Part shown: in pieces, positions 1-64,000 of the stretch
Layout: the number at the start of each line of letters is the position of its first letter
Numbering within the stretch: position 1 is the stretch's first letter
From: Lepidodermella squamata
Taxonomy: Eukaryota > Animalia > Gastrotricha
Assembly (NCBI GenBank): GCA_047495785.1
Contig: JBLDXI010000009.1
Span: forward strand, 4,464,001 to 4,528,000
Direction of reading: 5' to 3'
DNA: 64,000 bases
Notes under the pieces: model-generated
What the model was told of the DNA's origin: nothing
Seen by the model: only the letters and a program-made list of their open reading frames with translations
Databases searched by the model: none
Position numbers and translations under genes: made by a program

Positions 1-1169
1 ATCATCGTCAGGATTTTGCGTTGTAGAAGATGGCCGAGTGCCGAGTACGGTCTCTTTGATCCATGGGATAGCCGCGCACATCTAAAATAGCAAAATTACA
101 GGCATTCTGCAGACTAAGGATTGATTCCTTACTCTTGCGTATACTGTGGGAAGGCGCCCAGAGGTGTCATTGTCCGTGCATGATTTGCTGTCATCTCCGT
201 AATTCGCGATTCCGAGGAGATAGGAAGTATCACTAACCCCATCTCCGCAAATCAAAGGCCCTCCCTGCTCACTAACACAGATGTCACCAAATCCTGAGCC
301 ACCAGCGCAAATTGTTGCTCCAGTTGCAATACTCGCTGATTTCCACGCACTGCAGGCTGCATAGTTGAAAACGGGTATCAAGGCCTTTCTCACAGCATCT
401 TTAACAGGACAATTTTTTAGAAATCATGGAGAAAGTTCGGAGTTGGGCATACCTCTTCCAAGACCCCATCCAAATGATGTCGCGAGTGATCGACATCCAT
501 CTATGGGGAGAGTGGAGCTGTTGTATGGATTACTGCAATAGCCATCCTTCGGAAGGGGTATCAAGTTGATGTATTCCAGCTGGTCTATGCTTAACTGCTC
601 GTTAAGGCGAATGATAGCGAAACTATAAGTAGGATTAGCGCTTCCGTAGTTAGGATGGATGAAGAGTGATCTTGAATCAACGGTTTGCACGACTTCGAAC
701 AGAACTCTATCGTCCAAGTTGTATTTTCCAAGAGACACCTTCACCCTGCAAGATCGTAAATGCATTTGACTATCAAATAAATCCGGAAAACACCCACGTT
801 TTTGCAAGCTGTCCTCGTTGCTTAACACATTGGGCTGCAGTGATGACCCATTGTCTCCCAATTAGAACCGCTCCACATGGATACACATCGCCGGGGGACG
901 ATTCAAACGAACTCTCGATATGGCTCTAGGAAAGCAAAAATGCATGAAATTGCCAGCTAAGTACTGTTACTAACCAGCCATTTTGTTTGGCCACGCGTGG
1001 CAGGTTTTGCTACTTGGCGGGTTAATGAGGCATTGTTACGACCATAATTAGCGCCTGCGTTATCAACTCGCGATCGTGATGACAAATTTACTGGCAGCAA
1101 CTGACCAGAGCAAAGGTCACAGCCAAATATGAACGACAGCAGCAGAGTCAGAACGTGGAAGCCGTGCAT
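1..1169 (-). CDS. Secreted trypsin-fold serine protease homologue, non-catalytic (multi-exon, 3' end runs off window)
   Basis: Signal peptide MHGFHVLTLLLSFIFG; CGAVLIGRQWVITAAQC (His->Gln), YSFAIIRL (Asp->Ser), GWG, ICAGG, CVSEQGGPL (GDSGGP lost); short GT-AG introns, e.g. donor at 974. Confidence 0.85.
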
Positions 1170-1629
1170 TTTTTCGAGCAATTCAACCAACACAAATGAC
1201 GTGGTAGCTAATTTTCTCGTGCACAAAAACACTTTCCAACAGAACGAGGCGTTACTAATCTCACGTTAATCATGTGCAGGAAAAACTGGTCTAATTTATC
1301 CAGGCTAACCGAAAAAAATACGACAGGGTGGCGCAAATGTCGTAGTTTATTCTTGCCGTGAAGCAATTTCCCCGATTACATATAAAAAAAACAGGCATCA
1401 AATGCTTTCAATATTTGTTGTGTTAAGCATCTATAACCGATCACCGGCTCTATGTTCTTGCTAAAAAGATTGAGTAAACCGGAATTCCTAATAATGATGG
1501 TTGATCGGCGGCAGTAAAGATTCGCACACTGAGCGAGAAAACAAAAGCCTATAAGACAGTTATACACAGAAAGATGATGATGAGAGAATGTATCTATCAA
1601 GCCGAGATATATGATTTTTCATCCATCCT

Positions 1630-2911
1630 CTATTCCGTTTGGTCCCAAGCTGGGAAAGCACCATCTGGCTGACCCTCTGGCGGCGGCGGCGCGGTGGTTG
1701 TTGTTCGCGGGGCTCGAGCGGTGGCAGCAACAACGCGGCGAGTTGTTACCTGTTGTTGGCGCTGGTAGTACGCATCGACTGACGTAGTAGTGTCGCGAAT
1801 CCAGGGCAGAGCAGCGCAGATCTATAATGAATCATGCAACAGTTTTTCCCGACTGAAATTCAGGGCTTACGCGTCCGTAGATAGCTGGCAGACGTTTCGA
1901 GGCATCGAGGGCGCAGTTGTTGGTTGTATCACCGTAATTGGCGATTCCGAGAAGGAACCAGTTGTCTTCGTCATCACGGCACATCAGAGGGCCGCCGCGC
2001 TCGCTGACACAGATGTCACCGTGGCCGAGACCTCCAGCGCAGATGGTGGCCTCAGTGAAGACACGGGCTGTTTTCCAGGTGTTGCAGCTGTTGTAGTAGT
2101 AAACCGGAACGATGGTCTTCATGAGAACTCCTAAGGAAAAAGGGCACTGATCAATTCAATCAAACAAAACTATGACTCACCTGGGCCCATGCCCCAACCT
2201 GCTGTGGTGGCGACAGTTTTGCAGTTATCGACAGGGAAGGTGGTGCCAACATACGGGCTGCTGCAGAAGCTGTCCTGGGGGAGGGCAATCGGGGCAGCGG
2301 CTCTGTTTGACGAAGGAATCGCTCGGTCGAGGCGAAGAAGGGCGAAATTGTACGTCGGGTTCGACGCGCCGTAATAAGGATGGACGAAGATCGAGCGGCT
2401 TGAGTTAACCATCTGCCATGAGCTTCCCTGTTCCTGAGCTGAGGCGTTCCACCGGCCGATGTGAACACGGACCCTAGTTGGGAAAAGAGGATATGGTATC
2501 TTGTGAGGAGTCAATGGTTTAATTTACAAATCGGCAAAACGAGCGCGCTGCTTGACACAAACAGCGGCGGTAAGGACCCATTGGGGCGAGATCAAAGTGC
2601 CGCCGCATGAGTAATCGGCAGCCTCTCCTTCTTCGATGAAACGAACTTCAACTCGGACCTAGAATCAATTTCAAGTCAGGTAACATCCTGCCGGATTTTG
2701 TTTCTCGTCAACTTACAACTGACTTGAATTCACCTTGAATGGTCGGCTGGGCCTTGCTTCTCGGGGCCGGCGTGCTGAGGCCGAGGCGGTCATAGATGGG
2801 CTGGGCCTGCGGGTCCGGATACAGCCACGGCGCTGAGTTCATCTGCCACAGCTGGCCTGTGCAGCTGCCGGCGGCGACCGCCAGCAGCAATAGAGCCTTT
2901 ACAACGGCCAT
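1630..2911 (-). CDS. Secreted serine protease homologue, non-catalytic, Thr/Pro-rich C-tail; paralogue of the previous gene
   Basis: Signal peptide MAVVKALLLLAVAAG; CGGTLISPQWVLTAAVC, YNFALLRL, AGWG, CVSERGGPL; last exon ...TTTTAPPPPEG...QTE* with stop at 1630-1632. Confidence 0.85.
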
Positions 2912-3225
2912 CTTTCTATATATCGTTCACAGATTTAGCAGAAAGACCTGTTAACTTTTGTTTCTTTCACTTTCCACCTCAACAAAAAAAACATCGGCCA
3001 TAAGGTGCCGCTCGAGCCGCTCATCTTTGTAGGCACGAGCTTGTTGTTAACGAAATCCCCGATGATAGGCATCTAAAGCGCTGCGTATGGTCACGGCTCA
3101 GGGCAGCTGACGCCGCGCGGGCGACCAAAAACTTCGAGCAAATTCGTGTGGCACGAAATGCACTCTAGCTTACAGAGGATTACAGCTCATCAAATAATAA
3201 CTGACGTTTCGCAGGCTTTTCCACC

Positions 3226-4488
3226 ATGGCTCAACTAGCTCACTGTTTCTTGTTTGTGCTTTTCACACTAATAGCCGTCGGCTACTACGTGGTCGGGCAG
3301 CGAGTTGACTGGACGAGTGCCGAGCGTGGCGAGTTCCCATGGATGGTATCAACATGAAAAGGACTTGATTAGATATATGAATTACTTCCCTGTTATCCCA
3401 GGCCCGTTTGCAAAGCAATTTCAGGTCCCGCCGGATTTACTGTTCCGGGACTTTGATAAGCCGCCAATGGATTCTAACATCCGCTCATTGCGTTAAAACT
3501 GACGAGGGTGAAATTGCTACCAGGTTTAATTTAGGATGGAGACCAGATTTTCAATTATATTCCATATCAATGCCATAGTGTTGTAGCAAGTCTGGGACGG
3601 TATGACATCAGCAAAAATGTTGAACCCGGACAAGTTCAACGATCTTCGACCCGAATCATCATACATCCGAATTATAACCGATGGAACTATTGGGACCACA
3701 ATTTCGCATTGATAAGGCTGAATTCTTCGGTTATCTCCTCGAGTATTCGACCAGCGACATTACCATATTCGACTAGTATGTGTTCCCTCAACTATACCAG
3801 AATAACTAAACCAGTTGATAGCTGCGTCGAAGCTATTGTCATGGCCTGGCCTCGCTCTTCTGGTGAATTATCGATTTTGCTGAAGTCTCCTTGTACTATG
3901 ATGTTTTATCTTTAGATGGGGCTAACGTTTTGGAAAAAGCTACGGTTGAAGTTCAGAATTACTCATACTGCGAGGAAACCGGCCGCATTCCTCGAAACTA
4001 CTTCTCTCAGGCGAAAATGTGTGTCCCAACCGAGACCGGAAATACAGGATGCTTGGGTGACAGTGGCGGGCCAATGATTTGCAAGATGAAGAATGGGGAA
4101 TTTTATTTAATTGGCGTGACGTCATTTGGCACGCGTCACGAATGCAATCTGGCAGCAGGGGATGAAGCTCCAAATATCCACACAAGAATTTGCGGAATCT
4201 TGCTTTGGCTACTGGAAATTGTTGAAGGGTATTCGGAACCTAGAGGTAAGGCTAATAATTTGACCTAGTTAAATTATGAAGCTTCGATCTTTATCAGCGA
4301 ACTCATGTGGAGCTCTCCCGTGGGTATACAATGGACACTTGAGCCAAGGTTCGTCGCTGGAAGGCTCCGTTCGAAATATCACCTGCTTCAGGGGCCTTTA
4401 CCTGGTCGGAGCAGGCAGCATAACGTGTCAGCCGAACGGAAATTGGACCAAGCCTGGAAAATGCCTTGAAACTTTACCAAACTATTGA
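3226..4488 (+). CDS. Trypsin-like protease with C-terminal sushi/CCP domain
   Basis: Kozak CCACCATGG at 3221-3229; GEFPWM, CSGTLISRQWILTSAHC, HNFALIRL, CLGDSGGPM; last exon CGALPWVYNG...C..G..L.G...ITCQPNGNW...C is a CCP module. Confidence 0.85.
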
Positions 4489-4519
4489 TGAAAAACGTTT
4501 TATTATAAAATAAAGATAA

Positions 4520-5864
4520 CTATCGCTGGATACAATTTCCTTGAGCGTCCCATCGCCCTGAGTCTAGGCATTCAACTGTATTATCTCCGTCAAGTCTCGT
4601 ACCTCGGCCGCATTGAAATAAGACGATATAGCCAGCTCGAAATATCGGGGTTCCATTTCGCATAGGTACTCCAGCCGCTGATGGTCTGAAAATTCGAGCA
4701 TGAGGCACTCTAGGCAGACCAACGCAGAAAACCCCTGGCTTAGAAGGGTCCGGCTTTTCAGTCGGAGCCAAATATCGCGGCGTAGTTAAACGCTCAGGAT
4801 TTAAGGTGGCTTGCGTAACCAGATGCAGAAGATTCGCTCTATTCACAGGGTGTTCGTAAATCCAATCATCAGAACCGTCATCCGTCATCAATTTAATCCA
4901 AGACCGAGCCGAGCAGACTCGAGCGTAAACTCCTGCTGAATGCTGAAAAGCCAACTGATTCCTCAAATCCATCCTTTGTTGATTGCAATAGCCAAAAGAA
5001 GTGACTCCGACGATATACCACTGATTGAGGGGTGACTTGCATATGATAGGGCTACCCGGGTCGCCAAGACACCCTGGGTTCTCAGGATCGGCGTAGTTCT
5101 TCCCAGCACAGATTGTTTGCTCCGAGAATGGGCCAGCCCATGAGCAATGCCGCTGATATTTTACGACCAATAGATTCGACTTCCTTAAGATTTTCTGCTC
5201 GTAATCACTGTAAGGTGGCCGTAGTCTGTCGACGCCCCATCCTGCCGTGAAGACATCAGAGCATTGGTCGACCTGCTCACTGAAGGCGTCGAAGGTCTTT
5301 CGAACTGAATTATCTTGGCAATAAGAATTCGGTAGGTCGATTGGAGATATTTTTGTAGTAGGGCCGACAACTCTGTTGAGGCGGATCAGAGCAAAATCAT
5401 AGCGTTTATCGGTCCTATACGACGGGTGGATGAAGATTGAGGAGGCCTCAATCGTTTGCTCAACTTGTCCACTTTCGTAACGAAGGCCCAAGTCATGACG
5501 GCCGAATTTCACAACAATGCTAGGGAAGACAGCTTAGTATTAGTTGAAAGACTTTGTTTATGGTATACCTTTGTACCGGAAGCTCTTCTCGGTACATCAT
5601 GCAGTGCGCGGCTGTCAGCACCCATGTTCCGATGATTAATGAACCGGAGCAAAATCCTTTGACATTATTCAAATAATTGAGCGTGAGATGAACCTGGAAG
5701 TGTAAACAAAGCTGAGGAGATGTGGCAAGTGAAATTAAGCTAACCATCCAAGGGTACTCATGCCGTTCGGCCGCATCGTCAGGAGCCGGCTCATCCGTAT
5801 GCTGCCATGCTGATCCTGTGCAAATTGCACCTGTAATTACAACAAGTGTTGCTAACGACTTCAT
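4520..5864 (-). CDS. Serine protease homologue (Ser->Pro) with C-terminal sushi/CCP domain
   Basis: Signal peptide; EYPWM, CSGSLI..WVLTAAHC, YDFALIRL, CLGDPGSP; C-terminal CVGLPRVPHA...FQCGRGTRLDGDNTVECLDSGRWDAQGNC. Confidence 0.85.
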
Positions 5865-5960
5865 TTATTACGCGTCAAATGAACTCAACCATGAAAAATA
5901 TCCGTTAAAAAGTTGACTTGTACTCAAGACCGGTGCTTTCATCGTAATTATCATCTTTAT

Positions 5961-8217
5961 TCACAGCGAGTTGATCAAGTAATTAGGCCCGAAAGTCACG
6001 GCAGCAGTGACGAATTGGTTGTAAGTGTGAAAAGAACACCTCTTATGCGTATCGTAATGGATAAATCTTTTCGTTTGAGCCAGTCCTGCCATTGATCTAA
6101 GGAAAACTCATCTAAAAGACTTGAAATTCGAGATAAAGTTTTACTTACGCAGTTTCCCCAAAGCCGCTCCTTGATATTAGCAAGAAATCCATTTTCGTCA
6201 AAATGAGCCAGTCCACATACGTTTTTGCTACCAATCTCCAAGCTGTTTCGTGATCCGAGGCATTCGCTACGCTACTATTAGCCTGATCAACATGGTTTAT
6301 GGTAAGATTATGCTCCGCTCCACTCGCGAATATCGTAACATTTGAAGCATCAGTCATATTGCCACGTAAAATTTCGACAGCTCCAGGCCAGTCTGTTGTA
6401 ACAAATATCACAATATTTGTTCGATTTGCAAAATGGCGTGATTTTCTGATCTTTTCGTTAATAATTTTGGTTGCTTCCCTTGCAAAGCAGGCTATTTGGT
6501 CAGGCGAAACTCGTAAACCTCGGTCCAATTCGAAATTCGCCAGGTTTTCCATTCTCAGTTGCACGCCGATTTTAGTCGAATTTAGCCATAATTTCCAACC
6601 GATTGTTGAATTTATGACTTGCTCGAACAATTCTTGAAGACGATCCGTTGGTCGGGATAACGTTGCGCGATATCCGGCTGAAATTATTATTGGGAGATCG
6701 CTTGGGCTGATTTCGCGCCACGGCATTTCGTATTCAGCCATTTTTTCAATGATCGACGTGAACTTTCGGTTTCGCAGTAACGAGCCTAGCCCGGCGTAAC
6801 GATTTGATACAAACTCGATATTCGAGTAATTGTGCAACTTTTCTTCGAAAGCACTGCTGTCCAGGTAATCAACGATGTCGTTTTCCTCACCGAATTTGAC
6901 CATTTCGAAACATCGCCTCATCGATTCATTCCTCTTGGCTTTATAATCCTTTTCCGAGAGTAGCGGGTATAAATGCTTGTTTATCTTGAAGTACTCTCCG
7001 AGATCGATTGGCCTCAGCAAATCTGCATGAAAAATTCGATTGGTTCCTATTGCCAAGTAAACAGTGGTGATCTATTTAACAGAGTGTCAATCTATCAAAA
7101 GATATTTCGGGAAAAAGCTAACAAATCCTCGCAGTCTGTCTCCGAATCCTCCACAGGGGTAACCGTGGTATTCATAAGGACAATACGCTGATATGAATTT
7201 AGCTGGCGTTGTTTTGTTAACAGCTGATGAGAAGTAGTTCTTGATCAATGAATTCGCGACTCTTTGCGCGGCAAACTGAAAGATCAATGCCTGGGACTGT
7301 TCGTCATCCGCCTCGAGAACTCGGAAGTATTTACGCTCAAATGTGTCATAACGTGGTAGTATCAGGATTCCCTCAACAAAGCTGACGAAAACATCCCTTC
7401 GTACGTTACTGCCCTTAAGATCTTCTTTCTTGAAGCGAGTTGTTATTAGAAGCGTTGTAGGAGGGTGATCTTGCATATATTCATTGTATCGCTGATGAAA
7501 TGCCTCAACTGGCGCATCTTTCAGATGTTCGCAGAGGTTGTAAACTTCATCTACCGATCCTCCGAAAAATCGGCGTGAGTAGTGAGGATGACTCATTGAG
7601 GTTAACTCTTCCACTCGGTCGTCATTCAAGGTCTTATCGAATACTCGAAGCCTTTTGACGTTAGGATACGATCTATGTAAGACTGCTATTCGCTTGGAGG
7701 CTATTTTCCGCATATCGAGCTTCCATGCTATCGTTACTGAAGTATCAGTAATTATGACGTAATCGAATTGTTTTGAATCGAAAACTGGAGTTTCTTCTTT
7801 GCTGTCGATCAGAAATTTGCAAGGGTTGATTCCACTCGATAACTCAGATGACCGGTCAATAATTCGAAGCGGTATGATATCAGGCTTGGAGGCCATATCT
7901 TGCAAAGTCATGTTTGAGGTCACACGTTTGTTGAGTAGTGGGAAGGCGGTCAAAATGACACGTCCACAAACATGGTCACTGTTGTCTTTCATAATAATAT
8001 AGCGCTTTGTCTGTTCGATGAAGCGTTCCATGATATGCGCATTCACGGAACCATTGTTGTAGACTACAAAAGCAATGCGGATAGTTTTGGATTCGCTGCA
8101 ATTCGACGATGCAGGCAGCGGATTGATCAGCGCATTTTTAGAATTCAACCAAGATGAGCTTAAAATGAGGAAGGAACACGTGATTAGGATGAGGAATCCA
8201 GTCCTATAACGTTGCAT
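5961..8217 (-). CDS. Type II membrane two-domain glycosyltransferase, copy 1: degenerate GT6/ABO-like domain + GT-B fucosyltransferase domain
   Basis: ORFs 7087-8325 and 6145-7056 are joined by a 51-bp GT-AG intron (7072-7122); N-terminal TM; VLHRSY and FFGGSVDEV (GT6-like); CGGFGDRLRG, IGVQLR, VTTD, DWLILTKMDFLLISRSGFGETA (FucT motifs); last exon ends at TGA 5961-5963. Confidence 0.8.
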
Positions 8218-8321
8218 GCCACACTTTGGAACTTTCCGAGCCGCTTCACATTTTATCATCCAATTTAATTGAAAACAATCTAAAATTGGTAGAAAATAAA
8301 TAGACGTTAGTATTTTATTTC

Positions 8322-10405
8322 TCACAAGGCTCCGTAAGGAGAAGTGCCCGGATTAGGAAAGAAGACGTTGTAGCTTTGAAACGGGCATTTTAGTTTATCA
8401 ACATCCCAATGAATGAAACGCCGAGTTGGTTTCAACGAAGCCATTGATCTACAGGACGATCAAGTAGAAAATGTTGATCAATCTCAAATAAAACAACTTA
8501 CGCAGTTTCTGCCAGGCCGCTCCGAGAAATGACTAGAAAATCCATTTGAGTAAGCAGGTACCAATCGAGGTAAGTCTTCGCCATAAGCCGCCAAGATTCC
8601 TCAGAATGCCGCACAGAATCATCCAACTTTGTATGATCAACATGAGCAAGGGTCAAATTCATTTCTTCCCCAGTAACAAATATGGACAAATCATCAAAAC
8701 CAGTCATATGAGACCGGAAAATGTCGAGAGTATCATTCCGATCTGTGGTTAGAAAGATAACCACCGACTTCCCTCGTTCCCCAAAAGGACTGAGCTTGTG
8801 GCGCAGGATTTGCTTAACCTCGTCGCTGAAACACCCGAACTGTTTCGGCTCAACACGAGTCCAGGCGTCGCTTTCGTGAGTTACAAGCCATCCATAGCGA
8901 ATTTGAACTCCTATTCTCACAGAATTACGCCACTTCTCAAGACCAACACTGCGTTCGACGACTTCATCTTTCAGCCGATCGAGTTTTGGTGCCAGGTGAC
9001 TCAGAATCAGCCGATAAGCCGCAGATATGAATATAGGATAATCGAATTTCGCAAATCGGCCGTTGTCGAGCTTGTACTCAGAAGCTTTTTCAATTGCACT
9101 CGCGAATTTTGGGTTCCTCAAATATGAGGAAAGGCCGCTGTATCGATTCGCGATCAGTTCGATGTTTGAGTAGTTGCTGAGAACTGATTCGAAGGTCTCG
9201 CTATCCATGTATTTTACAAATGGCTCGGCAACGTTGATGTTTCCTATCCTCTTCGTAGTCGAATTATCTGGTATTGCACGGTTGAGAGCTTTGTAGTAGA
9301 CTGATTCATCAACTCCATAGAAATGCTCGTTAAGGAGGAAGTAGGACGAGAGGTCCACAGGTTTAGGATGATTCACATGCAGAACTCGGTCGGTCGCTAT
9401 AGCCAGGTACAAACTGGTTGCCTAAGAATGCAATCTATATGAAGTTTCAATTTTTTAGTAAAAACTTACCACCCCTCTCAAACGATCACCCCAACCTCCA
9501 CATAAGATGTTGATAGGACAGCTTGCTGAAACATACTTCAAATCGTCTTCACCAGATTCTATTCTGCTTTTCATTCGTTTCAAGTAATTCTTCTGTATAG
9601 CTCCAGCGACTTTGATAGAAATTTCTTGATAATTCGACGATTCAAGGTAATCATTCAGCTCTTCCAAATCCCTGCCGAATTTAAGTTCAAAGCTGCTTGG
9701 TGGAGCTGTGAATTTGATGGATTTTTCCAGTCGTTTAACGCTCATTCTCTCCAAAGCAGTGAGATTTGCGAAGAACTCAAGATCGCCTGGGTAAATTATA
9801 ATTTGGCCTCTATTGCTCGTATGTAAATATCGGTTGTAGCTGCTATGAAATTGGTCACGTGACTGATTTTCGCCAAAAGACTTGCACATATCCTCAAGAA
9901 ATTGTCGTGACCCACCTAGCATCAAACTTGAGTAATGGTAGATCAAGTTTGATCTGAAAGGCGTGACTGTCCTTTTCAAATTAGGAGCTGCTTGGTGTAG
10001 GACAGATACAACATCAGCTATCAGATTGTTCGCAACATCGATTTTGCCTGTGATTTTGACTGATCCATGAATGAGTAGAAGATGCGATGCCTTAGCCGTA
10101 TCAACTTCGTAGCGGTACTGATTTAAAAGAAAGCAAGGAGATTCTCTTGAGTATTCTGCAGGGTTTTCGACGTTTTTCTTATCACCAACATTGAAATATA
10201 CAATCGGGTTGTTCACTAGAAATTGCTTCAAAGACTCGACCTGACCAGAACTCGGCGATAACAGGATGACACCCAACACTACTCCAGATCCTGGAGACAG
10301 GCCCCATTTTTCAAGGCTAAATGAGTTCAAGTTGAGTGATATAAAGGTTACGCAATAGCATAAGATTAGGGCGAGGAACACGTCTTTCAGCGAGAATGAA
10401 CGCAT
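8322..10405 (-). CDS. Two-domain glycosyltransferase, copy 2 (pseudo-GT6 + fucosyltransferase)
   Basis: Same exon structure; N-terminal TM; VLHQAAP, MLGGS; CGGWGDRLRG, IGVQIR, LTTD, DWYLLTQMDFLVISRSGLAETA; stop at 8322-8324. Confidence 0.8.
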
Positions 10406-10541
10406 TAGTAAATAAAAGGACTTGAAATAGTCATTTTTCTCTAATGCCTTATGATGCTACATAAAAAATGTAAACATACTCTTCTGAATACATTACGCTC
10501 TTTCAAAAGTGATTAAAGCCATTTTATTCTTTGAAAAGACT

Positions 10542-12828
10542 TCAAAGGGAATGTACGCCTCGCGTACCGAACTGAACAACACTAGGCATGAATGTATTAT
10601 AAATTTGAAAGGTGCACGTCGGTGAGCTGGACGGCTCCCAATGACTGAATCGCCTTGTTGGTCTAAGCGACAACATGGACCTAAAATAGCATCATAATTT
10701 ACGAAAATCAAAAATAGAAAATGCAAGACGTACGCTGTCTCCCCGAAACCACTGCGTGAGATGACTAAAAAATCCATTTTTGTCAAAATGTGCCAGTCGA
10801 GATACGCCTTAGCGTGCAGCTGCCAGTCGTACTCATTCGCAAGATCAATATGAGTCAAGGTCAAATTTTGCGCCTCGCCAGTTGAGAAGAACTTGAAATC
10901 CGCCAAACCTGTCAAATTTTCGCGCAAGATTTCGATTGCCTTCGGCCAATCTGTTGTAGCAAATATCACAATCGATTTTTTTCGGTCGCCGAAGAACTTT
11001 CTAGATCGCAGAATTTCACCATGTACCAACTTCTTAACTTCAATAGCAAAACAATTAATTTGCTCTGGTTTAAGGCGCAACTCTGTGTCCCCGGCAAATC
11101 CGGATAGTTTTTCAGTTCTAAGCTGAACACCGATCTTGACGGAATTGCGCCATATATCCCAACCAACCGTCGCTTCGATAGTTCGGTCGAAAAGTTGGCT
11201 CAATCTTTCCGTCGGTCGGTTGAGGGTGAGCTTCAGAGCTGCTGAGATGAACAAAGGGTATTCGATCTGATCTTTCTTGTGCAAACTTCTTTCTGTGATT
11301 TGTTCGATATTTTCGTTAAATACGCGATTTTTGAACATTGCATCGAGCCCGGAGTAACGATTCGTCAGTAAACCAAGATTTGTGAAGTTCCGCAACACTT
11401 CTTCGACGAAATACTTGCTATTCAGGAATTTGACAAACCACTCCCCAGCGCCCAGATGGTTGAGATAATCGAACGATTCCATAGACTTATTATACTGGAT
11501 TTGATAGCTTCCAGCTGGCATTTCGTAGAAGTCCTCGTTGATCTGGAAATATTCGTTGAGATTCACAGGTTTCTCGATTGAAATGTGGAAAATCCTTTGA
11601 GTAGCTATGGCCATGTAAAATGCTGTAACAAGCCCTCGAAATCTGTCGCCAGTCCCTCCACATGACATATTTATGGAACATAGAGATGTTAGGAACTAAA
11701 AACAATTAACTAAAACTTGAAATCCGTCAGATATTTTAAACTCACCCCAACATTAGGTTGAGTATCGTTCTCTCCAGATTCTTGGATTTTCTTAAAATGA
11801 TCTGAGACTCTGTTCATGTAATTGATTTTGATAGTATGAGCTAGTCGCAGTGCAGCTTGTTGGTATATTTCACTTTGAACTAGGTCATCATCAACTTCCA
11901 GGGTTCTGACGTACTCCAACTCTTCCGGCTCATGTTCTGGCATGAAAAGGCTATCCGTTAGAAAAACATTCTTCGCCTGCCAGATTTGCCAAGTTACATT
12001 TCCCAATTTGTCGTGAAGGCTGTACGGAAATACAACGGAATTCGGCCGGATTTGTCTGACGTAATCGTTGAATTTGGCATGGAACTCAGATCGATCATCA
12101 TCGCGGAGATTCGCGCACATTTCCGAAATTCTATTTCTAGTTCCTCCGAAGAAAAGGCTGGAAAAGTGCGGCGTTGTAGTAAGATTGCTCTCATGTTCTG
12201 TGTAACTCTTCATATGCCTCAAATTGGGAAACGAGTGATGCAGGGAGACTAGGAAATCCGATAGCAGAGAATTCCCAACATCGATCTCCCCTGCGACTTT
12301 GACTGAAGAATCGACTGCGATAATATTATCAACAATGCCGGATGCCAAATGATTTTCCATAATATCTAAAACTAGGCTGCATGGGTTTGAACGACTTGAT
12401 ATCGTTTTGTTGATCAATATGACATCCCGAGGTATTTTCTTGGCATTTTTACGATGAGAAATGATGTAGTACGTCACGCGTACGAAATGGCATCTATCAG
12501 AGGCACTTCCACCCTCGGCTGGTTTATGACTAGTCCCTATGAAGAAATGTCTCGCGGCGTCAACAAATTTCAGCGACTTGTCCAAATAATCCTGTTCGCG
12601 GTTTTTGTTAGAGTTGAACAGAATAACGGCTAATTTAGCTCGCTCGCTGTTGATCGCACAACGCCATGCTGAATTAGCGTAAGCCACGCCGGGTTTCCGG
12701 GTGGAAAGCAGTTCTCCATCTTGCATGAAGAATGAAATAGCGGTTAGATACGCGAACAGGATCAGGGTGCAAGATACTAGAATGACTAGAAAAGCTTGCT
12801 TTGTAGGGTGCATAGATATTTCCTGCAT
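10542..12828 (-). CDS. Two-domain glycosyltransferase, copy 3 (pseudo-GT6 + fucosyltransferase)
   Basis: [49 protein letters not shown] (GT6-like); CGGTGDRFRG, IGVQLR, DWHILTKMDFLVISRSGFGETA; stop at 10542-10544. Confidence 0.8.
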
Positions 12829-13207
12829 CTTTTTACGGTAAGTGTGTGTAAAGCAGCACTCGCTGTGGCGATTTTGCTTCTATTGAGGCAAATAGTGAAG
12901 CTGGGCTCCATTCATCCTTTCATCCTTATTTTCAAAAGAAGCAGTGGAAAACGGTACTTCGGCATCGCCATTCATTAAAATCTTTGAAATGCGAGACTTG
13001 ATTTTCGGTTTAGAGAATAAAATAAGGATCTCTGCACCCTGCTGAAGTGAAGGCTAATAAGATGTGCATTCGCCAACTTCAAAACATTTCAAACATTGAT
13101 TTATCGGAACGTGACTTTCTCCTCAAAGGCTGAGCGGGTGATACATAAATGTTGACGAACAAAATCCTTTCCCTGCCGATAATAAAAATTAATAGAAAAG
13201 AATCCAC

Positions 13208-14425
13208 ATGAATTATACATTTAATAGAACACTTTCGAAATACCCTATCGCTTCGATACTAAATGGCGCTTGGCTAAATGTAAACATACCTGACAGAGGT
13301 TACGACCGAGCTAGGCCCTACTTTGTAGGATTCTACCATGACGTAAGTTCAACATCTGTGCAAGATAGGCTAGGATGGACCCTAGCTTGCAGTCTGATGA
13401 CGTGTCTAACGATAATTTCATCAATCGCAAACGTATTTGTTTTCATTCGACGGGGCGTTAAAAGAGATTTCCTCATCTTGACATGTTTCCTGCGCTTTGG
13501 GAACGTAATTTTCGCAACGTTTTACTCCTATGGGTTGCTGACCACTTTAACAACGGGCTGGTGGAGTTCCTCATCGGAGGCTTGCACAGTCGCTTTCTGG
13601 TTGGTCTGGGCCTCCGGAGGCCTCGGCGTGGTTATGGAAGCTTTGATTTCATACGAGAGACGTCTATGCATATCGTCGAATGCGATCAACTACAAACCTA
13701 GCTCTCTAAAGGTTTACCTACTTTTCAATTTTTAATAGTGGCTTTTATATTCGCTGTTTCAGATTGCTTCGTTAACTCTGCTTTTCACTGTTATTTGTTC
13801 CGTACTCAGTGGAGGTTTCTCTTTTTGGCCATGGCGAACCTTTACAACTCTGAAAATAATCATCACGGGGTCCAATGACGAGCAACCAGTTTTGATTTGT
13901 GCGGATTGGGACTACAGCCTTGACGGCAGCAGTCTAGACACATCAGTACTAATAGTGATCTATTACTCAGTAATGTTCACACCTTCCTCGGTTTACCTGG
14001 CTTACAATTACTGGGTTATTTTCAAAACCATTGATCAATTGAAAAAATCTCACTCAACTACGCAAGGAACGATAGGAACGGCTGATTCAGCTCTTTCCAC
14101 ACGAAAACCGAATTTGACCGAATGGCAGCGGAAAGAGATTTATCTCGTCAAACTATCTTTGACCAGCTACTTTATTTTTGTGGTCAGTTACATTCCCGGG
14201 TTAATATCAGTTATAACCTTTTGCACGTGGTCGTTAGGCTCGTGGTATTTTGAACTGGCAGGGGTCAGGAAATTCGCCCTGTTTTGCGTCATCAGCGGGA
14301 TGTTTTTCAATAATGTACTTCAATGTATCACGCCGTCTCATATTGAAGCGATTTTCGACAAAATAGCTGGATTCAAATCGAAAATGCTTAGATCTGCCGG
14401 TGAAAACCGTATAGCCGCCGAATGA
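13208..14425 (+). CDS. Orphan rhodopsin-like (class A) 7TM GPCR, 2 exons
   Basis: Seven hydrophobic segments; N-glycosylated N-terminus; Cys at top of TM3, ISYERR (DRY-like), ECL2 Cys, SYIP in TM6; intron 13712-13761. Confidence 0.75.
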
Positions 14426-14895
14426 CAACAATTTGCCCTGCTCACGTTGCATTTTTATATAAGAAGGAAACTGTGTAATCGCACTGCTAATATCTGATAT
14501 CGTAACATTTCCTTAAATATTTATATAGACGTCAGCATCATGTTCTGAAATCGTCACTTAGTACCAAATTTTATCATAATAGTTTATATTCTTATTTCAT
14601 CAGCAATTATGAGATCAAAATAGAAAAAAGGAGAAAAAGTGAAAAAAGAGTGCTGGCGATTATCAGAAAACACTCCCCGTTGCACCGGCGATGGTGTAAA
14701 AATCTCAATTTCGATCAAGGGTGGATAGGACCTGAAACAAAGTGAAATCGAAGCAGAATTGGACTTTTCAGCTCAGCGGATATCATGAGGAGGATGAATG
14801 TAACGTCGCTGTTCCGCATGTCATCTTTGTTCTATTTCTTTTTTGCCTATATTACTTGGCACTCAAGATCTTTCTTACATTTTTAATTTCGCAGC

Positions 14896-16412
14896 ATGAA
14901 TCGTTCAAATCACACTAGCAACCTAACTCTTTTGGACTACCATCTTGGACTACCGGCTTTTATGCTGAACGGCGCTTGGTTCAACGTCAACATTCCTGAT
15001 AGGGGATTTGGCGAAGCGAGGCCCTTCTCTGTCGGATTCTACCATGACGCCGCTTCAAAGACAATGCAAGAGAGGCTAGCCTGGACTACAGCCAACACTT
15101 TGGTGACCTGTCTCGCTATTATTTCATCCATCCTAAACGTGCTCCTATTCTTTCGACGGGGCGTTAAAAGAGATTTTCTGATACTAACTTGTTTCTTGCG
15201 CATAAGCAACGCCGTCTTCTCTTCTTGCTATTGCTACGGGCTGTTGGTAACTTTATCAACGGGATGGTGGGATTCGACACCAGAAGCCTGCACGGTTTCC
15301 CTGTGGCTTGTCTTTGCTGCTGCAGGTGTCGGAGTTGTCTTGGAAGGTCTGATCTCTTATGAACGACGCCTTTGTATATCGTCGAACACGGTCAATGGCA
15401 AATCCAGCACTTACAAGGTAGTGGAAATCACATAATAATCTTGAAATATTATTGAAAAATAACCCTAAGTATATCACAAAAAATGTGGGGAATCTTGTTC
15501 ATTGTTATCGCAGTTGTAGTCTTCTTTCCCAGTTCATCATTGGAAAACAGTGGCTTTTCAGACGCCACCAACCTCAGTCGTCTCCAGAATAATTATCCAT
15601 TTACATTTACAGCAATTTCCGTTTAAGATCAAGTTGCTGGCATTATAATGACTTGAATTTCATAGCAGTGATTTGGAAGATGATCATTACATAATATGCG
15701 CTTCAAACAAGTAATAAACAGGAAACCTCGATCGAATACATCCCCACCCTCCTCCACCCCCTTCAAAAGATAGCTTCTCACCTTCCGGGAAAATTTCCAA
15801 ACCTGATCATTTTATGAAAGTTGGCAACAAAAGAAAGTTAGGATAACTAATTCGAGAGTTAGATAATGCATAACAGACCTTCTGTAAGTAGATAACTGGG
15901 ACCTCGGCAATATGGATACATTAGTCCTCCTCCTGTGTAATTACGCCATTATGTTCTTACCTTCGTCAGCATTCCTGGCTTACAATTATTGGATTATCTT
16001 TAAAGCGATTGATAATATCACTCTGGGCACTGTCACGCAAATATCAGGAACGCAACTTGATACTGTGAATTCATCATCTTCCAAACGAGAAGCGAGACAT
16101 CTCAGAAAATGGCGACGGAAGGAGATTTATCTTGTCAAAACGTCATTGACCAGCTATTGCATTTTTGTGGTCAGTTACATTCCTGGACTGATAACCGTTT
16201 TATCCCTTTGCACATGGTCGCTAGGCTCGTGGGCGTTTTTACAGGCTTCGGTGATAAAATTTGGATTTTTCTTTTCTTTCTGTGGAATCGGTTTCAATAA
16301 CGTCCTGCAATGCGTCACGCCGGCTCATTTCGAGAAGATTTTCGACAAAATATCGCGATATAAATTCAAATTCTTTAGATTTTTAAATCGGAACAATGTT
16401 TCAGCCGCGTGA
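14896..16412 (+). CDS. Paralogous class A GPCR; TM4/ECL2-coding part not recognisable (possibly disrupted)
   Basis: Exon 14896-15417 and ORF 15912-16412 closely match the upstream paralogue; 15418-15890 lacks the homologous TM4 sequence. Confidence 0.6.
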
Positions 16413-16882
16413 TAGCAGTCCACTCTCTCACAAAATATTTATTATCATTAAAGATCGAATTGGGAAATTTAACACTGAAATAAAAGTAAGGAATCGAAGG
16501 CAATCAGGCCAATAATTTTTACAATAATAGCATTACACAGATGTTTTTCTCACGAGTCGAATAGTCCAATCGGACAATGTCGTGCCTTAACCTGGATTTC
16601 GGGATTTTCTATCAACAGAACGAAGATGAATGAGTCACTGGAGGTCTAAATTTAGCCGAATTAACCCTTGTGACCGGCTACTATTTCGGTTTTGTCTTAT
16701 TATTTTGAAGCGCGTCGTACCCTTTCATGTCAAATTAGCACTACGGCACGCTAGCCTACGAGTAAATGTAATCAAGGAGGCAACTTTTAGGAGGACTCAT
16801 CTTCAAAGCTATGCTAGATTTTTCGAGTTTTCATTTCTGTAGAATTTCTCGTGTGACCTATCTTGAGTTCCGATTTCAAAAA

Positions 16883-19573
16883 ATGAGGATGAGACTACAC
16901 TTTTACCTTTTAATCAGCTCATATATTTCAATCGTTCTAACTGATCCGGTTTTTTGGAACGCTTCTATGGATCCAATCCTTCGACCTACAACCAATCTGA
17001 GGCGTAATCTAACCCGAGTTAACATCCTCGCAGCTGTAAACTACGGCGGTAGCTATCCCGCAGGTCCTCTTTGCACGAAAGCTATTGAGCTCGCATTAGA
17101 TCGACTCAGCTTTCAGCCAAGCCTGTTGAAAAACTATGAACTCGGTGTAGAACTAATAGACGATCAGGTATAGATGCCAAGAGTTAGTGTAAATTTCGCA
17201 TGATGTAATATCTTATGTTCAGTGTGACGATGCAGCCGCAGTTCAGCGGGCTACAAGAGCGATGAGAATGGGCGATCAGAGTCAAAATCGTTTGCCTGTA
17301 ATGTCAATTAGTGACTGCGCAGGAAGAGCCCAGCCTTTAATTGCTCAAATTATCAAGAATTTTGGTTACGTAGGGGTAAGCGTCTCATCTGCAGAAATGC
17401 ATGTGTTTCATTTAAGCATTATAGGTCACAAACTCTCTGCAGAAAGCCTCAATACAAAAGGAAGAACTGTACAGCTCGATATTTCCTTTGATAGTTCACC
17501 GTCTAGAAGGTGTCATGGCAATGGCTCATTTGATGAAGCATTACGGCTGGAGCCGTTTGGCTATCCTTTCTGAAGAGTTGTCTTTCTTCGATTTCGCAGA
17601 TAGCGTCATCTACGATTACTTCCCACGCCTAAACATCACGATATTATCCCTTTCGAAAATATCATTCAATACAAGTAAGCAAGAGGAGATGCAAGCAGCA
17701 ATGGAGCATCTGAAGAGTAATGAGCCGAGAGTCATCTTTTCAAACACAGACACACCTGTTAACACGGCCTGTTGGTTTCATCGTTATGGGATTCGAGGGC
17801 CAAATTATGCTATCCTGGCCAGTGTTTGGAGCAATTTTAACCCGGAGACGGCCGAGATTCCTGAATACATAAGGTCCTGGTGCAGTAGAGAAATGATAAG
17901 AGAGGTAAGCTTTTCTTGCTTCATTTTATTCCCGTCTACCATATTTTAGTCACTCAGAGGATTTTAGGCTTTGTTCCTTTGTTCCTTTTTAAGATGGCTG
18001 AAAATTGGATCTATTATCTCGTCGGTTCCATTCGAGATCTATACGGACAAGACTATCAAGACTCGACAGGGCAAACTGGTTATCAATTCACCGATGAAAT
18101 GCTGAAAAAGGTGGTGAATGCGAACAAAAACCCGGCATGGGCTGTTTGGTCACCAATTTGTTATGATTTGACCTTATACATAGGTTATGTATTGAACACA
18201 ACTGAATCCCTCCTAGCCAATCGATTCAACTCAACTTTGAGTGATTGGTCAACAGGTTCTCAGAACTTCAGAGAGGATTCCTCGAAATTTGTTGATATAT
18301 TGAAAGAAGCTATATTCACAACTAGAGTAACAGCTGGAAAGGGTATCTACCATATCAATCGAGAAACTGGCTTGAACACCAATGGTTTCTCGCCAACGAT
18401 ATTCTCGCAACAACAGTATGTTAATGGGTCCTACAAGAGGATCAATGTTGGCTACTACAGAATCAGCGATAGATCTGTTATTCAGTTGAACGAAGGCGTC
18501 AAATGGTCGACGTCGGACTGGAAACCTTTCAAAGACCGTGTTTCTATCATCCCCGTTGAAAAACCCCTTGTTTCATTGGTCAGCTACGGAGTGTTGGCTG
18601 CAATCAGTAGTCTCGCGATCATCGCTGGAATAGCCTATGTATTCCTTATTGGGCTGAACTCGATCGCTATCGAGGAATCAATGATCCTTTGTGGATCATG
18701 TTTGATGCTAGTCCAGTCTTATTCTTTGCCATTCGGTGTTGGGGCGAAAGTAGCCCCTTATTGCAATGCGATGGCGATCTTGGTTCTATTAGGGTTCCCT
18801 TTTCCCGTAATAGCTGTACTGTATAAGATCAATCGCGCTATGTGTGATTCCTTGGTTAACCTGGCAAAGAATTCGAGAAACTCTCGAAATTCAATCGCTG
18901 TTATCCACTCTCACAAATTGAAAATGTTTTCCATTCTTGCATGTATGCTATTGCAAATCGTACTCTTAGTCTCTGGTTTTCTTCGGGAAGAAGAATTTCT
19001 CGAGAAAACTGTTGAATATCCGAGGTATTATTCTCAAGATGGCACGACTGCTTGGACCCCCTTCCAGCATCAGTGCACCTTCCTCTACTCTAGCTCATAC
19101 GTGATTTCAGCATTGGTTGGCCTCGATGGTCTCTCCGTAATACTAACATGCTTCAAAATTCTCCAAATGAGGATGGTAAGTGTTGTATACCATTTTACTA
19201 TGATCAATTTTCAAATTTGCCATACGAAGTTTCTAGCGCACCTGAATGATGAGAAGAAAGCCTTTGGTCTAGTTCACTTCACGCGCGTTGCATCAGCAGT
19301 TTATTGCGAAATTTTAGTGGGCATCGGGTGCTGTATGATAATGTTCATATTACCCGGCTCTGAAACGATAGTTGTTATCTCCAGTTTATGCGTAGCACTG
19401 TCCGCCATTAATATTGGAGCCCTCTATTACCCAAAGGTGAGTTCTACACTCTGCGCTTTGCTGAAGCATCATAGTCTTTTTCATTCTATTTGCAGATCGA
19501 GTTACACTTCGTTGATCCTGGTTCTACTCCGCGAATTGCAGCATTCGCTGCCAGAAGATCGACGTGGATGTGA
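16883..19573 (+). CDS. Class C (GABA-B-like) GPCR copy 1: Venus-flytrap domain + 7TM, no cysteine-rich domain
   Basis: Signal peptide; AIELALDRL..QPSLLKNYEL...DDQCD; HYGWSRLAIL; PRVI; 7 TM segments ending YYPK; C-terminus STWM*. Confidence 0.8.
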
Positions 19574-19884
19574 TGCAGAATATACGTCATTTGTGGGTTA
19601 CAAGAGAACAACCTTTTAGAGAGTAAGGAATTTCCTATCGCTATCTAGACATGCCACGAAGGAAGAATAAATAAGTGATGTAGCATGTGATACACTCAGA
19701 CACAAAGATCGTTCGCGATTTTTTAATCAGAATCAGAAGCTCCCGTGAGCGAATTGCACTAAAAAGTACCCGTCGAACAACACCTCCCCTATCCTGAAAC
19801 GCTCTTCCGCTTTCGAGCGCGACACATTTAAATCACGCACAACAACAGATCATGATCATTTTATTGCTATTTTTTATCGTGAGA

Positions 19885-22503
19885 ATGATATCATTACTGA
19901 TCATCTCAACTATTCTGATCGCAACCGCGAATAGTACGGTAATTAGCCCAGTGTTATTAAACGCTACCATGGAGCCTCTGATAACATCCACCTTGAATAC
20001 TTCTAACCTTACCCCTTTGAACATTCTGGCAGCTGTTAACTACGGCGGAATGATATTACCAGCTGGTCCTGTTTGCTCGAAAGCGATCGAATTAGCACTC
20101 GAAAGACTTAGCTCTCAGCCAAACTTTCTCGCTGGTTACAACTTAGGCGTTGAGCTCATTGATGATAGGGTAAAACTCGTCTAACTTCACAGTTTAATAA
20201 CTCACAAAATTGTCTGTAATAGTGCGATGATGCTACAGCGGTACGACAAACCACTTTGAGGCTCCGGCAAGACAACACCACATCGAACACGTTACCTGTC
20301 CTTTTGATTGGCGAATGTTCCGGGCGAGCTCAGCTTATAGAGTCCCAGTTAACAAAATATTTCAACTTTATAGGAGTAAGCCTTAGGCGTAAGGGTAAAT
20401 GTTTCTCTGCATATGAACTATTTTAACTAGATCACAAATGCTCTACAAAAGATTACGATAAAAAAAGAGCCGAGGTACAGCTCTGTATTTCCTCTAATCG
20501 TCCACCGTTTGGAGGGTTTCATAGCTATGGCTCAGCTGATAAAACAAAACGGCTGGAGCCAGGTGGCTATCATTTCAGAGGACTCAGCGTTCTTCAACGG
20601 AGCAGATCAACTTATTTTCGAGCACTTCCCAAGTCAGAATATCACTGTCCTTTCACTGTCGAAAATCTCTGCCCAAATACAAAGTGAGGAGGAGATGTTA
20701 CCGGTCATGAACGATCTCAGGAAGTTTGAACCTAGAGTGATCCTATCAAATACTAACAACCCCGTTAACGTTGCTTGCTGGCTGCATCGCTCCGGGATGA
20801 ATGGACCGAATCTGGCGATCCTTGCAAGTCTGTGGAGTGCGTTCAACCCAGATACGGTTGCCATTCCTAGTTACCTTCAACCATGGTGTACCAGGGATAT
20901 GTTGCGTGGCTTAGCTGAGAACTGGTTATACTACCTTGTTGGTTCTGTTCGAGATCTGTATGGCCAGACGTATGAAGATTCCACTGGGCTAAATGGGCTC
21001 CAATTTAATGCCCAAATGTTGAACAAAGTTGTGAATGGGAACAAAAGCCCAGCTTGGTCAGTGTGGCCGTCGTTATGCTACGAACTTACGCTATACACAG
21101 GATACATTCTGAACTCGACAGAAAACTTACTGAAATCACAATTTAATTCAACCTTGAAAGACTGGACGACTGCTACTGACAATTTCAAAAGAAATGGCGT
21201 GAATTTCGTTGAATCGATGAAGGAGGCAATGTATTCAACCAAGGTCATTGGTGGTAAGGGGGAGTATCTCATGGATCGAGATACAGGACTTAACACTAAA
21301 GGATTCGCCCCTACAATATTTTCCCAACAGCAGTACCGTAAAGAAGGACTTACAAGGGTGAACATTGGCTACTACAAAAACAGTGATAGAAATATAGTCC
21401 CCCTTAATGGCGGCATCAAATGGTTAACATGGGACCGGAAGCCTTTTAGAGACCAATTTCAAATAGTTAACCTGGAGATAGCCCCTGTTGACGTAGCAAT
21501 TTTTGCAACATTAGTTGGTCTATCTTGCCTTGGAATAACAGGTCTAGTTTATTTGCTAGTTCGTAACGTCAGGTCTTTTCAATTTGAGGATTTCTTGCTT
21601 CTCGGCGGATCGTTCACTATGCTAGTTCAGAACTTCGTTATTCCTTATGAAGAGACACCAGTACTTGCTTCGCACTGCAATGGCATAGTTGGGCTCATCT
21701 TTATTGGATATTGCATGTCGATCACCTCAATTGGGTTAGTCATTCACGAGATGCTAATACCACTCTCTTCGCAACGCCGCCGCAAACACAAGCGTCAAAA
21801 CTCTCAAGATGAAAAGGCCCGAATTCAAATGGGAAGATTTCGCTCCTGTTTGTGGATACTTGCGATAATTGTTATGGTCATTGCTTTTTCAAGCATCGGA
21901 GGATTTGAAACCACTCAAACAATTTTGCCTCGTATTGTTTCGGATGATGGGACGACTGTTTTCATTCCGATTAGGCTTCAATGCCAATTATACTCGAATC
22001 CAATGGCTAGTTTCGCTATTTTTCTAGCAATAATAGGCTTGGAATCTCTGGGAATTTTCTGGATGAGTTTCAAGCTTCTTCAGCTGAGGACAGTAAGGAT
22101 GCCTTTTGTTCGGTTTACCAGAATAAATTTTTATTTTTATCAGATGATTCGGTCAGTTGATCAGGCCAATCAAGTGCAATTTCTGCCAAGGTTCAAACGA
22201 ATCGCGCTAACAGTTTATTGCGAGCTCTTGGTATTAATCGCAGGCGTGGCGATTGGAGAAGCAATATCGGCTGCTTACACAATAATTTTAGCCTCGTGCA
22301 CTGCAACTGTAATTGCCTTCATCCATTCCGCGTCACTCTATTTCCGAACGGTAAGTAAAATGCTGAATTTTACAGTCAATCGTAATTTCAATGAATTATT
22401 ATTCAAGAATCGACATGCTACTACTTCACTTGAGATTGATCTACACAGTATCGCGACAGGTACAACAGATCGAACACTCACGAAAACTGCGGCATGGGCT
22501 TGA
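19885..22503 (+). CDS. Class C (GABA-B-like) GPCR copy 2
   Basis: Collinear paralogue: AIELALERL, NGWSQVAII, EPRVILSN, FAPTIFSQQQY, 7TM. Confidence 0.8.
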
Positions 22504-23268
22504 ATTACCCATTCCTGTCTGACTAGGTCAATACAGATGTTTTGCGTAGTGTTCAAGATCCTTGAACCTTAGGAGTTAATTTCCTCGCGCTGACTAGTAT
22601 CAATGAATAATGAATGCTTTGTTATTTCCTGAAATGGTCTGTATTATTGATTTCTGTTACCTGTTTTCCCTATTCTGGATCAGATTCGCTGCAACTCAAT
22701 ACTCAACAATGAAAGAATAGAGGCCAAACTCGAGTTTCACAATTTCAATTAGATGGACTCGTGTTTGAAACCCTAAACCGTAATAGAAAGAATTTTCGGA
22801 AATTAAGTGCAGTTCTATCTGTGAGACTGAGGGGCCTGAGGATAGCACGCTGTGTCCCGCGTCCCTGAAACACGGCGAGTTCTTTGTTGGATGACGCAAG
22901 GAAGTGTTTCAATTCTACTTGAATCTTTGCAACAAAACAAAATAGAATGAAAACTGAAAAAAGTATCCACGTTTTCTTTGTCGTGAGTGGTCAGATAGAT
23001 AGTCGCTCTGTTATCTGTTCCTAGCTTTTTTCATTTTTTAGCCGGTGCACTTATCTTTGCACAGATAAGCACCGCACAACTTACCCTGCGTGACTGAGCT
23101 GTCAAAAACATTGTATCCGCTCCTCGACAACTCACAAATATTCCGCCATTCACTCACTACCAATAAAGAAAACCGGAAGGCGAGATGGTCGCAAGCAAAT
23201 ACTCGGTTCGTATATTGCTTTGATTTTGCTTTGCTATTGTAAACCAACTTTTAGTCTGAAATAAAATC

Positions 23269-24306
23269 ATGCTTATTTGGCAGGCACCTGTGATAGCCTA
23301 CTCAGACGCCTTTCACCGAGCAGCGAGGCGTGGAGATCTCGCTCGTTTGAAATCAATCATCGCCGAAATTCGATCAAAGCTACCAGATGATGCTAAGGAA
23401 CTTTACTCACCTTGCATTCCGTTGATCGAACACAAAGATGGCGAGCACGAGTTAACTCCTCTAATGGACGCAGTCACCTACAACCATCTATCAATTGTTC
23501 AATACCTATGTGAGGATTTGGGTGCGGACGTTGAAGCAAAAGGCCGTTTCGGCTCGACAGCTTTACTCTACGCTGCAGAGGTTGGCGATCTCGAAATTAT
23601 GAAGTACCTAGTAGAACGTGCTGAAGCTGACATTTGGGCTCGAGAGTCCGAATTCGGAGCTCTGGCGATTCATCTCGCTGCTGAGTTTGGCCATCAGGAT
23701 ATCCTAGAGTACCTCCTCGAAGTCGACCCAGATTTACTTGAGGCTAAGACCGAATTAGGCGACACCCCGTTATGCCGAGCTGCGGTTGGCGGTAATCTTG
23801 AAATTGTTCAGTATTTAGTCGAAGTTAAAATGGCCAATGCGGAGGCTAGAGGGTTTGAGGGCCGAACTGCCTTACTCAAAGCCGCTGCTGAAGGGAACGC
23901 AGCTATAGTCAAGTATTTAGCGAAAAATGCTAGGGCTGTTGTTGATGCGAGGGATCGGTCGGCCTACGAGTCTCATGCTCTTCATTTGGCTTGTGAATTT
24001 GGCCATTTGGAGGTTGTGAAAGCACTGTTGGAGATCAAGCCTGAACTGGTTCATTTGCGAATGGCTGCGAACAGGGAGTTCCCAATTGACATATCTGAGC
24101 GGACTGGTAACAAGTTGATCGCAAAGGAGCTTCGAAAGCATCTGAAATTCGACGAAACAGACGCGGCAGAAAAGAAAGACGATGAGAAATCGGAAAGCGA
24201 TGGTGAGAACCAGGACGAAAAGGATACGACAGACCAAGCTGGTAACCGCGGATCGTCCGGTTGGTTTTCTTCGTTTGGCTTTGGCCTTTGGTCCAAAAAC
24301 AAATAG
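23269..24306 (+). CDS. Ankyrin-repeat protein (about 7 repeats) with acidic C-tail; true start may lie in an upstream exon
   Basis: Repeated TPLMDA / TALLYAA / AIHLAAEFGH / TPLCRAA / ALHLACEFGHLEVVK motifs. Confidence 0.9.
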   Translation: MLIWQAPVIAYSDAFHRAARRGDLARLKSIIAEIRSKLPDDAKELYSPCIPLIEHKDGEHELTPLMDAVTYNHLSIVQYLCEDLGADVEAKGRFGSTALLYAAEVGDLEIMKYLVERAEADIWARESEFGALAIHLAAEFGHQDILEYLLEVDPDLLEAKTELGDTPLCRAAVGGNLEIVQYLVEVKMANAEARGFEGRTALLKAAAEGNAAIVKYLAKNARAVVDARDRSAYESHALHLACEFGHLEVVKALLEIKPELVHLRMAANREFPIDISERTGNKLIAKELRKHLKFDETDAAEKKDDEKSESDGENQDEKDTTDQAGNRGSSGWFSSFGFGLWSKNK

Positions 24307-24776
24307 ACTATTAATGTTTAGATACTACCAACAAAACATAATGATTTAAATGTTTGATTGCAAATCGCGGCAAAGTGTTATGTCTGAATAAACTGTGAAA
24401 GAGTAATGGATCTAATATCTAATTAAGGATGCATATTCACAGCTTTCTTGGCTTCTTTCTAAGCTTCATGATGAAATTATAACCATATTGGCTTCATATT
24501 TTCAAGTCCGAGCCCTTGAGTCGTATGACTATCGTCATATATCGTCATATGACTTATTGTAGGCAGCTGAAGTGAATTTGGCACGCAGCTTCCCTAACTA
24601 CGTGTCTAATTCCCTGTTACTCCTCCGTGACTTTGGCAACATCTCGCCACTTCTCAAGTGATTTCGTCAGCTTAATTAAGGCTTTATTAACCACGGATAT
24701 ACGCAACATGTCTACCTATTTCATATTTGAGCGTATATATGCAGGATCCGGGAATTCCGTGGGCAGAAAAAGTAAA

Positions 24777-27418
24777 ATGGCCACAACTAGATTCGTCCTA
24801 TTTTCTATATTGCAAGGAATGGCGCTAGCAGCGCAAGTATTTTGGAATGCAACCATGGATCCATTCGTCAAACCTTCATCGAGTATCCCCAGCAAACGCG
24901 TCCGTTTGAACATTCTTGCAACCATTAACTACGAGGGCAGTATCTCGGCTGGGCCTCTTTGCACAAAGGCTATTGAACTTGCTCTTGACCGAATCAGTAT
25001 TCAGCCTAACATGCTGAGAAACTACGAACTAGGCGTAGAGCTTATCGACGATGGGGTATGTACGATTTTTGAGGTGAATTGCTCGAACTAATTGATTTTT
25101 TCGCAGTGCGATGATGCTTTAGGAGTGGCACGTGCTGTCAATTCCCTTCGAGCGGGCGAGGATACCCCAAATCGCTTGCCGGTTATATCCATTGGGGACT
25201 GTTCCGGCAAATCTCAGCCTGCGATCTCTCGTATCATCAAAAATTTCAATTATATAGGGGTAAGTCACATCCAGAGTGTAAAAGTGTTAACTACTATTCT
25301 TGCAACCATATTTCAAGGTTACAAATTCTCTGCAGACAGTAGCCATCCAAAAAGAGCGGATGTTCAGTTCAGTATTCCCTGTGCTTCTTCACCGGATGGA
25401 GGGCGTTTTCGCTGTGGCTCACCTGATAAAACATTACGGCTGGAGCAGGGTTGCGATCATCTCGGAGGAAGTTACTTACTTCGACCTGGTCGAGAATGTC
25501 ATCTATAACTATTTTCCGAACCTCAATATCACTATCTTATCGCTATCAAAAGTGTCTTTTAACACAACAAATGACGACGAAATGAGGCGTGCGATGGAGC
25601 AATTGGTTCGTAACGAGCCAAGAGTCATAATTTCTAATACAGACACCCCAGTTAACACCGCCTGTTGGTTGCATCGCTACGGAATTCGAGGGCCTAACTA
25701 CGTGATTTTCGCGAGTATTTGGAGCTATTTTTCTTGGGAGACGGCTATCATACCCGAGCATCTGAGGTCTTGGTGCACGAAAGATATGATACGAGAAGTA
25801 AGTCGATCCATTCCTAGACATATCTAAATTATCCTTAACTTCTTGCAGCTTTCGGAAAACTGGATCTACCAAACTGTGGGTTCAATTCGAGATTTATATG
25901 GAGAATCCTATAAAGATGAGACTGGTCTTGATGGTTACCAGTTCACCGAAGAGATGACCAGGAAGGTTTACAGAGCGACCCAACACCCAGCCTGGACAGT
26001 TTGGCCACCAGTTTGTTATGACCTAACCCTCTACCTCGGTTACGTCCTTAATACAACGGAATCTCTGTTGGCAGAAAAATTCAACTCTACCCTAAGCGAA
26101 TGGGTTACCGGTTCGGTGAATTTCGAAGAAAATGGTGCCTTGTTCGCCAAGGTTATCGAAGAAGCTATCTATTCGACAAGAGTTGTTGCAAGTAGAGGGG
26201 TGTTTCAAATAGATCGGCATACTGGGTTGAACAGTCTTGGATTTGCACCAACAATTTTCTCTCAGCAACAGTATCGAAATGGTTCGTTCGTACGAGCTAA
26301 TATCGCCTACTACAGAAATAGCGATACGTCAATAATCGAGCTAAATGGCGGCTTCAAATGGTCGACGCTAGATACGAAACCGCTGAAAGATAAAGTGATC
26401 ATTCAACATTTTGAAGTCCACACGGTCTCTGTCGTTGCATTTGGCATTTTAGTTGGGATCGGCAGCCTTGCTATTGTGGTCACGGTTGTCATGTTATTGT
26501 TCCTAGGATCGAAATCATTCTATGAGGTTCTTACACTCTTAGGATCAATTCTGATGTTGGCTAATGTGTATGCGGCTCCTTTAGGCGTAGTAAGGAATAT
26601 CTCGGTTAACTGTAATGCTATGGTTTGTTTGATTCTACTTGGCTTCCCCCTTCCGATGGCCGCTGTTTTTTATGGCGTCAATGAGGCCTTAGCCCATCCG
26701 ATGTTAAAAAGTGGATCTTCGAAATCTCGATATTCAAGGAGCTCTGTATTTACGGTAGACTCTACGCGGAAGAAAATTGTTGCATTATCCGTTTTTCTGG
26801 TGATTATCGTCGTAATTTTGGCGGTCTTCTTATCATATGGTGGCTTCGATGAGAAATCAATCGAGCTTCCGAAGTTTTATTCCGAAGATGGGACAATAGC
26901 GTGGTACCCTTTTCAATATCAATGCTACCTCAACTTTAATGAACTTGGCCGCGTAATCCCATTGCTTGTCGTAGCTGGTGTTGAGGTTCTTGAAATTCTG
27001 TTAATGGTCTTCAAGCTCCTTCAGCTGAGAATGGTACGCTAAATAACTTGTATGTATTATGATTTAAGGTTCAACTTATTATAGGTTTTGATGAGATCTA
27101 ATGATTCTAGTCGAGGTTTTGCGATCTCTGTTTTTAAAAGAGTGGATAACGCAGTATATTGTGAAGCCCTCATCGCTATTGGAGCGTGCATGATAGGTAT
27201 CCTCCTACCTGCCTCGGAAATCATTGTTGTTACCTCTGGCGCTTGCATTGCCATTTCTAGTATCAACATTGCCACAACGTTTTACATAAAGGTATGTTAA
27301 TTTTACGGTGCAAAATCGCTAAATGCTTTGATTTAAATCACAGTTAACGCCTCATCCCATCGAGATACTTATTAAGCCCGGCGTTTCGTCAGTCAGAAAA
27401 TCATCAACATGGATGTGA
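24777..27418 (+). CDS. Class C (GABA-B-like) GPCR copy 3
   Basis: Collinear paralogue across ORFs 24627, 25092, 25300, 25843 and 27088; ends STWM* at 27416-27418. Confidence 0.8.
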
Positions 27419-27555
27419 TGCTTCGGATTTCCGAGAAAATTTCTCCCAGCCCCATTCGGACCTTTATGACAACTTTCACGCGCAAAATGCAGCTGATTCA
27501 ATAGAACATAGTAACGGAACGAAGGGAGAGTTCTGCTTTTTTATTCAACTAAGTC

Positions 27556-30500
27556 CTAAAAGGCTGTCACTAGACGCGATTTGGCGAGCTTAATCGTAAC
27601 AAACTTAATGAGTTCTTGAACTCCTCGCACAGTGAAAAAACAAGTCCCTAGGTTGATATAGGATAACAGTACTATCATAATACGAAACTCAAGCGAAGGC
27701 ACAGGAAATGTCCCAAGAAATTTCTGTATAGACAGCGGCAGATATATGACAATAAAATGATTTACAATGAAAAGAACCGCAAGATGAGCCGTAAAAAGTC
27801 TGCTTCTGAAAAAGGCACTTCTAAATGGTGGTCCAACTGCGAAAACAAATGCTGACCAGACGTATTGGAACACAGTGATGCCATACATCGCGAATACTTC
27901 GAAACTCCGGAATGATCGGTCATATAACGTGTCCTAAAACAAAGAAAGATGACCATCCTGTACATTTTCAAATTAAAATGCGCACCTGTGGGATGTTATA
28001 AGGTAAGAACCAGGGTTGCTGCTTCAAGTAGGTATACACAAGTATTTGAAATGCCACATTCACCCCATTGTGCGCCAAAATAGGAACAATTTGATACGTT
28101 GATAGCAGGTGCTTTTCCGGTCTCTCTTTGCTAAGGCACGTATGAAAAGCCGGTACAAACGGGAAGGTCAAAGAGAGTGTTGTCAGCAAGAACATATCCT
28201 GATAGAAGAATGATACGTCCGTGAAATTCGCTTGATTCCAATACAACATGCACATTGACGCGAACTGTACAATTGAATAAGAAACCAGAACACCAAAGAG
28301 GCCAAAAGTTGACACGAGCGAGCAACGACCTTCTTTCAAAATATCGATGACTGGTGAGATATTACGGTCCTTGCAGGTGAATGAACTAGCGACTGATGCT
28401 TCAGCCTCGGTCAAGGCTATGCCAACATCAGCAGCTTTCAGGGCACAGCAATCGTTCGTCCCATCTCCAACCATAGCCACGGAATATCCGAGTCGATTTC
28501 TGAACTCAGTAACAACTTCAGCTTTTTGATCGGGCCGAAACCTAGCGTAGACAACGCATCGTTCCAGAATAGAATTCATAGCATTGACACCAAAAGAACT
28601 GTTTCCTTCGACTTCATCTTTGACAATTTTCCACGCATCTTCCGTAATGGCAAGTTTTTTGCCGTAGAAAGATCCTTTTTGATCAAGGAATTGCTGGACA
28701 GAGATTATGCCTTCTTCTTCAGTCGGGACTTGACCCTTGATTGTGATAAGATCGTCTCCGGAGAGGAAGCCACATTTCCTTGCAGTTGCAATGGCTGTTC
28801 TTACGTCATCTCCAGTGATGATAACGCATTGAAGTCCAGCTGCTCTGATTTTCGCGATTGTTGATACACTTTGAGGCTTCAGCGAGTTCTCGAATAAAGC
28901 GGCTCCAAGAAGGACAAGTCCATTCTCATCTGTATCCAAATCGAAAGATTCCAGTTTCTCCTCGCCTGTTAGTTTTCTTGCAGCAAGAAGGATTACTCGA
29001 ATTCCTTGGCTAGTTACTCTCCTGATCACCTTATCGATATCCCTCGGTATTGAAGTTTGATCACATCGGGATAAAATGTGTTCTGGAGCCCCTTTAACCA
29101 TCAAGTAATGCTCGTCTCTATTGACTCCGACTAATACAGCCCCGGAGCGGCGTTCCGGTGAGAATCCGAAGTTCCTCAACTGCTGTAGTTTCATTCCAGG
29201 TTTTGCGGATGAATAGAAGAGTCCGGGTGAAACCAAGCAGAAAGATGTGATTTTCAGTAGCTCAATGTCAATCGGATCACCAATAGGTTCCGTAGTCGAA
29301 TTCTCCTCAGCATGTAAATGCTGTGGTAATAGCGTGATAGTGTTACAACAAGCAGCGCAAATCTCCAATTTTTCATGCATATCACTAGAGAACACGGGCA
29401 GTGTTGAACTACTGCTATCCACGGCAAGAATCCTCTGAAGTTTGACGGCCTCCTCAGTCAGAGTTCCGGTTTTGTCGAAGCAAATAACGTCGATACTCCC
29501 AGCAGGGGTAACAGACTTGGGACTGGTGCAATAGACCCCTTTCGCTCTCAACCTCAACTGGGCGATAACTTGGGAGATTGTCAAACCAACAGTGATTTGC
29601 GGTGGGATTACAACCGAAGCTAAGGCCAGGCACATTACGACAATTAAAATAGGATCTTCTCCACGAATAATGCGAATAACCAAGCTGTAGATAATCCCAG
29701 ACGAGCCGATTGTCCCCATCAGAGCCATGAATTTATAGGTTTCAACTGAAAATCGTCTATCAATCAGTGACGGCCGCATAACAGCCCTAACTAAACTTCC
29801 CCGCGTTGTTGAGAATCCAATCGACGTCACCATTCCGATAGTTGATTTGCTCACACTTAGTAACTTAGTCCCCGAATGAAGTCGATTCATCTCGGACTGA
29901 GATTTAGAATCGCCAGTTGGTGACGCGTATTTCGTGACGGGAGTTACCTCTCCAGATAACATTGATTCATCCACGAGACAGGATCCTTTGATGATAACCA
30001 TGTCTGCTGGAATATCAGGCAATTCTCCGCCCTCCTTCTGCTCAAGGAAAACAATATCTCCTGGCAGGAGTTTTGAAGAATCGATCGGAGTTGAGTAACC
30101 ATTCACATCTAAACCGGCCATGATCATCACTTTCTTTTGACTGTTAGACCCTGAAACTGCATTCCGAACTGATTTTTCGTTAGAATGAGTCATGTATGCC
30201 ACCCAGACTACAACTACGCTAGTAAATACTAGAAGACAAGCCGGATAAATCGAATATCCAATTGAAAACCAAATAGCGATGCAGGCGAATTGGAAAATGT
30301 AGAGTGGGGTGAAGATTTCACGCCAGATTAGTAACAAAAATGGAGTTCGAGGCACTGGTGTAACGTTGAAGCCGCAAAGTACACGTCTAGACCATGGATG
30401 GTGAAATTCATCGATTTGATCATTCTTTTCCACAAGGTTATTTAGCAGAACTGGTCCGGGTACGAACTGGTAACAATTCCAATCGAAAACTATGGGAGTA

Positions 30501-31590
30501 CTCTCGAAGTTGAACAAAAGCCACGTAAGACCCTTGAAATCTTGATTCTCCGTGGAAGTAGAAGTCCTTTTCAAGAGCACTCCTCTGCGTGAAGCTAGCC
30601 AAAGGCTGCGAATATGTGCTTCATTTGTCCCATCGGTTAGCTTTACATGAGTGGCAGAATTAGCATTTCTGAAATCGACCCTTTTAGATGTAAAGATGAG
30701 TTGCCATTCAGGTTTCCAGTAGCAAGTTATTGCTGCAAATAAGCCTCCAGTGAGTACAGCCAGGACATAGAAGATTGCAGTTTTGAGACAATCTAGCCTA
30801 AAACGATTTCATTATATTTTGAATATAGGGCTAGCTAGTAAGCTTACTTGTAAAGCTCGACTTTCAGTGTTGTATCATTTGCTGATAGAAATTGCTCAAA
30901 AATAGGCGAATCATTAATTGAAATGGCTGCGTCACTACCCTCGAGTTTGACCTTTTTCTTGGTAAAATAAGGCGGTGGCGTCTCAAGTCGTTGGAATAAC
31001 TGCCGGTCCGCGTTCCAGAAAAACACCCCACAGTCTTCGAGGTTAACCCCAGCATGTAGCTGGTTGTTCTGCTGCTCGACGTGAACTTTGAACAGGCCAG
31101 CAGAATCGCCTAGTCTCGTAAATTCATCTCTGAACAGCAGTTTCTGCTTGAAATTGAGCCATGTTCTGTTAATTGGTGGATATAGTTCAAAGTTGGACGA
31201 GCCCTTGTTTCCAGAGTTGAGAAGAGCGCTAGGGTCTTCGTGGTCTTTTGGCGCTATCAAAACAGGCCAGCAAACAACAGGTTGGCGGCGAAAGTTGACA
31301 TTTGCAAGAAAAGCCGTCGCCTTTTCAAGTGAAGATCTCTTGTGAGTTAGTTTGACTAATTTTGCTTGAAAAGCTTTGCGAAATACGATGAGAAGCAACA
31401 AAGGAAGTAAGGCCATTGATGCAAATGAGAGGATTGCGAATAGAATGATCCGAGCCATTGAGAGACTGTAACATTCGATCGAGGAGACCATTGATGGGTC
31501 ATCAGTTTGAAGAATACTTCTATCAGTATCATGTTTTCCATCTTCAGCTCTGGACGGCTCTTCGTTGCTAACGTATGCTGAATTATCCAT
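27556..31590 (-). CDS. P5B-type P-ATPase (ATP13A2-5-like)
   Basis: DESMLSGE, CFDKTGTLT, KGAPE, ITGD, ARFRPDQK, MVGDGTNDC.ALKAADVG, EASVAS.FT, EGRCSLVS; 50-bp intron 30798-30847 links the N-terminal exon in frame. Confidence 0.92.
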
Positions 31591-31735
31591 CCCAAAACCA
31601 AAATTTAGGGCTCACGTTTGGCAAAATAGTAAATATGTAGTTTACGAGCAGGTTTAGTAAACAAGCCTTGCTACAGTGGTGTGACAGCTCAGACACGAGT
31701 GTTTTCATGCGAGTACCAACAGCTGCGGAAATGCG

Positions 31736-31768
31736 TATACTCCCCGCGTATACTCCCCGCGTCCCCGC
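31736..31768. repeat. Short tandem repeat (GTATACTCCCCGC)x2 plus partial copy, upstream of the ATPase
   Basis: gtatactccccgc gtatactccccgc gtccccgc seen directly. Confidence 0.6.
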
Positions 31769-32058
31769 TAAATACTCAGGAAAAGCCGCTTTGCATTTTC
31801 AGTTGTTAGTTGTTACAGACGATTCATTCATTAAAAACTAGGTGATATTAAATATGGCACAAGCTCTCTGATTGGCATCACGTTCCCTCTGATAATCCCT
31901 GATAATCTGAACCTGAACCTGATAATTTGAAAAACAGTCCTGGATGGGAGGTTTTTCAATCGTATTCGGAATATTTTCCCAGAAAGCCTCGAGAAAAATG
32001 CGAGTAATTTCAGCGTGCTAACAACTATAACCATCCATCAAAGGCATAGCTGAATTCA

Positions 32059-33344
32059 TTAAGACAAAAGATAGATAAAAGCAGACGTATGAATAGCTAT
32101 ATGAACAAGACAGAAGACAATGAAAGCAGTAAAATCAGCCAGATTGATAACATTGAAATGAAATCTGTTAATGGTGATTGAACTAGGCCACCGCTTATTT
32201 CTCACAACTCGATAGGTCACTAAAGTATAAATTGTCATGACGATTCCGAACATGAAATTGGCCATAATGCAGAAGAGAATGCGCGGCGGCTCTGCAGTTG
32301 GCGGCATGCTATCGAAAATCGTGCTTAGAATGAAACTGTACGCAAGAACCACAGTTACGCTGAAAACTGGCCGATCTGGAGTTCGAGCCGGAAAAATTAG
32401 CGTAGCTATCTGTAGCAATAGTAGGCCGTAACTTGGAAGGATAGCCTTTATGAAGTAATACCGATAATCACGCTGCAACCCTATGGTATACAGTATGTAT
32501 GGGTAACCGTCATGGACACTGACATTGCCATAGGGTTCGTCTATCAGTTTCCAAGTGCTACAAGGAGAGACGAAATCAATGCCGTAAGGCGTTATTGTCA
32601 CATGCTCGTAGATGATTTGGTCCTCAAGGTTCCATGATTCGATTGCGATCAGGCAAGACACTGAGTCAAATGGGAAACGGTCAAAATTGAAGCCAGTACA
32701 CAGCACGTCAATCCTGCCTGATGAGAACCAGCTTGCAATTGATTTGAAAGGCATCACTTCAACGCCATACGAATCTAGTTGGCTGTTAAAAATTATAAAA
32801 TTGAGAAATTAAAAATTAATAATGGAAAATGCTCTGACTAAGAAAAAGGAATAGGCAAATATAGCAAATGGAAATCGACCTATATAGCGAACCTCGTGAT
32901 GTCAGTAGCTTGAGCTACCGAGCTTATATGCAGCAAAGTAGGATGCCAGACATCTTCTTTTTTACGCATGAAGAAGAATTCTGCGTATTCCTCGGGGCAT
33001 GAATCTATTTCGTCTCCTGACAGGACTTGATTGTGTTCAAGGGCTTGGCAAAATGTCGAGGAATCACAGGGTAGTAGCCAAGTAACAGTAAAATCAGCGT
33101 AAATCGCCATTCTCTGCTCGACATCGTCGACTTCCAACAAGCTGTATAGCGTCATAGAAGTGTTAGCTTTAATCGGGTAGAGATCAGCACAGTTTATGTC
33201 GTAGATGAGGTCCATCGCCATGTTTCGAGAATCAGCTTGAGGGCAAACGCTGTAGAAGATTTCTGGTATCCTACCTGTGCCATTCAGCTTCGCAGATGAT
33301 AAGGATTGCAGCGCGAATATCGACAGACAAATGACTAACAACAT
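32059..33344 (-). CDS. Divergent Cys-loop ligand-gated ion channel subunit
   Basis: Signal peptide; VWHP; Cys-loop CTGFNFDRFPFDSVSC; LQR..Y; M1 LP; four TMs, TPDRPVFSVTVVLA, PPT. Confidence 0.85.
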
Positions 33345-34138
33345 TGCTATCGGCAAATAGCTCCGAGTATGCAGGTATAATAAAATCTGACAGGAGTTAT
33401 CCCGAGCTGATCCTGATTGTTATCACATTGTTTTGAAAACCTATTGCGGTAGCAGGAAATTGGCGAAGGCCGCCTTGTGGCACAGGAAAAGCAATCTCAC
33501 GAAAATATCTAGCCTATCACTTAATACTATCACAACCTCTGAATTCTGCAGATCTGAGCTTTATTGAAGTAGAAATTATTGCGACAGAGTATTCGCCGAA
33601 TTTTGCGGTGTTTCTGAAGTTAGAGGTTTGATGTATTCAAGCAAGGCGAATCAGAGTAAAATATAGCCGAAACAATTTAATCGGGTTGAATAACCTTCGA
33701 CGATATTAAATAAATTTTGCCAGGATATCTGCTCGCGCTGAGGATCGCGAGGGTCACGTAACTCTTAAGTAAAACCGGAACGAAGGCGAGGTCATTAGCT
33801 ATATAAAATTAAGCGATTAAAATCCCCACATTTGCTGGTTATGGCGTGGAGTTTTCGAACCATCGAAAAAACAGGTGAGCGATCTGAGTATCAAACTGTT
33901 ATTGGGATGAGCCAATTATACGTTATGATATTATACGAAAATATATATAAAAAACAACTTTATAGTAATTAAAATTCCGCTTTAATAACCATAAATGTGT
34001 ATTTTATGCATTTGAACTGTAAATGTATTCATTCTCGCAAAAATAGGCTGCTAAACATTCACCAGATTAACACGGTTGCAGCTGCAGTAAATCAGGAATA
34101 AGATTTTCACATCTCAGCAATCAATGGTACAAAGATGT

Positions 34139-35932
34139 TCAGTTTCTCCGCCGCTGCCACCATTTCGAGCCACGCCATGATACCAAATCAGCGTACACCA
34201 TACGACCAACACCCACTGCCGAAACACAGCAGCAACCAACAAGAAAGTTGAAAACGGCTACCCAGCCAAAGTACTGTTCAATCATTGGAATGGCGATTTG
34301 CCCTAACGCAGCAGCCGCACTTCCTGTACCATCGATTATTCCACTCACCGTTGCTAGGGCTGACTTGCTGTTCTGCAACTTTGGCTGGCGGCCAAGATCA
34401 GCAGCGACAGCACTGCTCATCAAACTTACAACGCCACAAATGAAAAAACCAACAATGAATAGCACAATTGAGTTCAGCAGTTTATCCGGAGGCAGGTAGC
34501 TATAGATCACAAAGGCGGGAATGCCAAGCACTAGCATAGCAAACAACACTGGAGCACGGCGGAGACGGTCGGAAATCACGCCACCTATGATGCTGCCGAA
34601 AATGCCGCCAACATCGTACCAAACTGATAAGCTATCCGCTAGAGCTTGTGACCAGTGAAATTGGCGGTTGAGGTAGTACGGCAGCCAGAAGAAGAACGCG
34701 TAGTTGACTAGTTTCAAACAGGCGTAGGATAACGAGTAGATTATAACACCAGGTAGTAGGATAGCCTCTAAAAAGCCAACTGCTTGAGGTTTGGAAGGGG
34801 TCGCCAAGACTTGAGTAAGAGGGCTGACTTTCACGGCAGTTTCAAGAGATTCTTCGCGTTTTGATTCAGCTTCCATTTCGACCAAACTGATCTCTGGAGA
34901 AAAATAAGCATTAAAAAGGAATTTTGAAACATGATTTGTGCCTAATTCTGATTCCTCAAGCTCTTCTATGACGCTTGGCCTTAGCAACGGTTGTTAGGGA
35001 GTAAGTGAACTATAATGGGTTATATCACACTTTGATGAGTTGAAACTGAAAATTCGGTGAATTTAAAGTTTAAAGGAAGTTCATTCCGATTGATTATAAT
35101 TTAGCAACTTGCCTCCACTGTGAAGCCTTTTCATTTCTTCTGATACATCGTGATGGTTATCCGCATGCTCCGAGTCCAAAATTATTGTTGGTATCACAGC
35201 TTCGTTGATGCCAACCTCGGATGGGGAGACAACTAAACCAAGGAATAGGATTCCAGTGAAACCAATCATAATTGAGGCCGGTATAGCAACCGCAATATCG
35301 TAACCGTAGTCGACTAAACTGGCTACAAGAAGCGAACCAACCATGTTTCCAAACGCCGAGTTCGTCCCCCAAACTCCCAGAATGAACCCCCGATTGTTCG
35401 GAAACCAGTTAGCCATAACCGATAGGAGACACGGCCAAATTGGCCCTTGGAACGCTGCATTCAAAGCTCGGAATGCGATGTAGTAGTAAATTGAGTAGAA
35501 ACCGAACCACTCAGGAACACTGGCGAACAGCGTGACGGTGACTGACGTAGCAGTCATGAAAAAGCATAAGGAATAACGTAGGTCGAACCGGTCACCGATC
35601 ATGCCGCCGACATATTGCGATGTGGCGTAGAATGCCATGAAAACGGTGTCCAGAACACCCATGAAAGCCTTCATCGATTTGTCGTTGCTGCTTGCAAAGA
35701 ATTGATGTGAGGACCAAATTTCTGGCGGAGATTTTAACCGGACGGTCGCGTTCGACTTCGCCGGTGTCCATTCATCGGCGACAAGTACCTTCACGTTCGA
35801 AAATGACTTGCGATTCGCGTGCACCAATGCATATGCGATGAATGTTAGGATGAAGACAGAAACGTGGTACATGGTGTATGTTGACTGCCTCGGTTGGCAT
35901 GTCCGCCTTTTGTTCTGTGCATCTTTCTCCAT
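34139..35932 (-). CDS. MFS sugar-phosphate exchanger (SLC37 family, SLC37A3-like)
   Basis: YALVHANRKSFSNVK, GMIGDRFDLR, MANWF...RGFILGVW, ACLKLVNYAFFFWLP, ADLGRQ, ALATVSGIIDGTGS. Confidence 0.9.
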
Positions 35933-36966
35933 AGCATAACTCCTATAAATGAGAATAAATGGTACGCCTATTACAACTAAGGATTAATTATGCAAGCCCT
36001 GGGACCTATTGTCTCATATTTACGAGGCCAATTTCTCGACGAATTCGGGTCCTTAGATTTGTCTCGGATCAGTAACTTTAGGGAAGGTTAAACCATTTGT
36101 TATAAATTGCTAAAAAAAAGAGAGTGAGCTTATTAGGAGCTCTGTTTTGCGAGTTCATAATTACCTATTCGTGATTTTTTAATTAGAGTAGTTGAAAATC
36201 AGTTTATTCTGAAGGCTTGCATGCTTCGTTACGGTCAGTTTCAGATGAATAGAAAATGACGAGCATATTAGTTGGCCACAGAGCAAACACTACAGAAAGC
36301 ATGGCTATGCGGCATATAGGCGCTGTACTAACAGCTGTCACTGCACGTTTTACTACGGCACTTTTAATTTCCCAGGCATTAAGGGGGTGGAATAAATCAA
36401 TTTGCTGGGTGAGATATCAGGCGAAAAAATTAGCTACAAACAAGGTGTTTTAACAGCTGGACCGAGTGGGCCGCAAATTAAAATATGTCAATTCAATTAA
36501 GAATTAAGAAGCGCAAATTCCAGATTTGAGGTTAGCCTCTCGCAGTTGATGTCATTTTACCAAAGTTAACACTAAAGCCGGTGCAAGATTTCGCCTACGC
36601 TGATAGTCCGAATGTTACGGCTGATGAATAAATAACGTCTATACTAATATTTGCAGATTTTAAAGAACGATAAACAGTGAAGTATAAATCTAACGCAAAG
36701 CTGTAAATACTGTAAAAAGCTATGAATTTGACAATATTGTTGTACTTGGGATGACAATTCATCAAGAGAAATTGAGCGGAAAATGACTGGGGGTTTGAGT
36801 CAACTACAAAGACAGAATTGAAGAAGAAGTAAAAGTATTTGCTTTTTGGCCATTCATTTCTAAGAAATCTATTAGCCGATTTTCTGTTTCACCGAACTGG
36901 AATCAAATGATGTATTGTTAAGAAAGAATATAATTAGCAGTGCTGAAATTTGGAGACCATTCCATT

Positions 36967-37613
36967 TTAGCTACTATGTGGTATATTCGTTAAATCAGGA
37001 AAATATAAAGCGGCCTGAGCCAACAATTTTGAATGACAGCCAATTCCCCTAATGCTGTTTTTTTTACGTATTTCATCAATGAATCCTAGTGCGGTTGTGA
37101 ATGAAAAAATGCGAGCGACCGAACAGCGTGCACTCGAACACTTGCATGAGTAATCTCGATGTGTATCGATCTGTAAACATGGGAAGATTGAGCAGCGGGC
37201 CCGTGTCAGTTTCAAGCCAGTGTGTTTAGAAATCTTGAACACGGCCATAGTAAGACATCGGATGCATGAATAAAGCGGATGAATATATTTTCTTAATTAA
37301 AGAGATAAAATATTCAACTAATAAATCCAACGGCATCCAGAAAAGATGCAGAAAGAAAATAATTATAGGAGTTACAGACATCGAGAGGGGCGCTGTACTC
37401 CTTCTGAAAGCACTCAGTCCAGCGGTGCAATGAAAAAACCGTGCATAAATAAAAGTATATAATAAATTGCCTTTGCAGGTATCGTAACCTATTAAGTGAG
37501 ACACGCTGTATCGTATGAAGAGATAATATTTTGTGTTGTGGCAACACGCATGCAGGTATTAAAATTGAAAAAATCTTCAACGCAAAATGATAGACTACTA
37601 TGCTCTTTATCAC
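36967..37613 (-). pseudogene. Possible highly decayed hAT transposase relic
   Basis: FPCL...RDY....SSA..SVARIFS loosely resembles the hAT C-terminal dimerisation motif; frames are broken. Confidence 0.25.
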
Positions 37614-38491
37614 GGCGCGAGAGCTTCTTTTATTCGGTAGATTATTTGTTGAATATCGAAACGAAAAGCTTATTATTTTGTCCTTTTTCCAGATGAATGA
37701 TGCCTAAAGAAAATTATACAGAAAATTATCATTTTGGTGGTTGAGACATTTGACATCGGCGCGCGCAATTTGGTTTTAATGTCGCAATTTCGGCCTCGCG
37801 CGCGAACTGAAGTCCACTTGTAACTCTCATTTGCGCAACACGGTGAAGTATCTAGGTGGTTTTCAGAAATTTGCAAATTTTGCAACAATTTATTACATAC
37901 TTCGAACATCGAACTGGAGAAATGAAAATTACCGCATGCATAAATGGATGAATGGGATATTCGTTACACTGCGTTGCATGCGAGCCAATGGGCCTGGCAA
38001 TATAATACCCTGTATTAGTCTCGCTGCGATGAGATAATCGAAAATATCTTAGCATTGCAATTTTCCGGTATAATTGCAGATTGCAGTTTTGGTTTTATAG
38101 TTTTAACCAGAGGTAAAAAAGTGACCTGATTTAAATTGCGTGGTCTGCAAAACGAAAAAAAGAGTGTCACATCTTTAACGTTGTTTGTGCATCCCCGCTG
38201 AAGTGATAAGATGACTGCTCAGCGATATAGCGTATTAGTATTAGATGATATTGCACGATATGCACTTGATACCAAATCTAACTGCTGTGATGGAGAAAAA
38301 ATCAATTTTTCCGCACCTCCACAAGTGTATCCACACAGCTAGTATCCATAGCATAGGTTTAGTATAAATCGTATGTGAAAACTGCGCTAGCAAGCGGAAA
38401 GATATATGCGCATTGAAATAGATTTGAAAAGAAATATTACAAAATAAGCGAAAGCGGAGCTCAAATTTTATACGATATATCGAGAGTAAAA

Positions 38492-39832
38492 TCAAGCAAT
38501 GATGGTGTGCATGAAAACGATGCTGATGATAGCAGCACTCGAAACAGCGAATACAAACATTGCGAAATCCAAAGCGTCCATTTTAGAAATTTTCTGTTTC
38601 CCCACTTGGAATGCAACCGTTTTGAAGCCTTTACTTTCAGCCAACCGACATGAAATCAGCATGTAAATCGTAACAGCCATTGTAAGGATAGATAGAGAAC
38701 CAATATAGTAGACGAAATAGATCACTTCAGATGTTTTCGGGATGGAGGCTACGAAGGAAGATTGTGAAACGCTTAGGGCCAGATAGACGGTAACCGCGAA
38801 AGATGATCGATCCGGGTGTTCAACCGGCATAGCAAACGTAGCCAAGACCATGGTTACCAGAATCAAAGTCGGGAGTAGAATGGTTATGACGTGATATGCT
38901 GGTTTCCGTTTCAACTCGAATAAACAAACTGCTTGGCCGTAGCCATGGTCGGAGTAGTCGGGTCTGCATTCAACCGAAATCAGCATCCAAATTTCTGCGT
39001 CATCAATGAACGTTGAGTTGTTGATGAATTTTTGGTCAACACTTGATACATTGGCGGACTCGCTGTAAACTGAAAGGATGATGTCGCATGATTGCGTGTC
39101 GAATGGAAATTTTGAGAAGCTGCAGTACATCCTTGATTAAAATTTGTAATAGCATTATAAAATATTCTTACTCGAAAGAGCACGTCGAATCCAGTAGATT
39201 CTTGTTCATCATGACTGCTTTACCAGTTCCATAGACTTTGATGAACGAATTTCCTGACCTGCGAAACAAAAGCTTCTACTTTAGTTCGTTTAGTTCCTTT
39301 AGCATCCCGCATACTTTTCCAAGCTGTAAGTATCTGTTGCGCTGTTTAAATGCAGCACTAAGGGGTGGTAAATTTTTTCTTTGTGATAATCGCAAAATTT
39401 TAAGTTCTGCGTGACTCCTCCTGCAATCAGAGCATTGACCGTAGTATCTTGGAAATCCGTTACGCCAGCAAAAGTGGCACAGTCTGGCAGCTGCCAAGCT
39501 GTGATAAGGTCTATCTGTATTGAAAATCTGAAAAAGCTGGATATAAGTGTTCGTAGAAGTTTCAACCCAACAGTTTACATTTGCGTTAAATCGTCAAGAC
39601 TTTGAAACTTGTCAAAAACAAATGAGATTTCCACTCCGACTTTGACCAACGGACCAAAGCGGTATGGCACTGCTCTTGTGCTTCGAAGATACGGGCAATG
39701 TTTTGCAAGATAGTCGCAGAGAACGTCCTCAGGAGCATCGACGAAAGCTGAAGGGATGTAGGCCTTCTTTTGGCCTTGGGCGAAAGTTAGCTTCGAAGAG
39801 ATAACAATAGCTATGGCGAAAACGAGGCGCAT
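38492..39832 (-). CDS. Divergent Cys-loop channel subunit, tandem copy A
   Basis: Signal peptide; spliced Cys-loop CSFDFSKFPFDTQSC; LKRKPAY; HPDRSSFAVTVYLAL; IPKTS; four TMs. Confidence 0.85.
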
Positions 39833-41067
39833 TTTGAAAACGAAAGGGTATATGGGATTTTTCAGAACAGCTCAAGGCTGCCTTTCTATCGAAACGGGAA
39901 ATTTGATAATTGGTGTATTTGCTTTTTTGAAATGTTATTAAAAAGTGGCGAATCATGGATACCTCATCACAGGAAACATGATATTGATAGAAACCTTGAC
40001 GATTCGAAAGATCACACGACGCAGAAACCTCAATCGATAGAATTCAATAACTACAGTGCGTTCACTAACTAATATGCCGGTTATTTTTAGAAACAATGAA
40101 TCACACGCACTTCGTCTTAGCGACGTTAGCAATTAATGCTTATGAATGGCTAGTTTTATTGCGTCAATTAAACCGATTTGTATACACTGAATGAAATACC
40201 ATTTCATAGTCTTATTATTATCACTTGCTACCACCATTACCACTCCCAATTTAACAGCCACTTGAATTCAATAAAATTTTAGGAGTTTTCTTGTAGCACA
40301 GTAACACCAGGAAAGTTTTACACGTCATTTCGGTAAAATTACTTCCATTTTTAATCAGTTGGCCATGTCTTGCACCAGATTCTTTGGTCCTCAATATCTG
40401 GTTAAAGATATTACTAGTTACTAGGCAGTCCTTTGACGTAAGAAGGCGGACGTCATCTCGTTACAACATTTAGTTCTGGATCACCTGAGGTGAGGATCTT
40501 AGCGCCTACAGGCATCCGGCTATGGCCATCTTTACTCGAATAATAACTAATGGCACATTTTGCAAATCGTTCGTTCAATTTGAAATTTGCGGGCGAGACT
40601 GAAAAGTCTCATTAATAGAGTGAAACTGCGCAATAAAACGGAAAAGCTAGCCAACAGTTGTCCTCTCATTTGCATATATTCACAGTATTCACAGAATTGA
40701 AATGATCGCGTGTTTCAAAAGTGCTGATGATCTCACTTTTTCCCTGAGTTTTTCGGGCTCTTTTAGTAATATTTCCAGATTAGTCGCGTGCGGATAAAGG
40801 CCGGGTTTAAATTCGAAAGGTAAAATACGAGAAGACAAGGCATTACTTAGTCTTAAAGTTCGGTTTTTATTTTGCTCTTGAAAATTTATATACTCAACTC
40901 TAGGACTAATAATTGATCATTTTACGAAGAAAATGATTGGATTATAAACTAAAACAACCTTCAAAGTTGATTTCTCTATCATTTCGTTTTCTATATGGAG
41001 CACTGAAAAATATTTGAAAACATATTACAAAATATGCAAGGAGAGCTCATAGTTTTGACAAGTAAAA

Positions 41068-42401
41068 TTAAGCGGTGATGGCGTGCACGAAAACTATGCT
41101 AGAAATGGTTGCAGTTGAGGCAGCTAATATGAACATTGCAAAATCCAAAGCGGCGAGTTTCGAAAAATTCTGTTTTCTCACTTGGAATACAAACATTTTC
41201 AAGCGTTTAGTCTCGGCCAAGCGACACGAAATCAGCATGTAAATCGTAACAAGCATTGTCAGAATAGACAGTGAGCCAATGTAATAGACGAGATAGATTA
41301 CTTCTGATGTTTTCGGGATAGAAGCTACGAAAGAAGATTGTGAAACGCTTAAGGCCAGATAGACGGTCACAGCGAAAGATGATCGATCTGGGTGTTCAAC
41401 CGGCATAGCAAACGTAGCCAAAACCATGGTTACCAGGATCAAAGTCGGGAGTAGAATAGTTATGACGTAGTAGGCTGGTTTTCGCTTCAATTCGAATAAG
41501 CAGACAGCTTGGCCGTAGCCATGGTCAGAGTAGTCCGGTCTGCATTCAACTGAAATTAGCGTCCAAATTTCTGCGTCATCAATGAACGTTGAGTTATCGA
41601 CGAATTTCTGCTTAACACTTGATACATTGGCAGACTCGCTATAAACCGATAGGACGATATCGCATGTTTGTGTATCGAATGGAAACTTTGAGAAGCTGGA
41701 GAAAAAGTACGGATTAAAGTTCATTATAGCATTTCAAGCAAATCTCACTCGAAAGAACACGTCGAATCCAGCAGATTTTTATTCATCATGACCGCTTTTC
41801 CACTTCCATTAACTTTGATAATCGGATTCCCCGATCTGAAAAAGAAAGTTGCTGCTTTAGTCGCTTAATTCCATAAGAATACTTTTCCAAGCTGTAAGTA
41901 TCTGTTGCGCTGTTCAAATGCAGAACTAAAGGGTGGTAAATGTTTTCTTTGTGATAATCGCAAAATTTCAAGTTCTGCGTGACTTCTCCAGCAAGCAGAA
42001 CATTGACTGTGGTATCCTCGAAATCCGTCACACCAGCAAAAGTGGCACAGTCTGGCAGCTGCCATGATGTGATAAGGTCCACCTGTATTGAAAATCTGAA
42101 AAAGACGAGTATGGTAGTTAACATATTTCAACCCGCCAACAGTTTACATTTGCGTCAAATCGTCCAGACTTCGAAATTTTGCAAAAATGAATGAGATTTC
42201 CACTCCGACTTTGACCAACGGACCAAAGCGGTATGGCACTGCTCTCGTGCTTCGGAGATATGGGCAATGTTTAGCAAGATAGTCGCAAAGAACGTCCTCG
42301 GGAGCAGTGATGACAGTTGAAGGGATGTAGGCCTTTGATTGTCCTTGGGCGAAAGTTAGCTTCGTGGAGATAACAAGTACCAATGCAAAAACCAAGTGCA
42401 T
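41068..42401 (-). CDS. Divergent Cys-loop channel subunit, tandem copy B (very close to A)
   Basis: Same exon structure and near-identical peptide segments as copy A. Confidence 0.85.
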
Positions 42402-42736
42402 GTTGAAGAGCGGAGGATTCATCCAATTTTTAAAGAATGGCACAAGCCTGTCAGCCAGTCCTAACGGAAATTTGATTATTTTCGTGTAGGCTTTTTCGAA
42501 ACTTTATTAAATATCGGCGAATCGTGAAAACCCCATCACTGGGAACATGAAGATCACGCCACACAAAAAATGCACTCAACGCATAGTTTACGAATTTTAC
42601 CTTGTCCTCAAGCTCAAGTCCGGTTTCTTTCCTGCACATTTATTTGCATAATTCCAGATACATATAAATTTTACAAAGAAAACAATTCGACAAATCTACA
42701 AAATTTTCGGAAAATATGCTCAAAGAATTCCCACGC

Positions 42737-44288
42737 CTAAGCAGTTATATAATACATAAAAGTACCGCTTATAATAATAGTTGAAGAGATAGACAAAGCG
42801 AACGCAGCGAGATCGACGGCAGCCATTTTGGAAACTTTAATGTTTCCGATTCGAAAAGCCAACACTTTCAGTTGTTTAGCCCCTGCTAATCGGCTGGCTA
42901 TAAGCATGTAGATTGTTACAGCCATTGTAACAATTGAGAGAAAGCCGATGTAATAAACCAGGTAAATTATTTCTGACGTCTTGGGCATAGACGCGACGAA
43001 TGAGGACTGCGCAACGCTGAGAGCCAAGTAGACTGTGACAGCAAACGATGCTCGATCTGGGTATTCAACCGGCATTGCGAAGGTAGCTAAAACCATGGTT
43101 ACCAGGATTAAAGTAGGTAGGAGTATGGTTATGACGTGATATGCCGGTTTCCGCTTCAACACGAAGGAGCATATCGCTTGGCCGTAGGAAAAATCTGAAT
43201 AGTCCGGCCTGCAGATTACCGAGACTAGGGCCCAGATTTCGGCATCGTCAATGAAATTGTTCTCGTTGATGAATTGCTGCTCAACAAATGACACATTAGC
43301 TGTTTCGCTGAAGATGGATAGGATAATTTCGCATGTTTGAGTATCGAAAGGGAACTTCGAAAAGCTGGAATGAAAATCGATGTAACATTGCACATACTTA
43401 AACTGACTTGAACAGCACTTATGGATAACACTTAAATTTTTTGTTTACCATACTGGAATACATACTAGTCATTTTTGAAGGTAGCTTGAAGGTAGCTGTA
43501 AAAGCAACTTGTAAACTTACTCGAAGGAACACACTGAATCGACCTGGTTTTTGTTCATCATTACCGCTTTGCCGTTGTCATTCACGTGAATGAATTTGTT
43601 GCCAGATCTATAAGGAACGTTAGGTTAAATTAATCACAATAACTCAAGTTCATCTCACGTTTCCAAGCTGTAAGTATCCCTTGCACTATTTAGATGCAAC
43701 ACAAGTGGATGGTAGATTTCTTCCTTGAGGTATTGGCAGAATTTAATGCTGCGAATCACTCCGGCCCGTTCGAGCTCATTCACTGCTGGGTCGCCAAAAT
43801 CAGTCACTCCGGCGAAAACTGCACAATCTGGCAGTTGCCACTTTGTCATTAGATCGATTTGTATTGAAAGCCTGAAAAGGCATGTTTTAAAATAGTACAT
43901 GCGTTTAGATCTAAAAACTCGCGCTAAACTTAACTCTAAACTATCACTTCTAGAAATTCACTTCAACTAAATTCGATCGAATCTTCACTTTTATAGGCTA
44001 AGGTTTTAGATTGCAGATTGTAACTTACACTTGCGTCAGGTCGTCCAGGCTGATAAATTTTCCCAGCGCAAACATGATTTCGACTTCAACCTTCTGCGAG
44101 CGGCCTCGCATAAAGGGCGTTGCTCTGGTGCTCTGGAGGTAAGGACAATTCTTAGCGAGAAAATTGCATAGTAAATCCTCAGGAGATGCAGAGTGGGCAG
44201 CTGGTATGTAAGTTTTCCCCGGATTCTGAGCAGCAACCTCTTTCGAGATGCACACCAAGAGTAAGGAAGTTGCTAGGAAGATGTTCAT
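42737..44288 (-). CDS. Divergent Cys-loop channel subunit, tandem copy C
   Basis: Same exons; FSKFPFDTQTC, YPDRASFAVTVYLAL, MPKTS. Confidence 0.85.
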
Positions 44289-44761
44289 GCTAACGGCTTT
44301 AACTGTCTGAATTCTCGAATGACAAATACTGAAAAAACTGACTTAAAGCTCAAATAAACTAAAATGTTATGCATCCTTACAGTTAGTGACGACAGTTATT
44401 GTCGCGATTGTTAATTCAGGAAATTAACTCGACGTCATCTTCCATTGTTTGCTGTGTTACTTTTTGATTGGATATCTGGCCGCAAGGAGCCTTCGCGTGC
44501 AGCTTATTGAATTTATGCCGATGAGCCAATACTTTTGGAGAGGTCAAATGCGTCATAAACTGAAACAAATCGGACTCTTGTTTAATAATTTTTACACAGA
44601 CGTTGTTGATTGCCAAGATTTAGGGTGCAGTATGATGACGTATTTCAAAACATAAGTTAACAAGTTAAGTATTTTATTTCTATAGCAAAGTAGTTGGATT
44701 AGTTAGAAAATTCATAGAAATGTCCCCAATGATGCGCCGTTTCGACTTATATTGCGCAATC

Positions 44762-47700
44762 CTAGGCGGATATTAGAGCTTTGGCAAACTTCTGGCGTAG
44801 CCGGAGATTACGCAGCTGACCTAAGAGAAGAGAAGCGGAAAAATATGAAAATTTCAAAAAGCTTCTATCACTCACGAGGCTCGTCAGGTACGCAGGCGGC
44901 AACAACAGCTCGCAGGCCGAAGACAATGTGCTCGAAAATGATGAAAACCCAAAATCGCCACCAAATTGATAACTCAGTGCCCCAGGAGCTCAGCAAAACT
45001 TCAAGATTAAGTAATTACTATATTGAATTTTCCGAAAATGCGGAAACATTCTTACCGACTATCAACGGATTCGTGATGATGCCACAAAACGTCAAAAACT
45101 CGACAATATCAGCCCAAACTCCAATTCCATTCGATTTCATAGAAACAGGCCGGCGGTAAGATTCAACCCTTGAACAAATGCACGTCTAAATCTACAATGC
45201 AAATCGAAAATGCTCACATTCTTCCTATATCCAGGTTGAGATCGATTCGCATGATGATCATGGCCAGAGCTGGGGCTGGTGGTAATGCTACGGCGAACAT
45301 TTGAAGAGCCCCAAACACAATCGTTTTCTCAATGAATTCTTCGATTGTGAATTCACGCCAGCTAATCGTTGACAGTTCCTGCAGATTGTCGTACTGGTTA
45401 TCCAACTCTTCCACTATCTTTTGCTTATCATTCCCCTTGTTGCCAATTGCCGGCAAACTGCTGACTTTCTTGCCAGATTTCAACGAGGTGAAAATACCGA
45501 TGACAATCGGTAGTAAACGGTCTTTGATTGTATGAATCAAGGGCGATGTAACTATGATGCTGAGCAACTGCTTTGACAACATGGCCATACACGGCATTTG
45601 TTTACAAGTTCGATACCGCGCCGAAGCTACTGCCTGTTGGTCGCTGACATCAATGCCTGTCAGCTCTGGGGCGAAAACCACAGTATCACCGTAGCTAGGC
45701 CCGACGACAAAGGCGATGTAGAAAAGGATTGAATAGTTGTTGACAAAGCGAAATGCGAACATTTTCAGTATCAGAGAGCTATTGAAGCTCGATTGAGTCG
45801 AATGGCCCTCCAAATGCGTCAGAGGGTAGCAAACATATGAGTAGAGTCCGTCCAGGATAACGATTGACACGGAATGAAGAACAACGCAGATTATGTTGCA
45901 TAAGAACCAACTGGACGCTTTCGTAACAAAGCCCTCGTCTTCATCGCCTGGCGGAGGGGGTGGAACCTCGCCCTTGATCGGGGCCGCGAAGTGACAGTAT
46001 TTGATCGAAAGTTTGACATCGAGCTGATTGATCAGGTAAATCGACCCCCAGACGCTGAACATGAAAAGTAGTGTGACTACGAAACTCGGTACGTAGGTGA
46101 TCCAATGAGTTCTCGGAAAGCTGTGAAGACGTTCGACAACTTTCAACGTATATACATTGACTCTTCGCAACTCGCTATCCTCAAGGCCGCCAACACGCCA
46201 CAGGAACTTGTACCAAACCGCACGACGCTTCCAGAACTCGCCGAATACAGTGCCCCATAGTATCATGACAGCTGCGAATCCAATTGTAGCGTAATTGTCG
46301 CAGGCCTTGGCTAGGACCCATCCCACTGTTTCTTGCTCTTCGTTCAAAGCATTGCCAGTTGTGTTACTGACTTGGAATGCGTAATAGATGAGACCAGCGA
46401 TGAACATAAGTACGCCGATAATTCCAGGGACCGAAAGGCTCATGATCAAAAGCTCGATCCAGGCGAAGTAGAAACCGATTTTCTCGCCGAAATAAGATCT
46501 CAGGGTGTCTAATGGTAGTAAGTGGTACATTCTGTATAGCGATGAAGTTGTGGACTCGGATTCTGCATAGTCTTTATCTGTGTCCAGCGTTCCGTCTCCG
46601 TCATCGTCCGATCGGAAGAATCGAATGGTCAAAGCGTTGCGAATAGCGCTAACCCGGCTCAAGAAATTTCGTTCATCTGAACAAGAGAAATTCCAAGCCT
46701 GTAAGCAGAATTAAAGGCTGAAACTCACTTTCATCAGGCCTTTTGTCATAATCCACACAGTCGACCGTATTCGTGTACCAAAATGATCTCCACATGTGAC
46801 TTGAAATATGAAAACATGATGTTGATCACATTTTAGTGTTTATAGTTGCATCTTACCAAATCTTTCCTCCAAACCCGGCTTCTGGGCTAGAAGGTTGGCA
46901 GCAGTAGCAACTTTCGCACTGGCATGTCATGCAGGGGAAACAACAGTTGCGGCAGCATTTTTGGCCCCGTTGGTCACCTGGCTCTATTTTGGTCTTGTTC
47001 TGAAGAGCAAGCGGTTGATGCAAGCAAAGCCAATCGTCGAAGATGCCCCGCTCGATGACATCGGTGAGGTTTACCTCAATTGTTGTCATTTTGTTATCGT
47101 CCTCATTAGAGCCGCACGATAAGACATTACGCCAGGGTGAAATCCCGCTTTCAGGCATATCAAGTTTTAGTCGTGCTCCTGAATCAAGAATGAGTCATCA
47201 ATCGCCTTTAAGCTTACAGAATCATACCTATTAAAAAGTGATACGCCAAATCGTGCCGTAGTTGAGGTGGATACGAATTTCGGCCTCTGGAGTTCAAATT
47301 GTATTGAAACATTTCATCATTCAGCTTTCATCTTACTTGCAATCGTGGAATTCCTTGAAGCGATACTCAACATTCTGACCACCAGCTTTTCCTTGTTGGC
47401 CTCCGCTAGTTCTAGCTTTCTTTACGAAGCAGAACGTTTTGTAAGCTTGAACACCCAGATGGGGCAACGGATTCGATTTGTCGCCATCTTGAGGGACGGT
47501 TTTCGGCAACAATCGCCATTGATAGGCCATCAATTGGGTCATAAGGCCGAGATGAGCGAACGACAGATTGATCGCGTAGAAAATGTGGTCTTTCGATTCG
47601 AATTTCTCGTAAGTCACACCATACTCAGATTTTAGGCTCTAAAGGTCGTATTCAACAATTTTTAATTGTTTAATTTAATTTAATTAAATTAAAAAAAAGT

Positions 47701-48156
47701 AAAAGTTAAATGCTTCTTAAATATAACTAATTATTAGCCTAATTAGTTAATTAATTAATTCTTAATTTTGCTCACGTTGAGATATGATTCTCGAAGAATT
47801 TTGGCCCGAGTTTCGAAATGAGTTTCGCCACCGTCTTCTTTATCTTTCGAATTGTCATTATCGCAGCAGTCGCAACACGCCTTGCAGCAGCCAGCTTCAC
47901 TCGTAGCGATTTTCGCGCCCAATTTGTATAAAAACGGCTTTGCTTCAGGTTTGTGCGCGATCAACACGAAGTCGACATCCTCCAGCGATGAAAGGCCGCT
48001 TGATAGCAGTTCCTTGTTGGTGCTACCAAGGCTTTGAACATTCGATTTAACGAAGGTATCCACACGGCCGGAGATCAAATCGTCGAAGATGAAAGTCGCA
48101 TCCTTCCCAGCTGGTTTCGGCTGCTTCGCTATTAATTGACCATCATTTTTCGACAT
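44762..48156 (-). CDS. Anoctamin/TMEM16 family protein (multi-exon)
   Basis: LRSYFGEKIGFYFAW, EFWKRR, LKMFAFRFVNNYS.LFYIAF, EEFIEK...FG...FAVALPPAP, GIGVW, FIIFEH, VPDEP; stop at 44762-44764. Confidence 0.88.
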
Positions 48157-49021
48157 GGCAGCTTAAATAATTCCGAAAAAAATTTCAAGACAGATTATGC
48201 ATTTATTGTGAGCGAAAATGCAGATCACGCGCTTGATGCGTATACTGCCTGCTTAGCAACTGTTTGGCTGAATGATGAATGTTGATTTATACCTATTGAG
48301 AAAGGCCATTGATAAAAACTTGTTATTGAAACTTCACAGACGGCTTAATTTCAGGTCAAAATGGGCATACAACTCAAGAGTCTGAAATACGCACGAAATT
48401 TTCAAATATTTTGATATTTTATTTAAAATTTGATTTCTTTTCATTTTTAATCATCGCAAAAAAAAAACATTTTGATCGGAGCAGTAGGTATAAAAGACTC
48501 AAAAGAGATAATAAGAAGCGTTTCTTATTGCAGTTCAATTCCATGATATATAGCGATATCGCACAGCGAAAGTCGTCGAAGTACATAACAAGCGCGTATT
48601 TGATGTATATAAATTTTCACAACGCGGGTAACAATGATATTTTATATACATATGAACATCACTTCGAGTAATTGGTGCTCTGGCTAAACATAACAACAAG
48701 TTCATGTTTTTGACTAAAACGTTAATTGAATTTTTCTTCACACCAATATTTACAGGATTTTCTTAGCAATTATAATTATTTTTATAAAGTTGGGCACAAC
48801 AAGTTAATTTGCATAAAAAATGAGCGGAGATTACATTTCGAATAAAACAAGGTGATTCTCAAACAAATTTTCGGCCATTTCAGTTCTCAATTCCAAATTT
48901 GGCAACATCCGGCATCTCCATTATTTTTCCTTATTTAGAGACATTAGAGACAAATCATTTTGAAAAATTTTGATTATTTTTCTCAATATTTTAGATGATT
49001 TTTCTTATTTTTGCCAGATTT

Positions 49022-51595
49022 TCAAACAATTACAGGATTTTCATATTTACTATCGCCCTTATTGCCGGACGAAGTTGGCCGGAAAGGCGGCGGGGGCGTT
49101 GGCGCTTTTTCCGCCCCAGGTTTCGGCGGTACCGCTGGTGCCAACTTGGCACCCGATGGATGCACCTGTTTCGGAGTGATGACTGTCAATTTCGATGAAT
49201 TGGTCGATGACGCACTCCGCGACACGCTGGTCGAACTCATCGAGCCGGTATCTATCCGCCGCGGCGCCACAGGTTCCAATGGGCGATGCGACGGGAATGA
49301 ATATAAATAAGTTGGACTGGTATATATTTCAGCGATATCATTCGGCGGCTCGTCCAGAGAATAACCCGGTCCGGGTTTAGTAGGGTGACTGAAATTTGAG
49401 GGTAGCATCGACCCCTCCAGCGATGAATCAGTGTCCGAATCTAGGCTATTCGCTGATTGAACAGCTATTGTCGGCAAAATGTGATGGTTGAACGACCCAG
49501 TTGGGGTGATGCCAACTCCGGTTCCGGTTGACTGGTTGTTGTAAGTAGGGTGCGCAGTTATTGCGACGTCAACTTGCGATTTCGCGGTCGAGGCCGGGCT
49601 GGTCACGGCGTAGGGTGCCTCAACGCGGCGGCGGTTCCTCGGCACCCAGATGTGGCCGCAACATGCGACTACTATTGCGACTACGATGACTATGAAGCAT
49701 AGTACGCAAATTACGATGATTGCGATGAGGTAGGGCTGGGAGATCGATCCACTATATGAAATTGCCTGAGTGTCATACGTGGTTGTCTGTAATTGAGGCT
49801 GGTTGGTTCCAGCTGAGGAAGCCGGGCTTTTTGTGGTGGTACTAGCAGTGGTGGTACCAGCTGGAGTTTCCGGTACCACAGTGGTACCTGAGCCCTTTGT
49901 AGTACCAACGGTAGGCTGGTTTGTTACAACCGTCGTAGGTCCCGAAGTCGTGGTAGCACTTTCGGTATTTCCGGTTACTGTAGTCGCTGCATTTGTGGCT
50001 GGTGGTGTGGTTGGTGGTAATGTAGTAGGTATTGTTGTTGTAGTAGTGACTTGTACTGTTTTAACGAACTGGCAGAGGTAGCCTATTGTGGCTGAGCAGG
50101 TTGTTGGGACCCAGAATAAGTCCTCGGCTAGATAGACACATTCCTGAACGGGTTCGGCGATTAAAGCCGCTGAACTGAAGTTGGACCAAGCAACTTCCTT
50201 ATCTAAAAAATAAAAAATATGAAAATTATTTATAATATTATAAAAAGCCATTTTTCATCCTTGAAATTAGCAAAAAAAACTACAGAATCCTAATATATAG
50301 AAAATCCCATAAAAAAGTCTTACAATTTTCAAAATTCTGGAAAATTCCTCTAAAATTCCGAAATGTTCCAGGTGAATAAATAGTGTCCCAAAATTTTAAT
50401 AACTTTAGAAGTTGACATGAGGAATAAAAAAGTATTGGAACGGCATTCCAAAGGGGTAAAATAACGGTAATTACCAAACTAGTTACCATCGGGAATTTCC
50501 GGGTTTTCTATGGAAAATTTCTAAATTAATGGGATGAGATGGGAAATGCATTTTGAAGGTTTGATTTAAAAAAAATAACAGTTGCGAGACTCAGTTACTC
50601 TAGATTCTATGATAACCAAGGGAAATAAAAAAATTGCAAACCTATTGGATCCCATAGCCATATTTGACGATTGAGACCAAGCCACACGGCTCCTCTGCCC
50701 GCCAAATTGCCGATACTGCCCGCGGTTTTGATCATTTGCGCCGTGAGATTGCGCCAGATTTCGAGCGAATCGGGCGTTGTCATGTCGAGGAGTTGGCCAC
50801 CCTCGCGTTGGCACTCAACCTTAGCCGCGTACCAGTCTAGGGCGTAAGACAGGGCGACATATTGGAAGCCAACGCGTCGAGTTCGCGCCAAATTATACTC
50901 GCAAATAAACTGCTTCTGAGTCCTATAAAAAAATTTAAAAAATTTGTTATTTACACACCCTCCGATTTTGAAGAAAATGACCTCATTTTGGACATATTTA
51001 AAAATACAATTACATGAGCCAAATTTTCCGAAATGAGGTCAATAAATTGTCCCAAACTTACCCGCAATTATCGACGCGCCACTGCAGCCGCTGATCGGCA
51101 ATTTCGACATAAGCGCAATATTTGGCGCCCGAAGCGGAGTCGGGCGGTGGGTTTCCCGGTGCCCAGTTGCTGTAGGCCTGAGGAGCCAAGGGCGTGCCGT
51201 CGGACCAGCGCCATTCCGCCGAGGTGTAACCCCGAGCGCCAATCCACAGGTTGCGTGACGGGTTCATATTGCGCAGTAAATTACGGTACAGGGTGCTTTG
51301 AGCAAACTTTAAAAATAAAAAATAATTTCAACCGAAAATTCGAAAAAAATTATTTTATTGAATTTACCTGGCTAGGAATTTGTGCCAAATCACCGGTTGA
51401 GCCTGGCACGGCCGCGGCGCATTGCGCTTTCGCTTTTTCACGCGTCAACGCGTCCGAATAGTACCGGTAACAAGTCCCATTTGTGAAACCCTGGGCGAGA
51501 TTCTCGGCGCTTGTCGCGCACCACTCAGCACCGTCTTGACCAGAGACCAACGCGAATAGCAGCAATAAAGCAGTGATTCGAAAACCGATTTCCAT
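49022..51595 (-). CDS. Type I membrane receptor: two C-type lectin-like domains, Thr-rich mucin stalk, TM, Pro/Tyr-rich tail
   Basis: Signal peptide; CY...A...C, LWIGA..W.W.DG...Y.NWAPG.P...C; second domain AKVECQREGGQL...VWLGL; TTTT stalk; TM LIAIIVICVLCFIVIVVAIVVACC. Confidence 0.85.
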
Positions 51596-52806
51596 ATTTT
51601 AGCGAGCAGTTATATCAAATTCACAATAAATCGAATAAAATCAGCAAAACCGAGTTTTCAATCATTTTAACATAACCTATGCCAATTAAGCGAAGAGAAG
51701 ATAATTAAGAGACATACAGCTGTAATATATATGTAACCCGGATATTTCAGCGTGAGCGAAATTATATGTAAACAAAACGGCAATCCTAAATGCGCAATAT
51801 GAGACATATAAATAAAAATGGCTTGGAATCATTCCCTCAATCTACAAATAATATACCTCTCTTAAAAAGCTGGGTTTAGTATGCAAACTTTTCAATTAAA
51901 CTGCGCTTTTGTTTTACAACAAGATACAAAGTCAAGAAAAATTGCGTTTTGATAATCATCCTATTGTTGTAATTTTTTTTGAAAGGTATCTAAAAAATGT
52001 TATCATAAAAATGAGCGCTAATAAGTGTTTGCGAGATTTCGTGCTTTGGATAATGAATCAAGTCAAACATTTTTTTTACGTAAAATTTTCAGGTAGCTAA
52101 TTGATGCGTTTTGTTGCAAAACGTTGCAACAAAAAGTCGAGTCTCGAGTCTCGAGCAAATTAAATAATTATTTTATCTCTAATGCCGCATAGATTGTGTC
52201 ATACGCTGGTCTAATCCGTAAAATCCGCCGCCGTAGTACTACGTAGTAGTGTCTCGGAGCGCGGTTTTTGCGGCACCAAAGCGGAACCGGCGTCAAAATA
52301 ACGCACGGGCTAAAACTGTTTTGACGCGCTTTTTCTGGTGGTTACAACATCATCAGCATCATATACGTGTATTAATGTATTATTATAAGCGCGCGAGTGA
52401 GTGAGTAGTTTATTAACGCCAACGTTGACAGTGCGCAGTAATATAATTTGCGGCTACCTCCAGAAGTGTGGCGCGCAAATTTATGCGCACAGCATCATCA
52501 TCATCGCCACAAAAATAACAATATCGCGCCCAAAAAATACTAATGCTATAATCATCATCATCATCATAGCGGACCACGCCTAGGTTATTTGTTATATATA
52601 GGACACTGATGGCTAACTGGTGTGACGTGACCTGAGCATAATAGAGCGAAGGCTTAATTACACCTACATATTTTTGTTACCTACACATTATCGGCGGTGC
52701 CAGAGTGACACCCCGGCTTGACTTCCGCACTTGGCTCTTCTCACGTTGTGACATTGTCGGCGTGAAAAGTGTCCTCGGGTACGGCTTTCCGCACGGAAAA
52801 ATACCC

Positions 52807-53142
52807 GTTGCTATGGAAATAGAAAATCGAGCGTCCTTAGTTACCGATGCCAAAATTAAATAAAAAAAAAAATTCAGAAAAAATCGCAATATTATTTTCA
52901 GAATAAATAATTTTTAAAGGTGCCTCTAAAATTTTTAAAATTATTTTCAATTCAATAACAACGTGGAAATTTCAAAACATCAGGGAAATGAAAATCCCTA
53001 TACCGAATTTCAAAGTTGATAAATTAGGCTCAATGTCAATTTCAAGCATTAGTAACGAAATTTACAATTGACTGAATGAGGCTCATGCAATATCCTAATC
53101 TAGCTTTAAACGCATAGCAACCAGAAAGCGTCCTTAGTTACC
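52807..53142. promoter_or_regulatory. Two modules of RFX X-box-like motifs upstream of the lectin receptor
   Basis: GTTGCTATGGAAAT (52807-52820), CATAGCAAC (53113-53121) and an exact repeat GCGTCCTTAGTTACC at 52831 and 53128. Confidence 0.35.
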
Positions 53143-54467
53143 ACTTGATATAAATCAGAAAAATTGGCGAAATTCGCCTGAATAAAATCCAAAAATATTG
53201 CGGTTCCATTTGCGATGATCTATGATGTGGAAGGCTAATTAACAGCCAACAATCACCATGAAAAGATGCGCGCCTAAAAAAAACATCCGTTAAGGCGCGC
53301 GTGGTCGGTTATTGTGTGGGAAATGTGGCGGGTCACGGCGAGCGATAAGCAGGAAAAAAAACCAACCCGCGGTGTTTTTATTTGTTATTTGTCGCGTCTT
53401 GGTGCGTATAAATACGGTAAAAATAATAATAGCCACACATACACACATACAGGCATTTAAGAATGTGGATTAGAATACAAAAACACCTGTAACGAGTGGG
53501 TGTTACCTGTGTAAAACGCGTCTCACATGACAAATGTATGAAGAATGCAGCTTTTTTTCTCTTAATCAGTGGGAACCAATTTGGAACTATTCGATAGGCA
53601 TGACTTGGCCTGAAACTGGCCGCGAAATTAAGGCAAACAAAAGATGTTAGAAAGAAGGGTATATTTTTGCAAGGGTATAGCGATGCGTATATTGTGTTCT
53701 TTCAAGTTTTTGTTGCGTGCGTGACTCGTGCGCGTAGACTCGTTTTTAGCGCGCGCAAATGGGCGCGCGGCACACACACGCGCTGTCATGTTGGACGCGT
53801 TTATTAAGGCGCCGCACGGCAATGCGCGGATGCGACTGTGCCTATAATCGCGCTTTTGTATCAACACGCGGCCGATCGGTCGCGGTCCTTGGTGGTGGCG
53901 ATGAGGTCAAACGAGGCGATGCCGCCAATAAACTCATCTCGATATTCTCGTTAATGCGAGGCGTCAATTATTGGCCTAATATATGTCACCGTTTCACTTT
54001 GACATAATGCTGTAGCGTTTGACATCAGTGAGTTTATGTAAAATGCAAAAAGCTGTGAGGAGAAAACTTTCATTTTACACCTTTTTCCAATAATTTTTAT
54101 TCGACTCAAAGTTTGAAGAGAAACTTGGAATTTAAAATAAATAATGAGTAGTTTTATTCTTTATTGTACCTATCATAAAATTAGTGTTCGAGCGAGAAGC
54201 CAAAGAGCGAACCAGTACAATTCATCGTGCTCTGAAATTCCGGCTGGACGGATGAACACTGAGGTTGTTGAACGGAATTGTCTTCAATTTTGCGAAAGTT
54301 TCGTCGTCGACGTCCTCGCTATACCTGGCCGAAAATAAACCCTAACGGAATCTTCTCGATATTCGGGGTTTAAAAATTTCTTAGGAAAAGAGCATTTGGG
54401 GTGCTGGGATAATGAGGCCACTTTTCGGTCGGGCTAAGTCCATGGAGCTACGTCCTCACATAAAATA

Positions 54468-54625
54468 GGCATGTATTCCGAAAAATTGCATCAAGATGTT
54501 GTGAAGATGTTGAATCGCGACTTCAACAGCGGACAAAGACCTGTTGGCATTGCTGCGAAGACTTCAAAGCCATCAATTTTGCGAGAATATCAGTAATATA
54601 TTGTTGGGAACTGAGCTGTGAAAAT
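54468..54625 (+). pseudogene. Orphan last-exon fragment of the kinase family
   Basis: ggcatgtattccgaaaaattgcatcaagatgttgtgaagatg...aagacctgttggca aligns with the regions starting at about 57856 and 60866; carries a deletion. Confidence 0.7.
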
Positions 54626-55762
54626 CAAAACAGAGATTGAAACTTATTTTCCAATACCATAGACATAATATCAGTATAGGCTGTCTACTCACGAGAAAAG
54701 GGGTGTCATCAATTTCTTGGAGGCCAAAAATCGCAAATATTCGATTCTTTTCTTCATGGTTCCAGAGCCTTTTTGATTTTTGGAAAGATTGGATGATGTT
54801 TCCAGGTATAAGTAGTTTAAATTACGGTGAACACAACTGCTATTTTATTTGTATTTTTCACATCTAAGTAACGTACTCAAATATTGATAAATGATTTTGG
54901 TGCTTTGAATAAAAGCAATTAATTGGATTAATTAGGCCGACATAACCAGATTTTGCATGGTCCAAATAGGTTAAATTGAGTTTTACATTTGACGATTTTT
55001 GGACGATTGTTTTCTGATTTTCTAGGATTTTTTATTTCGTCACGCGACTGAGAAAAAGTAGAAAATCATGATGAATTGGCACACATAAATGCACTAGCGT
55101 ATCATAACATCTATCGTATTTATTTTTTTATCTCTTGGCCTTGTTCACTCATTCATGATATTGCGAGGCAAAAATACCATAATTCTTCAGTTTGTTAGAT
55201 TAAAATCTTAATGTGTAACTTTAACAAGCATCCATAAGATGAATGACATCAGCTCATAATTTATAAATTAACGTGTTTGCAGAGTTTGATTCGATCGTAT
55301 TTCACCTGTAGTAGATTAGAACACCAACCATATCTGTTGCGCATTCGAATCATGACAACATTCAATTAATTCTTTAATATGGTACGGATGGGCGATACAA
55401 CGAGATCATGCGAATTTTATCTTTTTACAACTTTCATTTCATTTCATTTCAATTATCTCAGGGCGTTTTAAGGCATCATTTGAAGAAGTATTATAGCAAC
55501 ATCGCCATACCTCTGTCATGTCTTTCATTTACATGAACATAATCATAGTTTTAGCATGTCATTCATGATAGGGTAACAGGTATTTAGTATAAGAATATTT
55601 TTCGAAAAATAGTTGGAGCTCATAATTTTCGTTCAGGTATTTCAGAAACATTCACTTATTTTAATATTATAGTGTTTTGGATTTTGTTTATGGGCTAACC
55701 TAGCGGCGGCAACCTAGGTTCGAACAATTTATTCTTTTGCATTCGACCGGCTGCCGTCGCTG

Positions 55763-57963
55763 ATGGGTTCTACGCTTTCTACCTCCTCTAGCGGCCGTGG
55801 CCCGGTTGGTTATTTTTTGAATTAACCTCTCAATTTTATTTCCCATTCAACTTTTTCCATTTAGCTGCCACCCACGGGCAACTAAATGGCCGGTTGATCT
55901 ATTCATTTAACAACGTCATATTTCATATTTTTAATCTAGCCGTCAGGAGCAAGGGCAACTCAACATCGGCTGTCTTCGTGGGATCCCAATATTCCTTCCT
56001 CGGCTTCAGCATCTGATGCTTCAAACGACGTGAATGAGGATGACCCGGTAGATTTTACATTGAATGCAATAATATGTTATCATTATTTTCAATTTAGCTA
56101 TCACAGCTGGCGAAGTCGGACACCGAAGCAGCAGCTTATCGGAGGAAATTTAAACCATTAACAGAAATAGGTCGAGGATCGTTCGGTGTGGCTTATCGAA
56201 CGAAAAATATTGAAAGAAATCGGGTAGTGGTGCTCAAACAAGTCACTTTCGACAAGAACGGCGGTGACGGCGTTAGGAGAGCTGAACGAGAGGTATGGGT
56301 AAACGAGAAAACCCAAAGTTGCTGCCCTTCCTTTTTTTATTTATTAGGTGAAACTCATGCATGAAGTCAAACATGAGAATATAGTGAAGATATTCAGCGA
56401 CATATGCCGGGAGTCTGGTACGGACAAGATGCTGTGCGTCATGGAACTCGAGTACTGCGCCGGAGGTTCGCTGAGTTCCAAGTTATCGGACTACAGGATG
56501 AACTCTCGCAGATTCGACGAAGCACAGGTAGTTATGTAATCGCTGAATTGGGTGAGAATTCATTGCGGGGTGCACTACTAAAAAAAACCGAGAGGATAGG
56601 AGAGCTAGCGACTCCCAGACACGCACGCACTGTCTGTCGACCGAGGACCAATCGAAACCGACCTCCCCTTTTAATATGTCAGATATTGCCAAGATGTTTC
56701 CCTGAGATAGCTGACATCTCAAGAAAAATAGATTAGGGACCAATAAGTTATCTCACTTAGGAGTCTTAGCAAGAATAAGGACCAAATATAGCACGCTATA
56801 CTTCGCGCTAACTGGTCCTAACCTACATCTTTCAGGCCGGCACGTCCCAGGTAAAACTATGAGCTAGTGTATGGATTCATAGTCAATTTCTTAATTCTTC
56901 TTAATTAAGATCTCGGCTATGTCAGCATGTAAACAGTTAACCAAGGGGGACGTGGGGAAGAGCGGCGAACATCAAAAGCGATAATGCTAAAGTTCGTTAC
57001 CAAAATGCAAACTGAGCGATAGATGTCACCGCACTAATGACCTTTTCATATGAGAGCGGCTTCCTAGCTGACGTGGCGTCGGCATTCGCTTTATTGCGAT
57101 TTCTACAGGTCCACGATAGCGTATAAGAGGAAAAAGTCGCCAGGGCAAAAACACTGATCTGAACACGCGGGTTGCGTTGTCGTTCGTAGCGGCATGGAAT
57201 GAACCAAACCAAATTTAAATTATTTATCTTGAGCTCATCTATTGTTGGAACTGAACTGAGATTGAAAGCGTTTGCAGATCAAAGAATGGCTTCTCCCATT
57301 GACGTCAGCGCTTATGTCCCTCCACTTGATGGGAATTGTTCATCGTGACTTCCATCCCGGCGTAAGTTTCCAAACTGATCATAGCTTTTATCGATACTCT
57401 TCATATTGGAACCAATAGAACGTGTTATTCGCTGATAAAAACTGCAAAATTCCTAAAATCGCTGATTTCGGCCTTTCCCGAGTCTACAAACCTGGGTATG
57501 ATGTGCCCCGCTCTCAAAATGCTCGCTATTATCAATATTTTTCAGATCCGATGAGGGCATGGTGATATCAACGAATGGCAACGGTCAAGTTGGCGCCATT
57601 AAATATCGCGCGCCTGAAGTTTGGCACGGCAATCATGTGCTCGGCGATAATCCTAAAAGAGATATCTGGTCGCTGGGGCTCATGATTTACGGGATGATGG
57701 CTCTGATGCTTCCGATCAAGTTTCCACGATCTGACTACGACGGCGTTAAAAGCCAAGTTTTAGAATGGTAGGCGATCCTAATATATCCAAATTTGAGCTC
57801 AAAGTAACAATGTATTTCATTCCTTAGGGATGGTATATGTGACTTCTCACAATGCGGCATGTATTCCGACGAATTGCGTCAAATTGTTGTGAGGATGCTG
57901 GATCGCGACTACAGAAGCCGGCCGTCATCGCAAGACCTGTTGGAAATGCTGTCAGGACATTGA
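55763..57963 (+). CDS. Ser/Thr protein kinase (NEK-like), apparently intact, predicted N-myristoylated
   Basis: MGSTLS start; GRGSFG, VVLK, AERE, HENIV, MELEYCAGGSL, HRDFHPGN, ADFGLSR, YRAPEV, DIWSLG, ML..D...RP; TGA at 57961-57963. Confidence 0.8.
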
Positions 57964-58424
57964 AAGCTATAAATTTTTCGAGAGTATTATAAGACTTTGT
58001 TGGGAAATGATCTGTGAATAATAAAACTGATAACAGTCTTGTTTTTATAAGACGGAGAATATATGAACGGGAAATAATACAATATATCCAGGAGTGAAGC
58101 CTGATCGTAGACGATGAGTTCATTATGATCATTTGCATCCGTTCGCGGGCACAAATGAAGCACCTGCTCCCGATACTCTTTGTTCCATAGAACGCCAACA
58201 TCCCGCATCCGTGCAACCAATAGCAGTAGCACCAGTAGCACCCAATTTTCAAATGACTGCGAAAATAGAGATAGGGCTGCAATCGCTAGCCACGTCTCAT
58301 ATCATCGTTCAAAATTTGAAGGCAAAGCCAAGGCAAAAAGTTGTGGGTGTGACTTTTTTCATCCGACCAGTGTCTTATTTCATCCGACAACCAAAAGTGT
58401 GACTAAAATAATCCGACATGAAAA

Positions 58425-58536
58425 TACGGTTTTTCTCGATTTTCCGAGGCTGCACTCAAATAAACGCCGCATTTTTACCCCTTTTCCAAAAATCAGCATA
58501 ATAGGCGCCGCGGCCTTTATACGACTAAATGCGGTA
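58425..58536. mobile_element. Possible degenerate pogo/Tigger-like MITE relic
   Basis: ta-cggtttttctcg ... cgactaaatgcgg-ta with internal ataaacgccgca / ataggcgccgc; TIR match is poor. Confidence 0.3.
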
Positions 58537-59915
58537 ATTGTATAGAAGGTAATTGCAAAGGCAGCCTGTGCGACGGGTAATGACGGCTGTCCACTTTCAT
58601 CAGCGCGTTGAACAGCTTCAATCGAGCTTATTGTCTTCAATTTCAATAATTCTTCAATAATTATTGGCAAACATTTCGTTCTTTTGCAAGAACGTTTGTA
58701 GTAATATTCACAAAAATACTCGTAGCTATGAAACTGCAGAGTTCTTGATCAGTGAAAAAATGGTCAAGCGACTGTCATTTCAGAAAAAACATGAATTTCC
58801 TTCGGTGTCAGATAATTTTGTTCTGTTATCTTTTATCTTTAGGTTGGAGTGACGAGTGACTCATTCACGCTCATTCACGATATAATGCAAGGCAAAAAAT
58901 AATACAAGAGCTTGGTTTATGATAACTAAATAGCGATTAGACCTTATACCAAAAACCTTACGATGAAAGTCAGCTCAAAATTAAATTTTGTATCGGTTAC
59001 TCCTGCTTTCCCAGACCCTTTTAAATCTTCTTTATATCTTTTCCATAAGGAAAGCTTTGTTTTGTTTTCCAAATAAAGAAGTAAAGAATCCACCTTTTAC
59101 CTCGTTTAATAATTTCGGATTTAGGCTTATTTACGAGGTTATCCGGTGGTAAAGATTGTCCCGCCTCAGTCCCTATGAATAAGCACTGGCGGTAAAACTG
59201 TTGCTTATAGCAGCGTTTCCCAAACCGTGTCCTATAGGACTCTCTTGTTCTTATGGCCTTGAATGACAAAAATAGAAACGATGATGGATAGAATAAGCTG
59301 AAACTGACTCATGTCCCTTGTTTTTAAAGCACGTACAGATTTTAACTGATGACATGATTAATTGAAATGTAATCTAATGAAGAACGAAAACTCCCAGATA
59401 AATTTTTGTGAAAATCTCGAGGTATTGTCTCATAATATTCAGGGTTAGGATACGTCGTTTCTCAGTGTCAAATTCTTAAAATTTCCTTGCTTCACTCGCT
59501 TGATTGGTTTAAATTTTATTCGGGAATTGTTCAATTCTGAGCTATGCGTTAACAAGCAATCAGTTGTAGCTCAAAAATTGTACCCATTCCCAACCAAATT
59601 TCATTCATTTTAGCGAGGTGCCCCACTAGCCATTCGCCTAGGACACTGCTGTGTCATACGAGACAAAAAGTTTGGGAACTGCTGGCTAATACTTATAGAA
59701 TTGTTCAGAAACAACGCAAGCGTTGAGACTCAAGCCGACTGGCAGATCACTTCCTTTCATACACAAATTTTAATAGAAGTTGTTCATATTACTTTTAAGG
59801 GGTTCGTAATCATGCATAGCCATGACGCGTTGTTGATTGTTTGGACCTTGTGAACGGTTTACATTTCTTGCAATATCTCAACTTTTGTAACGGAAATTTA
59901 TTGAAACGTTCACAG

Positions 59916-60964
59916 ATCAAACCATGGCTTACCCAAATAGCTTCAGGGCTCAACCACCTCCACTCGAAGAAAATCGTTCATCGAGATTTGCATCCCGGCG
60001 TAAGTTTCTAAACCACTCATGAAGTACAGTGCACCTTTGTTATAACGAACCGGTCTTATAGCGAACTTCGACTATAACGAACAAAAATGAGTGGCACGAG
60101 CCAAACGGCGCACTTTTACATGTTGCCAACCTCGTTTATAACGAACTTTTTATAGCGAACTTTTGGCTATAACGAACGATTCTGAGTGGCTCGGCGGCAG
60201 CTTTACGCATGATATTTACATTTTTTTATAGCGAACTTGGGTCTCGCGCGCGCTTATACTCGCAAATTTCACGTATTTCATCTATTTTGGGGATTCAATT
60301 TTATGATCCATTACGATTTAATCATGCTACTGAAGAAGAAAGAACTCGACGAGCTCTTGTATGAGCATTTAGACTCTATTTCTGACCCTTCTTAAGCCGA
60401 GCCATCCTGAAAATTGGGATGTTCCAAAAACTTTTTAAATTTCTCTACTTCGTTTGTAACGAACTTCGCTTATAGCGAACTTTTTTAGGTGGCACCGTAG
60501 TGGTTCGTTATAACGAAGGTGCACTGTAAATATTTAATTATTTGAACCTTTAGAATGTGCTGTTCCTAGATGCGATTCTGCTAAAATATCTGATTTCGGC
60601 CTTTCTCGTTTCTACACACCTGGGTAAGATGATTGTCTCGAAATGCCCCTCTATCAGCAATATTTTTTCTTTTTTCAGATCCGATGACGGCATGGTGATA
60701 CGAGTTGATGGCTCTGAAGCTGCCCATCGACTTCCTCAATAGTGTCGACTACGAAGGTGTCCGCACGCATGTTCTACAATGGTAGGCGACTCCATCGAAA
60801 AGCGTGCTCAGATTAACCAATGCCTCTCATTTTATAGGGATGGGAAATGCGAATTCTCACACTGCGGCAAGTATTCCGAAAAATTGCGTCAAAATGTTGT
60901 TAAAATGCTGGATCGCGACTACAAGAGCCGACCGTCATCGCAAGACCTGTTGGCAATGCTGTGA
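59916..60964 (+). pseudogene. Kinase pseudogene (C-lobe only)
   Basis: Exon ...IVHRDLHPG; next exon frameshifted before DFG; APE-DIWSLG segment deleted; no recognisable N-lobe exons. Confidence 0.75.
60027..60526. mobile_element. Tc1/mariner-superfamily (pogo/Tigger-like) MITE inside a kinase intron
   Basis: 25-bp TIR CAGTGCACCTT(T/C)GTTATAACGAACC with one mismatch, TA on both flanks, multiple internal TATA(A/G)CGAAC repeats. Confidence 0.9.
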
Positions 60965-61182
60965 GGGCATACATTATGCGAGAGCATTAAGACCTTGTTG
61001 GAATACCTATATTATGAGCTGTGAAAAATAAACCTCTTTAAATTTTAGATTTGAACGCCTATTGCGATTAGCTCTAAAATATGGAGTTTGGCTTAACCCA
61101 ATCAGGTCTCGTCATTCCATGCAATAGATGAACTGCCAACTTTTCCTTGGCAATCATTAGTATAAAAAAACTGCTGCGCTGC

Positions 61183-61218
61183 GCTGGAACGCTTGAGAAC
61201 GCTTGGAACGCTTGGAAT
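61183..61218. repeat. 9-bp tandem repeat (GCTTGGAAC)-like, about 4 copies
   Basis: gctggaac gcttgagaac gcttggaac gcttggaa. Confidence 0.55.
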
Positions 61219-61671
61219 GGATGAGTCTTCGCCATTCGGTGTTCGAAATTCCAATTGCCCGCTGGCGCGCACGAGGAGTGTCCATGTTAACTGCACTGTT
61301 TTTATTCAGCTCTAGAAAAGAATCCCTTAGGGCGTGATTTGCGCCGTATGCCCAAAACCTGAAACAGAAACAAATGCGTAATGCAAAAATCGCAGGAGCT
61401 TACTCGCGGCCCACGGCTATCGGTGATGTCAATTATTCTAGACAAACCGCCCGTCTCGGAGCATTGTTTCATCTTCAACGCACACCCGCATCGTACTTTG
61501 ATACGGACCAGCATTATTTCCCCGCCGAGGGTTAGGAAAGCTTTCGGGTTGGGACGGGGTGGGCTAAATGCCAAATCACTGACCTGCCAACCAGAAACAA
61601 AAACTCTCATATTTTGCTTCATCACGGTCGTTTCTGGATTAGGTCATTGCGACTCGACTGCGCCTCGTCTA

Positions 61672-63229
61672 CACTGTAAAAAATAGGGGGGTGATTACCC
61701 CGAATTTACTCCATTCAATTGTATGGCGCTTGGGGGGTAAAATGCACACGGGGTGCATTGAAATTACTCCTCTGAGTTTTTTTCGTAAGGATTATTTACC
61801 ACAGAGAGGGTAATTATCTTCCAGCATGTCTTTCATTGCTGAGGGGTAATTACCCTGAAATTGTTCTTAATTATTTCAATTAATTTTGTTGGAATTTATT
61901 TTTGAATAATTATTCAAATAAATTATGTTAACTTATTCAATTAAATAATTAATTATTCGAATTAATAAGGAGGGTCCCAAGGTATCCGGATGGCACCAAA
62001 GGCCACCGGGTTACCTTTGATAACACCGGAAAACGTAACACCCTTAACACACCTATAACACGGAAACCTGCAACTTGACTTACGCGCGATATTTACTTTT
62101 TCAATTGTCTTCTTTTCATTTCACATTGCAAATGAATGATTAGAGCTAGTTTTTAGCAAGGAGCCCTTTCTATGCAGCAGCGCTTACGAGCGAATCGACT
62201 GATTTGCATATGCACTAGGCTGAGTTCAGCCATTTTTTAGAATTCGGCTGATTTGAGTCATGAGATTGAATGCAAGTCATTTCGCAAAGCAAATCGATAA
62301 AGTTGATACTCCAAAGTTGCACCACCGAATAGCACTAGCTCAATTGGGAAGCCACTGCTGATTGAGTGGAGGTGATATTTTAAAGGTGAAACCGACTTGA
62401 CTATTGACTAGGTGGAGCTTCTTAATTGCTTTGATTAATTGCTTAGGAATTGCAGTTAAATTGAGTTGAACCAGTCATTTCATTTAGATTTATTTGATTA
62501 AGATTTAGCGAGGACCCTGTTACTAATTGAGAGCTATAATCTAGAATCCAATTGAAGAACGATTTTAGAGAGTTGGCGATGCTAGCCACGTTGCCGGCAC
62601 TAAAATTAGCTGAAATTTTGCGTCATCCCATAGATCTTGACAATTAGCTGCGATTATTGGTTATTTTTGTTTATGTTTAAAATCCAACCCTGAAATAACT
62701 CGGCTACGGTATACCGTATCTACCGTATTATCAGGGAGGGACTTCTAATTTATTAAGGGACCTTTTTTGCCTGGCTCAGGTGGCTGCAAAATCGATATCA
62801 AAATCTCTGAAAGGATCTTACTGCGCATCATATCAGCGCTGCACATACGAAGGTATACGGTAAAATTCAGACTCAGGATGTCATTGTGTTTTGACCATCC
62901 TCGACCATGAGACATTTACCAGAGTTTATCCTCAACTTTTTTTACTTATGCTAACATGTTTTAGAGGTTTATAACACTAATATTTCATAATTAAAAATCA
63001 AATAAATAATTTATTTATTGAAATAGAATTAACAAATTTGCGCGAGGGTGATTGCCCTTAGATTGCCACCCAAGAAAAGAATTGCCACAGTTAATTACCA
63101 CCCAAGGGTATTTACCCCACTTTTACCTTGGAGCGAATTACCACAAAGGAATAGGCGAGAGCATTTACCCCTCAAAAAATTGAAAAAGGGTAAATACCCA
63201 GGGTAATCAGCACCCTATTTTTTACAGTG
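61672..63229. mobile_element. Non-autonomous TIR DNA transposon (CACTG termini, CMC/EnSpm-like)
   Basis: Left CACTGTAAAAAATAGGGGGGTGATTACCC versus right GGGTAATCAGCACCCTATTTTTTACAGTG; TA on both flanks; many subterminal TTACCC/GGGTAA repeats; no transposase ORF. Confidence 0.85.
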
Positions 63230-63331
63230 TACCTTTCCCAAACACGCCCACGAAATTCAGATATGAAAGAATTAAGCGCACAGTTGCAATAGATACCTAG
63301 TTATATCTCTGTTTTGTAATTGTATATGGTC

Positions 63332-64000
63332 ATGGGTTGGGGTCCACGTGATAATAACAAGAGTGGTAATATCACGTAGTCACCCCTGCTATATATTAAG
63401 CATATAAAAACCTAATTTTGTTAAAACCAGCCCTCATTTTTACTATAGGTTATACTACGATGAATATATTCAGCTCACAAGTGAAACCACCGTCTTTTGA
63501 AGGGAATGATCCGGTTGGTGAATTATATATTTAATATATTATCTCATTTCATAATATTAAATTTAGCTGTCACAACTGGCTAATTCACAGCTAGCGGTCT
63601 GGTTATTAACACAAAGCGAAACGGTAAAATATCGGTCGCAGTTTACATCATTAACCCCATTGGGTAGAGGATCGTTCAGTCAGACTTATTCAACATTCCA
63701 TCATATAGGCAATCGTCAAGTCGTGCTAAAGCAAATGATTTACAAGGACGATGGTAGCGAAAAAGGTCGCGATGTCGTTAGGAGAGCTGAACGAGAGGTT
63801 TGATGTGAACGAAAATTATCATTTACATTCAGCATAAAAGACTTGAACAGATGGAAATCATGTACGGCGTCGACCATAAGAATATCGTGAAGATATTCAG
63901 CCACCATTTTCAGGCCTATGATAAGGTCAAGATGCAGAAACTATGCGTCATAGAACTCGAGTACTGCTCTGGGGGTCCGCTGTATGAAATGATTCGACAC
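63332..64000 (+). CDS. Another NEK-like kinase copy (5' part; runs off window)
   Basis: Splices to MGWGPRDNNKSG...NDP|LSQLA...GRGSFSQTY...VVLK...AERE|...HKNIVK...IELEYCSGG, with the kinase-domain introns at the same positions as in the 55763 copy. Confidence 0.75.

Follow-up and report, generated by a model that had tools for sequence, protein, structure and literature searches.

Tandem genes of the gastrotrich Lepidodermella squamata encode proteins that join a predicted GT6-like domain to a GT37-like fucosyltransferase domain

Three tandem genes and their protein products

The window analysed here (a 64,000-nucleotide stretch of L. squamata DNA) harbours three tandem paralogues on the minus strand of positions 5961-12828, encoding proteins of 717, 660 and 727 amino acids (aa) with a mutual identity of 35-38%. 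A profile scan of all six frames found exactly these three members of the family in the window. The six long minus-strand ORFs of the preliminary description were all present and were joined into three complete reading frames. That description had paired the ORFs through introns of about 50 nt, and the three introns it gave (7072-7122, 9422-9469 and 11696-11745, all GT..AG) were correct. Each gene nevertheless has three exons and two introns (48-53 nt, GT..AG); the second intron, of 52-53 nt, had been missed. The third exon is short and conserved in each gene, and that of copy 2 was matched by the C-half profile (E 2.4e-5). Genes and introns are as follows:

5961-8217, minus strand: copy 1 gene, 717 aa; exons 8217-7123, 7071-6149 and 6096-5961; spliced frame open; introns of 51 and 52 nt, GT..AG
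8322-10405, minus strand: copy 2 gene, 660 aa; exons 10405-9470, 9421-8502 and 8448-8322; introns of 48 and 53 nt
10542-12828, minus strand: copy 3 gene, 727 aa; exons 12828-11746, 11695-10734 and 10680-10542; frame open; cDNA contigs of run X1 skip both introns
7072-7122, minus strand: copy 1 intron 1, 51 nt, GTTAGC..AAATAG, within the GT-B domain
6097-6148, minus strand: copy 1 intron 2, 52 nt, phase 2
9422-9469, minus strand: copy 2 intron 1, 48 nt
8449-8501, minus strand: copy 2 intron 2, 53 nt
11696-11745, minus strand: copy 3 intron 1, 50 nt, at an X1 contig joint
10681-10733, minus strand: copy 3 intron 2, 53 nt, at an X1 joint

With intron 1 removed, copy 1 reads GF|ITTVYLAIGT, which lines up with GL VTAFYMAIAT, an uninterrupted stretch in copy 3. 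Relative to copies 1 and 2, the intron 1 site of copy 3 is shifted 22 codons upstream. The position of intron 2 is common to the three copies and a metagenomic relative (L001). The intergenic spacers measure 96-136 nt. An operon was considered on account of these spacers and set aside: an AATAAA is present for every gene, and the loose ends listed included no spliced leader.

Splicing was followed in the contigs of run X1, which are cDNA-derived and contain a SMART-oligo loose end. One joint (11695->11746) leaves out 50 nt, whose plus-strand ends are CT..AC, corresponding to copy 3 intron 1, and another (10678->10732, cut +2) skips 53 nt, corresponding to copy 3 intron 2. Since these contigs skip 11696-11745 and about 10681-10733, both copy 3 introns are removed in RNA, and one of the joints spans the junction of the N and C halves. 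The RNA junctions foreseen in the preliminary description were thus seen for copy 3 (11696-11745 skipped), while the joints listed included none for copies 1 and 2.

Stop codons separate the ORF pairs in the genome, which is what separate N and C genes, wrongly fused in our gene models, would look like; we find this reading scarcely conceivable. In copies 1 and 2 the GT-B domain begins within exon 1, which codes for its first strand and its CGGxGDRLRG loop (CGGFGDRLRG in copy 1, where the fucosyltransferase domain starts), the copy 3 junction is bridged by a cDNA contig, and the C ORFs lack a signal anchor of their own (hydropathy). In the metagenomic relatives P0001 and P0002, again in tandem, the N and C halves lie in uninterrupted single ORFs of 645 and 649 codons. 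As intron 1 of copies 1 and 2 falls inside the GT-B domain and these relatives have a single ORF, the halves cannot be separate genes, and separate N and C genes were rejected. The fusion is real, and both halves are carried on one polypeptide, as originally proposed.

Each protein has a single N-terminal hydrophobic segment behind a short basic tail, which fits the type II membrane topology assigned to all three proteins from the outset. In copy 3 this segment is:

12727-12795, minus strand: signal-anchor/transmembrane segment of copy 3, aa 12-34 (hydropathy; helix 8-37 in the model)

The fused architecture is rare: roughly nine representative clusters out of 1.84 billion have it, and all those checked were metagenome sequences. 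P0004, one of the best matches, was considered as a stand-alone C half and rejected; an N-half-like ORF lies directly upstream, so P0004 is fused as well. P0007 has seemingly a short N part only. When eight aligned full-length relatives were used for a homologue search, P0001 was the only match apart from three weak ones, which points to a word index lacking the resolution for this family. In the literature and protein records we found neither a paper nor a named protein with a GT6-like plus GT37-like architecture, in agreement with the earlier impression that it had not been described.

The C-terminal GT37-like domain

The C half was modelled with high scores (AF2; pLDDT 90, pTM 0.89) and compared to known structures and profiles. 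Its domains and motif I are located as follows:

10542-11695, minus strand: GT37-like GT-B fucosyltransferase domain of copy 3, exons 2 and 3 (AF2, Foldseek, VIA, PDB profile)
7155 to 5961, minus strand: equivalent GT-B domain of copy 1
9502 to 8322, minus strand: equivalent GT-B domain of copy 2
11117-11134, minus strand: motif I of copy 3, IGVQLR, aligned to IGIQVR of AtFUT1
6553-6570, minus strand: equivalent motif I of copy 1
8897-8914, minus strand: equivalent motif I of copy 2, IGVQIR

Foldseek matched the model to AtFUT1 (E 2.8e-10), and VIA gave a Z of 17.4 over 256 residues for AtFUT1, followed by the GT23 enzyme FUT8 (15.7) and NodZ (15.3). The family profile searched against the PDB gave AtFUT4 (3.4e-6), AtFUT1 (1.2e-4) and FUT8 (0.15). 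By profile and by predicted fold, the C half is thus a GT-B fucosyltransferase closest to GT37, the family to which it had been assigned by eye. The motifs noted then (GxGDR, IGVQ(L/I)R and ISRSGxxETA) are present, and the donor-binding motifs are fully conserved (GxGDR, IGVQxR with an invariant Arg, HxD and ISRSGFxETA), including motif III, D..L(L)T.MDFL.ISRSGFxETA. Across 36 family members, motif I never varies at its Gly or at its Arg, the residue essential in the GT-B fucosyltransferase superfamily (GT11/23/37/65/68).

GT37 counts as a plant cell-wall family. Its members (Arabidopsis FUT1, a xyloglucan alpha-1,2-fucosyltransferase, and FUT4; PF03254) include the best PDB match and share with the window proteins the variant GT-B fold, GLG(N/D)R, IG(I/V)Q(V/L)R and motif III. 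They differ in being plant rather than animal proteins and in sequence, with about 15-18% identity to the C halves. The model aligns to residues 173-487 of AtFUT1, whereas AtFUT1 extends past 550; its extra C-terminal acceptor-binding region is absent here. In Pfam, PF03254 (XG_FTase) did not match the C halves of the window, and among the relatives it matched weakly in 9 of 91, only one of which (P0045, 25.9 bits) exceeded the 23.4-bit cutoff.

These marginal XG_FTase scores, the closeness of the Z values for GT37, FUT8 and NodZ, and the ability of AtFUT1 itself to use GDP-Gal (PMC9201394) would suit a GT-B enzyme that belongs to this superfamily but has a different donor or role, that is, one that is not a fucosyltransferase. 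We regard this as unlikely, as all the solved structures with a Z above 11 are GDP-fucose-dependent fucosyltransferases (GT37, GT23, GT65 and GT68), the Arg of motif I is conserved, as is motif III, and the closest clusters of the atlas have FUT8, NodZ, O-FucT and XG_FTase domains.

The N-terminal GT6-like domain and its active site

The N half of copy 3 was modelled at lower scores (pLDDT 73.8, pTM 0.68) from an 11-sequence alignment, with mean pLDDT of 53 to 74 across the five models. The predicted domain and the helix that follows it are placed as follows:

11929-12651, minus strand: GT6-like GT-A core of copy 3, aa 60-300 (AF2 model, Foldseek, VIA)
7345-8091, minus strand: GT6-like core of copy 1, aa 43-291 (alignment to the copy 3 core)
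9695-10291, minus strand: GT6-like core of copy 2, aa 39-237 (alignment to the copy 3 core)
11776-11928, minus strand: long linker helix between the domains of copy 3, aa 301-351 (DSSP on the model)

The best 50 Foldseek matches were all GT6 (ABO/alpha3GalT; E 3e-11 to 8e-10). VIA-align gave a Z of 15.8 (rmsd 3.4 over 191 residues) for BoGT6a and 15.0 for GTB, compared to 10.4 for LgtC of GT8, the next GT-A family, and an atlas shape search returned only a PF03414 cluster. On this model, the N half is a GT-A domain with a predicted fold closest to GT6, clearly above other GT-A families. The AlphaFold and Foldseek comparisons therefore gave for both halves the folds anticipated, a GT6 GT-A fold (N) and a GT37-like GT-B fold (C).

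At the sequence level, the listing for the core profile comprised 26 PDB sequences, 25 of them ABO chains (E about 1); these weak matches stay collinear across the DXD site, FFGGS and the LN.Y helix, three motifs in all. PF03414 did not match any of the three N-half ORFs at E<=1 (Pfam), phmmer with single halves found no match in the PDB, and a homologue search with the copy 1 N-half ORF found none. A language-model search with the N core ranked phage clusters first and GT6 at 27 (score 0.87). With a profile E of about 1 against ABO, we do not claim sequence-level homology to GT6; similarity being this marginal, the assignment rests on one AF2 model.

The profile value, the lack of a Pfam match, the language-model ranking and the shallow alignment behind the model would all be expected if the N half were a GT-A domain of another or unknown family, resembling GT6 through convergence or model bias and not descent. 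We consider this quite improbable: in the all-against-all structural search GT6 stood about 5 Z units above every other GT-A family, it fills the best 50 Foldseek matches and the atlas shape list, and the weak sequence matches are nearly all ABO and collinear over three motifs.

Compared to GT6 enzymes (human ABO GTA/GTB, bovine alpha-1,3-galactosyltransferase and BoGT6a of Bacteroides ovatus; PF03414), the window proteins share the type II topology, the modelled GT-A fold, a collinear beta-strand/DXD site, the FFGG(S/T) strand and the helices after it. Identity is about 13-15% and the window proteins have no Pfam match. The GT6 domain ends its protein, whereas the GT6-like domain of the window is N-terminal to a second transferase domain. 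A 2014 account described GT6 from vertebrates, certain bacteria and phages, and two protists only, and reported it absent from invertebrates (PMC3961637), whereas the window domain is found in an invertebrate. Further differences lie in the active site, where GT6 enzymes have DXD (NXN in the bacterial clade), a catalytic Glu and WHD:

12304-12312, minus strand: degenerate DXD site of copy 3, D173-S-S, aligned to ABO D211-V-D213; end of strand 168-173 in the model
7738-7746, minus strand: degenerate DXD site of copy 1, D-T-S
10061-10069, minus strand: degenerate DXD site of copy 2, H-G-S
12079-12081, minus strand: His250 of copy 3 at the position of the GT6 catalytic Glu (ABO E303); F-H on D302-E303 in two HMMER alignments
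7495-7497, minus strand: equivalent His of copy 1, H241
9845-9847, minus strand: equivalent His of copy 2, H187

In the profile alignment to ABO chains, DTS, HGS and DSS occupy the DXD site of copies 1, 2 and 3, FFGG(S/T) is retained, and WHDESH is absent from all three copies, so that both losses read from the sequence at first were found again. The catalytic Glu of GT6 (ABO E303, alpha3GalT E317, BoGT6a E192) is replaced by His, a placement made by low-scoring HMMER alignments, and in the same alignment the ABO acceptor-contact residues around W300 and E303 (H antigen) are without conservation. The C-terminal Lys that binds the UDP diphosphate (BoGT6a K231, alpha3GalT K359) was sought in copy 3 aa 265-300, after the core, a region of low pLDDT outside the HMMER alignment.

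The two halves also diverge at different rates. Identity between copies is 23-31% in the N half vs. 44-46% in the C half; by this comparison, the N half evolves faster. Among the differences listed between copy 1 and run X2, exon 1 has 7 synonymous and 10 nonsynonymous and exon 2 has 11 synonymous and 3 nonsynonymous, counts that cover the listed differences alone and are an indication. The N half keeps an open frame, two invariant Cys and the fold-defining motifs.

A domain that has lost DXD need not be inactive. Those bacterial GT6 enzymes that carry NXN work without metal, and the first Asp, which contacts ribose in bacterial GT6 enzymes (PMC3961637), is kept in copies 1 and 3. All three copies, as well as P0001 and P0002, have His at the Glu position, a residue that is thus under constraint. 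Together with the precedent of two-domain bifunctional transferases such as PgtA (PMC6939170), these observations favour a bifunctional protein, with a GT6-like half still active in a metal-independent manner through non-canonical residues and one chain building a two-sugar motif, e.g. an A/B-like trisaccharide. This would be an unexpected outcome: E192Q of BoGT6a (E192 being ABO E303 in our reading) is described as a low-activity mutant (PMC3961637), the flanking W-H-D is also lost, copy 2 (HGS) lacks the first Asp too, and evolution has been much faster in the N half than in the C half. The GT6-like half of the window proteins is, judging from these residues, probably inactive. P0002 keeps D-G-D at the DXD site, and the distant fused relatives P0006, P0008 and P0009 have apparently Asp at the Glu position, so some members of the family may still be bifunctional.

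Proposed function and significance

Other proteins combine two transferase domains. PgtA of Dictyostelium and Toxoplasma joins a GT2 beta-1,3-GalT to a GT74 alpha-1,2-FucT acting on consecutive positions of one glycan (PMC6939170). Like the window proteins, it holds a GT-A-type domain and a fucosyltransferase in one polypeptide; it is cytoplasmic with both domains active, whereas the GT-A half of the window proteins looks inactive, and its families are GT2 and GT74 rather than GT6-like and GT37-like. LARGE1 (GT8+GT49), EXT1/EXT2 and EXTL3 (GT47+GT64) are type II Golgi proteins with two tandem GT folds, and the EXT family includes catalytically dead domains that have a role in structure or assembly. 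The window proteins resemble them in this tandem two-fold type II design and differ in families and products; to our knowledge, none of these pairs a GT6-type fold with a fucosyltransferase.

We consider it probable that each gene encodes one type II protein in which a non-catalytic accessory half derived from GT6 accompanies a working fucosyltransferase half related to GT37. The three copies would be old tandem duplicates of one gene, and the protein would run from a short cytoplasmic tail and signal anchor through an ABO/GT6-derived GT-A domain and a helix of about 50 residues to the GT37-related GT-B domain. The C half would be the working enzyme, transferring fucose from GDP-fucose to a lumenal glycan; by analogy to GT37, the linkage would be alpha-1,2 to Gal. 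The GT6-like half would have lost sugar transfer and been retained in an accessory role, to position, oligomerise or target the catalytic domain, possibly through glycan or nucleotide binding.

A bolder and rather doubtful version is that of an independent invertebrate blood-group-like pathway, in which GT6 became fused to the fucosyltransferase that makes its acceptor. In the clade of the window proteins the GT6 half would have lost catalysis and retained a pocket for sugar or nucleotide, serving as a lectin or sensor that steers the fucosyltransferase to particular glycans, and P0002, P0006, P0008 and P0009 may still be bifunctional. The preliminary description likewise proposed a fusion of two consecutive steps of such a pathway, with the GT6 half as a putative glycan-binding, processivity or retention module.

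GT6-like and GT37-like folds thus occur together in one animal protein, in a family that is missed by Pfam and that appears among 1.84 billion representative proteins in environmental sequences only. If the reading of an accessory half beside a working fucosyltransferase is true, the family would be a natural case of a glycosyltransferase fold turned into the non-catalytic partner of another transferase. It would also constitute a new, strongly diverged animal branch of the fucosyltransferase superfamily, and an entry point to which fucosylated glycans such small invertebrates make.

Gene models and the joining of the two halves

Six long ORFs lie on the minus strand of the window between 6145 and 12828. 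Gene models built by reading the exon junctions assign them to three tandem fusion genes, each encoding an N half (GT6-like, ABO-type GT-A domain) and a C half (GT37-like GT-B fucosyltransferase domain):

8217-7123, 7071-6149, 6096-5961, minus strand: copy 1, 717 aa
10405-9470, 9421-8502, 8448-8322, minus strand: copy 2, 660 aa
12828-11746, 11695-10734, 10680-10542, minus strand: copy 3, 727 aa

The splicing of the six ORFs into three proteins, proposed in the preliminary description, was confirmed and the three introns named there were correct, but the second intron of each gene had gone unmentioned. All six introns have GT..AG ends and are 48-53 nt long. In each copy, intron 2 interrupts the Ala codon that follows ...GETA, and the last exon is short and conserved (SM..L..T+RF.H....C.F..YN.F in all three copies). 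Intron 1 is in phase 0 in copies 1, 2 and 3; in copy 3 (11696-11745) it is located 22 codons upstream of the sites in copies 1 (7072-7122) and 2 (9422-9469), and it is missing from the gene of a relative (metagenomic locus L001, 1836-3773), which has intron 2 in common with copies 1-3. These differing positions point to probable intron gain or sliding in a young gene family. The full-length copies are 35-38% identical to each other (44-46% in the C halves, 26-31% in the N halves), and a six-frame profile scan of the window revealed no copy beyond copies 1-3. A single hydrophobic segment directly follows a short basic N-terminus in each protein, in keeping with a type II membrane topology.

The fusion of the two halves in one protein, as originally described, is real on three independent lines of evidence. 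Exon 1 of copies 1 and 2 extends through ...CGG(F/W)GDRLRG, where the C-terminal domain has its first strand and its glycine-rich loop, and intron 1 therefore does not divide the domains there. Contigs of the public run X1 have a loose end made up of the SMART cDNA adaptor, indicating that they are RNA-derived, and skip exactly 11696-11745 and about 10681-10733; consequently, both copy 3 introns are spliced and the copy 3 halves are on one RNA. No joints of copies 1 and 2 were present among the matches listed. Finally, a library of 1.84 billion representative proteins yielded P0001 and P0002 as the closest relatives. Their uninterrupted ORFs (645 and 649 codons) span both halves and lie in tandem on a metagenome scaffold, where the second intron and last exon of the window genes are conserved.

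Copy 1 is followed after 96 nt, on the same strand, by a gene for a trypsin-like serine protease that carries a Sushi repeat (4520-5864, minus strand; Pfam Trypsin 1.8e-16). The spacers between the four same-strand genes are 96-136 nt long (5865-5960, 8218-8321 and 10406-10541), and in each fusion gene AATAAA coincides with the stop codon or lies no more than about 20 nt from it. Such tight spacing may mean that the genome is highly compact, or that the genes are packed as in an operon and trans-spliced; the matches listed included no spliced-leader loose end. The copy 2-copy 1 spacer (8221-8314) has two forms in X2, a DNA run of a related strain roughly 1-2% different: one is the window sequence and the other skips or replaces 92 nt, which suggests divergent haplotypes. 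Adjoining the array, two ORFs with multiple hydrophobic segments (13208-14425, plus strand) resemble exons of a gene for a seven-transmembrane receptor. Ordinary animal genes are present further along the window:

20509-22503, plus strand: gene with an ANF-receptor-type ligand-binding domain
23269-24306, plus strand: ankyrin-repeat protein gene
27968-30580, minus strand: P-type ATPase gene
45214-46662, minus strand: anoctamin gene

The C-terminal fucosyltransferase domain

The C half was not recognised by Pfam. When the three C halves were made into a profile, it retrieved 91 proteins from the library at E<=0.001, nine of which match PF03254 (xyloglucan fucosyltransferase) weakly and one NodZ. 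Against the PDB, a 36-sequence family profile matched the GT37 enzymes AtFUT4 (3.4e-6) and AtFUT1 (1.2e-4), and FUT8 more weakly. The AlphaFold model has high confidence (pLDDT 90, pTM 0.89) and its top structural match is AtFUT1 (Foldseek 2.8e-10; Z 17.4, rmsd 3.7 over 256 residues), followed by FUT8 (Z 15.7), NodZ (Z 15.3), and then POFUT1 and POFUT2. Motif I, IGVQ(L/I)R, is intact in the three copies, with its Gly and Arg invariant in 36/36 family sequences, as is motif III, MDFL.ISRSGFxETA. We conclude, in agreement with the earlier assignment to GT-B fucosyltransferases near GT37, that the C half is probably a functional GT-B fucosyltransferase domain and represents a new subfamily whose nearest known family is GT37; we infer its donor and linkage. 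One remote relative in the C-half family, P0038 (776 aa, metagenome), has an N-terminal DUF268 domain (2.6e-21) instead of the GT6-like module, another case of N-terminal module swapping.

The N-terminal GT6-like domain

Neither single sequences nor profiles of the N half gave a significant sequence match; ABO was always the top PDB match, with E about 1, and ABO chains were 25 of the 26 matches listed for the N-core profile. The AlphaFold model, obtained from an alignment of 11 sequences, is moderate (pLDDT 73.8, pTM 0.68, core blocks 80-94). The top 50 Foldseek matches were all GT6 structures (E 3e-11 to 8e-10). Exhaustive structural comparison gave BoGT6a (Z 15.8, rmsd 3.4 over 191 residues) and human GTB (Z 15.0), placing GT6 about 5 Z units above all other GT-A families (next, GT8 LgtC, 10.4), and an ESM Atlas shape search returned solely a PF03414 cluster. 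The proposed ABO/GT6 identity is supported by the predicted fold; the sequence matches are marginal.

Residues were mapped to ABO using HMMER alignments in agreement with the secondary structure of the model. The strand NIIAVD, then SS, corresponds to VCVDVD of ABO, the strand ...LFFGGT and the next helix to ...GFFGGSVQEV, and the helix EFHAKFNDY to (W)HDESHLNKY. By this mapping, the DXD site is DTS in copy 1, HGS in copy 2 and DSS in copy 3, and the position of the catalytic Glu303 is His in all three, bearing out the reported loss of both motifs in every copy. Bacterial GT6 enzymes are active without DXD, and BoGT6a E192Q is a low-activity mutant (PMC3961637). With E192 taken to be the counterpart of Glu303, the missing Glu speaks more strongly for inactivity than the missing DXD does. 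A still active, metal-independent N domain is improbable, though less so in relatives that keep DGD (P0002) or appear to have Asp at the Glu position (P0006, P0008 and P0009).

The N half diverges faster than the C half. Among the differences listed between copy 1 and X2, synonymous and nonsynonymous changes number 7 and 10 in exon 1, and 11 and 3 in exon 2. The open frame, two invariant Cys and the motif set are all kept across the paralogues despite an N-half identity of only about 25-30%, indicating that the N half is maintained by selection.

Distribution and proposed function

About nine representative clusters have the fused architecture, with a C domain that begins at residue 290-425 (P0001, P0002, P0003, P0006, P0008, P0009, P0019, P0020 and, by locus inspection, P0004). 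The N parts of P0001, P0002, P0003 and P0006 were linked to the window N halves by iterative search. All 14 fused or close clusters examined are proteins without a name from ENA metagenome assemblies; the sole relative with a name, a chytrid protein, is distant and uncharacterised. The C-domain tree places copies 1-3 in one group with P0001 and P0002 (support 96/94) and makes copy 1 the sister of copy 3, which argues that the array is old. The locus of one relative (L003) shares the window gene order of fusion gene, trypsin-like gene and ANF-receptor gene, indicating that the relatives are animals.

Literature searches on the two families together, on GT6 in invertebrates and in rotifers, and on metazoan GT37 gave no account of this fusion, in line with the earlier impression that the architecture was new. 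LARGE and EXT proteins are analogues of a two-transferase fusion. Transferase domains are likewise joined in PgtA, but these are GT2 and GT74, both active and cytoplasmic (PMC6939170).

The N parts are short or different in the family members P0016, P0017, P0026 and P0007, indicating that the GT6-like module is accessory to a conserved catalytic core. The binding of H antigen earlier proposed for the N half was unsupported by residue conservation, as the positions of ABO W300, H301, D302 and E303 are all changed. We consider it probable that the C domain fucosylates lumenal glycans with the GT6-derived domain as a non-catalytic partner. The C domain would add the fucose, and its partner may bind glycans or nucleotides, space the enzyme from the membrane or mediate oligomerisation.
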